DNA of 49,877 nucleotides from Bacteroidia bacterium (GTDB taxonomy: Bacteria; Bacteroidota; Bacteroidia; 2-12-FULL-35-15): positions 1 through 49,877 of the forward strand of contig JBBSPS010000002.1 in the NCBI GenBank assembly GCA_038258655.1, read 5' to 3'. Shown here one piece after another: positions 1 to 49,877 of this stretch. The stretch's first letter is position 1. Every line of letters starts with the position of its first letter. The translations under genes and the position numbers were made by a program. The notes beneath the pieces are model-generated. The model was not told the origin of the DNA. It saw nothing but the letters and a program-made list of their open reading frames with translations, and did not search any database.

Positions 1-97
1 ATAATTACGCAATGGCTGATGGAATTTATGAACTGTTGAAAAAAACACGAGTCGGGATAGATAGTTTTAAGGGGAAACAGGGAAACATAGACCATTT

Positions 98-529
98 TCA
101 ATTAGATTTATTCCCAGAGTAATTTTTGAGGAAACTCCAGGTAAAATAATCATCGTTAAAAAAATCATATTTGAAAAGAGAGTCGTTATAAAAAATGTTA
201 TCATAATGTTGGTTCAAAAAATCAGGGTAGTTTTTATGGAAATAAGACCTAAAATTTTTGAACACACTATCATTACTCGACTGCATGGGTTTTCCTTTTG
301 GAGAAGAATAGAAATAAGAGTACGTTGAATCGTATTGAACAATCTTTCCTTTCTCGTCAAGTTGTTTGTTTACTTTTACTTTTACCTTTGGTTTATTTAA
401 TGTATTCAAATCGACCAGTTCATTCTTAGTTGTACTGTTTGATAAAGATTCGTTCTTTTTTGTTTGCCCTTGACATCCTGAAAAACTCAGGAATGGCAAC
501 AACAGAAATATTAATGTTTTTGCTTTCAT
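98..529 (-). CDS. hypothetical lipoprotein
   Basis: 143-aa ORF with an N-terminal signal peptide and lipobox-like LSFSGC. No catalytic motif recognised. Confidence 0.5.
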   Translation of the reverse strand: MKAKTLIFLLLPFLSFSGCQGQTKKNESLSNSTTKNELVDLNTLNKPKVKVKVNKQLDEKGKIVQYDSTYSYFYSSPKGKPMQSSNDSVFKNFRSYFHKNYPDFLNQHYDNIFYNDSLFKYDFFNDDYFTWSFLKNYSGNKSN

Positions 530-577
530 GGTTCCTGATTTTAAAGATTAAATACTCAATTGTTTGTTTGAATAAAC

Positions 578-976
578 TTAACTTAATACCCTTGAAGGTG
601 GAGGCCTAGATAGAGCAAATTGAGTGTGTAAATGGACAGGATGATATATATTATTCCCCTCTCTTTTTGTATTTGTGAAAGGGCGTTTTTTTCTCATTCT
701 TTTTTGGGAGAAATTTTTTTCGGAAAGTATGGCTACATTATTTGTAGCGATGCTTGGTAAGTCTGATTTTTTCTTTTTTATCGGGTTATCTTGCTTGATA
801 AAAAAGTTATTTGTCCCTTGGTTGACGCTCCTTAATAAAGTAATATCTGAGATATAAAGAGTATTGACATATAGAGCATCGGGGGTATGGATTTTGAAAT
901 ACTCTGTCGTGGCAACTTCTGCGGAGGTAATTTCCGTAAAGCATATTGCTGATATTAATAAAACCGCTCGTTTCAT
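578..976 (-). CDS. hypothetical secreted protein (doubtful)
   Basis: Internal ATG gives MKRAVLLISAICFTEITSAEV, which is signal-peptide-like. Low-complexity C-terminus and no known motif. Confidence 0.2.
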   Translation of the reverse strand: MKRAVLLISAICFTEITSAEVATTEYFKIHTPDALYVNTLYISDITLLRSVNQGTNNFFIKQDNPIKKKKSDLPSIATNNVAILSEKNFSQKRMRKKRPFTNTKREGNNIYHPVHLHTQFALSRPPPSRVLS

Positions 977-1094
977 TTTTTCTAAGTTTTGTGAGTTAAA
1001 CAAAGTCAAATAATTGGAGTGATACTATTTTTCTTTCTTTGGTTTTTAAATTTATTTATTTTAAAATTTTTGGATTCTATTTTATAGCCGATGC

Positions 1095-1120
1095 AAAAGC
1101 CCGAATAACAGCGGGCTTTT
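1095..1120 (-). terminator. intrinsic terminator downstream of hsp20
   Basis: AAAAGCCCG / CGGGCTTTT stem with an 8-nt loop. A- and T-runs on both sides make it bidirectional. It lies 23 nt after the hsp20 stop. Confidence 0.6.
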
Positions 1121-1142
1121 GAAACGACCAATTTTACCGGGT

Positions 1143-1601
1143 TTAGGAAATTTTAATTCCCCTTACATTCTGAGACTTTGCCTTCTCGTTTTTCGGAAGT
1201 TCTAGCTTCAGAATTCCATTCTCATATTTTGCATCAATCTTTTCTTCGTCTATCAGATCAACAAGATTGAAGCTACGTGAGAAAGAGCCGTAATTGAACT
1301 CTTTTCGAACGAAGTTTTTAGTTTCTTCATTCTTTTCAGTTTTGTGTTCAGCAGAGACGGTAAGTATTCCATCTTCAATTCGAACATTGAAATCTTTTTT
1401 CTCAAATCCCGGAGCCGAAACTTCAATGTTATACGTCTTTTCGTTCTCTGTGATGTTTACTGAGGGAACATAACCTGCATAGTCCCTCAACATTGAATCA
1501 TCGTTGAAGAAATTACTTAATAAATTCTCCATTGAAGGCATCAGCTGGTTTTGCCTTTTTGCTAACCCATTTGAGGGTGTAGCCCATTTAATTAGTGACA
1601 T
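1143..1601 (-). CDS. Hsp20/alpha-crystallin family small heat-shock protein
   Basis: 152 aa. Alpha-crystallin domain pattern: PSVNITENEKTYNIEVSAPGFEKKDF..ILTVSAEHK..FSRSFNL..ENGILKLELPK. Confidence 0.9.
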   Translation of the reverse strand: MSLIKWATPSNGLAKRQNQLMPSMENLLSNFFNDDSMLRDYAGYVPSVNITENEKTYNIEVSAPGFEKKDFNVRIEDGILTVSAEHKTEKNEETKNFVRKEFNYGSFSRSFNLVDLIDEEKIDAKYENGILKLELPKNEKAKSQNVRGIKIS

Positions 1602-1645
1602 GGTGTCCTCCTTTTTTTTAATGGTTAATATTATTTTATTTTATT

Positions 1646-1670
1646 TTGGTATATTCAAAATAAATACCAA
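1646..1670 (-). promoter_or_regulatory. inverted repeat TTGGTAT-N11-ATACCAA in the hsp20 upstream region
   Basis: Perfect 7-bp arms, 45-70 nt upstream of the hsp20 ATG. A canonical AGGAGG lies at 1607-1612, 5 nt before the ATG. Confidence 0.3.
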
Positions 1671-1841
1671 GCGAAAAAAAGTGACAAACTGACAAGCAAG
1701 AAGTAGTATAAATAAATTCGAAAGTGAAATTTTTGCAGAATGTGTTGTAAAAATGACATGATTTTTTATTTCGATTATATCTAAGCTGTTAAGTAGGCTA
1801 ATTTAACTCAGAAATCACTTAGATGGCTTCTTTTAGGAGAT

Positions 1842-2038
1842 GACCGTACAAGTCCAAAATCCCAGCAAGTCCCCTTGTATCTTCATGGAGCCGTTCATAT
1901 TTGGTCTGGAAGGTGGGTACTTAACCGGAAAACCCCTGATAAAACCTTATTTATCAGGGGTTTTTGGTTCGATAAAGCAGCTCCGAAATACAAAACAGTT
2001 TATTTTCAAGTAGTTATAAGTTCGAGTTTGGAAGCTGA
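1842..2038 (+). repeat. intergenic repeat copy A (5' module + hairpin + 3' module)
   Basis: Aligns over its whole length with 2742-2938. The stretch 1921-1977 is identical to 2821-2877. Confidence 0.85.
1933..1965. terminator. bidirectional hairpin terminator inside repeat A
   Basis: CCCCTGATAA (1933-1942) pairs with TTATCAGGGG (1951-1960), followed by TTTTT. An A-rich run precedes it, so it can serve the minus strand too. Confidence 0.7.
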
Positions 2039-2044
2039 ACCAAT

Positions 2045-2527
2045 TTATTTCGGTTTCGCAATTTCTTCTTCTTTTTTCTTTTTATCTAAATCATCCTGTT
2101 TTTTAGCAGCGTCTTTTGCGTCCTCTTTTTTTATGTCTTCTTTCTTATTTTCTAATTTTTTTTCAGCTTTTTTCTTTTCGCTTTCTTTTTCCTGAACTTT
2201 TTCATTAGCTTTTCTGGAATCTTCAGCCTTATCGTCAGTTTTATTTTGTGATTTCCTTAACTCATCCGTTTTATCATCCGTTTTACTTTGGGCTTTTCTT
2301 TGTTTTTCTGCTGTATCATCTGCTTTTTTCTGAGCTTTCTTTACTTCTTCATTCTTATTGTCAATTTTTTTTTCAGCCTTTTCAATTTCCTTGTTTCTTT
2401 GCTCAATTTTTTTTGCGTCCTCTATCTTAGCTTTGGCCGAATCACTTGCTGTTTGTGCAATACATTTGGTTGTTGAAATAAGTGAACATATTGCAACAAA
2501 TAACCCTATTTTTTTAATTGATTTCAT
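2045..2527 (-). CDS. secreted K/E/D-rich low-complexity (hydrophilin/LEA-like) protein
   Basis: 160 aa. Signal peptide MKSIKKIGLFVAICSLISTTKCIAQ, then about 135 aa almost entirely K/E/D/A/Q with KTDDK-type repeats. Confidence 0.6.
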   Translation of the reverse strand: MKSIKKIGLFVAICSLISTTKCIAQTASDSAKAKIEDAKKIEQRNKEIEKAEKKIDNKNEEVKKAQKKADDTAEKQRKAQSKTDDKTDELRKSQNKTDDKAEDSRKANEKVQEKESEKKKAEKKLENKKEDIKKEDAKDAAKKQDDLDKKKKEEEIAKPK

Positions 2528-2741
2528 AAAATTCGTTTTAATGCCGCAAATACATTTTTGCTAGCACTCAAAGGTACGATTTATACCATGGATATTGTTG
2601 CAAATTGTTTTCAATTAATTCATCTATCCCAGTTTTTTATTTCTTTTTTTTTAAACAGGAATTAAGTGATAGACATTGATTAGGCCAAAATTTGTTTGTG
2701 TATTTTTATAAAGAAATAAATTTAAGCCTCCTTCAAGAGAT

Positions 2742-2938
2742 AACCATACAGTTCCCAAATCCGAGCCATATCCCTAGTATCTTCAAGGATCTCGTTCATA
2801 TTTGGTCCGGAAGGGGGTACTTAACCGGAAAACCCCTGATAAAACCTTATTTATCAGGGGTTTTTGGTTCGATAAAGTAGTTTCGAAATGCAAAAAGCGT
2901 TTATTTTCAAGGAGTTATAAGTTCGAGTCTGAAAAGCC
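2742..2938 (+). repeat. intergenic repeat copy B (5' module + hairpin + 3' module)
   Basis: Same architecture as copy A. Its 5' module is near-identical to copy C. Confidence 0.85.
2833..2865. terminator. bidirectional hairpin terminator inside repeat B
   Basis: Identical CCCCTGATAA/TTATCAGGGG hairpin plus TTTTT. It lies downstream of the giant sensor gene read on the minus strand. Confidence 0.7.
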
Positions 2939-2977
2939 ATTGAATAAAATTATTACATTTTATTGATAAGATTAAAC

Positions 2978-5900
2978 TTAGCCCTGAGGTATATTTTGCT
3001 CGTTTTTAATTGCATTAAACTCCTCTTCTAACTCTTTACATGCATGCATACAAACAGTTTCAAGTTGTAAAACTAAGGCAGGTAGTTCGTCCAAGTGTTT
3101 TTCTGAACTTGCATATTCCTGAATTTTTTTCGACATGTCTTCATATTTTACATCAATGCCTACAATGGAAAATGAAGAAATCATTTTATGGGCTGCTGCC
3201 TGCAATTCTTCCCAGTCTTCATGTTGCAGACTTTCTTTCATTGCCTTAATTAACCCTGACGTTTGTTCCAAATAAGCAGAAATCATTTCCAAAATCAACT
3301 TCGGTTTCGATTTGGTGAGGTTATGTAGCCTATCCAGATTAATATATTTGAACTTTTTATTATTATTTTCTTCTGTGTCCTTATGCTCGATCTCTTTTTC
3401 CTTTAAGGGTTTGTTTACGAGCTTCACTATTTTACTGTATAATAATCGTTCATCAACAGGCTTAGATAAATAATCATTCATGCCTACCGTTTTACATTTT
3501 TCTAAATCCATGGTTGTTACATCAGCTGTTAAAGCGATGATTGGAATTTTAGAATTCATTGTTTTACGAATGTACTGTGTGGCTTCAAACCCATTCATTT
3601 CTGGCATCTGCAAATCCATCAAAACAATATCGTAAAGTTTATTGTGCAATTTTTGAATTGCAATTTTTCCATTGGCAGCAAAATCACTTTTAAATCCAAA
3701 ATCATCTAACAATGTTCTCATCAGCAATTGATTGAGGGGAATATCTTCTACCACCAACACATTAATATTTTTAATTCCCGGATCCAGCTGTATGGCTCCA
3801 AGTTCAATGTGTGCTTTATCTTGTGTTTTCAGAAAATCTAAGGTGAAACTAAAAGTAGCTCCTTCGCCCTTCTTGCTTTTCAGAGAAATGGTTCCGCCTT
3901 GTGCTTCCACCAATTGCTTAACAATAGCAAGCCCTAAGCCTGTTCCGCCATATAAGCTAGAAGTTTCGCTGGTGGCTTGCTGAAACTTTTCAAAAATGCT
4001 TGCTATTTTATTTTCTTCGATCCCAATTCCTGAATCTTGCACTTTAAATTGAATCGTTACTTTTTTTGCATCTTCTTTCAGCATGCGAACATCCACCGTA
4101 ATTTTCCCCTTTGAAGTAAATTTAACAGCGTTACTCACTAGGTTTAAAATGATTTGATGAAGGCGAACAGAATCGCCAAGCAATACTTCAGGAATACGGG
4201 TATCGTATTCTTTCACTAATTCTAAATTCTTTTCCTGAATTTTTGTTTCAAACAAATGCAACATGGCGGATATGGATGTCGCCATTTTGAAAGGTGTTTG
4301 CACAAATGTCATTTTACCTGCATCCACTTTGGCTAGGTCAAGAATATCATTGATAAGAATAATCAATGCATCACCGCTTGTTTTAATGGCTTCTAAATAT
4401 TCTTTTTGTTTTACAGATATTTCTGTTTTTAATATCACTTTAGTAAAACCAATAATCGCATTCATAGGGGTGCGAATTTCATGACTCATGTTCGATAAAA
4501 ATTGCTGCTTCGATTGCATTGCTATTTCAGCTTTGGCCTGTTCATCTTCTGCAATTACTGTTGCCATTTCGGCAAAGATCTTTGCCTCCATTAACTCATT
4601 GGAATAACTTTTATGGTCGTCAATATCAGTGTTGCTTCCTATCCAGCCTATAACATTTCCCTGGTCGTCTTTTTGTGCAATACCATGACTCATATGCCAA
4701 CGGTAAGTTCCATCATGCTGACGAAAGCGTTTTTCCATTTTAAAATCTTCGCCTGTTTTAAGGGAATGCTGCCATAACTTTAAATCTTCTTCAAGGTCGC
4801 CAGGAAATATAATTTTGAGGAAACCATCGCCTGTCAGTTCTTCAAAAGTTTTTCCGGTATAATCGAGAAAAAATTTGTTGAAGAAATTTTTCTTTCCATC
4901 GGGTCCGGCAGTCCAGATCATGTGGGGGATGTTTTCGGAAAGCGTTTGGAATTTTGTTGCACTTTCTTCAACTTGTTTTTTTGCAAGTACCTGTTCGGTT
5001 ACTTCGTTTGTGAGCACGGTAATGCCTGTAATTGCACCATCTATATCCCTGTAAGGCTGATATACAAAATTGAAATAAGCATCTACGGGTATTCCGTTGC
5101 GCATAAGAATGGCTTTGGTTTCGTATCCTTCAAAAGCCACTCCTGTAGTGTACACATCAGCAAGCAATTTCGGAAATACCTGATCTTTTAATTCGGGTAC
5201 TCCTTCCAGCAGCGGTTTGTTAAGTACAGCATTTCCTTTTCCAAGTCGATTTAGCATTTGCTCATTGGCAAATTCAACTATCATTTCAGGTCCTTTAAAA
5301 ATAGCGATTGCCATAAGCGATTGCGACAGGATATTGCTGAAACGCTGTTCGCTTGCTTCAACTTGTTTGCGGGCATTTACCTGTTCCGTAACATCATAAG
5401 CAAAAAGTAAAATACCTTCTATTTTATCTTTGTCATTAGCAAATGCCTGATAAGTTAAATTGGCATAAAACTTTTGTTGATTGCCATTGCCCTTATCCAA
5501 CATTACGGGCTTTTCTTTTGTAGTAAATGTTTCGCCCGTGTTATAAACATTATCAAGCAGTTCAATAAAGCCCTGCCCCGCTATTTCGGGAAGTGCTTCA
5601 AGCGCGGTTTTACCTATAAGGTTATGGTTGCCAATAAACTCCATGAAAGTAGGGTTGGCAAATTCATATACATGTTCAGGCCCTTTGAGAATGGCAAGCA
5701 TGGCTGGCGCTTGTGTAAAGAAATCGTGCAGCATCTTGCGCTCCTTTTCTGAACGATTTTTACTTTTTTCAATAATTTTTCGAGCTTCTGTCTGCTCTGT
5801 TATATCCTCAACGGCGAGCAGAATCAATTGCTCTTTACTTTTTTCATTGATAACGTGGCGAGCATTTAATAACATTGTACATTCTCTACAGTCAGGAAGA

Positions 5901-8344
5901 TTGATGAGGATCTCGTAATCATTTATCTCTGTTTTCTTTGGGAGAATTTTTTCTAATAAAGATCGTAACTGTGCATTATCAAACAGGTGATCTTGTATTT
6001 CATAAAACAGTTGCCCTTCTATTTCTTCCTCGGTGATATTGAATTTTTTGGAGAAGGAAGAGTTGATACTTTTTATGCGAAGATTTCTATCCAGTACCAC
6101 CAATGGCTCCCGAACCGTGGCAATAATAGCCTCTGCATATTGTCGTGTTGAATTAATTTGCTCCTGCTTATCGAGCATCTCTTGATTGATGATGACCAGC
6201 TCTTCGTTGGTCGATTGCAGTTCTTCTTTCGATGTTTCTAATTCTTCATTTAAACTTTGCAATTCTTCGCTGCTACTGAGCAATTCTTCATTCGCACTTT
6301 GCAACTCTTCGTTTGCAGCTTCCTGATCTTCAGTTATAGCACGCATATCCTCGCGCGTAAGTGTAATTTCTTTTTCTAATTGCGCAATTCGCTGATGAGC
6401 TTCGTCGTTTATTATTTTTTCTGAAGAAGCTTTTCCTTTGCCAGTAATTTTTTTCTCAGCAAATGCGGTTTTGTGAAAAAGAATCAGAAAGTGAGGTTCA
6501 ACATTATTGGTGAGGGGAAGAATCTCAACTGTTATTTGCATAATCTTTCCATCACATTTAACCAAGATGCCTTCTTTAACAGCGGAAGTATTTGTAGTTT
6601 TTGCTTTGTGCAATGTATTTCGTAATTCGAAAGCCAATCCTTCTCGCGCCATTTTCAATAGGTTAAAGGTAGGTTTACCTTGCGGTGCTTCCAGAAATGG
6701 GGTAATGTTTCCGTTAATATGCACTACGTCCATCTGATCATTTACAATTACACTTGCAGGAGTATATTTTGAAAGGAGAAGTGCTTCAGCTGTTTTACGA
6801 AAATCGTTTTGCAATACTTCAGGCTTAACCGTTTTTTTAACTTTTTCGGTTAGTGTTATTTCTTTACGATCAGTATTGTAATGCATAAAGTTGTTAGGCA
6901 CCAACTTGCGTGCATATATTTTATCATCTTTTGCGAATGTGGAAAATAGTTCTGCTGCAGGACCGGTGGTTTCTGATTTTCCCAATAAAAGAAATCCGTT
7001 TTCTTTTAATGCATAATGAAAAGTACTCAATGCTCTTTTCTGCAAAAAGGTATCCAGGTAGATTAACACATTACGGCAACTTATCAAATCCATTTTTGCA
7101 AAAGGAGGATCCTTTAAAAAATCGTGAATCGCAAACACGCACATATCACGTATTTGTTTGTTTACCTGATAACTTCCGCCATTTTTTGTAAAATAATTTT
7201 TTAGTATGGAGTCCGGAATATTTTTTATATCTCCGCTACGGTATTCCCCTATTCTTGCTTTAGCAATAGCCGACTCAGAAATATCGGAAGCGAATATTTG
7301 AATTTGTCTCCCCGATATTTTTTCTAAAAACTGATGTAGTGAAATGGTCAATGAATAAACTTCTTCTCCGGTTGAACAGCCTGCAACCCATATCCGGATT
7401 GGGTCGGCAGTTGGTTTGTTTTTAAGTATTGAGGGGAAAACATTTTGAGTAACGGTTTGAAAAATTTTAGGGTCACGAAAAAAAGAAGTAACGGGAATTA
7501 GCATATCATTAAAAAGTGCATCCTGTTCCTGTGTGTTTTTCTCCAAAAATTTTAAATAGGCTCCCAGTTTTACTTTCCCGCTAATAACCATTCTTCGGGC
7601 TATGCGTCTGCGTACCGTTGTTTGTTTGTAATAAGTAAAATCAACACCGCTACTTTGACGAAGCACTAAAATTATTTGATTGAAAATATCCTCTTCATCT
7701 TTCGGCAGATTTTTATCAGTATTCTTATATCCGCTATAGGTGTGCATCATCTGCAACAACTTTTCAGGAATTTCTTCAGGGGGTAAAATAAAATCCACAA
7801 CATCGGCATCTATGGCATTTTTTGGCATATAGTCATAACTAGCTGATTCTTGGTCTTGCGCAAAAGTGATTCCTCCATGTGCTTTAATTGCTTTTAATCC
7901 TTGTGTACCATCTGAACCGGTACCCGAAAGCACAATGCCTACTGCCAAATTTTGATGAACTTCGGCCAGTGATGTAAAAAAAACATCAATAGCGCCATTT
8001 ATTTTTATGTTATTTCGCGGAGTGAGTTTAAGTATTCCATCTGTTGATGTCAATATCTTATTCTCAGGGATTACATAAATATGATCGGGAGCTAAATGAA
8101 TATCATCGGTAATTTCATGCACCGGAATTTTGGTTATTCTTGAAAGTATGTCGGGAAGAATGCTTTCGTGTGTAGGATCTAAATGCTGCACCAACACATA
8201 AGCCATTCCCGAATCGGTAGGAATCGCCTTTAGAAATCGTTTGAAAGCATCCAAGCCGCCTGCTGAAGCGCCTATACCTACTATCGGAAAATCTTGCTCA
8301 GTTTTTTGAGGTGCGATTGAATCAGTCTTTTTTTTTGATGCCAT
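2978..8344 (-). CDS. hybrid sensor: CheB methylesterase - CheR methyltransferase - PAS/PAC repeats - histidine kinase - receiver - HPt
   Basis: 1788 aa. Motifs seen: CheB-like GIGASAGGLDAF and GTGSDGT; CheR SAM motif VAGCSTGEEVYS; EELQS-repeat coiled coil; several PAS segments; H-box SHEIRTPMN; G-box GGTGLGLAIV; receiver VLVVEDIPLN..LMDLQMPEMNG; HPt AAAHKMISS. Confidence 0.9.
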   Translation of the reverse strand: MASKKKTDSIAPQKTEQDFPIVGIGASAGGLDAFKRFLKAIPTDSGMAYVLVQHLDPTHESILPDILSRITKIPVHEITDDIHLAPDHIYVIPENKILTSTDGILKLTPRNNIKINGAIDVFFTSLAEVHQNLAVGIVLSGTGSDGTQGLKAIKAHGGITFAQDQESASYDYMPKNAIDADVVDFILPPEEIPEKLLQMMHTYSGYKNTDKNLPKDEEDIFNQIILVLRQSSGVDFTYYKQTTVRRRIARRMVISGKVKLGAYLKFLEKNTQEQDALFNDMLIPVTSFFRDPKIFQTVTQNVFPSILKNKPTADPIRIWVAGCSTGEEVYSLTISLHQFLEKISGRQIQIFASDISESAIAKARIGEYRSGDIKNIPDSILKNYFTKNGGSYQVNKQIRDMCVFAIHDFLKDPPFAKMDLISCRNVLIYLDTFLQKRALSTFHYALKENGFLLLGKSETTGPAAELFSTFAKDDKIYARKLVPNNFMHYNTDRKEITLTEKVKKTVKPEVLQNDFRKTAEALLLSKYTPASVIVNDQMDVVHINGNITPFLEAPQGKPTFNLLKMAREGLAFELRNTLHKAKTTNTSAVKEGILVKCDGKIMQITVEILPLTNNVEPHFLILFHKTAFAEKKITGKGKASSEKIINDEAHQRIAQLEKEITLTREDMRAITEDQEAANEELQSANEELLSSSEELQSLNEELETSKEELQSTNEELVIINQEMLDKQEQINSTRQYAEAIIATVREPLVVLDRNLRIKSINSSFSKKFNITEEEIEGQLFYEIQDHLFDNAQLRSLLEKILPKKTEINDYEILINLPDCRECTMLLNARHVINEKSKEQLILLAVEDITEQTEARKIIEKSKNRSEKERKMLHDFFTQAPAMLAILKGPEHVYEFANPTFMEFIGNHNLIGKTALEALPEIAGQGFIELLDNVYNTGETFTTKEKPVMLDKGNGNQQKFYANLTYQAFANDKDKIEGILLFAYDVTEQVNARKQVEASEQRFSNILSQSLMAIAIFKGPEMIVEFANEQMLNRLGKGNAVLNKPLLEGVPELKDQVFPKLLADVYTTGVAFEGYETKAILMRNGIPVDAYFNFVYQPYRDIDGAITGITVLTNEVTEQVLAKKQVEESATKFQTLSENIPHMIWTAGPDGKKNFFNKFFLDYTGKTFEELTGDGFLKIIFPGDLEEDLKLWQHSLKTGEDFKMEKRFRQHDGTYRWHMSHGIAQKDDQGNVIGWIGSNTDIDDHKSYSNELMEAKIFAEMATVIAEDEQAKAEIAMQSKQQFLSNMSHEIRTPMNAIIGFTKVILKTEISVKQKEYLEAIKTSGDALIILINDILDLAKVDAGKMTFVQTPFKMATSISAMLHLFETKIQEKNLELVKEYDTRIPEVLLGDSVRLHQIILNLVSNAVKFTSKGKITVDVRMLKEDAKKVTIQFKVQDSGIGIEENKIASIFEKFQQATSETSSLYGGTGLGLAIVKQLVEAQGGTISLKSKKGEGATFSFTLDFLKTQDKAHIELGAIQLDPGIKNINVLVVEDIPLNQLLMRTLLDDFGFKSDFAANGKIAIQKLHNKLYDIVLMDLQMPEMNGFEATQYIRKTMNSKIPIIALTADVTTMDLEKCKTVGMNDYLSKPVDERLLYSKIVKLVNKPLKEKEIEHKDTEENNNKKFKYINLDRLHNLTKSKPKLILEMISAYLEQTSGLIKAMKESLQHEDWEELQAAAHKMISSFSIVGIDVKYEDMSKKIQEYASSEKHLDELPALVLQLETVCMHACKELEEEFNAIKNEQNIPQG

Positions 8345-8504
8345 CGCTTTAAATATGAAGTGTTTGGTGAATGTACACCCTTATAATGGATAAAGCACTG
8401 ACACATATCAGTATTTGTACTTATCGCAATGATAAAAGGTTAATTAATGAAGAATTTAATACAGAAATAATCGTTTATGGCTCTATTCCAGTTTTTTCAA
8501 CAGC

Positions 8505-8584
8505 GACCGTAGAAGTCCCAAATGCGAGCCATATCCCTTGTATCTTTAAGGATCTCGTTCATATTTGGGTGGAAGGGGGTACTT
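8505..8584 (+). repeat. intergenic repeat copy C (5' module only)
   Basis: gaccgtagaagtcccaaatgcgagccatatccc...catatttgggtggaagggggtactt aligns with 2742-2822 and 1842-1922. Confidence 0.8.
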
Positions 8585-8604
8585 GGGCGCAAAAGGGCTC
8601 CTTT

Positions 8605-8654
8605 GGTAACAAAAGGTCACTAACTGATTGTTAGTGACCTTTTGTTACCTTTAA
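8605..8654. terminator. 20-bp perfect palindromic hairpin (bidirectional terminator)
   Basis: GGTAACAAAAGGTCACTAAC, loop tgatt, GTTAGTGACCTTTTGTTACC, followed by TTTAATTT. Confidence 0.65.
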
Positions 8655-8817
8655 TTTCCGATTTTTTTTGCTTCATTTTTTGATAGACTTCGTAATCTAA
8701 TTCAGCTATTTTGTAAAGGAAATCTCTAATTTGAGAAACCTCTACATCGGTATAAACCGATCCATCTTTTTGTAAGATGGTTCTGCATTTTTCTAATTTT
8801 ATTTTTTCTCTTTCCAT
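8620..8817 (-). CDS. small hypothetical protein
   Basis: 65-aa charged helical ORF. Its last codons lie inside the palindromic hairpin. No known motif. Confidence 0.35.
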   Translation of the reverse strand: MEREKIKLEKCRTILQKDGSVYTDVEVSQIRDFLYKIAELDYEVYQKMKQKKSEIKGNKRSLTIS

Positions 8818-8879
8818 AAGTAATCTTACAAAATTTAAAGTTTCCCGCTTAAATAAAAAAATATTTGCAAAATATTTGC

Positions 8880-8921
8880 GTAGTTAAATAACTACATATA
8901 TATTTGTAGTCAAATAACTAC
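8880..8921 (+). promoter_or_regulatory. tandem palindromic operator candidates in front of the ArsR-family gene
   Basis: GTAGTTAAATAACTAC (8880-8895) and GTAGTCAAATAACTAC (8906-8921). Both are 7-2-7 inverted repeats, 26 nt apart, and the second ends 3 nt before the ATG. Duplicated AATATTTGC -7-like boxes lie at 8860-8879. Confidence 0.5.
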
Positions 8922-8924
8922 ATA

Positions 8925-9248
8925 ATGAATTTAAGACGAGACGTATTTCAAGCCATAGCCGATCCAACAAGAAGGGCTATTATGCTCTTAGTAGCATCAC
9001 AATCCATGACAGCAGGTGCAATAGCATCAAACTTTGACACAGCCAGGCCGACAGTTTCAAAACATTTGCAAATACTCACCGAGTGCGAATTGCTTAAACA
9101 AGAACAAAACGGCCGGGAAATTTATTATCAATTAAATCCGAAAAAAATGAAAGAAGTAGGCGACTTTATTGAACCATTTCGCAAAATGTGGGACAATCGA
9201 TTCAACAAATTGGAATCAGTAATGAAAAAATACAAAACCCAAAAATAG
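8925..9248 (+). CDS. ArsR/SmtB family transcriptional regulator
   Basis: 107 aa. [39 protein letters not shown] winged-HTH pattern. Confidence 0.9.
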
Positions 9249-9254
9249 AATAAT

Positions 9255-9719
9255 ATGCAACAACAAACAAAAATTAATGCCGAAGATGGCAAACAGGAAT
9301 TAGTGATTACAAGGGAGTTTGATTTGCCATTGGAATTACTTTTCAAAGCGTATTCAGAACCCGAACTCATTGAACAATGGATGGGAACGAAAGTGCTGAA
9401 ACATGAAAGTAAAAAACATGGCAGTTACCAATTTGAAACATCACACGAAGGGAATGTGGTTTTCCGTGCAAATGGAACCATACACGAATTTGTTCTAAAT
9501 CAAAAAATCACACGAACTTTTGAAATGGAGAATATGCCTATTGGTGTTCAGCTTGAATTTTTAGAATTCGAAAAACTCTCTGACCACACCAGTAAGCTCG
9601 TTATGCATATCATTTATAAGTCAGTCGAACATAGAGCAGAACAACTCAAAATGCCATTTGTTCAAGGTATTAATTATGCTCACACTCGATTACAAGAATT
9701 ATTTAACAACAAAAAATAA
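9255..9719 (+). CDS. SRPBCC/AHSA1 (Aha1-like) domain protein
   Basis: 154 aa. This is the usual ArsR partner gene. ELVITREFDLPLELLFKAYSEPELIEQW matches the family pattern. Confidence 0.8.
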   Translation: MQQQTKINAEDGKQELVITREFDLPLELLFKAYSEPELIEQWMGTKVLKHESKKHGSYQFETSHEGNVVFRANGTIHEFVLNQKITRTFEMENMPIGVQLEFLEFEKLSDHTSKLVMHIIYKSVEHRAEQLKMPFVQGINYAHTRLQELFNNKK

Positions 9720-9726
9720 AATCAAC

Positions 9727-10107
9727 ATGACAAAAAGAAATAAAATCATTTATTGGGTAGCCACAAGTCTTTTGGCTATTGGTATGTTGCAAAGCGGAAT
9801 TTTTTCGGTACTCAGAGCAAAACAATGGGTTGACTTGGTAACTGGCTTGGGTTATCCGGTTTATTTTTTGACAATACTTGGGGTATGGAAAATTCTTGGA
9901 GTTGTAGTTATTTTAATTCCACGGTTTAAACTTCTTAAAGAATGGGCGTATGCAGGTTTCTTTTTCGCAATGACGGGTGCATTGATTTCTCATTTGGCTA
10001 TGGGCGATAGTGGCAAAGCAATCCTTGGCCCTTTATTTCAAATAGTATTTGTTATTTTGTCGTGGTATTTCAGACCTGCAGACAGAAAAATGAATTTAGC
10101 TAATTAG
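9727..10107 (+). CDS. DoxX-like membrane protein
   Basis: I start it at the ATG at 9727 (MTKRNKIIYW). Four hydrophobic helices. The KEWAYAGFFF motif is shared with 13927-14298. Confidence 0.7.
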   Translation: MTKRNKIIYWVATSLLAIGMLQSGIFSVLRAKQWVDLVTGLGYPVYFLTILGVWKILGVVVILIPRFKLLKEWAYAGFFFAMTGALISHLAMGDSGKAILGPLFQIVFVILSWYFRPADRKMNLAN

Positions 10108-10131
10108 TCTGTATATTTAATCTGGTCAGAA

Positions 10132-10428
10132 ATGATAGACAAAGAAAAAATGGCAAAAAAAATAATCGCTGAAGGCGTGGTACACGAAGTGCCTATGGAT
10201 TTAAGGAAAGCTATAGTTGCCAATTCAGATGTACTCGAATTATGGAACGGTCTTACCCCACTCGCCCGTAACGAATGGATTTGCTGGACTACAATTGTCA
10301 AACAAGCAGAAACAAGAAAAGAGCATATAAAACGACTATGTGAAGAACTTCTTGAAGGAAAGCGTAGACCTTGTTGTTGGCCAGGCTGTCCGCATCGCAG
10401 ACCAAATGCCAAAAAGTGGTTTAAGTAA
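10132..10428 (+). CDS. YdeI/OmpD-associated family protein
   Basis: 98 aa. LTPLARNEWICW and a C-terminal RRPCCWPGCPHR motif typical of this family. Confidence 0.7.
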   Translation: MIDKEKMAKKIIAEGVVHEVPMDLRKAIVANSDVLELWNGLTPLARNEWICWTTIVKQAETRKEHIKRLCEELLEGKRRPCCWPGCPHRRPNAKKWFK

Positions 10429-10432
10429 CCCA

Positions 10433-10545
10433 ACCTGATAAAGCCTTATTTATCAGGGGTTTTTGGTTAGATAATGTTGCTTCGAAATACAAGACAGTTT
10501 TTTTTCAATTAGTTATGCGTTCGAGTTCGAAAGGCGCTTTGAAAA
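10433..10545 (+). repeat. intergenic repeat copy D (hairpin + 3' module only)
   Basis: cctgataaagccttatttatcaggggtttttggttagataa...cgaaatacaagacag...agttatgcgttcgagttcgaaa aligns with 1935-2035 and 2835-2935. Confidence 0.8.
10434..10464. terminator. bidirectional hairpin terminator inside repeat D
   Basis: CCTGATAA/TTATCAGG stem plus GGTTTTT. It sits between the convergent genes ending at 10428 (+) and 10569 (-). Confidence 0.65.
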
Positions 10546-10568
10546 TTAATACTTGAATCGAGAGTAAT

Positions 10569-11552
10569 TTAAATAGCTAATTGAGGTGCTTTGTTGTACT
10601 TATTTCGATATTCAATAGGAGTTAATCCAGTAATTTTTTTAAACAAATCACGAAAGGCTTTCGTGTCTGTGTAACCCACATCATACATTACTTCGGTAAT
10701 ATTTTTACGACTTGATTCAAAACTACGTTTAGCAGCTTCAACTTTTACCCTTTGGATATATTCTATGACTGTGTTACTGGTAGCATTTTTAAATCTGCGT
10801 TCAAAGGTTCTTCTGCCAATTGAAAGTTTTTCGGCTAATTCATCGATTGTAATTTTATCTTGAATGTTGGCTTCAATAAATCCTTGTGCTTTTTTAATTT
10901 CAATATCGCTATGGTTCTTTTGCCCACTAAACATAGCAAATGCCGATTGACTATGTCTATCTATATCAATAGCAAAAAACTTTGAGGCAAGGATAGCGGT
11001 TTCTCTATCAGTATATTTTTCTAGTAAATACAGTAATAAATTCCATAAGGAATTAGCCCCGCCACTTGAGTAAATCTTTCCTTCGTCCGTAATTACTGCC
11101 CCATCTACAATTTCTACTTCAGGGTATCGCTCTTTAAATTCGTTATAATAAGCCCAATGAGTTGAACATTTTTTTCCGTTTACAAGACCTGTTTCTGCCA
11201 ACAAAAATGCACCAATGCACAAACTCGCCACTTCACTTCCTTTTTTGTACATGGCTTGCACCCACGGAATAGCTTTTTCATTAGCTTTAATCGCAGCGCT
11301 CACATCGCCATAAATAGCCGGCAACACCACTAAATCTGTTTTCGCTACATCTTTTATAAGTCGGTTGATTTTTACCGAATATTCGCCATCGTTGGTTTCC
11401 ACACGCTTGCTCATACCCACATATTCCACATCAAACAAAGGCTTTTTGCCACTGGCTTGTAAAAACTGGTTGGCAGATGTAAACAGGCGGTAAGCAGGGC
11501 TTATAGCTTCTATTACTGCATTTTCCGGAACATAAACAGATATTTTTTTCAT
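10569..11552 (-). CDS. GlxA-type AraC family regulator (DJ-1/PfpI domain + HTH)
   Basis: 327 aa. N-terminal DJ-1/PfpI-like fold with nucleophile-elbow-like SLCIGAFLLAETGL. C-terminal AraC HTH: SIGRRTFERRFK..GYTDTKAFRDLFKKITGLTPIEYR. Confidence 0.85.
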   Translation of the reverse strand: MKKISVYVPENAVIEAISPAYRLFTSANQFLQASGKKPLFDVEYVGMSKRVETNDGEYSVKINRLIKDVAKTDLVVLPAIYGDVSAAIKANEKAIPWVQAMYKKGSEVASLCIGAFLLAETGLVNGKKCSTHWAYYNEFKERYPEVEIVDGAVITDEGKIYSSGGANSLWNLLLYLLEKYTDRETAILASKFFAIDIDRHSQSAFAMFSGQKNHSDIEIKKAQGFIEANIQDKITIDELAEKLSIGRRTFERRFKNATSNTVIEYIQRVKVEAAKRSFESSRKNITEVMYDVGYTDTKAFRDLFKKITGLTPIEYRNKYNKAPQLAI

Positions 11553-11712
11553 TCAATTTTGAATTGTATTTCAATGCAAACCTAAAACATTTTCTTGTCA
11601 TAATCAACCCCTAATGTTGTCGTTTATGCCACTCATGAGTTTTAGATAGACACAGTATCTTTGTTACATGAATTTATAATAACATTAATAATATCACTTA
11701 AAAACTAATAAA

Positions 11713-12138
11713 ATGAAAAAAGTAAAATTCTCAATTAACATTAATGCACCCAAAGAAAAAGTTTGGGGCACATTGTGGAACGATGCCACATATAGACAAT
11801 GGACATCTGTATTCGCTGCGGACTCTCATGCAGTAAGCGATTGGAAAGAAGGAAGTAAAATTAAATTCGTTGATGGCAAAGGCGATGGTATGTATAGTAT
11901 CATAGAAACGAAGATTCCAAATCAACAAATGTCATTCAAGCATCTGGGCGAAATAAAAAATGGAGTAGAAACAACAGAAAATTGGGCAGGTGCAATGGAA
12001 AATTATTTTCTAACGGAAACAGATGGTGTAACAGAATTAAATATGGAAATGGATACCAATCAAGAATTTGAAAAATATTTTTCAGAAACATTTCCAAAAG
12101 CAATTGCACTAATAAAAAAAATTTCGGAAAACAATTAA
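11713..12138 (+). CDS. SRPBCC domain protein
   Basis: 141 aa. FSININAPKEKVWGTLWNDATYRQW is a START/Bet-v1-like N-terminus. Confidence 0.7.
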   Translation: MKKVKFSININAPKEKVWGTLWNDATYRQWTSVFAADSHAVSDWKEGSKIKFVDGKGDGMYSIIETKIPNQQMSFKHLGEIKNGVETTENWAGAMENYFLTETDGVTELNMEMDTNQEFEKYFSETFPKAIALIKKISENN

Positions 12139-12148
12139 AATTAAAAAA

Positions 12149-12571
12149 ATGACAAATCAAATTTATCCATGCTTGTGGTTTGATGGGCAAGCCAAGGCAG
12201 CAGCAGAATATTATTGTTCAATATTTAAGAATTCTAAAATAACTACCGACACGCAAATGGTTGTAAACTTTGAACTGAATGGAAAAAAATTCATGGGATT
12301 GAATGGTGGGCCACACTACAAATTTTCGCCTGCTACTTCTTTTGTAATAGAGTGCGAAACACAAGCAGAGATTGATTTCTTTTGGGAAAAACTTGGTAGC
12401 GGTGGTATTTATAATCAGTGCGGTTGGCTGGATGATAAATTCGGAGTTTCATGGCAAATTGTTCCAGCCATTTTAGGAAAATTAATGAGTGACCCCGAAA
12501 AAGCACCTAGAGTAATGCAAGCGTTTTTGAAAATGAAAAAGTTTGACATTGAAAAACTGCTAAACGCTTAA
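12149..12571 (+). CDS. VOC family protein (PhnB / 3-demethylubiquinone-9 methyltransferase-domain type)
   Basis: 140 aa. IYPCLWFDGQAKAAAEYYCSIF and GWLDDKFGVSWQIVP are typical of this small family. Confidence 0.75.
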   Translation: MTNQIYPCLWFDGQAKAAAEYYCSIFKNSKITTDTQMVVNFELNGKKFMGLNGGPHYKFSPATSFVIECETQAEIDFFWEKLGSGGIYNQCGWLDDKFGVSWQIVPAILGKLMSDPEKAPRVMQAFLKMKKFDIEKLLNA

Positions 12572-12577
12572 ATAAAA

Positions 12578-13003
12578 ATGGCAACACGGATCAATTCTTA
12601 TTTAACTTTCAGCGGCAATTGTCGCGAAGCAATGACATTCTATAAAGAATGTTTAGGTGGAGAGTTAGTTTTTCAAACAATTGGAGAATCACCAATGGCA
12701 GATAAAATGCCGGCAAAAATGAAATACAGTATTTTGCATTCCACTTTAACAAAAGGTGGTTTAGTATTGCTAGGTTCCGATATGGTTTCTCAAACAGGCC
12801 TTGTAAAAGGAAATGCTGTTTCGTTGTCGCTCAATTGCAGCAGTGAGGAAGAAATTAAAACTTGTTACGAAAAACTTTCTTTCGGTGGAAAAAAAGACCA
12901 TACTCTGGAAGATACCTTTTGGGGTGCTATTTTTGGCGACCTCACCGACAAATATGGCAATCATTGGTTACTGAATTATACAAGAGAAACTGATAACAAT
13001 TAA
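12578..13003 (+). CDS. VOC/glyoxalase-fold protein (PhnB-like)
   Basis: 141 aa. YLTFSGNCREAMTFYKECLGGEL..DKYGNHWLLN. Confidence 0.75.
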   Translation: MATRINSYLTFSGNCREAMTFYKECLGGELVFQTIGESPMADKMPAKMKYSILHSTLTKGGLVLLGSDMVSQTGLVKGNAVSLSLNCSSEEEIKTCYEKLSFGGKKDHTLEDTFWGAIFGDLTDKYGNHWLLNYTRETDNN

Positions 13004-13015
13004 AAAATAAACAAA

Positions 13016-13465
13016 ATGAAAAACAACAACGTAACATTACACAGAGTTTTTACCGCTAGTCCCGATAAAGTATATCGTGCATTTACTGATGCTGATGCTC
13101 TTGCTTCTTGGATGCCTCCTTATGGTTATGTAGCCATAGTTCATCATTTAGATATCAAGGTTGGTGGCAGTTATAAAATGTCTTTTACTAACTTTACTAC
13201 TGGAAATACACAATCCTTTGGAGGTGAATATATAGAAATAAAAGCAAATGAATTTTTAAAGTATACTGATAAATTTGACGACCCAAATTTACCCGGAGAA
13301 ATGATTACGACTGTATGGTTTAAAAAAGTACAATGCGGTACCGATATAAAAATTACTCAAGAAGGCATTCCTGAAAATATACCATCAGAAATGTGCTATT
13401 TAGGATGGCAAGAGTCTTTGGAAAAATTAAAAAAATTAGTTGAGCCTAATATTCCTGACGCATAA
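13016..13465 (+). CDS. SRPBCC/AHSA1 domain protein
   Basis: 149 aa. LHRVFTASPDKVYRAFTDADALASWMPP matches the family pattern. Confidence 0.8.
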   Translation: MKNNNVTLHRVFTASPDKVYRAFTDADALASWMPPYGYVAIVHHLDIKVGGSYKMSFTNFTTGNTQSFGGEYIEIKANEFLKYTDKFDDPNLPGEMITTVWFKKVQCGTDIKITQEGIPENIPSEMCYLGWQESLEKLKKLVEPNIPDA

Positions 13466-13506
13466 TTTAATGAATTTTGTATTTAAACAATTAAAAAAAA
13501 ATCAAA

Positions 13507-13914
13507 ATGAATAAACAAATTTTTATCAATTTAGCAGTAAGCGATCTTGCAAAGTCAATGAAATTTTATACTGCATTAGGGTTTTCTAACAATCTACAAT
13601 TCTCTGACGAATCAGGAAAATGTATGGTTTGGAGTGAAAGCATTTTTGTAATGCTTCTGACACACGAAAAATTTTCTTCATTTGCAACTAAACCAATTGC
13701 CGATACCAAAACTAATTTAGCGGGTCTTTTTTCACTATCGATGGAAAATATAGAAGCTGTGAATAAAATGATGGATAATGGTTTAAAAGCAGGTGGAATA
13801 GAACCAACTGAAATGAAAGATTATGGGTTTATGCAACAGCGAACTATAGAAGATTTTGATGGGCACACGTGGGAGGTTTTCTTTATGGACTTATCAAAAT
13901 TTCCTCAACAATAA
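13507..13914 (+). CDS. VOC/glyoxalase-bleomycin-resistance fold protein
   Basis: 135 aa. FINLAVSDLAKSMKFYTALGF..DFDGHTWEVFFM. Confidence 0.75.
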   Translation: MNKQIFINLAVSDLAKSMKFYTALGFSNNLQFSDESGKCMVWSESIFVMLLTHEKFSSFATKPIADTKTNLAGLFSLSMENIEAVNKMMDNGLKAGGIEPTEMKDYGFMQQRTIEDFDGHTWEVFFMDLSKFPQQ

Positions 13915-13926
13915 AATAATAACACT

Positions 13927-14298
13927 ATGAAAAATCAAAAAATAATCTTTTGGATAACTACTGGATTAATCTTTATAATGGAAGGATTAATTCCTGCATT
14001 TACATCTCAGACAGAACTTGCTAAAGAAGGCATAAGGCATTTGGGTTATCCTGAATATTTTGGAAATGCGCTAATAGTTTTCAAAGTTTTAGGTGCCTTA
14101 ACATTAATCATCCCCCAAGCACCGAAACGTATCAAAGAGTGGGCTTATGCAGGTTTTGCCTTTGACTTTATTTTTGCAAGTATTAGTCATTTTGCCATTG
14201 ATGGAATGAACTTTCAATCCTTTTTTCCTTTGCTATTTTTAGGTATTTTGACGGTTTCCTATATTTCTTATCACAAAATTAATTCAACTATAAATTAA
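13927..14298 (+). CDS. DoxX-like membrane protein
   Basis: 123 aa with four helices. Paralog of 9727-10107; it carries the same KEWAYAGFAF motif. Confidence 0.7.
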   Translation: MKNQKIIFWITTGLIFIMEGLIPAFTSQTELAKEGIRHLGYPEYFGNALIVFKVLGALTLIIPQAPKRIKEWAYAGFAFDFIFASISHFAIDGMNFQSFFPLLFLGILTVSYISYHKINSTIN

Positions 14299-14316
14299 CA
14301 GTAAAAAATAAAAATT

Positions 14317-14754
14317 ATGGCACTTATCAATCCTCACATTAACTTCAACGGAAATGCCGAAGAAGCTTTTACATTTTATAAATCAGTATTTGGCGGAGAG
14401 TTCGCAAAAATTATGCGTTTCAAAGACCTATCAAGTCCTGAATTTCCAGTAGCAGAAAACGAGGCAAACAAAATAATGCACATTGCTTTGCCCATTGGAA
14501 AAAACATACTAATGGCAAATGATGTTCCGGAAATAATGGGGCGAACAAACGAAAATGAAAACAGGTCTAAAATTTCAATTAGTGCCGAAAGCAAAGAAGA
14601 AGCCGACAAATTATTTAACGGACTTTCAGCAGGTGGAACGATTGAGATGCCAATTGGCGACAGTCCTTGTAATTCCTATTTTGGAATGTTTAGAGACAAA
14701 TATGGTATTGAATGGATGGTAGATTTTGACCCAAACTACAAAGGCCAAATTTAG
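14317..14754 (+). CDS. VOC/glyoxalase-fold protein (PhnB-like)
   Basis: 145 aa. HINFNGNAEEAFTFYKSVFGGEF..DKYGIEWMVD. Confidence 0.75.
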   Translation: MALINPHINFNGNAEEAFTFYKSVFGGEFAKIMRFKDLSSPEFPVAENEANKIMHIALPIGKNILMANDVPEIMGRTNENENRSKISISAESKEEADKLFNGLSAGGTIEMPIGDSPCNSYFGMFRDKYGIEWMVDFDPNYKGQI

Positions 14755-14799
14755 CTAAAAGAAAACAACGAACGCCTAACAGCATCCTTGCTCCATTGG

Positions 14800-14849
14800 G
14801 CGGAATCAGTCATCGTGGCGAGCAGAATTTTTTGCCGCTTCCGTTTTTT
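14800..14849 (+). terminator. intrinsic terminator after the VOC gene
   Basis: GCGGAA...(GGC..GCC)...TTCCG hairpin followed by TTTTTT. Confidence 0.5.
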
Positions 14850-15000
14850 ATTTGCTGCCACTAATTTTGTTGTGTATCTTTAAAATGCCTTTTGTCGGTT
14901 AAGTTCGTTGGTGTTTCAAAAGCCCAACGGCGCAAAGCCGCCAAACGCTGAGTAAGTAAAAAAATCACATTTCAGAGTTTGTTTTTTCTTGAGCATAAGA

Positions 15001-15372
15001 CTACAAATTCATTTTTTTCTTTACATTTTGTAAAAACGCTTTATCAGCAGTAGAATGCTTCATTCCAAATATCGCCACTGATTCAAGTATCGGTTTTAGA
15101 TCTCTCCCCATTTTAGTAAGCTCATATTTTTTTCGTTTTGAGTTACCTGTATATGCAATCAATCCAATTTCTGTTAGTTTCACCAATCTATCATTCAATA
15201 TATTGGTAGATATACTTTCATTCGATTTTAAAAATTCATTGTATGTGGTCTTTCCCAAATAAAGCATATCTCTTATAATCAGTAGCGACCATTTGTCACC
15301 TACCAAATCCATGGTACAGGAAATGGGGCATTCTGACCGCTTTTCTATAACTTTTTTAGCCTGCTTTTTCAT
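15001..15372 (-). CDS. HxlR family transcriptional regulator
   Basis: 123 aa. CPISCTMDLVGDKWSLLIIRDM is the HxlR signature. Confidence 0.9.
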   Translation of the reverse strand: MKKQAKKVIEKRSECPISCTMDLVGDKWSLLIIRDMLYLGKTTYNEFLKSNESISTNILNDRLVKLTEIGLIAYTGNSKRKKYELTKMGRDLKPILESVAIFGMKHSTADKAFLQNVKKKMNL

Positions 15373-15464
15373 TTCAATACAAAGATAATAAATAAAATAG
15401 AATTAAACTTGCAAAATGCAAGTTTGATTCTATATATTTGTGCACACATAAAAAATAATTAATC

Positions 15465-15962
15465 ATGGAGAACAAAAATTTTACAACAGCCATTTTGGTT
15501 GACAAAACACGGGAAGAAGTTTTCAATGCTATCAAAAATGTTCGTGGATGGTGGAGTGAAAATATTGACGGAAACACCGATAAACTTGACGCTGAATTTC
15601 TGTATCACTACAAAGCTGTTCATATCTGCAAAATGAAAATTATTGAATTCGTCCCCGAGAAAAAAGTTGTTTGGCTTGTCTTAGAAAATCAATTCAATTT
15701 TACCACAGACCAAAGTGAATGGAAAGGCAATAAAATTGATTTTGAAATTTCCGAAAAGGATAATCAGACACAAATCATTTTCACACAAATGGGTTTGACC
15801 GCTGATTATGAATGTTACAATGTCTGCCAAGATGCATGGACAAGTTACATTCAAGGTAGTTTAAAAGATTTAATAACCACAGGAAAAGGAAAACCAAACA
15901 CGAAAGAAGACGACTCACTCAATAAGGAATTAATAGAAAAATGGGGACTCCCTAAAAAATAA
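15465..15962 (+). CDS. SRPBCC domain protein
   Basis: 165 aa. TREEVFNAIKNVRGWWSENI. Divergent from the HxlR gene. Confidence 0.75.
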   Translation: MENKNFTTAILVDKTREEVFNAIKNVRGWWSENIDGNTDKLDAEFLYHYKAVHICKMKIIEFVPEKKVVWLVLENQFNFTTDQSEWKGNKIDFEISEKDNQTQIIFTQMGLTADYECYNVCQDAWTSYIQGSLKDLITTGKGKPNTKEDDSLNKELIEKWGLPKK

Positions 15963-15965
15963 ATT

Positions 15966-16403
15966 ATGAGCAAACAAAATTTTAAAGATTACACTTTCAG
16001 CTTTGAATCTGCTGAAACTCCACAAAACATTTTTGAAACACTTCTTAATGTTCGCAAATGGTGGACAGGCTTTTACGGAGAAGATATTAAAGGCAGCAGC
16101 AAAAAATTCAGTGATGAATTTACATTCAATGCAGGCGATGGAGTGCATTATTCCAAACAAAAATTGTTTGAGTTGGAGCCTAACACAAAAATTGTTTGGC
16201 AAGTGATAGAGAGCAATCTTTCTTTTTTGAAAAAAAAAGATGAGTGGACAAACACAAAAATCAGCTTTAACATTTCAAAGCAGGGAGATAAAAGTCTAAT
16301 CACTTTTACTCATCATGGTCTATTGCCACAAATAGAATGCTACAAGGACTGTTCAGGAGCATGGACGCAGTATTTGGAAAAACTTGCTGAGAAGCTTAGG
16401 TAA
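15966..16403 (+). CDS. SRPBCC domain protein (tandem paralog)
   Basis: 145 aa. TPQNIFETLLNVRKWWTGFY and ..CYKDCSGAWTQYL parallel CYNVCQDAWTSYI in the preceding gene. Confidence 0.75.
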   Translation: MSKQNFKDYTFSFESAETPQNIFETLLNVRKWWTGFYGEDIKGSSKKFSDEFTFNAGDGVHYSKQKLFELEPNTKIVWQVIESNLSFLKKKDEWTNTKISFNISKQGDKSLITFTHHGLLPQIECYKDCSGAWTQYLEKLAEKLR

Positions 16404-16445
16404 GTTATCTAAAATTCGATTTTTACTTTTAACAAATAAAATTAA

Positions 16446-16475
16446 GCCTATTTTAATAGGCGATCTGTTTTTAAT
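16446..16475 (+). terminator. intrinsic terminator after the SRPBCC pair
   Basis: GCCTATT / AATAGGC hairpin followed by a T-rich tract (gatctgttttt). Confidence 0.4.
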
Positions 16476-16653
16476 AGCCAAACAAGAAATTTATTTTCTT
16501 GGCAATTTCTTACCGCTAATTCAGTAAATTGATAATTATTTTCTCAAATCGCTGGCGGCAAAGATTATTAAGATTGAAAATCAATATGTTTAAAATATCA
16601 TCGCAATAAGGAGAGTTCTATGACTGCAGTTTTTTTTCAAGCCTTTGGTACTT

Positions 16654-17682
16654 CTATTTACTTTTCAAAACAACAAACTTCCAATAGGTCTTAATGATTA
16701 AGCCGAAAGAGACAGGCCTTAAACCGTTCTTCATATTAATGGCAGAAATATCAGCTAAACGTTTCCAATGATAAAGTAAGTCGTTGTATGCTTTGAACAA
16801 AGTAAATGAACTATCATAAATATGGCCTGGTTCTGAGCTTGCGCCATTTAATTCCATTATTTTGATAAAGTTACCTTGTTGAAAATCGCTTATTGTTTTT
16901 GCTTTTAAATCAAAACGGCCATAATAAAAGCCCTTAATGGGTAAACTCATTTTATCGAATGCTTTATTCAAATCATCATTAATTATGTGATTAAAATTAA
17001 TGAAGCGTGTACCTCTGCAATGGTTTCCGATTGGTTCTAATAGGATTTTTTCATTATTAACCGGAATGCGATTAATTGCATTTCCCATTTCTGTTTTTAA
17101 CCGATCTATCTGAAATCTAGCTCTCGTACTTTGTTTCATCAACTCAACAATACTTGATTTCCCATCACCAGTAACGGCTAAGAATTCTTTTAAAGTAATG
17201 GAACTCACTTCTCCTTTTTCTGAGTTGGGTAATCGGCTATAAAGCACCCCAAATTCTAAATCGTAATCAATAAACTCTTGAATGATATAATTAAAATCAG
17301 CCTTAGTATGATAATGAATTAATTCTTTTTCATTACTCACTTTGCAAACATTATTTCCTCTTTCTCCCACATCAGGTTTTGCTATTACTGGATATTCAAT
17401 TTTATTTTCCAATATATTTTTCTTAATAATTAAGAAATCAGATTTTTTAATCACGGAAATACTATTTGGTAGATACTCTTTATCAATTAACGATAAAATT
17501 TCTGATTTACTTTCTCCAAAAAATCCTCCTAAATCAATTCCGGGATTTGCAACACTAAAGTAGGCGAATGATCTATTTTTTAAAGATAAATAAACCCAAT
17601 AAGGAAGAACTGGCAGATAAAAAATCCACCAAGGCCAATATTCATATTTAAATGTTTTGAATAAAAAAAGTGGTATTCTCAT
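16654..17682 (-). CDS. membrane-anchored ATP-grasp family ligase (substrate unknown)
   Basis: 342 aa. Hydrophobic N-terminus WPWWIFYLPVLPYWVYLSL. ATP-grasp pattern: YPVIAKPDVGERGNNV, IIQEFIDY, IMELNGASSEPGH. Confidence 0.65.
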   Translation of the reverse strand: MRIPLFLFKTFKYEYWPWWIFYLPVLPYWVYLSLKNRSFAYFSVANPGIDLGGFFGESKSEILSLIDKEYLPNSISVIKKSDFLIIKKNILENKIEYPVIAKPDVGERGNNVCKVSNEKELIHYHTKADFNYIIQEFIDYDLEFGVLYSRLPNSEKGEVSSITLKEFLAVTGDGKSSIVELMKQSTRARFQIDRLKTEMGNAINRIPVNNEKILLEPIGNHCRGTRFINFNHIINDDLNKAFDKMSLPIKGFYYGRFDLKAKTISDFQQGNFIKIMELNGASSEPGHIYDSSFTLFKAYNDLLYHWKRLADISAINMKNGLRPVSFGLIIKTYWKFVVLKSK

Positions 17683-17685
17683 AGA

Positions 17686-18411
17686 TTAACTGCCAATAAT
17701 TTTATTTGAATAAAGTTTTTTATTTATTACGTCTTCGTAAACAATTTCTGTCTCAAATTCATTTCTTTTATTAATTGAACAAATACTTACTGTTTTTTTG
17801 TGAGAACGATTCATCACTAAATCATTCTCTTTGTCACCCGAACCTCCAAAATGATGAAACATTAAAATATTGTCTTTTGTGAAAATTTCATTTTTTTTAA
17901 CCCACTCGTTAAACCACTCCTTTCGCTGTTTAATAACTTCATCAGAATATAGTGTAACCGATGACCATATATGAGGAAGTGAAGAGTCGTGACTAAAGTG
18001 ATGCGTTCTTTCACCATCCCATTTTAATTCACATAAACCTACCTTATTGTTTTGATGCTTAACAAATACAAGTGAGAAAGGTTCAATGTTTGTAAAGTCG
18101 TATTGCTCAATAAAATCATATTGATTTTGATAATTAAAAAAATCTAATACCACTAAGCCTCTGCTTTTTCTATAATTTCCTGTTGATGTATGCCGTTTAA
18201 ATGCCCCATTAAATAAACAAACAGTAAATCCATTTGATCCTGTTGCAATCCAAGTTCCTCCTGCTTTCGGATCTTTAGGATAATAAACTTGAACATCATT
18301 TACTTTGTATTTATTAATTGGTAGGGCAATTTGCCTTAATACATCCTCGTCTCTATTAGAAGTTAAAATAAAGCAATTGCCACTTTGCGGGAGATAAGTT
18401 ACAGTACACAT
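17686..18411 (-). CDS. NRDE (TANGO2-like) family protein
   Basis: 241 aa. Starts MCTVTYL and carries the LTSNRDE motif. Cys2 is consistent with an Ntn-hydrolase-like fold. Confidence 0.8.
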   Translation of the reverse strand: MCTVTYLPQSGNCFILTSNRDEDVLRQIALPINKYKVNDVQVYYPKDPKAGGTWIATGSNGFTVCLFNGAFKRHTSTGNYRKSRGLVVLDFFNYQNQYDFIEQYDFTNIEPFSLVFVKHQNNKVGLCELKWDGERTHHFSHDSSLPHIWSSVTLYSDEVIKQRKEWFNEWVKKNEIFTKDNILMFHHFGGSGDKENDLVMNRSHKKTVSICSINKRNEFETEIVYEDVINKKLYSNKIIGS

Positions 18412-18416
18412 GCGCG

Positions 18417-18920
18417 CTAACCAACAACCTCTTGAGATTTTAAAAATTGTACAGTACAGTCAGCATAACCAAAAGTATTAGACAAATCAATGTATTTTAG
18501 TTCTGATGAAATGGCAATTCTCATAATTGCTAAATGATGAACTGTATGCTCGATATTATATGTTATTTCTCGAAATAACGAGGTTTCCATTATTACTTCA
18601 GCAGCCTCATATTTTGATTTTAAGAGCAAGCGTTTATTAATATTTACTTGTTCAATTCTATCAACTATTTCATCAATGTAATCACACGCAAATCTCACAT
18701 TTTCTTCTAGAAGTAAATTCCTTTTTCTATCATCATAGCAAACTGTATCACCTGAAATAGAAATAAAAAGACATTCATAAAATTCTAATATATGCCTTAC
18801 ATGCCTTCCTAATGTACCATTTTCGAGGAGAGCTATATTTTTCGAATAATCCGAATCTTTAACCCCATTAAGAATTAATTTAAGCTCAAATAGTTGTTTC
18901 TTAGCAATTTCCTTTAACAT
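18417..18920 (-). CDS. DinB/YfiT-like four-helix-bundle metalloprotein
   Basis: 167 aa. His-containing motifs HVRHILEFY and HTVHHLAIM are spaced as in the DinB superfamily. Confidence 0.6.
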   Translation of the reverse strand: MLKEIAKKQLFELKLILNGVKDSDYSKNIALLENGTLGRHVRHILEFYECLFISISGDTVCYDDRKRNLLLEENVRFACDYIDEIVDRIEQVNINKRLLLKSKYEAAEVIMETSLFREITYNIEHTVHHLAIMRIAISSELKYIDLSNTFGYADCTVQFLKSQEVVG

Positions 18921-18924
18921 TATA

Positions 18925-19473
18925 TTATTTTTTTACTACATTAATTTCCATTGTGATAGTTGTATTATCAGATAGAATCATACTGCTTTCTCCAATACCA
19001 TAATCTAATCTGTTAATTGTAAACATACCTTTGAATACACCCTTACCATCAGTTTCAGTAAAACTGAATGGCACAACAACATCTTTAGTTGTATTTTTTA
19101 ATGTAAGTTTAAAGTACCCTTTATATGTTCCATCTTTTTCTTTACCAAATAGTGTGGCTTTCATATTAATTTTTGGGTAGGTATCCACATCAAAATACTC
19201 TTTTTTCTTTAAATGCTCGTCTCTTGTGTCATTACCAGTATTTACTGATTTGGAATCAATTGTTGCCTCAATCGAATTACTGTAACTTTTAACCGCATCA
19301 AATAATATAGTACCTGTAACAACTCCAAATTTTCCGTCAATGGTAAATCCTGCATTTTTAATTTTAAATGACACTGTAGAAGATACAATTGTCCACTCCG
19401 TATTTTGAGGTTGGTAAGTAAATCCTGTAAGTGTTAAAAAAGCAATGCAGATAATTAGAAGTAAACGATTCAT
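18925..19473 (-). CDS. YceI family periplasmic (polyisoprenoid-binding-like) protein
   Basis: 182 aa with a signal peptide. VSFKIKNAGFTIDGKF..NDTRDEHLKKKEYFDVDTYPKI is the YceI pattern. Confidence 0.85.
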   Translation of the reverse strand: MNRLLLIICIAFLTLTGFTYQPQNTEWTIVSSTVSFKIKNAGFTIDGKFGVVTGTILFDAVKSYSNSIEATIDSKSVNTGNDTRDEHLKKKEYFDVDTYPKINMKATLFGKEKDGTYKGYFKLTLKNTTKDVVVPFSFTETDGKGVFKGMFTINRLDYGIGESSMILSDNTTITMEINVVKK

Positions 19474-19491
19474 AACTTAACTATTTTATAT

Positions 19492-20232
19492 TTATCTAAA
19501 AGGTGAAAAGGTAATTCCTATCATGCCCATAAGTGATTTATTTCTCCAACGATCATTTTCTAATCTCAATTTATTTTCGGTGGTATATTCGGTAAAAGCA
19601 AATGAAGCCCCTGCTTTTATCGCCCATTTGGGCTTAAACCAATATCTGAAATACAGCTCAGAATTTAAAGCGCCAATGTCATTATCGCTTACAAGTAACA
19701 AATTAAGTGATGTTGGTGATGCTGTTTGTGTTGTTCCATTGGCGATAGACTGATATGCAATATATTTACCTGTTGTTTTTCCTCCAAAAGAAAACCCAAC
19801 GGCATCAATATTAAATCCAATATCAAATTTTTCTTTAATTGTATATTGTAGGTTAATGCTAATGTTTAGAGAATTGCTTTGTGCCTTGGCGACATAAAAT
19901 GTGTCAACGTTCTCATAATATATTTTAGAAAATAATACTTGTGGGCCTGTTTGTTTTGAAGTTAATATTGCAGGAGCTGTTACGTAGTATAGATTTTTAC
20001 CTACCTGTGAGTTGAAACGAATTCCGTATCCAATTTTGAATCTTTTCTTTTTTGTGATTGAATGAAAATGCACCCACGACAATGCTCCTAACGATTGATT
20101 TCCATCAGTAGCAAGGGCTAAATCAAAATTATTATTGTATATGTATCCCTTCTTAACTTCAGTTACATCTTGTGCAAACCCTAGGCTATTAATTAATAAA
20201 AAGAGCACTACTAATAAAGGTATTTTTTTCAT
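19492..20232 (-). CDS. outer-membrane beta-barrel protein (function unknown)
   Basis: 246 aa. Signal peptide MKKIPLLVVLFLLINSLGFAQ, then alternating amphipathic strands with an aromatic-rich C-terminus. Confidence 0.55.
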   Translation of the reverse strand: MKKIPLLVVLFLLINSLGFAQDVTEVKKGYIYNNNFDLALATDGNQSLGALSWVHFHSITKKKRFKIGYGIRFNSQVGKNLYYVTAPAILTSKQTGPQVLFSKIYYENVDTFYVAKAQSNSLNISINLQYTIKEKFDIGFNIDAVGFSFGGKTTGKYIAYQSIANGTTQTASPTSLNLLLVSDNDIGALNSELYFRYWFKPKWAIKAGASFAFTEYTTENKLRLENDRWRNKSLMGMIGITFSPFR

Positions 20233-20310
20233 AGATTACGATATTTGTTTTAACAAAGATATTTTGACTTTAACTATTTATTTGTCGGCTTAACGACATT
20301 CCTTTGCTAA

Positions 20311-21036
20311 TTATTTATAAATCTGATTTTGATTAATCGCTCTCATAATACTTTCCGGATTCATGTACCTTTCTCTTCCTTGTTCATTTAAGTGCTTAAT
20401 TCCGTTCCATTGTATTAAATTGAGCTTAAAACGCACTTCTTTACTCCATGATAGCAATTTATACCCTAATCCATGCTCTATGCAGCGCATATCAGTTTTA
20501 TACTCAAATTGATCCATTTTCTTTTTACTTAAATGCATAAACAATAGTTTTAAAAAATAAAATCCAACTCTTTTATTGTAATCACTTATGTGGCTTAATT
20601 CGTGACCAACCACTCCTATCTGAGCGTTAAATGATAAGTTACTTAATAGGATTGCGGAAAATCTGGAATCCGTTTTATTACTAATTGTAATGATGTATTT
20701 ACGTTTAGTAGCTTTACGAAAAAAAGTAAATATTCTCGGTCGAGCAGTTAAAGGAGAGGCTTGTTTTTTTATCCGAATTTTTATTTTAGTATTCTCCAAT
20801 TCAGGAAAATAAAGCAAAGCTATTTTTACTATTGTATCATATTGCAAGGGTATGGTTTTGTTTTTTGTTGTAATGCCTGTGCAAAAGTAAGTGTTGGCAG
20901 AATCTCTTGCAAATTCTTTCACTATTGTTTGAGAGTAGGTGTTTTCAGCAATCAATGTTAAAAGCCCCCAAAGCAAGCAACTAAAATGCTTCTGCAAATA
21001 TGAGGTAAATACCTTGAGAGTCTTTTGTAACGCCAT
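20311..21036 (-). CDS. HExxH zinc-metalloprotease-like protein
   Basis: 241 aa. Hydrophobic N-terminus and a VVGHELSHISDY motif. Overlaps the upstream gene by 56 nt. Confidence 0.5.
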   Translation of the reverse strand: MALQKTLKVFTSYLQKHFSCLLWGLLTLIAENTYSQTIVKEFARDSANTYFCTGITTKNKTIPLQYDTIVKIALLYFPELENTKIKIRIKKQASPLTARPRIFTFFRKATKRKYIITISNKTDSRFSAILLSNLSFNAQIGVVGHELSHISDYNKRVGFYFLKLLFMHLSKKKMDQFEYKTDMRCIEHGLGYKLLSWSKEVRFKLNLIQWNGIKHLNEQGRERYMNPESIMRAINQNQIYK

Positions 21037-22093
21037 AATCCAGTCGTAAATTTGTATTTTCTTTTTTGTTGATCTTTATTCTTAATCCTACTCCGTAATC
21101 GTAATGAATTTCATTTTTTTTAAAATCTTTTATTTCTTTTGCCACCGAGCCCACACCTCCAAAAACAGCAAGACCAAACCATTTGTAAACAGGCATCCTG
21201 AATTCTTCCTGCAATACAATCATATTGTTATCTCTAAAACGTCCTCTATAATAACCTCTTAAAAATCTTGCTCCACCAATTGTTGCTAACATCCTGTAAG
21301 GCACTTCTCCCTTGTTAATAAAGATGTAGGCATTGCCATTCCAAATCAGTTTTTTAAATAAGGTGTAGTATTTACGGGCATCAAAAGTGAAAGAAGTAAA
21401 TTTATATGGACTCCCAATAAGTTTGTCGAAATACTGTAAGGATGTTTCAACGTAACAACCATTAGCAGGGTTTAATGGATTATCTCTTTTATCATAAATC
21501 AAAATAGGCCCAATGCCTGATGCCGTATACCCTGCCCCTCCCGGAATAAGTTGACCCATTGTCGCCATCCGATCTATTAATTTCATATCAAGATTGTATA
21601 GCTTCTCATATTGATAATAAAATCCACCGTAAAAATTCTTTTGCAGCTGAACCAAATTTTTAGATTTCAATTTAACTACATCGAATGATATCATTATTCT
21701 ATCGCTTTCTTTGGTATCATTTGAAGTGCCATAAAAAAATTCAGGAAATCGGCTGTAATCCAATCCTCCTGTTAAATAGAATTTATTTTTTTTAAACCAA
21801 ATTTGATAATCGTTTTCAATAGAAAATTGCTTATTGATAGTGTAAGACAAATAGCTTTGTGCGTTGGATTTTTTATTGATTAAAGTAGATTTACTTGTAT
21901 TAAAATAGGCATAAATAAAACCACCAAAACCCAATCGGGTTTCAGGAGAATAAAACGCAGATGGCAATACTCCAATCTTTAGGGTTTTTAATGAATCAGC
22001 CGGGGAAGAAAAGGCTTTGTTAAAAACAAAAAAAATTATGAAAAATTTTATTCCCTTTAAAACTAACAAAGATTTTCCTACCCAATCGTTCAT
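20981..22093 (-). CDS. Omp85/BamA-TamA family beta-barrel (no POTRA region evident)
   Basis: 370 aa with a signal peptide. Surface-antigen-D15-like C-terminus ..NLRLDYGVTKDSQGIYLIFAEAF ending in Phe. Confidence 0.65.
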   Translation of the reverse strand: MNDWVGKSLLVLKGIKFFIIFFVFNKAFSSPADSLKTLKIGVLPSAFYSPETRLGFGGFIYAYFNTSKSTLINKKSNAQSYLSYTINKQFSIENDYQIWFKKNKFYLTGGLDYSRFPEFFYGTSNDTKESDRIMISFDVVKLKSKNLVQLQKNFYGGFYYQYEKLYNLDMKLIDRMATMGQLIPGGAGYTASGIGPILIYDKRDNPLNPANGCYVETSLQYFDKLIGSPYKFTSFTFDARKYYTLFKKLIWNGNAYIFINKGEVPYRMLATIGGARFLRGYYRGRFRDNNMIVLQEEFRMPVYKWFGLAVFGGVGSVAKEIKDFKKNEIHYDYGVGLRIKINKKENTNLRLDYGVTKDSQGIYLIFAEAF

Positions 22094-22099
22094 TTTGGT

Positions 22100-22684
22100 T
22101 TATAGATGTTTTAGGATTTCGTTTACGCTAACACGGTTTTTATAATTCACATCAAAATAACGATATGTTATTTTCCCTTCTTTATTTATAATATAAACCG
22201 CAGGCACCGGAAGATTATTTCCATTGCTTCCATTCATTTCTTGTAAATTAATTCCGTAGCCTTTATATTTTACGGTGGTTCTTTCGTCTAATGCAAAAGC
22301 TACTTTGTAGGCAGACATAATTTTTAAACTATCATCCGATAATACAGAATATGTGGCTTTTGTTTTTTGAATTGTTTTTGCAATATTTTCTTGCTTTTCG
22401 GGAGAAACAGCTATTATACTTGCTCCTTTATTTGTTATTAAAGTCATAGAGTCTTCTAATTCCATCAATTGTTTATTACAATAAGGGCACCACTCACCTC
22501 TATAAAAAACGATAACAACCGAGCCTTTTTTTAATAAATCAGTTAAAATTACTGTTTTACCATTTTGATCGATTGAAGTAATATTAGGTGCACTATCATT
22601 AACATTCAAACCTTCAGGAAAGTTTGATATTGTAAATGAGAATAGTGTTACTACTAAAAAACTATAAGAAAGAGCTTTTTTCAT
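22100..22684 (-). CDS. thioredoxin-fold redoxin (AhpC/TSA-TlpA-like), secreted
   Basis: I start it at the ATG at 22684 (MKKALSYSFLVVTLFSF). VVIVFYRGEWCPYCNKQ is a CxxC motif. Confidence 0.8.
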   Translation of the reverse strand: MKKALSYSFLVVTLFSFTISNFPEGLNVNDSAPNITSIDQNGKTVILTDLLKKGSVVIVFYRGEWCPYCNKQLMELEDSMTLITNKGASIIAVSPEKQENIAKTIQKTKATYSVLSDDSLKIMSAYKVAFALDERTTVKYKGYGINLQEMNGSNGNNLPVPAVYIINKEGKITYRYFDVNYKNRVSVNEILKHL

Positions 22685-22794
22685 TTTTATGTATTTTTGC
22701 GCTAAGGTAGTTCCGAAAAAAAATAAAAATGTCGTATAAACGACAATTACATAACTCTCTGTTTTGTAACTTTGTATTTTAAAACATACAAAAC

Positions 22795-24090
22795 ATGAAT
22801 TCAAAAAATAAATCCCTGCTAATTTTCTTATTTTTTATGTATTTCCCATTTTGCTTTATTTTTTCGCAAGGATGGACCTCACTCAATACCTCTGGATCAA
22901 TATCCCCTAGAACAAATGCTTCCGCAATTTATGTTCCTTCTCAAAATAAGATGTTTGTTTTTGGTGGAGCACTTTCTGTTGGAACTACAAATGAACTATG
23001 GAGCCTTGATTTCAATTCTAATAGCTGGACTCTTATTCCCTCCAAATCAACTCAACTTCCACCGGCACGCTATACCCATATATGTATGTATGATTCATTA
23101 ATGAACCGCATACTGGTTTGGTCGGGTCAAGGAGCTTCCTTATACAATGACGTATGGGCCTTTAATTTTAGTGATAGTACTTGGCAAGTTCTTTTTCCAG
23201 ATGGAAATGTTACTGGTGCGCCACTTAAACGCTATGGAACGGCAACTATTTTTGATCCGAAGAATAAAAATATTATCAACTTTGCAGGCTTTACTACTTC
23301 CGGTCGGTTTGATGATACCTGGAGCTTTGATGTTAATGGACAAAATTGGACAGATAGGAGTAATTCGTATTTTCCTTTAAAAAGATGCCTTACTTCTTCA
23401 GCTTTTGCTGCTGATCGAAGAGAAATGATTGTTTTTGGTGGACAGAGCACTGGCAATTTAAATGATATTTGGAAGCTAAATGTCGATACCTATAATTGGA
23501 CAAATATAACTCCAACCGTTAATCCTGGAGGAAGGCATTTTGCATCGAATACCTATTGCGGGAATGGCACTGTAGTTATTTTTGGCGGAAACTCACTTTC
23601 TCAAGGGAATAATTCGGGAGCGTTGAATGATTTATGGAAATTTTCTTTGAATACTCAAAAATGGGACACTTTGCCTCAAATTGGCTCAAAGCCTCTTCCT
23701 CGTTTTGACCATACTTCTATTTATATTCCTTCACAAGATAAGTTAGTGATTTTTGGTGGGCAAGGTATTTCTTCATTGTTTTCGGATACTTGGATATATA
23801 ATGGCATCTATAGTCTTATAAATGGAATAAGTGAGAATGATAATCAACCTTTAGATTTGACATGCTATCCAAATCCCACGAACAGTATTTTATATATTGA
23901 AATGAGTAGGAATAATTTTGAAATCACTTCCGCTTATGTTACAGACGCTTTGGGACGAATAGTTATTAATGTTGCCTTAGCAGAACAAAATAATAGTATT
24001 GATATTTCTTTCTTAAATAATGGAATTTATAATCTTGTTATAGAATCGGGAACAAAAAAATTATCGAAGCGTTTTATTAAAACTGAGTAA
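22795..24090 (+). CDS. Kelch-repeat protein with T9SS C-terminal sorting domain
   Basis: 431 aa with a signal peptide. Repeated ..VFGG../..W.. Kelch blades. C-terminus LTCYPNPTNSILYIE..GIYNLVIESG is Por_Secre_tail-like. Confidence 0.8.
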   Translation: MNSKNKSLLIFLFFMYFPFCFIFSQGWTSLNTSGSISPRTNASAIYVPSQNKMFVFGGALSVGTTNELWSLDFNSNSWTLIPSKSTQLPPARYTHICMYDSLMNRILVWSGQGASLYNDVWAFNFSDSTWQVLFPDGNVTGAPLKRYGTATIFDPKNKNIINFAGFTTSGRFDDTWSFDVNGQNWTDRSNSYFPLKRCLTSSAFAADRREMIVFGGQSTGNLNDIWKLNVDTYNWTNITPTVNPGGRHFASNTYCGNGTVVIFGGNSLSQGNNSGALNDLWKFSLNTQKWDTLPQIGSKPLPRFDHTSIYIPSQDKLVIFGGQGISSLFSDTWIYNGIYSLINGISENDNQPLDLTCYPNPTNSILYIEMSRNNFEITSAYVTDALGRIVINVALAEQNNSIDISFLNNGIYNLVIESGTKKLSKRFIKTE

Positions 24091-24170
24091 CTCTTTAAAA
24101 TGAATGTAGACTCCGCAAGTTTTTTGGTTCTTCACAGCGTGGATTTCGTCCTAATATTTTCTCCAAATAA

Positions 24171-24833
24171 TTATTTAAAATACTGAATCACTTCATTTTC
24201 TTCCTTTCGCTTTAAATCAGGCACTAATGTATTTTCAGCAGGGTATCCGATTGGTATTAACAAAAATGGTTTTTCGTTTTCAGGTCGGTTAAGTAATTTA
24301 ATTAAAAAATTCATTGGACTTGGGGTATGTGTTAATGCCACTAAACCACAATAATGAATCGCCTCTAATAAAAAACCACAAGCTAAACCAACTGATTCGG
24401 TAACATAATAATTGTTTCGTTTTTGCCCGTTGTTTAAATCGTACGATTTTTTGAAAACAATAATTAAAGCAGGAGCATTTTCCAAAAAAGGTTTATGCCA
24501 ATCGGTTCCCAAATAACTTAAATCTTCGAGCCAATCTTTTGGCATTCGCCCATTGTAACTTTCATACTCCTCCTTTTCTGCCGCTGCTTTTATTTTTGAT
24601 TTTAGCTCAGGATTTGTGACAATGCAGAAAGTCCAAGGTTGTTTATGTGCACCTGACGGAGCAGTAGACGCCGCCATTATAATATTTTCTATTACTTGCG
24701 CTGGTATAGGCTTAGAAGAGAAATCTCTAACCGTTCTTCGCTTGTTCATATAATCTAAATGATTATTGCTTCGTGTAACCATTTCTACTTCTGAGTAGGT
24801 CACTTTTTTATAAGATACAAATTTAGCTTCCAT
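24171..24833 (-). CDS. nitroreductase-superfamily flavoprotein, iodotyrosine-deiodinase-like
   Basis: 220 aa. RRTVRDFSSKPIP..APSGAHKQPWTF plus EKEEYESYNGRMPKDWLEDLSYLGTDWHKPFLENAPALIIVF, which resembles the IYD subclass active-site lid. Confidence 0.7.
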   Translation of the reverse strand: MEAKFVSYKKVTYSEVEMVTRSNNHLDYMNKRRTVRDFSSKPIPAQVIENIIMAASTAPSGAHKQPWTFCIVTNPELKSKIKAAAEKEEYESYNGRMPKDWLEDLSYLGTDWHKPFLENAPALIIVFKKSYDLNNGQKRNNYYVTESVGLACGFLLEAIHYCGLVALTHTPSPMNFLIKLLNRPENEKPFLLIPIGYPAENTLVPDLKRKEENEVIQYFK

Positions 24834-24969
24834 GTGTGTGATGTAATTGCTATTAATATTGTCAGGTTAAATGTGTTTACCAATATAATATTTAGTTTTT
24901 ATCCATAGATCAGAAGTCGCTATCAGTTTATTATTCTAGTATATTCCACACATTCATAAGATTGTACTA

Positions 24970-25359
24970 TCACCTCATTGATTTTATTTTATGTTTTTCA
25001 AGATACAAACATATCCCGCAGCTAACTAAAACTATTATTGCCAATATGAATAAATAACCGCCATCACCTTGAACTTCTATACCAAGCTTTGTTAAATGCG
25101 CAATAATGGCTCCTGATATTATTGCTAATCCCAATATAGATCCAATCCATCTGGTTACAGGAATAAGAATCAGAATAGAAGCAATTAATTCTCCAATACC
25201 ACTGCCAATTCTACCCCATGGTTCAATACCAAGTGTTGAAAAAATATAAACACTTTCGGGAGCTGCACTAAATTTAAAATAAAGTGTTTGAAGCATTATT
25301 AATGCCGAAACAGTGGCGGCAATCCAAGAAATAATTTTTGATAACTTAGTGTTTTTCAT
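24970..25359 (-). CDS. DoxX family membrane protein
   Basis: I start it at the ATG at 25359 (MKNTKLSKIISW). Four hydrophobic helices. Confidence 0.7.
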   Translation of the reverse strand: MKNTKLSKIISWIAATVSALIMLQTLYFKFSAAPESVYIFSTLGIEPWGRIGSGIGELIASILILIPVTRWIGSILGLAIISGAIIAHLTKLGIEVQGDGGYLFILAIIVLVSCGICLYLEKHKIKSMR

Positions 25360-25510
25360 GTTAATTGAGTTGAGAATTACCAAACAATACCGAATATTGT
25401 TTGCACCAAATTAGAATGTAGTTATATTTATTTATATTGGCAGAATCAATAGAATAATAAAAGCTGCCTGAATTGGATTTTAATGATCCTAAGTTATATA
25501 AGTGCTTTTT

Positions 25511-25975
25511 TCATTTATATATCGTTACCCAATTTTTATCCGCTTTTGGTTTCAAAATTTTTTCATCTTTATTCCATTTTGGTAAAGTATTAGTAAAATA
25601 AGCGTTATAAAAAAGATATAATTTGCTATCAACTATTTTATACGTTTCAGGATCAACTTCAACTTTCTCACCCGTGTTACCCATTGCATAAGCGCACCAG
25701 CCTCCATATGCAGGCTCAAATTTTTCTGGTGATATTTTAAATAAATCTAAATTACCTTGTGAAGAAAAGTAATAACTTACACCCTTATGAAGAAAAGCGA
25801 AACTTTTAGTGCCTTTTTTTGGTTTCCCTGTAAAATAGGACACAACATCGTAACCAACAACAGCAAGATTCCCATCCGACAAATTAAATTGCTTTTTTCG
25901 CTTATCCAATTCTGTGTTTTGGGCAGATGTAAGAAGACTTGTAAATACTAAAAAAATTAAGGTTATTGTTCTCAT
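25511..25975 (-). CDS. YHS domain-containing periplasmic protein
   Basis: 154 aa with a signal peptide. GYDVVSYF..YYFSS..F..PAYGGWCAYAM pattern. Confidence 0.75.
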   Translation of the reverse strand: MRTITLIFLVFTSLLTSAQNTELDKRKKQFNLSDGNLAVVGYDVVSYFTGKPKKGTKSFAFLHKGVSYYFSSQGNLDLFKISPEKFEPAYGGWCAYAMGNTGEKVEVDPETYKIVDSKLYLFYNAYFTNTLPKWNKDEKILKPKADKNWVTIYK

Positions 25976-26041
25976 TTCCTTTTTTTAGTAAAAGTAGGAA
26001 ACAAATGTGGTGTGAATTGTCAGGTAAACGACAAATGAGCA

Positions 26042-26728
26042 CTACAATTTATCAATGTCCGGAATAATTACTTTTTTACGCCCTTCATAGATGATTTTCC
26101 CTTCATCAACTAACCTGTTAACAATAGTGGTTACTGACTGTCTTGAAGAAGCCGTATAATCTGCAATTTCTTGATGAGTAAGCATCATTTCCATTTCTAA
26201 AACACCGTTTATGGCTTTGGCGTGATGACTTGCATAGAGTTTAAAAAATTCAGCGACTCTTGTGTTGACATCTTTAAAAACTAAATCAGAATATTTTTGT
26301 TGAAAAGAAACCAATTTTTCGTTGATTAACTCAGAGTATTTTATTGAAAGATCACCATTGTTTTGTAAAACATTTTTAAATTTTTCTACTTCAAAACTAC
26401 ATATACTTAACTTATCACTTAGCACAACTGCATATTGTTCATTTAAGTTTTTATCTGAATTATTTAAACTTATATAACCAAAAATATCATGCTCTGTTAG
26501 CAGTTCTGTAATTACTTCCCTTCCTTCCTTATCCTGATGACAAATTTTTAATATGCCATGTTTAATGGTATAAAGTCTTTTTGTATCAGTTTCAGAAAAG
26601 TAAATAATATCATTTTTATCACCTTGTTTATAACTCGATATAATACAAAGTTCGTCAACATCATTATCTGACAGATGATCGAAAAGTTTGTGATTTTTTA
26701 AATACCAATATTTAATTTCTTCTCTCAT
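26042..26728 (-). CDS. Crp/Fnr family transcriptional regulator
   Basis: 228 aa. cNMP-binding-like N-terminal domain and C-terminal HTH THQEIADYTASSRQSVTTIVNRL. Overlaps the upstream gene by 4 nt (ATGA). Confidence 0.85.
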   Translation of the reverse strand: MREEIKYWYLKNHKLFDHLSDNDVDELCIISSYKQGDKNDIIYFSETDTKRLYTIKHGILKICHQDKEGREVITELLTEHDIFGYISLNNSDKNLNEQYAVVLSDKLSICSFEVEKFKNVLQNNGDLSIKYSELINEKLVSFQQKYSDLVFKDVNTRVAEFFKLYASHHAKAINGVLEMEMMLTHQEIADYTASSRQSVTTIVNRLVDEGKIIYEGRKKVIIPDIDKL

Positions 26729-27360
26729 AATAAGGTGATAAGTTGTTGAATTGCTATAGCCAAAAACACTAGTGCCAACGTTTTGTAATAGTATTTATTG
26801 TTCAAATAATTTAAAAGTGTTGTTTTGTAATTATTGATGGTAACTATTATTAGGGTTAGCAATAAAAAAGCTCCTAAACCCGCTCCTAATATAAATGAGA
26901 CGATATGAAATCCTGTTTTTAGTTTCAAAAAGCTGATAGTGTTAAAATAGACTTGTACAAGAATCCAAAATGGTAATAACTGTGGATTTAACATAGCGAG
27001 AGATAGCCCTTTTAAAAAATTTTTGATGTTCCCTGATTTGTGAATATTTCCGATTGGCAGTGAAATATTATCGCGTTTCTTAAGCAAATATAAAAACGCT
27101 ATAATCAATAAAATAATAATTAACAGGATTTTAAACACAACGGCAACAAAAGGATTGCTCAAAAAAATGTTAGCTGTATAAACTGCCAAACTACAATAGA
27201 CGAATTCGGGAATAATTCCACCTAAAGCCACTATATAAGCACTTTTTTTATTTTTATTTAATACCGAATCCATAACAAGCAAGTTTACTGGTCCCGGTTG
27301 CAAAGACCCTATGAAGCTTACTAAGGAAGAAAAAAAAAATATTATTAATATGTTTAACAT
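26725..27360 (-). CDS. LysE/RhtB family translocator
   Basis: 211 aa with six hydrophobic helices. N-terminal GSLQPGPVNLLVM motif. Confidence 0.7.
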   Translation of the reverse strand: MLNILIIFFFSSLVSFIGSLQPGPVNLLVMDSVLNKNKKSAYIVALGGIIPEFVYCSLAVYTANIFLSNPFVAVVFKILLIIILLIIAFLYLLKKRDNISLPIGNIHKSGNIKNFLKGLSLAMLNPQLLPFWILVQVYFNTISFLKLKTGFHIVSFILGAGLGAFLLLTLIIVTINNYKTTLLNYLNNKYYYKTLALVFLAIAIQQLITLL

Positions 27361-27606
27361 TTACTAGCAAAGCTAACTACTTTTAGATCATTAAAAAAAT
27401 TGGTAATAATTCCCTAAAGGAATCACTTATGATAAACAAAGGTGAGAATTCCGAACCAATAAAATAAATTTTATAATTGCAGTAATCGTCAGTCTTTCAA
27501 GCGATTCTGCTTTAATAAAAAGGGGACTATTCTCATTTTATGCAATTGTGCATCGTAGATATGTTTATGATTCGGGTCTGTATTTATCATTGAAATATTA
27601 TTTTAG

Positions 27607-28767
27607 CTATTCTGCCTCTTCGCTATTCTTCATTTTAGCAAGTATATCATAAGCGCCATTAATTACAATTGGAGTTTCAGCAGTCACGCCTTCGGGGAAA
27701 GTAATTTCCGTGTAACCTAATTCACTTATTCCTTTTGTAATTTCGGTTAATATAAAATGATGCCCTGCTTTTTTAGTATCAGCAACAAATATATAATCTT
27801 TGCCCTCGAAATTTACAACTGCTTTATCAGGAAGGGCAGCAACACTATGAGTTCCAGCTTCAACATAAGCTTTCAGATACATTCCCGGCAACAAGTCCAT
27901 GTCTTCTCTATCCAAGTGGCAATGAATTCTTACAGTTCTGTCTTCCCCAATTTCCCTTCCAATTAAATAAACTGTTGCAAACCTTTCTTCTGTTTCGTTC
28001 GCTAAAGTAAATCGCACTTTCATTCCTAATTTTAATTTGCGAACATCTTTTTCAAACACTGTTAATTCAGCGTGCAAATGTTCTGTATCAACTATTTTAA
28101 ACATTACATCTGTTGGGTTTACAAATTTGCCAATGTTTACATTTACCTGTGTAACATAACCGCTTATTGGTGCATAGAGTGTTATGGTATTTTGAAAATT
28201 ACCACTTGTGATTTGTTCCGTATTAATTCCTAACAGATTAAGTTTGGATTTTAGCCCTCCAACTTTAGCTAACATACTTTCATATTGTGTTTTCGATTGC
28301 AATAATATTTTTTGAGAATTTACATTTTCTTTTGAGAGTTCTTGTTGACGCTTGTATTCAGCCTCCAAGTACTCTAATTGGCTTCTAAAGTCAACGTAAT
28401 CTTGTTGCAATTGTATATACTCCGAATTTTGCATCACAGCAATTACTTCGCCCTTGGTAACTTTTACACCCTGCAATAACTCTGTGCTTTTTACAAAACC
28501 ACCCATTGGTGCAGATACGCTTACTAAATTTTGTGGGGGAACATCTAACATTCCATTTACTTTAATTACCCCACTCAAGGCTCTCATTTCCGCTTTACCG
28601 ATTGTAACAGCTGCGGTTTTAAATTGACCATCACTTAGTTCAACTGCATTTGATTCTTCTATCTTACCTTCAATGTTACCTTCCTCTTTTTTTCCACCAC
28701 AAGAGGCAATTATAACTGCAATAACTAATAAAGCAATTACGTTTTTTATTTTTATTTGATTTTTCAT
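27607..28767 (-). CDS. efflux RND periplasmic adaptor (CzcB/CusB type)
   Basis: 386 aa with lipobox IIASCGG. Has the coiled-coil hairpin and beta-barrel regions typical of HlyD-like adaptors. Confidence 0.85.
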   Translation of the reverse strand: MKNQIKIKNVIALLVIAVIIASCGGKKEEGNIEGKIEESNAVELSDGQFKTAAVTIGKAEMRALSGVIKVNGMLDVPPQNLVSVSAPMGGFVKSTELLQGVKVTKGEVIAVMQNSEYIQLQQDYVDFRSQLEYLEAEYKRQQELSKENVNSQKILLQSKTQYESMLAKVGGLKSKLNLLGINTEQITSGNFQNTITLYAPISGYVTQVNVNIGKFVNPTDVMFKIVDTEHLHAELTVFEKDVRKLKLGMKVRFTLANETEERFATVYLIGREIGEDRTVRIHCHLDREDMDLLPGMYLKAYVEAGTHSVAALPDKAVVNFEGKDYIFVADTKKAGHHFILTEITKGISELGYTEITFPEGVTAETPIVINGAYDILAKMKNSEEAE

Positions 28768-28791
28768 AATCAGATTGTTTTATATTTTAAA

Positions 28792-31700
28792 TTAATTTTT
28801 ACCTAACAAAAATTCAAGTGTTATTACGCTTTGGTTATATTGATTAAGGCTCTGCAAGTAACCTGACTTAATTGCTAAAGCACTTTTTAGTCCTTGCAAA
28901 TATTCTACATAACCAATCTCACCACTTTTAAAGCCTTTATCAGCTTGTTTAATGATTAAATCTGCATTTGGTAAAGCATTTTTTTCATAATAGTCTAAGG
29001 TGTTTTTGTCCTTCAGGTATTCTTGAATAGCTTGATTGTATTGCCCTTGAATGTTTACCTGTTGCTGCTCATAATTGCTTTGAATAACCTGTTGATTTAT
29101 TCCCGCTGCTTTTACTTTGGCAGTTTGCGGTACAATCCACAAAGGAATTGATATACCAACTTGTAATCCGGTAAACCTTTTTGAGCCATCGAAGTATTGA
29201 TCCGTTCCACCTATATTTTGAAATCCAATCAGGGATTGATTAAAATAACCAATAGTAAAATCGGGTAGTACTTTTGCTGTTTCAACTTTCTTCTGCCTAT
29301 TTACAATTTCTATTTGCTGTTTTAAATAAGCTAAAGATGTATTTTGACTCAGGGATGCACTGTCCATCTGTACACTTAAATTCATCTTACTTAAACCGAT
29401 CTCAGCAACTTGCACAGGAATTTTTGAATTCATTAAGGCTTGTAGTTGGGTTTGATAAATCTGAATGTTCGATTGATTCTGTGCTAACAAATTTCTTACT
29501 TCCATTAATTGAGTTTCAGCAGTTGTTTTTTCCAACAAATTACTTTCTCCTGTTTTTAAACGAAGTTCAGAAGCTTTAGCAAAAGTGCTGTAAATACTAT
29601 CTTGGCTCATCAATAGCTTTCTTTCTGCTTGGAGGAACTCTAAATAATGAAACACCGATTTTACCTGACTTATAAGTTCATTTTTTGTTACTTGTAATTT
29701 CAACTCACTTCCTTTTATCATTGCATTGCCAAGTTGTACCTGACTTGAAAATACAGTTGGAAAAGGAATGCTCTGCGAAACAGAAATATTATTATCCGTT
29801 TTTATAGAGTTGTATTGTCCATACATCAGCGACACATTTGTTTTTCCAATATCAGTTGCCGTGCGTTTAAGCGTTTTGCTGTAGTCGATTTCAAACTGAC
29901 CCGCTTTCAAGCTTGCATTATTCTTTATTGCACCATCAATTGCTTGTTGCAAAGTGATTCCACTTCCGCTTTGTGCATTGCTGTAGGATGGAATGCAAAG
30001 CATTAATAATAATGCAAGAGAGATTAAAGGTGTTTTTATTTTTTTTGGTTTAATTCTTTCAAAGTAAATGTATAATACTGGCAAGACTAATAGTGTGAGT
30101 AGTGTTGCGGTAAGCAATCCTCCTATAACAACTGTTGCTAAAGGTTTTTGAACCTCTGCTCCTGATCCATGAGAAAGAGCCATTGGTAAAAAACCAAGTG
30201 ATGCAACAAGTGCGGTCATAATTACTGGACGCAAACGAACCGATGTGCCCTTCAGCACGATTTCTTTTAAATCTGTCATACCTTCTTTTTTTAAACGATT
30301 AAATTCTCCTATCAACACAATCCCATTTAGCACAGCTACTCCAAACAAGGCGATGAAACCAACCCCTGCCGAAATGCTGAATGGCATCCCTCTTACCCAT
30401 AAAGCAAACACTCCACCAATAGCTGAGAGTGGAATTGCAGTAAAAATTAGAATACTTTGTTTGAATGAGCCGAATGTAAAAAAGAGTAAAACAAAAATTA
30501 AAAGCAACGCAACAGGAACTGCAATTGCTAATCGTTGTCGGGCTTCAATTAAATTTTTAAATGTTCCTCCGTAGGTTGGATAATAACCAGCGCCAAATTT
30601 AATTTGCTTGTCAACCTTCGCTTGCATTTCTTTTACTACACTTTCTACATCACGTCCACGAACATTAAACCCAACAGTGATCCTACGCTTCGCATCATCA
30701 CGCTGTATTTGATTTGGGCTAACTTTAAATTCGATATCTGCTAACTGAGCAACCGGAACTTGATTTCCGTTTGGCGCAGTAATAAAAAGGTTTTTAATGT
30801 CATCAATACTTTGGCGATTATCTTTTTCTAATCTCACCACCATATCAAATCGCTTTTCTCCTTCGTAGACCATTCCTGCGCTTTCGCCCGCAAATCCTGC
30901 TTTTATTACACGATTTACATCTTCAATATTTAATCCGAACTGAGCAATTTTATCTCTGTCAAATTTTATAACAATTTGCGGTTGACCTGTTGCCTGTTCT
31001 ACATAAATATCTTGCGCTCCTTCTACTGTCCCTGCAAGCTTACCTATTTTATTAGCGTATCCGGTTAAAGCCTCTAAATTTTCGCCATAAACTTTTATTA
31101 CAACATCTTGTTTTGCGCCAGTCATCAATTCATTAAAACGCATTTGTATTGGTTGCTGAAAACTAAACGTAACACCTGGAATTACTTCCAATGCTTCGGT
31201 CATTTTCTCAGCTAATTCATCTCTGCTTTCAGCACTTGTCCATTCCGATTTATCTTTTAGAACAATTATTAAATCGCAAGCCTCCACGGGCATTGGATCT
31301 GTTGGAATTTCACTCGAACCAATTTTTCCAATTACTTCTTTTACTTCAGGGAATTTTTCTTTTAGAATTTTAGCTGCTCTTAAAGCAGCTTCAATGGTCT
31401 GAGATATAGAACTACCAGTAAGCACCCTTGTTTCAACTGCAAAGTCTCCTTCATCTAATGTTGGAATAAACTCTCCACCCATATTCATAAATACACCTAA
31501 ACTGATTAAGAAAAATACAAAAGCAGTTATTAGAACAACCATCTTTCTTTTTAAAGAAAATTCGATTAATGGATTATATAGTCGTTGGAAAAAATCCAAA
31601 ATGCGATCGGATATATTTCTTTTATGTTGTGTTTTTTTATGTAGGAATAATGCAGACATCATCGGCACATACGTTATTGATAAAAGAAATGCTCCTAAAA

Positions 31701-33168
31701 TTGCAAATGTCACAGTTTGTGCCATTGGGCTAAACATTTTTCCTTCAACACCTACTAAGGCAAGAATAGGTAAATACACAATCAAAATAATAATTTCGCC
31801 AAATGCAGCAGAACTACGAATTTTGGATGCCGACTCATAAACTTCAGTATCCATTTCGTTTTGTGATAATAACCTACCTCCAAATTTGTCGAGCATTCGC
31901 CTGCCTGTTAAATGATGAAGTGTAGCTTCAACAATGATTACAGCGCCATCTACAATTAACCCAAAATCAATTGCTCCTAAACTCATTAAGTTACCCGACA
32001 CACCAAACAAATTCATTAATGCAATAGCAAATAGCATTGCTAATGGAATTACAGAAGCAACAACTAATCCTGCTCTTAAATTTCCAAGCAAAAGCACCAA
32101 TACAAAAATTACTATCAATGCTCCCTCTGCTAAGTTTTTTGAAACGGTGCTAATTGCATTGTTCACTAATTTGGTACGATCTAAAAATGGTTCTATTACA
32201 ACACCTTCGGGAAGTGATTTCTCAATTTGTTTCATTCGCTCTTTTACATTGCCAATTACCTTTGATGAATTAGCGCCCTTGAGCATCATTACAACAGCAC
32301 CCACAACTTCACCTTCGCTATTTCTTGTCATTGCTCCATAACGAATGGCACTTCCAAAATTTACACTTGCTACATTGCGTATCAAAACAGGAATTCCGTT
32401 GGGATTAACTTTTACAACAATTTTTTCAATATCCTCAATACTGCCAATCAATCCCTCGCTTCTAATAAAATATACATTCGGCTTTTTATCAATGTAAGCA
32501 CCACCTGTGTTCTGATTGTTTTTTTGCAATGCAGTAAACACTTCGTTGATACTGATATTCATACTTCTTAGCTTATCGGGATTAAGTGCAATTTCATACT
32601 GCTTTAAATAACCACCAAAGCTGCTCACATCTGCTACACCTTCAGTACCCAACAATTGTCTGCGAACGATCCAATCCTGAATTGTTCGCAAATCCATTGC
32701 AGTATATTTTTTCTCGTATCCTTTTTTAGTATGAATGACGTATTGATAAATTTCTCCAAGACCTGTTGTTACAGGTGCTAATTCAGGGGTTCCAACACCA
32801 TTTGGTATAATCGTTTTAGCTTCGTTTAACCGTTCGTTTACCTGTTGCCTTGCCCAATACACATCTATCTTATCTTTAAATACAATAGTTACTACGGAAA
32901 GTCCGAAGCGTGAAAAAGATCTTACTTCTTCAATACCTGGAATGGTTGCCATTGTTTGTTCAATCGGGAAAGTAACAAGTCGTTCAATTTCCTCTGCTGC
33001 TAATGAAGGCGAAACTGTAATAATTTGCACCTGATTGTTTGTGATGTCGGGTACTGCATCAATTGGTAATTGAGTTACGGAGTAGCTACCCCATACTATC
33101 AGCGCTATTGTAAATAGCCCGACAACGATTTTGTTCTTTATAGAAAAGTGGATTACTTTATCTAACAT
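28792..33168 (-). CDS. CusA/CzcA heavy-metal RND permease fused in frame to a TolC-like outer-membrane factor
   Basis: I start it at the ATG at 33168 (MLDKVIHFSIKNK). About 1040 aa of RND permease end at ..LPVLYIYFERIKPKK. A signal-like segment IKTPLISLALLLMLCIPSYSNAQ follows, then about 415 aa of TolC-type repeats. Confidence 0.85.
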   Translation of the reverse strand: MLDKVIHFSIKNKIVVGLFTIALIVWGSYSVTQLPIDAVPDITNNQVQIITVSPSLAAEEIERLVTFPIEQTMATIPGIEEVRSFSRFGLSVVTIVFKDKIDVYWARQQVNERLNEAKTIIPNGVGTPELAPVTTGLGEIYQYVIHTKKGYEKKYTAMDLRTIQDWIVRRQLLGTEGVADVSSFGGYLKQYEIALNPDKLRSMNISINEVFTALQKNNQNTGGAYIDKKPNVYFIRSEGLIGSIEDIEKIVVKVNPNGIPVLIRNVASVNFGSAIRYGAMTRNSEGEVVGAVVMMLKGANSSKVIGNVKERMKQIEKSLPEGVVIEPFLDRTKLVNNAISTVSKNLAEGALIVIFVLVLLLGNLRAGLVVASVIPLAMLFAIALMNLFGVSGNLMSLGAIDFGLIVDGAVIIVEATLHHLTGRRMLDKFGGRLLSQNEMDTEVYESASKIRSSAAFGEIIILIVYLPILALVGVEGKMFSPMAQTVTFAILGAFLLSITYVPMMSALFLHKKTQHKRNISDRILDFFQRLYNPLIEFSLKRKMVVLITAFVFFLISLGVFMNMGGEFIPTLDEGDFAVETRVLTGSSISQTIEAALRAAKILKEKFPEVKEVIGKIGSSEIPTDPMPVEACDLIIVLKDKSEWTSAESRDELAEKMTEALEVIPGVTFSFQQPIQMRFNELMTGAKQDVVIKVYGENLEALTGYANKIGKLAGTVEGAQDIYVEQATGQPQIVIKFDRDKIAQFGLNIEDVNRVIKAGFAGESAGMVYEGEKRFDMVVRLEKDNRQSIDDIKNLFITAPNGNQVPVAQLADIEFKVSPNQIQRDDAKRRITVGFNVRGRDVESVVKEMQAKVDKQIKFGAGYYPTYGGTFKNLIEARQRLAIAVPVALLLIFVLLFFTFGSFKQSILIFTAIPLSAIGGVFALWVRGMPFSISAGVGFIALFGVAVLNGIVLIGEFNRLKKEGMTDLKEIVLKGTSVRLRPVIMTALVASLGFLPMALSHGSGAEVQKPLATVVIGGLLTATLLTLLVLPVLYIYFERIKPKKIKTPLISLALLLMLCIPSYSNAQSGSGITLQQAIDGAIKNNASLKAGQFEIDYSKTLKRTATDIGKTNVSLMYGQYNSIKTDNNISVSQSIPFPTVFSSQVQLGNAMIKGSELKLQVTKNELISQVKSVFHYLEFLQAERKLLMSQDSIYSTFAKASELRLKTGESNLLEKTTAETQLMEVRNLLAQNQSNIQIYQTQLQALMNSKIPVQVAEIGLSKMNLSVQMDSASLSQNTSLAYLKQQIEIVNRQKKVETAKVLPDFTIGYFNQSLIGFQNIGGTDQYFDGSKRFTGLQVGISIPLWIVPQTAKVKAAGINQQVIQSNYEQQQVNIQGQYNQAIQEYLKDKNTLDYYEKNALPNADLIIKQADKGFKSGEIGYVEYLQGLKSALAIKSGYLQSLNQYNQSVITLEFLLGKN

Positions 33169-33289
33169 AATAATATTGCTTAATGCCATAAACACGACTA
33201 ACAAAGCCCATTTACAGCGGTAAATAAATGATTTGAAAACTCTAAGACAGAAGTTGCCTATGAGCTAAATAAGAAATACCGGGATTGGA

Positions 33290-33601
33290 TTAAGCCAACT
33301 TAGGCGGTTGCCAAATTGGAATTATTGCAGCAGAAGTTTTTGATTCTTTGTGTACTGTGTAAACAGTATTTATTTCTGCAACTTCATTTAATGAAGGTTG
33401 AATGTCTTTAATTAAAAAATGAGCGGCACAGCAAGCACAAGAGCAAAACGGTGTACACATTTCATCTGAATGTTGTTCGTGATTTGAAGTTTGTGTTACG
33501 ACCGTTGAATTTACTTCGTTGCAATTCTCTTTATCGCCACATGGCATTAAAACCAAGGAGATAAAATAGATAGAGAATAATATGTGAAACGCTTTTTTCA
33601 A
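33290..33601 (-). CDS. small Cys-rich secreted protein (DUF6660-like), first gene of the czc operon
   Basis: 103 aa with a TTG start. MKKAFHILFSIYFISLVLMPCGD and CTPFCSCACCAAH. Confidence 0.6.
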   Translation of the reverse strand: MKKAFHILFSIYFISLVLMPCGDKENCNEVNSTVVTQTSNHEQHSDEMCTPFCSCACCAAHFLIKDIQPSLNEVAEINTVYTVHKESKTSAAIIPIWQPPKLA

Positions 33602-33691
33602 TGATACAAATATAATGTTTTTAAAATGAAGTTAAAAGCATTGATTATGCTGAAGATTTAAAAATCATTTAAGGAATTCTAAATACAAAAA

Positions 33692-33715
33692 GCCTCCACA
33701 CAAAAGTGTGGAGGC
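33692..33715 (-). terminator. intrinsic terminator after the Met-rich gene
   Basis: GCCTCCACAC-aaaa-GTGTGGAGGC perfect 10-bp stem, followed on the minus strand by TTTTTGTATTT. Confidence 0.75.
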
Positions 33716-33775
33716 TTTAGAATAACTCACCTATTATGCAGCCACTTTATTCATATTTCTGTTGCCCAACTATTA

Positions 33776-34201
33776 TTACTTCTTTTTAATTAAGTCCATT
33801 CCGCATTTTGGGCATTTTCCGGGTTTATCAGAACTAACTTCGGGATGCATGCTGCAAGTATAGGTTACGGCTTTCTTCGTATCAGTTTTAGAGGTTTTAT
33901 TCATCATGTCGCACTTATCCATCGTTCCATTCATATCCATACATTCCCCATCTTTCATCATCATTTTTTCGCCATTTTTCATCACACATTCGCCATTTAC
34001 CATACATACTGTTCCGTTTTTCATTGTCATGTCTTTTTCCATTGGCATGGTTTTTCCGTCTTTGCAATGCATCATTTTACCTTCTTTCATCATACAACAA
34101 TCTTTCATTTTTGTTTGCCCAAAAGAGTTGCTTGCTGTAAAGCATAATACCATCATAAGCAACGATGCAAACATGGTTGAAATCATTTTTTTTGTTTTCA
34201 T
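33776..34201 (-). CDS. secreted Met-rich protein with C-terminal heavy-metal-binding domain
   Basis: 141 aa with a signal peptide. Met/Cys-rich core (MKDCCMMKEGKMMHCKDGKTMPMEKDMTMKNG..). C-terminus YTCSMHPEV..PGKCPKCGMDL is an HMBD-type zinc-ribbon-like motif. Confidence 0.75.
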   Translation of the reverse strand: MKTKKMISTMFASLLMMVLCFTASNSFGQTKMKDCCMMKEGKMMHCKDGKTMPMEKDMTMKNGTVCMVNGECVMKNGEKMMMKDGECMDMNGTMDKCDMMNKTSKTDTKKAVTYTCSMHPEVSSDKPGKCPKCGMDLIKKK

Positions 34202-34224
34202 AATTTTTGTTTTGAATTTAGAAT

Positions 34225-34270
34225 TTCTTCAGTTCCGCTGTTGTCCGGTTCTTCAGTATTGCTGTTGCCC
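34225..34270 (-). promoter_or_regulatory. tandem 22-nt direct repeat upstream of the Met-rich gene
   Basis: ttcttcagttccgctgttgtcc (34225-34246) and ttcttcagtattgctgttgccc (34249-34270). 18/22 identical, 24-nt period, 24-70 nt upstream of the ATG at 34201. Confidence 0.35.
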
Positions 34271-34328
34271 AATAAAACGTTTTCCAAATTTCTATTTATT
34301 CACACATGATTTTCAATTCGATTTACAT

Positions 34329-35759
34329 CTATTTGATATGAAAAAAACCTACAATCAAAAATAAAATTGCAGCAATTCCTGCTGCAATAAAATTATAAGG
34401 GCTTGCATATTTTAAATATTTTGCATGGTCTGCATGAGCAATGTTTGATGACATATTTGTCATCCCTGCAACTGGTGACGTAACATCACCGAATGTCCCT
34501 CCCGTAATTATTGCAGCAACACAGAGTGGAATGCTCGCAGTTGACACCACAGCAAGGGAAATTGCGATTGCCATAAGTAAAGATGCTGCTCCCCAACCCG
34601 AACCAATAAAGTAAGTTACAGCAGAAGACAGTATAAAAAGTGAAACAGCTACGCTCCATGCGGGCATGGAACTCCCTAAGTTTTGATGAATAAATTCATT
34701 CAAACCTAATGCTTGAGAAACAGTTGCTAAAGGCCAGGCAATAGCGAGAATTACCAAGGTGGTTATTATTTCATTTCCACCTGATATAACATCCGAAGTC
34801 ATTTCTTTAAGATTGTAATTTTGGAAAAAATAGCAAATAGCAGATATGATTATAGAGATAAACAAAGCGACAAGCATGGCTCTATTCGGGTCAGTGTTTG
34901 ACATGGCTTCAATAAAAGTATTGTTGCCGGGTTTATCTTTTCCGAAAAACCAAAAGAAAAATATACTTAAGGAGATCACACTAAACAGCGGAACAATAAG
35001 ATTGATAATCCTTGGTTTTATTGATGGTTCTGTTTCTTCCATATCCATATTCATTCCTTTCATCTCCTTTTCAGCAGAATGTTTTGCCGGAGCATTTGCC
35101 GGTTTTTTGAATTGAAAAAAGATAGTAAGAAAAGTAATAATGATTATTACGATGCTGAAAAACTCTAAAGGAATTGCTTTAAGCCATATTGCATAAGCTG
35201 AAGTGCTCTCAGGGTTTCCGGCTGCTTTTAAACCGATACTGATATTCGCAATATTAAATCCAACATAAGTTGTGGCGATAGGAATCAGTTCTACTACAGG
35301 ACTGGCCGTGTTATTAAGCATAAAAGCAAACCTCTCTTTTGCTATTTTATTTTTTTCTGCAAGCGAACTCGTAATGGAACCTGCACCAACAATCCTGAAA
35401 CCGCAATCAATAAAAGTAACGGGTATCAAAGCCCACAATAGGAAGAATACGCCCTTTTCACTTTTTACATGCCTATCAGCAATATCTGAAAATGACTTTA
35501 TACCGCCCGATTTTTTTATGATGGACATTAAACCACTAAACAAATACAGAAATAAAAGCACCTGAAGACTTCCGCTATCTGTTAATATTTTTACTATTTG
35601 GTCAACTGCTGTTTCAAACCCTCCTGTAAGAGTTGGGTTAAGCAAATAGCTTCCTACCAATAATCCTATTAAAAGAGAGGGAATGATTTTCTTAGACCAA
35701 ATTGCAAACGCAATGGTGATAATAGGAGGTAAAATCGAAAACCAAATTATCTTATCCAT
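34329..35759 (-). CDS. NhaC family Na+/H+ antiporter-like transporter
   Basis: 476 aa and polytopic. N-terminus MDKIIWFSILPPIITIAFAIWSKKIIPSLLIGLLVG is typical of the NhaC family. Confidence 0.7.
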   Translation of the reverse strand: MDKIIWFSILPPIITIAFAIWSKKIIPSLLIGLLVGSYLLNPTLTGGFETAVDQIVKILTDSGSLQVLLFLYLFSGLMSIIKKSGGIKSFSDIADRHVKSEKGVFFLLWALIPVTFIDCGFRIVGAGSITSSLAEKNKIAKERFAFMLNNTASPVVELIPIATTYVGFNIANISIGLKAAGNPESTSAYAIWLKAIPLEFFSIVIIIITFLTIFFQFKKPANAPAKHSAEKEMKGMNMDMEETEPSIKPRIINLIVPLFSVISLSIFFFWFFGKDKPGNNTFIEAMSNTDPNRAMLVALFISIIISAICYFFQNYNLKEMTSDVISGGNEIITTLVILAIAWPLATVSQALGLNEFIHQNLGSSMPAWSVAVSLFILSSAVTYFIGSGWGAASLLMAIAISLAVVSTASIPLCVAAIITGGTFGDVTSPVAGMTNMSSNIAHADHAKYLKYASPYNFIAAGIAAILFLIVGFFHIK

Positions 35760-35964
35760 TTTGTATTACTATTTTTTTTCTTAATCTTCATTCCTTGATT
35801 GTTAGTTTGTAGTCTATTGGTCGCGCAAGAGTTACGATAACAATATCCATGCAAATAACCCGCCTAAAGGATGAAGCGAAGGTGCACACTAATACAGGGT
35901 AGTATATTACACTATTCGGAAAATTAATTACAAAATTCTCACTTTTAGAAAGTTGCTATTCTAT

Positions 35965-38289
35965 TTAATAATTCAGATTAAGTCCAATGCCAAATCCCAT
36001 ATCACTATCGTAATGGGTTCTTATTCCCATATTTTTGTTGATAATATAACGTAAATCAATCATATACTCTTTATCAGTGTTATACATTAGCCCCATCCTT
36101 AATCGTTTTGTAATTGGTATATCTTCACGCTTTAATTGTAATAGAACTGTTCCATCTGTAAATACTTCTGCTTCAAAATGAATTAACATAGGTAAGGTAT
36201 ATGAAAATCCTGCTGAAAACGATTGCCGTGTATCTTTGGTGTTAGTTCGACCAAAAATATTTTTTGACTGAAAGTGTATTTCTCCCTCCTGCTTCCTATA
36301 ACGATAATCATAACCAATAAAAGGCATAAACCATTGCATCTTACCAATGTACCTTCCTAAATGCGTCTCTACTTCATATCCGTGCATATCGTGATAACCT
36401 AAACGCCACTCCGACATTAAACTCCAACGGGTGTTTTGTAGCATTGCCATTCCATCATTGCCATTTGTTGCAATATCATTCTCTCCCATGAAGTGAAATT
36501 TTCTATCATCGCTTTTTAATTTTCTAAAAGCGTATTTAGGGTTTGGAATTAACGGATTTGCTGGCTGATTTTCATAAGAAAAAACCCTTCCCATTCCACT
36601 CATCATGTGGTATAAAATATGACAATGAAAAAACCAATCGCCATACACATTAGCATTAAACTCTAATGTATCTGTTTCCATTGGCATTATATCAATAGTG
36701 TTTTTTAATGGCGCATTATCGCCTTGCCCATTCAGAACTCTGAAATCGTGTCCGTGTAAGTGCATTGGGTGGCGCATCATAGAATTGTTGTAAATTATTA
36801 TTCTAACATTTTCACCTTTCTTTATAAGGACTTTATCCGTCTCAGAAATCACTTTATTATCTAAACTCCAAACGTAACGATTCATATTACCTGTTAATAC
36901 AAATCGTAATTCTTTTACTGGAGCTTCTTTAGGGAGATTTGTTTTAGTGGGTGATTTTAACATTGCATAATTTAACGTAACAATATCTGAAAGTGCATTT
37001 GCATTGTATTGATTTTGGTTGTTACTCATATCCATGCCTTGCATTTTCACATCAGTTTTTTTGTTTTCACTACCCGTAATTTCTGGATACATTACCACAT
37101 TCATATCCATTTGATTAAGGCTCATCTGCATATTCATATCATCTAGGTCTCCGTTCATTTTCATCATCCCATTCATCATCTTCATGCCTTCAAAATATTT
37201 CAATTTAGGTAAAGGTGATGTTAATTGCTTGATGCCATTACCAATATACAAGGATGCTGAACTAATTCGGTCTTCTGAAGTTGCCAAAAATTCGTAAGAG
37301 GTACTATCGTTTGGTATCGTAAGAATTACATCATAAGTTTCTGACACAGCAATTATTAATCTGTCCACTTCAACAGGCTCCACATCGTTTCCATCATTAG
37401 CAACAACCGTAATTTTACTTCCTGCATAAGTCAACCAAAAATAGGTTGAAGCGCCACCGTTTGAAATTCGCAACCGAACTTTATCTCCTGCTTTAAATTG
37501 AGCCTCATCCGTCCGTTGGACAACTTTTCCAGAGGAGAAGGAAACTTGATTTTTATTTTTTATTTCACTTTCATTTTTTCCATTCATCAAAAACTTGTCG
37601 TAATACACATCACTTACATCCATTGCCAACATTCGCTTCCATTCGTTCTTAAGTTTAGTTTTAAAACTTTTGTGCTTTATGGCTTCTGCATAACTTTGTG
37701 TAGCCCCTTTCTTAATCGCAAACCAATCAGAAGCATTATGCAACATTCTATGAACATTTTTCGGATTGTAATTTGTCCACTCACTTAAAACAACAGGAAT
37801 TGTAGGTAAATCATCAATCCCTTTTCTAAATGTTGAATCTTCAGTTCTTTTATTCATTACAAATGAACCGTACATCCCTATTTGTTCCTGTAAGCCCGAA
37901 TGACTGTGATACCAATGCGTGCCATGTTGTATGATTGGAAATTTGTACAAATGCGTTGTGTGAGGCTTTATGGGCATTTGAGTTAAATAAGGGACGCCAT
38001 CTTCTTTATTAGGTAAAAACACACCGTGCCAATGCATGGTTGTACTTTCGTTTAGTTCATTATGAACATAAATTTCTGCTGTATCTCCTTCTGTAAATGT
38101 TAAGGTTGGCATAGGTATCTGCCCATTTACAGCAATCGCTCTTTTTTCTTTTCCTGCAAAGTTTACAATTGTATCACGAACATAAAGATCGTAACGAACT
38201 GTTTTTTGTGCGAGAATTATTGTTGGATACATCAATAAAACTATTGCAGACAATAATAATTTTCTCGGCCTCCATTTTAGAACTTTCAT
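35965..38289 (-). CDS. multicopper oxidase (CopA/CueO-like) with Met-rich insert and a ~200-aa C-terminal beta-barrel-like (CopB-like?) extension
   Basis: 774 aa. Copper-ligand motifs TMHWHG, HWYHSH, HPMHLHGHDF and HCHILYHMMSGM. Met-rich segment GMKMMNGMMKMNGDLDDMNMQM. Tail ends GFGIGLNLNY. Confidence 0.85.
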   Translation of the reverse strand: MKVLKWRPRKLLLSAIVLLMYPTIILAQKTVRYDLYVRDTIVNFAGKEKRAIAVNGQIPMPTLTFTEGDTAEIYVHNELNESTTMHWHGVFLPNKEDGVPYLTQMPIKPHTTHLYKFPIIQHGTHWYHSHSGLQEQIGMYGSFVMNKRTEDSTFRKGIDDLPTIPVVLSEWTNYNPKNVHRMLHNASDWFAIKKGATQSYAEAIKHKSFKTKLKNEWKRMLAMDVSDVYYDKFLMNGKNESEIKNKNQVSFSSGKVVQRTDEAQFKAGDKVRLRISNGGASTYFWLTYAGSKITVVANDGNDVEPVEVDRLIIAVSETYDVILTIPNDSTSYEFLATSEDRISSASLYIGNGIKQLTSPLPKLKYFEGMKMMNGMMKMNGDLDDMNMQMSLNQMDMNVVMYPEITGSENKKTDVKMQGMDMSNNQNQYNANALSDIVTLNYAMLKSPTKTNLPKEAPVKELRFVLTGNMNRYVWSLDNKVISETDKVLIKKGENVRIIIYNNSMMRHPMHLHGHDFRVLNGQGDNAPLKNTIDIMPMETDTLEFNANVYGDWFFHCHILYHMMSGMGRVFSYENQPANPLIPNPKYAFRKLKSDDRKFHFMGENDIATNGNDGMAMLQNTRWSLMSEWRLGYHDMHGYEVETHLGRYIGKMQWFMPFIGYDYRYRKQEGEIHFQSKNIFGRTNTKDTRQSFSAGFSYTLPMLIHFEAEVFTDGTVLLQLKREDIPITKRLRMGLMYNTDKEYMIDLRYIINKNMGIRTHYDSDMGFGIGLNLNY

Positions 38290-38315
38290 AATTGCAAATT
38301 GATTTGCTGTAAAAT

Positions 38316-39152
38316 CTATTTTAATGTTTCTACAGTTTTACCACAAGTTAACATCTGACTACCATAAAACGGATTTTTTATTGCAGATTCTTTACTAACC
38401 CAATCACCACCTTTGCCATCGTTGTACATTGGGCAATGGTCATAATAAACAGGATATGAAGGTTTGATCACTTTCATAACTTCAAACATATTTTTTGAAA
38501 GTGAATTAAAATGTTCTCTTTGGTGTTCCGTTTCCGTTACACCCTTAATGTGTTCAGCATCATAAGAAAGTTTAGTCATATACTTCATCCACGCTGTATG
38601 CTGATCCGCAGACAATTTATCCATTGGAACATTATCGATTGCCTTAAACACCTCCTTAGCTTTGCTGCTTGCAGTAGCGCCATCATTCATAATTAAAGCA
38701 TCCTTCAATCCAAAATAAGCTTTGTAAACTTCTAATAAAGGATTTTCAGTTTCCTTCTTGATAGTATCTTGAAGTGCCGTTTCACTTTTAGGTGTAACAG
38801 TAGTTGTAGATTTTCGCTTCCTTTCGTACTTGCAACATTCCGGTAGTTTTGCATAGGCATCATCAGGCGCAAGAAATTTTTCATTGTCATATCCTGCTAA
38901 GGCAACACGTTTTAGAATTTCATCTTCGGAAGTTTTGTTGGCATCCAATGACACAGAAGCTATTTTTGAGTCTCTATCCCAATCTACTTTAGATACTTTC
39001 TTTTTGTTTCCCGCTTTTTCAATTGTGTTTTCGCACATTCCGCAATTTCCATCTATTTTTAGGCTTACAGTTTTAGCATTCTTAATTTGTCCGTTACCGC
39101 TTATACTTAGTAAAAGCGTTGGCACTAGAATTAGATTGAATAGTGATGTCAT
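38316..39152 (-). CDS. HMA domain + DUF3347-like periplasmic protein
   Basis: I start it at the ATG at 39152 (MTSLFNLILVPTLLL). HMA motif GNCGMCENTIEKAG. Helical C-terminal domain ending ..HCPMYNDGKGGDW. Confidence 0.7.
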   Translation of the reverse strand: MTSLFNLILVPTLLLSISGNGQIKNAKTVSLKIDGNCGMCENTIEKAGNKKKVSKVDWDRDSKIASVSLDANKTSEDEILKRVALAGYDNEKFLAPDDAYAKLPECCKYERKRKSTTTVTPKSETALQDTIKKETENPLLEVYKAYFGLKDALIMNDGATASSKAKEVFKAIDNVPMDKLSADQHTAWMKYMTKLSYDAEHIKGVTETEHQREHFNSLSKNMFEVMKVIKPSYPVYYDHCPMYNDGKGGDWVSKESAIKNPFYGSQMLTCGKTVETLK

Positions 39153-39156
39153 GTTT

Positions 39157-39378
39157 TTATTTATTAGAGTTGATTTGTTCAATTTTAAATCCCGCTTTTT
39201 GTACCGCAGAGATTATTTTTTCAGGATTGGTTTCTTCCGTTTCCACAGTTAATGTTTTTTCAGGTGTTGAAGTATTTACTTCCCATTTTTCTATTGATTT
39301 TTCATCGTTTAAAAAAGGTGTTACTTTGGCTAAACAGCCACCGCAATTGATTGTTGTTTTAAATTTTAAAGTTTCCAT
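39157..39378 (-). CDS. heavy-metal-associated (HMA) domain metallochaperone
   Basis: 73 aa. FKTTINCGGCLAKV CxxC motif in a ferredoxin-like fold. Its ATG lies 3 nt after the restored copA stop. Confidence 0.8.
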   Translation of the reverse strand: METLKFKTTINCGGCLAKVTPFLNDEKSIEKWEVNTSTPEKTLTVETEETNPEKIISAVQKAGFKIEQINSNK

Positions 39379-39381
39379 TTT

Positions 39382-41836
39382 TAGTTTTTTAGTTTTTTTA
39401 ATTTAAGAAGTAAACTGTTTGATACCACACTTACGCTGCTCAGTGCCATTGCTGCACCTGCTATCATGGGATTTAAAAGAAAACCATTAATAGGATATAA
39501 TATACCTGCTGCAATTGGAATGCCAATTATATTATAAATAAAAGCCCAAAAAGATTTTGGTTGATAGTTGATACAGTTTGTTTAGATAAAAGAATGGCCT
39601 GAGGTATTTTATTTAGATCACTTGCTATGATGGTCATTTTTGCAACATCCATCGCAATATCGCTTCCTTTACCCATTGCAATACTTACATCTGCCTGTGC
39701 CAATGCATTACTATCGTTAATGCCATCGCCAACCATCGCCACAATTTTCCCCTTAGCTTGTAATTCTTTTATAAAAACTGATTTTTGAGCGGGCAAAACA
39801 TTTGCTTTAAAATGTTCTATCCCAACCTGCTCCGATACTGCTTTTGCTGTTTGTTCATTATCGCCCGTAAGCATGTAAACTTCAATTCCTTTTTCTTTTA
39901 AATGTTTTACTGCCTCTATGGATGTTTCTTTTATTTTATCTGCAATGGAAATTGCTGCAATAAGTTTAGAGCCGTCTGTAAAGAAAATAACGGTATTGGC
40001 TTTTTTTAATTTTTCATCTACCCAAGTTCGTGTCAATGTATTAATGTCTATATTCTTTTCTTTCATTAACAGTTCATTACCAATTATGTACTTTTTGTTT
40101 TGGTAAGAACCTTGAATTCCCCTTCCGCTTAAATTTTCAATTGAAACCTCGTTAATAAACTTTGAAGAATCTGATAAGTGCTTAACGATTGCATCCGCTA
40201 AAGGATGCTCGGATGATTTTTCGATACTATACAGAATGTTTCTTAAAGCTTCTGTTTCGTTCTCGAACCACTTCAAATCAGTAACTGTTGGTTTGCCTTC
40301 CGTTATTGTTCCTGTTTTGTCAAGCACAATAGCTGTAATGTTTTTTGATGATTCTAAACTTGCAGCATCCTTTATCAGAATTCCCATTGCAGCGCCTTTG
40401 CCAACTCCAACCATAATAGCAGTTGGCGTAGCTAAACCCAAAGCACAAGGACAGGCAATAACTAAAACCGTAACCATTGCCAGTAAACCCTGAGTAAATC
40501 CGTTCTCGCCACCAAATATTATCCATACAATCATACTTACTATTGCAATGCCGATAACGATTGGGACAAATATTCCCGAAATTTTATCAACCAATTTTTG
40601 AACTGGGGCTTTACTTCCCTGTGCATCCTGAACCATTTTAATTATTTGAGACAAGAGCGTATCACTTCCAACTTTTTCTGCTTTAAATTGAAAGCTTCCT
40701 TTCTGATTGATTGTACCTGCAAATACTTTTGTGTCTTTGCTTTTTTCAACAGGGATTGGTTCACCGCTAATCATACTTTCGTCTACAAATGAATTGCCTG
40801 TTGTAACAACACCATCTACTGCAATTTTTTCTCCGGGTTTAACGAGTAATATGTTATCTACTTGTACACTTGCAATTGGCATTTCCATTTGATGACCACC
40901 CTCATGAATAATGATAACCGTTTTTGGTTGCAAACCCATTAGTTTTTTTATAGCGGAAGAAGTATTACCTTTTGCTTTTTCTTCTAATAATTTTCCTAAT
41001 AGAATAAAGGAAATGACTACAGCCGCTGTTTCAAAATATACGTGTGCATGAAGTCCTTTGCTGTGCCAGTAATCCGGAAAAACTGTGTTAAACACACTAA
41101 ATAAATAGGCAACACCCGTGCTTAGTGCAACCAATGTATCCATGTTTGCTGAAAAATGTTTGAGTTGTTTAAAAGCACCAATAAAAAATTGTTTGCCAAA
41201 CCAAAACAAAACAGGAGTACATAATGCCCACATAATATAATTTGCATAGGGAAGATTCATTAAATAGGGAACCATAGCAATTATAACCAAGGGAACTGAA
41301 AGCACAACAGCACCAATTGTTCTTTTTTGTAAAGATTTAAAATGACTTTGTTGAATTTCTTCTAAGGAATTTTTTGCTTCTTCGCTTTCATCAATCATTA
41401 AATCATAACCTATAGCCTGTAAAGCTGCTTTTAATTTTTGCGGATCTGTGATAGTTGGAACATACTCTATAGTAGCGATGGCATTTGCATAATTAACCGA
41501 AGCAGAAATTACTCCGGCTTGCATCGCCAGAATTTGTTGGCTGCTGTTTGCGCAGGAAGCGCAGGTCATATTTAATACTGGAAATGATTTTTTTACCGTG
41601 GTAACTTCATAACCTAAATCGCGAATTTGTTTTACTGCCTTAGGAATTAAATCTGTAATATTTTGTCCGCTGATTTTAGCTCTTCGATTATTAAGCTCAA
41701 CAGTATGTTCTGTAATTCCCTCAACTTTATCTAAACCATTATTTACTATTAAAGCGCAATGTTCACTTTCAACGTTTTCTAAAGGCAAATAAACTGTATT
41801 ATTTTCTAACTTCTCCATAATGATTGAATTTGACAT
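39382..41836 (-). pseudogene. copA: Cu(I)-exporting P1B-type ATPase CopA, interrupted by a 1-nt frameshift near the 3' end
   Basis: Motifs: MTCASCANS (HMA), CPCALGLATP, DKTGTITEG, GDGINDS. The track ORF stops at 39527 after ..[13 protein letters not shown] second frame, 39382 to about 39556, encodes [39 protein letters not shown], the canonical last two TM helices. The shift is at the A5 run 39548-39552. Confidence 0.85.
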
Positions 41837-41901
41837 TACAAAGGTCTTCAATAACAACCCAGTAATGTTATATAATTGAGGGAACGATTTATATCGTATT
41901 G

Positions 41902-42498
41902 CTAAATAGAATCTACTGTTTTACGTAGCGGCAAGCCCTGCGTCTTAAATTGAGAAGGAGTAAGACCAATTGTTTTTTTGAATTGAGATGAAAGGTGAGC
42001 AACGCTGCTATAGCCCATCTTATCTGCAATTTCACTTAAGTTCATTTGGTTATACATTATTAGTTCCTTAACCTTTTCGATTTTTTGAAGAATAACAAAT
42101 TGTTCGATAGTTATGCCTTCTGTTAAAGAAAATAATTTGCTGAGCTGAGAATATTCTTTATTAAGATTTTTTGAAAGGATGTTAGAAAACATAAATTTTC
42201 CATCTTCTAAATGATGAATGTGATTTATAACAATAGATTTAATTTTTTCTATTTGTTGTGTACGACTATCATCTAAGAGCTCGAAGCCTAAAGACTCTAA
42301 TTGTTTCTTGAGTAAAGCAAATTGTTTTGTCTTTAATTCTTTAGCAAACGTTACTTCACCAAGCCGAACTTGTAGTGGTTTTATATTAATATCAGTAAAC
42401 ACTTTTTCAACTGCACTGATGCAACGTGGGCAAACCATATTTTTAATGTATAATTTCAATCTATCTCTATTTTGGAATGAAGCATTATTTATTGGCAA
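41902..42498 (-). CDS. AraC family regulator with N-terminal HMA-like metal-binding domain
   Basis: 198 aa with a TTG start. LKLYIKNMVCPRCISAVEKVF is HMA-like. C-terminal HTH: SEIADKMGYSSVAHLSSQFKKTIGLTPSQF. Confidence 0.8.
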   Translation of the reverse strand: MPINNASFQNRDRLKLYIKNMVCPRCISAVEKVFTDINIKPLQVRLGEVTFAKELKTKQFALLKKQLESLGFELLDDSRTQQIEKIKSIVINHIHHLEDGKFMFSNILSKNLNKEYSQLSKLFSLTEGITIEQFVILQKIEKVKELIMYNQMNLSEIADKMGYSSVAHLSSQFKKTIGLTPSQFKTQGLPLRKTVDSI

Positions 42499-42590
42499 TC
42501 ACCATTATACAAAGTTAGAAAAAACAAACACTATCAACCAGTAATGTGAAAGAGCTGAGTCGACAATATTATAATAAAAGTAACAGCATG

Positions 42591-43049
42591 TTATTTTTTA
42601 TGATGGTTCATGTGCCCGTCTTTGTTATCCATCATATTATCCATATAACACCCTTTAACTGATTTCATAACATCTGTGTGAGATTTCATGGAATTTGTCA
42701 CCATTTTACACATTGACTCATCATCTTCGCACATATCCATTGTTTTACCCATCATCATTTTACACATGGTTGAATCACTTTTGCACATATTCATCATATT
42801 ATCCATCATCATGTTTTTCATTTCGGGATTCTCCATCATGTTTTGCGACATCATGTTTTTGCAATTATCATCATTCATCATCACGTCGATCATTTCTTTA
42901 GAATAGGCCGGATCTTTAACTATTGTCGAAATAATTTTGGTTCTATGTGAATCATCTTTTAGACTTTGATCAGCTGATTGATTTGAGTCGCAGGCAGCAA
43001 ACGATAAAAATGTTACTGCGAGTATTGAAATAGTGGTTAATTTTTTCAT
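42591..43049 (-). CDS. Met-rich lipoprotein (putative periplasmic Cu-binding)
   Basis: 152 aa with lipobox LSFAAC. Extreme Met/Asp/Asn/Cys content: MMNDDNCKNMMSQNMMENPEMKNMMMDNMMNMCKSDSTMCKMMMGKTMDMC. Confidence 0.7.
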   Translation of the reverse strand: MKKLTTISILAVTFLSFAACDSNQSADQSLKDDSHRTKIISTIVKDPAYSKEMIDVMMNDDNCKNMMSQNMMENPEMKNMMMDNMMNMCKSDSTMCKMMMGKTMDMCEDDESMCKMVTNSMKSHTDVMKSVKGCYMDNMMDNKDGHMNHHKK

Positions 43050-43392
43050 TGTTTTATTGATTTAGTTAATGATTTTTTTTACTGGTACTAGAATACATAA
43101 GAAATATTTTTAGCATTATGATAATGCTCATAAGCTAAAATGACTTTAAATCGGTATCTTAAATTACCGTTGCTAAAGTTGAGAAAATTTGTTTCAATAA
43201 ATTACACTCCGTTGTGAATAATTTACATAATTCACGTATCGACAGATAATGATAAATTAAGAATAAGAAGGTGCTTTTTTTAGTTTAAATGTCGAGATTT
43301 TTAGAACTGATAGAAGTTTAGTGTCCTTTTTTATTTGAATTATCTTTGTTACTTTGACTTTAATTCTAACGCGAAAGGGCCCAAGAAAAAAA

Positions 43393-43890
43393 GTGAATAC
43401 CGAAATTGAATACGAAAAAGGAACTCCATTAGTTGATCATTTGTTTCGGCATGAAACAGGAAGATTAACTTCTGTGCTCACTCGTATTTTTGGTTCACAC
43501 AATTTGGAACTTGCGGAGGGCGTGGTTCAAGATTCATTTTTAGAGGCTATTAAAGTATGGAATTTTAACGGTGTTCCTGAAAATTCTACAGCAAAAAACA
43601 ATATTATTGTAAACCGAGAATGCTGCTTTGGAAAATTTATTTTCAGAAACAGAAATACGAGGCGATCAGTTGCGAATGATGTTTACCTGTTGCCACCCAT
43701 CTCAAGTGATTCACAGGTTTCGCTTACTCTTAAAACGCTTTGCGGTTTTAGTATTCCGAAAATTGCCAAAGCTTTTTTAACAAGTGATGAGAATATTAAT
43801 AAACGTTTAGTGAGAGCAAGACAAACTATAAGGAAGACAAAATTTCTTATGAAATGCCGGAAGGGAAATATTTAGAAGAGAGATGCCTTT
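43393..43890 (+). pseudogene. decayed and 3'-truncated ECF-type sigma-70 factor gene (family normally carrying a long C-terminal domain)
   Basis: Homologous pieces sit in three frames: LFRHETGRLTSVLTRIFGSHNLELAEGVVQDSF (frame 0), ENAALENLFSETEIRGDQLRMMFTCCHPS (+1), SSDSQVSLTLKTLCGFSIPKIAKAFLTSDENINKRLVRARQTIRK (0) and ISYEMPEGKYLEER (+2). The gene then runs into the convergent gene. Confidence 0.65.
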
Positions 43891-43906
43891 ATGTAAAGAT
43901 CGAAGA

Positions 43907-44323
43907 TCAGTTAGATAAAACTTTAAAATCCAATATTACTTTACTCCCGTTATCTTCAAAAGAAACACGATCAGCAAGATTACGCATTAAAAATACTCCC
44001 CGTCCATTAGGTTTTTCAATGTTCTCAGGGTTTGTAGGGTCAGGTAAGCTGCTGAAGTTAAAACCTGGACCTTCATCTTTTACTGTAAAAGTAACACGAT
44101 CAGGGAATGATTTAAAGAAAATGTCAATGCACTTATTGGGATTGGCTTTGTTGCCATGATAAATAGCGTTGTTAACTGCTTCGGTAATGGCCACAAGAAT
44201 GTTGCCGTAATAATCTTCAGTAATATTAAACAAGTCGCATACATCCTCTATCATTCTTTCTACCAGAATAATATTTTCTGCTTTTGATGTAATCCGGATT
44301 TTTTGATTTTCTGCCAACACCAT
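43907..44323 (-). CDS. HATPase_c-type ATP-binding protein (RsbW/SpoIIAB-like anti-sigma kinase fold)
   Basis: I start it at the ATG at 44323 (MVLAENQKI), 1 nt after the upstream stop. N-box AITEAVNNAIYHGN and G-boxes DEGPGF and GRGVFLM. Confidence 0.75.
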   Translation of the reverse strand: MVLAENQKIRITSKAENIILVERMIEDVCDLFNITEDYYGNILVAITEAVNNAIYHGNKANPNKCIDIFFKSFPDRVTFTVKDEGPGFNFSSLPDPTNPENIEKPNGRGVFLMRNLADRVSFEDNGSKVILDFKVLSN

Positions 44324-44324
44324 T

Positions 44325-47300
44325 TTATTTTTCAAAGTTGTTAAAGTATTGATTGACTTTTGCTTTAAAGAAAGGGTTTAATGACGGTGGAACCGTTTTT
44401 AGCAACTCCGTTTCTTTTTGTTTCATTCTGTTATACTCAAAAAATTCATTAAGGTTACTAAAATTTTCATTTTTTGCTTCATTAGATTGTCTTTTTTCAT
44501 CCATTTCCCTTTCTTTTTCAGCTTTTTCGCTCTCCAACATGCGTGTTAAAATTTCTTCCTGACGGTTAATTGTCTCCTGACTTAACATTTTATTCACTAA
44601 ATCTGTCTCCGTTTCTTCCATTTTTTCGGCAAGTTTGCCCAAATTTCCTGCACCTTTGCCATCTTTATTAATTTGTTCGCCCATTTTCTGAAGTTCCTGA
44701 CGGATAGCTTCCTGCTGTGCGGCAAGTTGCGCCAACTCTTGGCTCATGCCTATGGTCCCGCTGCCCGGTTTAGTGCCCGGTTTATTTCCATTTTTTGCCA
44801 TGCCTTCTTTCAATTTCTGGATTTGTTTATTCAACTGCTCCTGCATCTGGCGCATATTTGACATGGAAGGCTTTTTACCCATGCCTCCTGGTTTGTTACA
44901 ACTGCCGTTACCCGGCTTCTTACTTTTTGCCTGTGCCTGCATCTGACTCAGGGCTTCATTCAGCATCAATGCCAAATTATTGATAGAAGTCATCGCGAAT
45001 TGTTGGCGGCTGAGCCCTTCCTCTTTATGGTTGCGACCATCCATTGAGGGCGTTTGCGAATCCTGAATTTCATCAACGGCTTTTTCCATATTCATATTTA
45101 TCGCGCTTATCTCACGATTAACAGTAGCCTGAATTTGCGGAACACGTTTGCTTAAAGCCAATAAACTATCCTCGATCATTTTTGAATCGTTCTGCAATTT
45201 TTTCTGTTTCTGATCGATTTTAAAAAATTGCGGATCATTTGTTTTAGCTTTTGTTAACTCTCCCATTAAAGCTTCTTGTCCAAACGAAAGTTGTATTAAG
45301 TTTTCTAAGATATCACGTAATTTATTGATGTCTTCAGCTTCACCTGATTGTTCCATTTCAGACTGCATTTGCTCCATCTGCTTTGCCATCTGCTCCATTT
45401 TTTGCGCCGCACTTTTCTGTGATTTAGAAGCATTTTTTTTCTGATTATTATCCAATTGTTCACTGCTACTTTTCATGTCTTTCTGTATATCCTGCTGCTG
45501 TGGCTCGGTGTCCTCCATTTTAGCAGGCTCTTCCAATTCACTATTCTTTTTTTTCATTTCCTTCATATCTTTTTTAAGGTCTTCAAATTGTTTATTCAAA
45601 TCCTCTTGTTTCGCTTTCTGTTCTTTTGAATCCGATTTTTTATCCTCCGTTTTCTTTGCCTGGTCATCTTCTTTTTTTGCTAGTTCATTCAGCTTATCAA
45701 TGTTTTGTTGCAATTTTTGTTGTACTTCCAGTTGCTTAAAAATTTCCAAATTACGATCCAACTCCTTCATCAGATCCTTATTGTCTAACTTCATTTTATC
45801 CAATGCTTCCTGTACTTTGTCCTTGTCCAATTTCTCCAATAATTTTTGTAACTCATTGTATTTTTCTTTTAATTCAGGAGTCATTACTTTATCAAATAAC
45901 TCTTCCAGCTGTTTTTGTTTCTCTAGTATTTTTTCATCCGGCTGTTTGAATTCGCTTTTCTGCTGATTATTTTGCTGATTCTCATTTTTAATATTCTCCA
46001 CTTTCTTTTGCAGATCTTTTTGTTTGTCAAGCAGTTCTTGCAACTTCTTTTTTTCTTCCCAGCTCAATGTTTTTTTCTCGGCTACTTTACGTTGCAGGTC
46101 GCTCAATTCTTTTTGTACATCCTTTGCCTGACGGATACTTTCTTGTAGGTCATTTTTTATTTTATCATTGTTCTTATCCGTATTTTCAGCGATCTCTTTC
46201 AATGTTGGCGCTTTAAAGATCATTTTTTGCGAACGTGTTGATTTACTTCCGCTTACACCATCATTGTCCCATACTTCAAAATAATATTCAATTTGATCGC
46301 CCGGCGTAATTCCCAATTCGCTCATATCCCAGTAATGGAAAAATTGATCTTGGGTAACAGCTTTATTTATAGCAACGGGGGTGGAATTAGTGGTTATTTT
46401 TTTATAATTATCGGTTGCAGTGGAATCATTATTTGTAATGAAACGATAATTAAAAGTAAGTTTATTAAAACCGTGATCATCTTTTACTTCACCACGAAAA
46501 AAAATACGTTTAGCAGAAACAGAATCCTTTTTTTCTTCCACATTTATTTGCGGGTACGCATCCGGAATTACATTGATAGTATAAGTTACAGAATCTTTAC
46601 TTTTTAAAAATTGATTCGCTGTTGTAACTGAATATGTTTTATCTCTGAAAAGGCGCGCCGAATAATTATATGTGTTTTCCGAAGTAGGCAAAACGGCAAA
46701 GGATGTATCATTAAAATTCAATCGCAATTGATTGGTATTTTGTGTATTGAAATTCCAATTGATTTTTGTGCCTGCAGGAACCACAAGATCGCCGGTATTA
46801 TTAATTACTTCGTCTTTTTTGTTAAGATATTTTGGATAAATAAGCGCGATATCAAAATTTAAAAGAATAGGGTTTGGCAGCGCTACAAGCTCATATTCCT
46901 TTGATTTAAATCCATCTGCAGTCAATTGAAATTTGACGTTTTTTTGTACGTTTTTAAAAAGGTAATTAAAATTAACTATGTTTTGTTTGTCCAATTTAAA
47001 TTCATTGCCATCCATCTCAACGTAAACGTTTTCAGGCATTTCATCACCGGTGAGTTTTACTTTTAATTCAAAGTCTTGTTGTGCTATCGTTTGAAGATCA
47101 TTGTTAGTTATCACGAATTGAAAAGGGGCTTCTTTTTCAAAATACTGCCCATGTTTCATTAAACGTTTTGTTCCATCAGTAATAATACTTGGTGATGAAA
47201 ACAAGATTACAGCAATCAGCAAAACAGGAATTAACGCGTATTTCAGGTATTTTTTATTTTCTGACAGGTCAACGGCATTTGCAAACGGAATAGGCTTCAA

Positions 47301-47726
47301 CTCTTTTATTTTTTGATCGATGCTTGCTTCAAGCAATACATATTGAGAGGTGAGATGCGAGATGTGAAATGATTGTTGTTGCAGCTGTAAAACATTCAAC
47401 AATTTATCCTGTACGCTTAAAAAGTGCTTTCCAATAATGTTTGCGGCTGACTCGTAAGAAATAATGTGTCCTAGCTTATATAATTTAGAGAGGGGAACGG
47501 CAATGTATTTAACAAGAATAAAACCGCTTGTCAGAAGAAATAAATAAAACAGGATAGTACGAATGGATGTATTAAAATGGGCATAATATTCCAATACAGT
47601 AACTGAAATAAAAAAAAGAAAAACCAAGCCAATACTATAGATTAATCCGCGAAGCAGTTGATTTTTATAATATTTGCGAATGAATTCGTCTAATTTTTCA
47701 AGTAGACTCTGATAATTACTTGTCAT
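44325..47726 (-). CDS. large membrane-anchored coiled-coil protein (DUF4175-like)
   Basis: 1133 aa. N-terminal TM helices (LIYSIGLVFLFFISVTVL, ILFYLFLLTSGFILV), a beta-rich middle region, then about 300 aa of K/E/Q-rich coiled coil and a Q/M/G-rich tail. Confidence 0.6.
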   Translation of the reverse strand: MTSNYQSLLEKLDEFIRKYYKNQLLRGLIYSIGLVFLFFISVTVLEYYAHFNTSIRTILFYLFLLTSGFILVKYIAVPLSKLYKLGHIISYESAANIIGKHFLSVQDKLLNVLQLQQQSFHISHLTSQYVLLEASIDQKIKELKPIPFANAVDLSENKKYLKYALIPVLLIAVILFSSPSIITDGTKRLMKHGQYFEKEAPFQFVITNNDLQTIAQQDFELKVKLTGDEMPENVYVEMDGNEFKLDKQNIVNFNYLFKNVQKNVKFQLTADGFKSKEYELVALPNPILLNFDIALIYPKYLNKKDEVINNTGDLVVPAGTKINWNFNTQNTNQLRLNFNDTSFAVLPTSENTYNYSARLFRDKTYSVTTANQFLKSKDSVTYTINVIPDAYPQINVEEKKDSVSAKRIFFRGEVKDDHGFNKLTFNYRFITNNDSTATDNYKKITTNSTPVAINKAVTQDQFFHYWDMSELGITPGDQIEYYFEVWDNDGVSGSKSTRSQKMIFKAPTLKEIAENTDKNNDKIKNDLQESIRQAKDVQKELSDLQRKVAEKKTLSWEEKKKLQELLDKQKDLQKKVENIKNENQQNNQQKSEFKQPDEKILEKQKQLEELFDKVMTPELKEKYNELQKLLEKLDKDKVQEALDKMKLDNKDLMKELDRNLEIFKQLEVQQKLQQNIDKLNELAKKEDDQAKKTEDKKSDSKEQKAKQEDLNKQFEDLKKDMKEMKKKNSELEEPAKMEDTEPQQQDIQKDMKSSSEQLDNNQKKNASKSQKSAAQKMEQMAKQMEQMQSEMEQSGEAEDINKLRDILENLIQLSFGQEALMGELTKAKTNDPQFFKIDQKQKKLQNDSKMIEDSLLALSKRVPQIQATVNREISAINMNMEKAVDEIQDSQTPSMDGRNHKEEGLSRQQFAMTSINNLALMLNEALSQMQAQAKSKKPGNGSCNKPGGMGKKPSMSNMRQMQEQLNKQIQKLKEGMAKNGNKPGTKPGSGTIGMSQELAQLAAQQEAIRQELQKMGEQINKDGKGAGNLGKLAEKMEETETDLVNKMLSQETINRQEEILTRMLESEKAEKEREMDEKRQSNEAKNENFSNLNEFFEYNRMKQKETELLKTVPPSLNPFFKAKVNQYFNNFEK

Positions 47727-47888
47727 TGGTATTTTAACGCTATTATAAGCAATTTGTTGTATAGCAAAGATAGCGAATTGATTGGTTTTTCAAGACCTGA
47801 TTTCTTAGTATTTTCAGGAAAAAATGAGGTTTCTATAAACAGAAAAATCTCTTAACTTTGTTGAGTTACAAATTAAAACCCAAAAATC

Positions 47889-48401
47889 ATGGTATCAAAA
47901 AAAGTAGAAGTCGCTTTAAATAAACAAATAGAATTCGAAGCCGCATCTTCACAATATTATCTCGCAATGGCATCCTGGGCTGAAACAGAAGGCTTAACTG
48001 GAGTTTCCGAATTTTTATTCGCACAATCGGACGAAGAGCGTATGCACATGTTAAAGCTTGTTAAATATATCAATGAGCGTGGCGGACAAGCTCTTATTCC
48101 TGCTCTTAAAGCACAACCTCAAAAATTCAAATCGATACAATTTGTTTTTGAAGAGGTTCTGAAACATGAAGTGTTTGTTTCTAATGAAATTAACCAGTTA
48201 GTTGATATTTGTCTGAAAGAAAAAGATTATACAACCCATAATTTTCTGCAATGGTATGTAGCCGAACAAATTGAAGAAGAAGCATTGGCGCGCAAGACCC
48301 TCGACAAATTAAAATTGATCGGTGATGATAAAGGTGGAATGTACTTGTTCGACCGCGACCTCCCATCTATCAATGTTACTGCGCGCAAAAGCGGAAAATA
48401 A
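47889..48401 (+). CDS. non-heme ferritin
   Basis: 170 aa. Ferroxidase-centre pattern EFEAASSQYYLAMASW..SDEERMHMLKLVKYINERGG..HEVFVSNEINQL..WYVAEQIEEE. Confidence 0.9.
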   Translation: MVSKKVEVALNKQIEFEAASSQYYLAMASWAETEGLTGVSEFLFAQSDEERMHMLKLVKYINERGGQALIPALKAQPQKFKSIQFVFEEVLKHEVFVSNEINQLVDICLKEKDYTTHNFLQWYVAEQIEEEALARKTLDKLKLIGDDKGGMYLFDRDLPSINVTARKSGK

Positions 48402-48437
48402 ATTTTCATCAACCCATTAACTTACATTATTTAGTCT

Positions 48438-49136
48438 ATGACAGACTACAAACAATCATTCGGTATAAAATCATGGGCAGAAGAGGACCGGCCCCGTGAA
48501 AAATTATTGGATAAAGGACGTCATGTGCTTACCGAAGCTGAATTGATTGCTATTCTTATCGGTTCTGGCAGCAGAGATGAAACGGCTGTTGAATTATCCA
48601 AACGTATTTTATCAAGCGTGGGCAATAATTTGAATGAATTAGGAAAGTTAAATGTAAAAGAACTAACCAAATTTAAAGGCATTGGTGAAGTCAAAGCCAT
48701 AGGCATAGTGGCAGCATTAGAGCTGGGTAGAAGACGAAAAGAAACGGAAAGCGTTAAACGTGAAAAAGTAATTACCAGTAAAGATGTATTTGAAATAATG
48801 AAACCTTCGATGATGGATCTGCCACACGAAGAGTTTTGGCTATTAATGCTGAATCGTGCAAGTTCTGTGATCAAAAAGGAATTGATTAGCCGCGGAGGTG
48901 TTTCAGGAACAGTGGTGGATGCTAAAATAATTTTTAAAACTGCTGTTGAGCAGTATGCAAGTTCAATTATTATCTGTCATAACCACCCTTCCGGAAATTT
49001 ACAGCCCAGCGATGCCGATATTAAACTCACAAAAAATATTAAAGAAGCCGGAAAAATAATGGAAATATCTTTACTTGATCATCTGATAATTACTGAAAAA
49101 GGCTTTTATAGCTTTGCAGATGAAGGCATTATATGA
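48438..49136 (+). CDS. radC: RadC-family JAMM/MPN+ protein
   Basis: 232 aa. HhH region ELTKFKGIGEVKAIGI and JAMM motif IIICHNHPSGNLQPSDADIKLT. Confidence 0.9.
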   Translation: MTDYKQSFGIKSWAEEDRPREKLLDKGRHVLTEAELIAILIGSGSRDETAVELSKRILSSVGNNLNELGKLNVKELTKFKGIGEVKAIGIVAALELGRRRKETESVKREKVITSKDVFEIMKPSMMDLPHEEFWLLMLNRASSVIKKELISRGGVSGTVVDAKIIFKTAVEQYASSIIICHNHPSGNLQPSDADIKLTKNIKEAGKIMEISLLDHLIITEKGFYSFADEGII

Positions 49137-49195
49137 TTGACGAAATACCAAATCGTTAATCTACAATCGTAATTCGTAAATTTTTTAATTAACCA

Positions 49196-49877
49196 ATGAT
49201 CAAACTATTAACAATAATAGGCGCTCGCCCGCAAATTATTAAAGCTGCTGCTTTGAGCAGGGCTATCAAAAACAACTATGCCGATAAAATTCAGGAAATA
49301 ATTGTTCATACGGGGCAACATTATGATGAAAAAATGTCGCAGGTATTTTTTGATGAATTGGAGATCCCGCACCCAAATTATAATTTGAATACTGGTTCCG
49401 GAAGTCATGGAAAACAAACTGCATCAATGCTGGAAGGCATAGAAGAAATTTTATTGAAAGAAAAACCCAATTGTATTGTTTTATATGGCGACACCAACTC
49501 CACGTTGGCAGGAGCTATAGCTGCGTCAAAAATTCAACTACCTGTTGTTCATATTGAAGCCGGTTTACGTTCATTCAATAAATCAATGCCCGAAGAGATC
49601 AACCGTATTGTATGTGACCATGTTTCAACATTATTATTTTCGCCTACGAAAGCGGGTTATGATAATTTGATCAAAGAAGGATTTAATTCAACCAATCACC
49701 CCCCTTATACATTTGATAATCCTAAAATTTATCATTGCGGTGATGTGATGTATGACAACAGCCTTTATTTTTCAACTATTTCCGAGCAAAAAACCAGTGT
49801 ATTAGTTGATAATGATCTTCAAACAGGGAATTTTATTTTAGCGACTATTCATCGCAATAATAATACAGATGATAGCG
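49196..49877 (+). CDS. wecB: UDP-N-acetylglucosamine 2-epimerase (non-hydrolysing), 5' part; runs off the window
   Basis: Not in the supplied track because it has no stop. ATG at 49196, then MIKLLTIIGARPQIIKAAALS..HTGQHYD..LYGDTNSTLAGA..VVHIEAGLRSFN..PEEINR, open to position 49877. Confidence 0.85.
   Translation, partial: MIKLLTIIGARPQIIKAAALSRAIKNNYADKIQEIIVHTGQHYDEKMSQVFFDELEIPHPNYNLNTGSGSHGKQTASMLEGIEEILLKEKPNCIVLYGDTNSTLAGAIAASKIQLPVVHIEAGLRSFNKSMPEEINRIVCDHVSTLLFSPTKAGYDNLIKEGFNSTNHPPYTFDNPKIYHCGDVMYDNSLYFSTISEQKTSVLVDNDLQTGNFILATIHRNNNTDDS

Follow-up and report, generated by a model that had tools for sequence, protein, structure and literature searches.

An approximately 80-nt repeat found three times in the window (the whole 49.9-kb stretch of DNA analysed here) belongs to a family conserved in Bacteroidota. 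Its substitution pattern indicates that this module is very probably protein-coding, a set of tiny genes read from the minus strand. As an overall explanation, we lean towards these minus-strand genes being combined with transcription of the opposite strand, in the manner of a small ORF paired with a cis-antisense RNA.

Alignment placed the three copies, hereafter A, B and C, at 1842-1922, 2742-2822 and 8505-8584, and this layout, already described in a first-pass annotation of the same DNA, was also recovered by a repeat-family search. As had been reported, copies B and C are close to each other, here with 84% identity without gaps, and copy A is diverged (62%); the single-base indels are also seen in the alignment (GGAGC-CG versus GGATCTCG; GGAAGGTGGG versus GGAAGG-GGG). 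A core pattern matching B and C is expected to give 0 matches by chance, and a shorter core pattern matches all three copies. Profile search of the window returned these copies and no others, with the lowest score for copy A. Beyond the module, A and B have about 110 nt more in common, made up of a hairpin (1933-1960 and 2833-2860), a T-run and a tail of about 70 nt. At 10434-10533 this second repeat stands alone, with no module beside it. When its approximately 100 nt were tested as a structured RNA, the terminator hairpin was the sole prediction. Two Rfam candidates over the hairpin and tail region were rejected: rli38 (37 bits, cut-off 49) as a sub-threshold chance match, and His_leader (24 bits), found only at a permissive threshold (E up to 10), as another.

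Pattern scans yielded about 80 different homologous copies, which come from genomes and metagenomes of Bacteroidota. Because both scans relied on exact patterns, this sample is biased towards conserved copies, and the counted sequences are phylogenetically non-independent. Judging by entry names, at least three orders carry the module (Sphingobacteriales, Chitinophagales and Flavobacteriales). A real, conserved repeat family is therefore supported.

According to the first-pass annotation, the copies shared no reading frame. This holds for the + strand, where the listed ORFs are not conserved in frame and are artefacts as proposed, but not for the minus strand, where six-frame translation revealed a conserved ATG-ORF of about 25 codons. 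It is intact in copies B and C (25 and 21 aa), where it starts with MNEILEDTRDMARIW. The minus-strand features of the three copies are as follows.

2722-2799, minus strand: small ORF B, ATG at 2799, 25 codons (MNEILEDTRDMARIWELYGYLLKEA), TAA at 2722-2724
2800-2820, minus strand: leader B, 21 nt (GTACCCCCTTCCGGACCAAAT), immediately 5' of the ATG
8497-8562, minus strand: small ORF C, ATG at 8562, 21 codons (MNEILKDTRDMARIWDFYGRC), TGA at 8497-8499
8563-8582, minus strand: leader C (GTACCCCCTTCCACCCAAAT), one base shorter
1833-1898, minus strand: decayed small ORF of copy A, frame shifted (MNGSMKIQGDLLGFWTCTVIS, then stop)
1899-1920, minus strand: leader A (GTACCCACCTTCCAGACCAAAT), one base longer

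Copy A carries a 1-nt deletion after codon 2. Its homologous frame ends in ERLHEDTRGLAGILDLYGHLLKEAI and a stop, lacks a start codon and has lost the invariant residues W15 and R13; by its sequence, copy A is a frameshifted pseudogene. Other pseudogene copies show frameshifts, an early stop or ATA, the lesions expected of a decayed gene. Across the family the ORF spans 21-40 codons, and the peptide consensus, about 25 codons long, is MNE(I/L)LEDTRD(F/L/M)ARIWDLYGHLLKEA; MNEILEDTRDMAR is a stretch of peptide from the small ORF. Conservation begins only 21 nt before the ATG, right after the hairpin, and the 21-nt leader (consensus GTACCCCCTTCCAGACCAAAT) is kept also in copies for which the search pattern left it free.

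Several features of the family indicate coding on this strand. Of the 42 copies that the genome scan gave, most retain the ATG-ORF, as do nearly all true matches of the metagenome scan, which was anchored in the 3' half only. Entropy at codon positions 1, 2 and 3 amounts to 0.42, 0.19 and 0.91 bits, and among codons that differ, the synonymous share is 61%, compared with an expectation of 20%; each of the other five frames has 1-15% synonymous differences or a stop inside. Coding on the + strand was rejected: in its sole open frame the variable sites fall at first codon positions, and the frame that would match the wobble positions is interrupted by a stop. In a diverged copy (L082:1056-981), the peptide LNELLEDTRDMARIWDLYGHLVKD is kept with a TTG start and many synonymous changes, behind a leader unrelated to that of the family. 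Three further copies (L060, with a GTG start, L087 and L090) likewise keep the ORF behind different leaders. Since diverged copies retain the peptide and not the nucleotides, purifying selection appears to act at the protein level. Repeats said to lack a shared frame thus need checking on both strands during annotation.

The nested helices that the first-pass annotation had drawn in every copy were not borne out. Among 64 distinct sequences there were no compensatory changes: pairs changed on both sides numbered 0 of 14 for those helices and 0 of 17 for the RNAalifold structure, and variable columns were mostly unpaired. Folding energies equalled those of shuffled sequences (MFE z-scores -0.4 to +0.5). 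Rfam, which the same annotation had proposed consulting for motifs such as Flavo-1, gave 0 matches at the gathering score over the whole window, and ARAGORN returned neither a tRNA nor a tmRNA. A tRNA origin of the module was rejected as well (aligned globally to tRNA-Leu it scored 33, and shuffled sequences averaged 36; the 3' part alone gave p = 0.19). A possible stem sequestering the start codon, CCAAAU/AUUUGG, is equally stable on both strands and shows no covariation; synonymous sites within this predicted stem are nearly invariant, and unpaired synonymous sites vary.

These results bear on the reading of the module as a non-coding + strand small RNA of about 85 nt plus terminator hairpin, acting by base-pairing, with the minus-strand ORF untranslated. 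We consider it improbable. The + strand polarity of the hairpins and the promoter-like sites described below favour it, as does the location of the module immediately behind a gene of the same direction, like that of small RNAs derived from 3'UTRs; in addition, a recombinase family whose usual targets are tRNA 3' ends treats the + strand 3' end of the module likewise. However, it leaves unexplained the codon periodicity and synonymous excess, the kept start and stop codons with ATG replaced by TTG or GTG, and the diverged copies in which only the peptide persists, and it finds no help in covariation, Rfam families or folding.

Each copy in the window is bordered by a hairpin, and copy B contains a promoter-like site.

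1933-1965, strand not specified: hairpin at A, 11 bp (CCCCTGATAAA/TTTATCAGGGG), then TTTTT (+) or TTTTCC (-), terminator-like, adjoining copy A
2833-2865, strand not specified: same hairpin and T-run, adjoining copy B
8605-8649, strand not specified: hairpin at C, 20 bp, scored as a + strand terminator
2695-2724, + strand: promoter-like site of copy B, TTTG-N18-TAAATTTA, Bacteroidetes-type

The first-pass annotation had noted the + strand hairpin and T-run directly after each copy and the promoter-like pair in copy B; both observations stand, the latter in a scan for Bacteroidetes-type promoters. At copy C, an extension of about 22 nt (8583-8604), conserved in a subfamily, separates the leader from the hairpin. 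The A/B-type hairpin family recurs beside copies in many other genomes, and the hairpin invariably lies 5' of the small ORF. Its terminator polarity points to the opposite strand in 40 of 75 copies and to the peptide strand in 16, with 31 of the 75 having no strict terminator on either strand. Opposite-strand promoter-like sites are enriched 70-100 nt into that strand (2717-2724 in the window). In relatives, promoter-like boxes occupy the corresponding position, among them a perfect TACTTTTG in a conserved flank; only about a quarter of copies have an opposite-strand site. On the minus strand, the scan for Bacteroidetes-type promoters detected none upstream of the small ORF at any window copy. 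From these signals, a + strand transcript is rather likely to run through the module.

We then evaluated the gene environment. The next gene is convergent with the small ORF in 50 of 57 copies, at a median gap of about 45 nt; the smallest gaps measure 2-3 nt, and no terminator separates the small ORF from its neighbour. The neighbours belong to unrelated families (beta-lactamase, DPP IV, LigB, NmrA, glyoxalase, kinases, ORF6N and others). The window copies themselves each precede a gene of the same direction by 150-230 nt; these genes encode Hsp20, a K/E-rich protein and a CheB/CheR hybrid kinase. This arrangement had suggested a shared minus-strand stress promoter, operator or 5' leader for these genes, to which we now assign a negligible probability: the window copies are three of only seven exceptions among the 57, copy A is decayed, and hsp20 has a promoter-like site of its own at 1663-1656, between module A and its start codon and hence downstream of the module. 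Because neighbours elsewhere are convergent and of unrelated families, the module does not appear to be a stress-gene leader; the same two observations do not fit a leader peptide or upstream-ORF attenuator.

The gene environment also bears on whether the small ORF is a stand-alone protein gene, with incidental transcription of the opposite strand and a position near terminators that merely reflects free intergenic space. The coding evidence would fit such a gene, as would the minority of copies with a recognisable opposite-strand promoter. We nevertheless judge it unlikely, as the orientation bias, with gaps of a few nucleotides and no intervening terminator, is unexpected for an independent gene, the hairpin is invariably 5', and no promoter of its own was found. 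The opposite-strand polarity of the hairpins (40 versus 16), together with some Bacteroidetes-type promoters, therefore favours a small ORF paired with an antisense RNA.

The junction of leader and hairpin (GTAC) appears to serve large serine recombinase elements as an integration site; their other targets are the 3' ends of tRNA genes. In one locus (L049), a recombinase gene with Resolvase, Recombinase and Zn_ribbon domains continues through hairpin-GTACC into the small ORF, and a recombinase 92% identical to it (P0092) joins a tRNA-Leu (in L095) via the same junction. With a recombinase joined at a fixed junction and a close homologue at another target, the module has the sequence characteristics of an attB site. 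It would thus be a non-tRNA integration site for mobile islands. It resembles tRNA 3'-end attachment sites in that the same recombinase family, via hairpin-GTACC, joins either tRNA-Leu or the leader end of the module; it differs in not being tRNA-like by ARAGORN, Rfam or tRNA-Leu alignment, and in being occupied in 5 of 80 copies. Serine-recombinase islands at the module carry defence genes, Kiwa in one case. An integron attC-like reading was considered for GTTAAGT, which lies beside one hairpin family and resembles a core site, and was dropped because the other hairpin families lack this motif.

Could the family be a selfish or passive repeat, either a miniature mobile element or debris of serine-recombinase att sites, whose similarity reflects recent spread? 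The homology boundary at GTAC is sharp, with unrelated 5' flanks beyond it, hairpin families recur across genomes, copies cluster with a shared orientation (17 of 17 loci), and recombinase genes or remnants lie directly 5' of 5 of the 80 copies. Against this, purifying selection on the peptide extends across diverged copies, and junction analysis places the module on the host side and not in the element, which instead brings a replacement hairpin. There are no terminal inverted repeats or target duplications, related loci hold one to three copies, one complete 3.7-Mb chromosome has two strict matches, and IMG/VR viral contigs (searched with two patterns) and PLSDB plasmids gave 0 module matches. 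We therefore regard this origin as highly improbable. A MITE, the alternative named in the first-pass annotation, was rejected on low copy number, absence of terminal inverted repeats, non-random context and protein-level selection.

The peptide is predicted to be a soluble, acidic, amphipathic single helix (AlphaFold2 pLDDT of 81; GRAVY -0.48; net charge -3). No significant profile match to it was obtained in Pfam, NCBIfam, PADLOC, PHROGs or PDB. A search of 5.8 billion proteins gave only 10 matches, all unnamed, and an exhaustive protein search added only read-through ORFs and chance WD40 matches. The large apparent homologues are WD40 repeats with ..ARIWDL..G.. in common by chance, as are the PDB matches. 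A literature search for this element yielded nothing relevant. If made, the peptide would represent a conserved family of proteins of about 25 residues missed by gene callers.

Conservation, the coding signature, the bias in gene context and the polarity of the hairpins are observed; in the pairing of small ORF and antisense RNA that we prefer, we infer transcription of either strand, antisense control and an activity of the peptide. In copy B and in one subfamily of related copies, the + strand transcript would arise from a short promoter just past the stop codon; from the site at 2695-2724, an RNA of about 135 nt would run antisense across all of small ORF B and stop at 2833-2865. In most genomes, it would instead be the 3' untranslated end of the convergent neighbour gene. 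Either transcript would extend to the hairpin and cover the leader, the start codon and the entire ORF. Together with the possible start-sequestering stem, it could keep the peptide silent unless antisense transcription falls. Such antisense gating, akin to a type I toxin-antitoxin system, is a tentative proposal. A small conserved ORF (below about 60 codons) with synonymous excess is present, and the cis-antisense signals consist of hairpin polarity, the convergent neighbour in 50 of 57 and promoter-like sites, which about a quarter of copies carry; the predicted peptide is not a hydrophobic, membrane-active toxin. Placing an antisense region between the stop codon of an unrelated gene and its terminator would be an unusual way to couple a small protein to transcription or termination of a neighbour. 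The most inclusive version is speculative and rather doubtful as a whole: a Bacteroidota-wide, previously unrecognised small-ORF/antisense module encoding a soluble acidic helix, silenced by the 3' end of a neighbour mRNA or by a dedicated small RNA, and with a conserved leader end where serine-recombinase islands bearing defence genes insert as they would at a tRNA gene.

The putative pair can be compared with several known systems. Like the 3'UTR-derived small RNAs CpxQ, DapZ and SroC, the + strand of the module lies between a stop codon and an intrinsic terminator, sometimes with an internal promoter-like site. Those RNAs are each tied to one parent gene, whereas the module follows dozens of unrelated genes and has a coding signature on the other strand. 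With SgrS/SgrT, RNAIII/delta-haemolysin and SR1/SR1P it would share a very short conserved ORF in a short transcript, and nucleotide constraint that coding does not account for, in the leader and at synonymous stem sites; in those cases RNA and peptide come from the same strand, whereas the candidate products of the module come from opposite strands. Ibs/Sib and Ldr/Rdl of E. coli are type I toxin-antitoxin repeats (the QUAD and LDR intergenic repeats). They too were noticed first as multi-copy intergenic repeats, clustered and in part decayed. One of their strands carries an unannotated ORF about 20-35 codons long; the other encodes a small RNA, provided with a promoter and a terminator of its own, that covers the ORF and for which the module has a candidate counterpart. 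Their peptides are hydrophobic and membrane-associated, unlike the predicted acidic, soluble helix of the module, whose putative antisense RNA would mostly derive from the 3' end of a neighbour gene. We know of no type I system in Bacteroidota, and the module would give this phylum, poor in known type I-like systems and regulatory small proteins, a tractable example.

The three copies of the roughly 80-nt module that the first-pass annotation had placed at 1842-1922 (copy A), 2742-2822 (copy B) and 8505-8584 (copy C) are present, and the single-base indels it had read between them were seen in the alignment of the copies. A repeat finder assigned them to one family, D3 (B as reference, C 84%, A 62%, ungapped). 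The core pattern had zero chance expectation in shuffles, and a profile search of the window returned no copy beyond these three. Six-frame translation showed that minus-strand ATGs open a small ORF in copies B and C.

Small ORFs in the window
2799 (ATG), minus strand: small ORF of copy B, reading MNEILEDTRDMARIWELYGYLLKEA and then a stop
8562 (ATG), minus strand: small ORF of copy C, reading MNEILKDTRDMARIWDFYGRC and then a stop

Copy A lacks one base after codon 2, so its ATG opens an unrelated peptide; ..EDTR..LYGHLLKEA can still be read in the homologous frame, which has no start codon. Copies A and B run on into a second common unit, here called module 2 (an 11-bp hairpin, a T-run and a tail of about 70 nt; family D1 of the repeat finder), which also occurs alone.

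Module 2 (hairpin plus a block of about 70-90 nt)
1961-2034: block beside copy A, hairpin at 1933-1960
2861-2934: block beside copy B, hairpin at 2833-2860
10434-10533: solitary unit, hairpin at 10434-10463

The hairpin of module 2 reads CCCCTGATAAA..TTTATCAGGGG, and the block contains ..TTTATCGAACC.., ..TTGAAAATAAAC.. and ..CTCGAAC..; no consensus structure was predicted outside the hairpin. Beside the small ORF, module 2 is kept in at least 11 foreign loci, and the window has one unit that lacks the small ORF. The far end of module 2 (..CTTTCCAGACTCGAAC) is similar both to the small-ORF leader and to the reverse complement of a tRNA T-arm.

A degenerate DNA pattern scanned against 185,579 species-representative genomes gave 38 loci, in Bacteroidota assemblies only, with titles of metagenome-assembled genomes including Sphingobacteriaceae, Arcticibacter, Chitinophaga, Chryseobacterium and Flavobacteriales. 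Nearly all retain an ATG-ORF of 21-40 codons, a few being frameshifted or truncated, with the consensus peptide MNE(I/L)LEDTRD(F/L/M)ARIWDLYGHLLKEA. Column entropy at codon positions 1, 2 and 3 was 0.42, 0.19 and 0.91 bits in the part of the ORF not constrained by the pattern. A second scan, of metagenome contigs with a pattern anchored in codons 12-19 only, gave 55 loci, and the true hits retain the unconstrained ATG, codons 2-11 and the 21-nt leader directly 5' of the ATG (GTACCCCCTTCCAGACCAAAT). Because exact degenerate patterns were required in both scans, conserved copies are over-represented in the sample. Among 65 ungapped copies, 61% of the codons differing from the consensus were synonymous against 20% expected, in counts that are not phylogenetically independent; the other five frames gave 1-15%, or 47% in the wobble-matched opposite frame, which has a stop. 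A profile search of all fetched DNA revealed further diverged copies, one of which (L082:1056-981) starts with TTG and reads LNELLEDTRDMARIWDLYGHLVKDRT up to its stop, without the conserved leader and with many synonymous replacements (CGG for AGG, ATA for ATT, GCC for GCT). Exceptional copies point the same way: one starts with GTG behind an unrelated leader (L060), two keep intact ORFs behind other leaders (L087, L090), and three look like pseudogenes (L056, stop at codon 3; L068, ATA; L089, indel). Given the codon statistics and the diverged copies that keep the peptide, we take the repeat core to be, with high probability, a translated small ORF. The earlier statement that the copies share no reading frame holds for the + strand; it fails for the minus strand, with its kept ATG-ORF and synonymous excess.

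No match for the peptide was found in Pfam, NCBIfam, PADLOC, PHROGs or PDB sequences. A profile of 27 small-ORF peptides had 10 matches among 5.8 billion predicted proteins, all unnamed and without Pfam domains; most carry a spurious N-terminal extension. When 1.84 billion representatives were searched exhaustively by HMM, only ORFs reading through into the small ORF and large WD40-repeat proteins were added; the latter were rejected as homologues, their common short string ..ARIWDL..G.. being attributed to chance. AlphaFold2 predicted one continuous helix (mean pLDDT 81, 84-90 across the conserved 20 residues) for a peptide that is hydrophilic (GRAVY -0.48), amphipathic (hydrophobic moment 0.49) and acidic (net charge -3). 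A limited literature search found no earlier description of the module, novelty being judged from databases alone. The best-supported description is that of a conserved, previously unannotated 25-codon gene with a conserved leader, probably placed antisense within a + strand transcription unit that stops at the neighbouring hairpin. Clustering speaks for a passive or selfish repeat, the third-ranked alternative: 17 loci carry two or three module copies, always on the same strand and typically one behind each of several successive genes. Against it, no copy was found among IMG/VR viral contigs or PLSDB plasmids.

Of the 57 non-redundant copies with a callable neighbour, 50 face a convergent gene on the 3' side of the small ORF. 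Three of the seven exceptions are the window copies, which precede co-directional genes (hsp20, a K/E-rich protein without Pfam match and a large hybrid kinase), an atypical context. The stop-to-stop gap to the convergent neighbour has a median near 45 nt and can be as short as 2-3 nt, and the gene on the 5' side is randomly oriented (19 vs 23). The convergent neighbours are unrelated, comprising beta-lactamase, DPP IV/S9 peptidase, LigB dioxygenase, cation efflux, NmrA, glyoxalase, histidine kinases, SpoIIE-TPR, ORF6N, response regulator, CPBP protease, SRPBCC and SnoaL genes, and hsp20 has a promoter-like site of its own.

Promoter-like site of hsp20
1663-1656: TTTG-N21-TTATTTTG, between module A and the hsp20 start

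Neighbour orientation and diversity, together with this site, therefore lend no support to a shared stress leader or promoter, the competing reading of the first-pass annotation, and a stress leader ranks last among the alternatives.

Near these genes, a strong Shine-Dalgarno-like AGGAGG (1607-1612) follows an A-run on the minus strand, with hsp20 starting 6 nt further on at 1601; such sites are mostly missing in Bacteroidota, where this one is unusual. The K/E-rich protein (160 aa, 2045-2527, minus strand) opens with a signal-like segment, followed by a low-complexity, highly charged body, with internal DNA repeats (families D2 and D6 of the repeat finder). A 65-aa ORF at 8620-8817 on the minus strand runs into a 20-bp hairpin beside copy C, and both are kept upstream of the small ORF in another locus (L043).

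The three nested helices drawn earlier found no backing: in an 87-column alignment of 64 distinct copies, zero pairs changed on both sides, their two variable pairs were unpaired in 51/64 and 40/64 sequences, and no measure exceeded shuffles. The RNAalifold consensus of the 64 copies held 17 pairs, none compensatory (covariation term +0.09), and single-sequence folding of each window copy on both strands was no better than shuffles (z -0.40 to +0.54). Rfam gave no match anywhere in the window at gathering score, and relaxing the search to E 10 added nothing but sub-threshold noise; the window held no tRNA or tmRNA. In the predicted stem, codons 12-15 pair with CCAAAU (-6 to -1) and the region of the start codon. 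Synonymous third positions inside the stem (AAC, xTC, CTT, GCT, ATT) are almost invariant and those outside vary freely, a hint of RNA-level constraint on the stem. The stem is as stable on one strand as on the other (-16.2 vs -16.1 kcal/mol) and so gives no indication of the strand.

Among the read-through ORFs, several proved to be the C-terminal portions of large serine recombinases. In one fetched locus (L049:7557-9272; Resolvase, Recombinase and Zn_ribbon_recom), the enzyme reads in frame via its own hairpin (..KKADSSYFNYLSAS) and VPPSRPN, encoded by the leader, into the small ORF. Of the 1,778 recombinase homologues found, 40 were inspected; their sequences agree as far as ..S-x-S-V-P (DNA ..GTACC) and differ beyond it. 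Three tails were the small-ORF peptide, three were another conserved tail, and most were translated reverse complements of tRNA genes (GAGLEPAR.., GAGFEPTTFGL, RRRLELPRLATYAPQAYLYTIPTPG..). This third recurrent tail after GTACC, in homologues P0098, P0119 and P0132 (YGLNLSNFIEDFNRIRKLKSFMELGQL and variants), suggests a further conserved non-tRNA integration target. Homologue P0092 shares 92% identity with the L049 enzyme and is linked by the same hairpin-GTACC to tRNA-Leu(gag); the cargo of the L095 element includes the Kiwa genes KwaA and KwaB.

Serine recombinases and the tRNA junction
L049:7557-9275: recombinase joined to the small ORF
L095:4001-5716: recombinase joined to tRNA-Leu
L095:5585-5667: tRNA-Leu(gag)

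Since the same hairpin-GTACC joins these two enzymes to different targets, the hairpin moves with the element. The module is a putative host-side target like a tRNA gene, with its junction at GTAC, which would explain the sharp homology boundary there; the ORFs of this large family of Bacteroidota recombinases, which run on into host DNA that is usually the 3' end of a tRNA gene, would gain different C-terminal tails at different sites. Recombinase genes or remnants lie directly 5' of 5 of the 80 copies (L049, L023, L008, L013 and, as a decayed fragment, L002) and of none of the window copies. At its + strand 3' end the module appears to be treated as a small RNA gene would be, a modest argument for a + strand transcript. 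A tRNA-like nature of the module was rejected (no tRNA found, Rfam noise only, tRNA-Leu alignment scoring no higher than shuffles).

A hairpin of variable sequence lies directly 5' of the leader in nearly all copies, its arms co-varying between subfamilies. Under a strict rule (stem plus at least 5 T in 8), terminators were called on the opposite (window +) strand in 40/75 copies and on the peptide strand in 16/75 (both in 12, neither in 31). Promoters were scanned with the Bacteroidetes consensus as reported by Bayley et al. 2000 and Chen et al. 2007 (TTG/TTTG, 17-23 nt, TAnnTTTG, at most one mismatch), promoter and terminator calls being consensus matches. The opposite strand was enriched in promoter-like sites just past the small-ORF stop, at 70-100 nt from the ATG. 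Among them are a perfect TACTTTTG box, in a flank (GCAAAAGTACAAAAAA on the peptide strand) that is itself conserved across contexts, and the pair previously read in copy B (TTTG-N18-TAAATTTA, 2695-2724, + strand). Where a convergent neighbour stops within about 45 nt, there is no room for such a site, and the opposite strand would be covered by that neighbour's 3' end. Terminator polarity and promoter-like sites indicate that the + strand is plausibly transcribed across the module, ending at the hairpin, as the first-pass annotation had it, but this transcript would be antisense to a coding sequence. A purely non-coding + strand RNA, the second-ranked alternative, would draw on the same signals and has the coding evidence against it.

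Another near-consensus promoter of the Bacteroidetes type, TTG-N19-CATATTTG, lies in the antisense of codons 1-9 and points into the hairpin (-7 box, the reverse complement of CAAATATG, at 1896-1903 and 8560-8567 of the + strand; same place in 52/61 related copies). The match may be fortuitous, arising from conservation of the start region, or may mark a genuine promoter directed outward; one locus, L038, has a gene start some 65 nt further downstream.

The mechanism that we consider most likely, and propose tentatively, is an antisense-controlled small protein: the small ORF would lie antisense inside a + strand transcription unit ending at the adjacent hairpin. The same scan (at most one mismatch) found no promoter-like site for the small ORF itself, which appears as the main gap of this antisense model. 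An independent small gene, with antisense transcription incidental, is the first-ranked alternative; it shares the coding evidence. In its anatomy the module resembles type I toxin-antitoxin pairs that overlap fully, such as Ibs/Sib. Classical type I toxins are hydrophobic, whereas the small-ORF peptide is hydrophilic (GRAVY -0.48), and for this reason we do not file the module as a type I toxin-antitoxin system.
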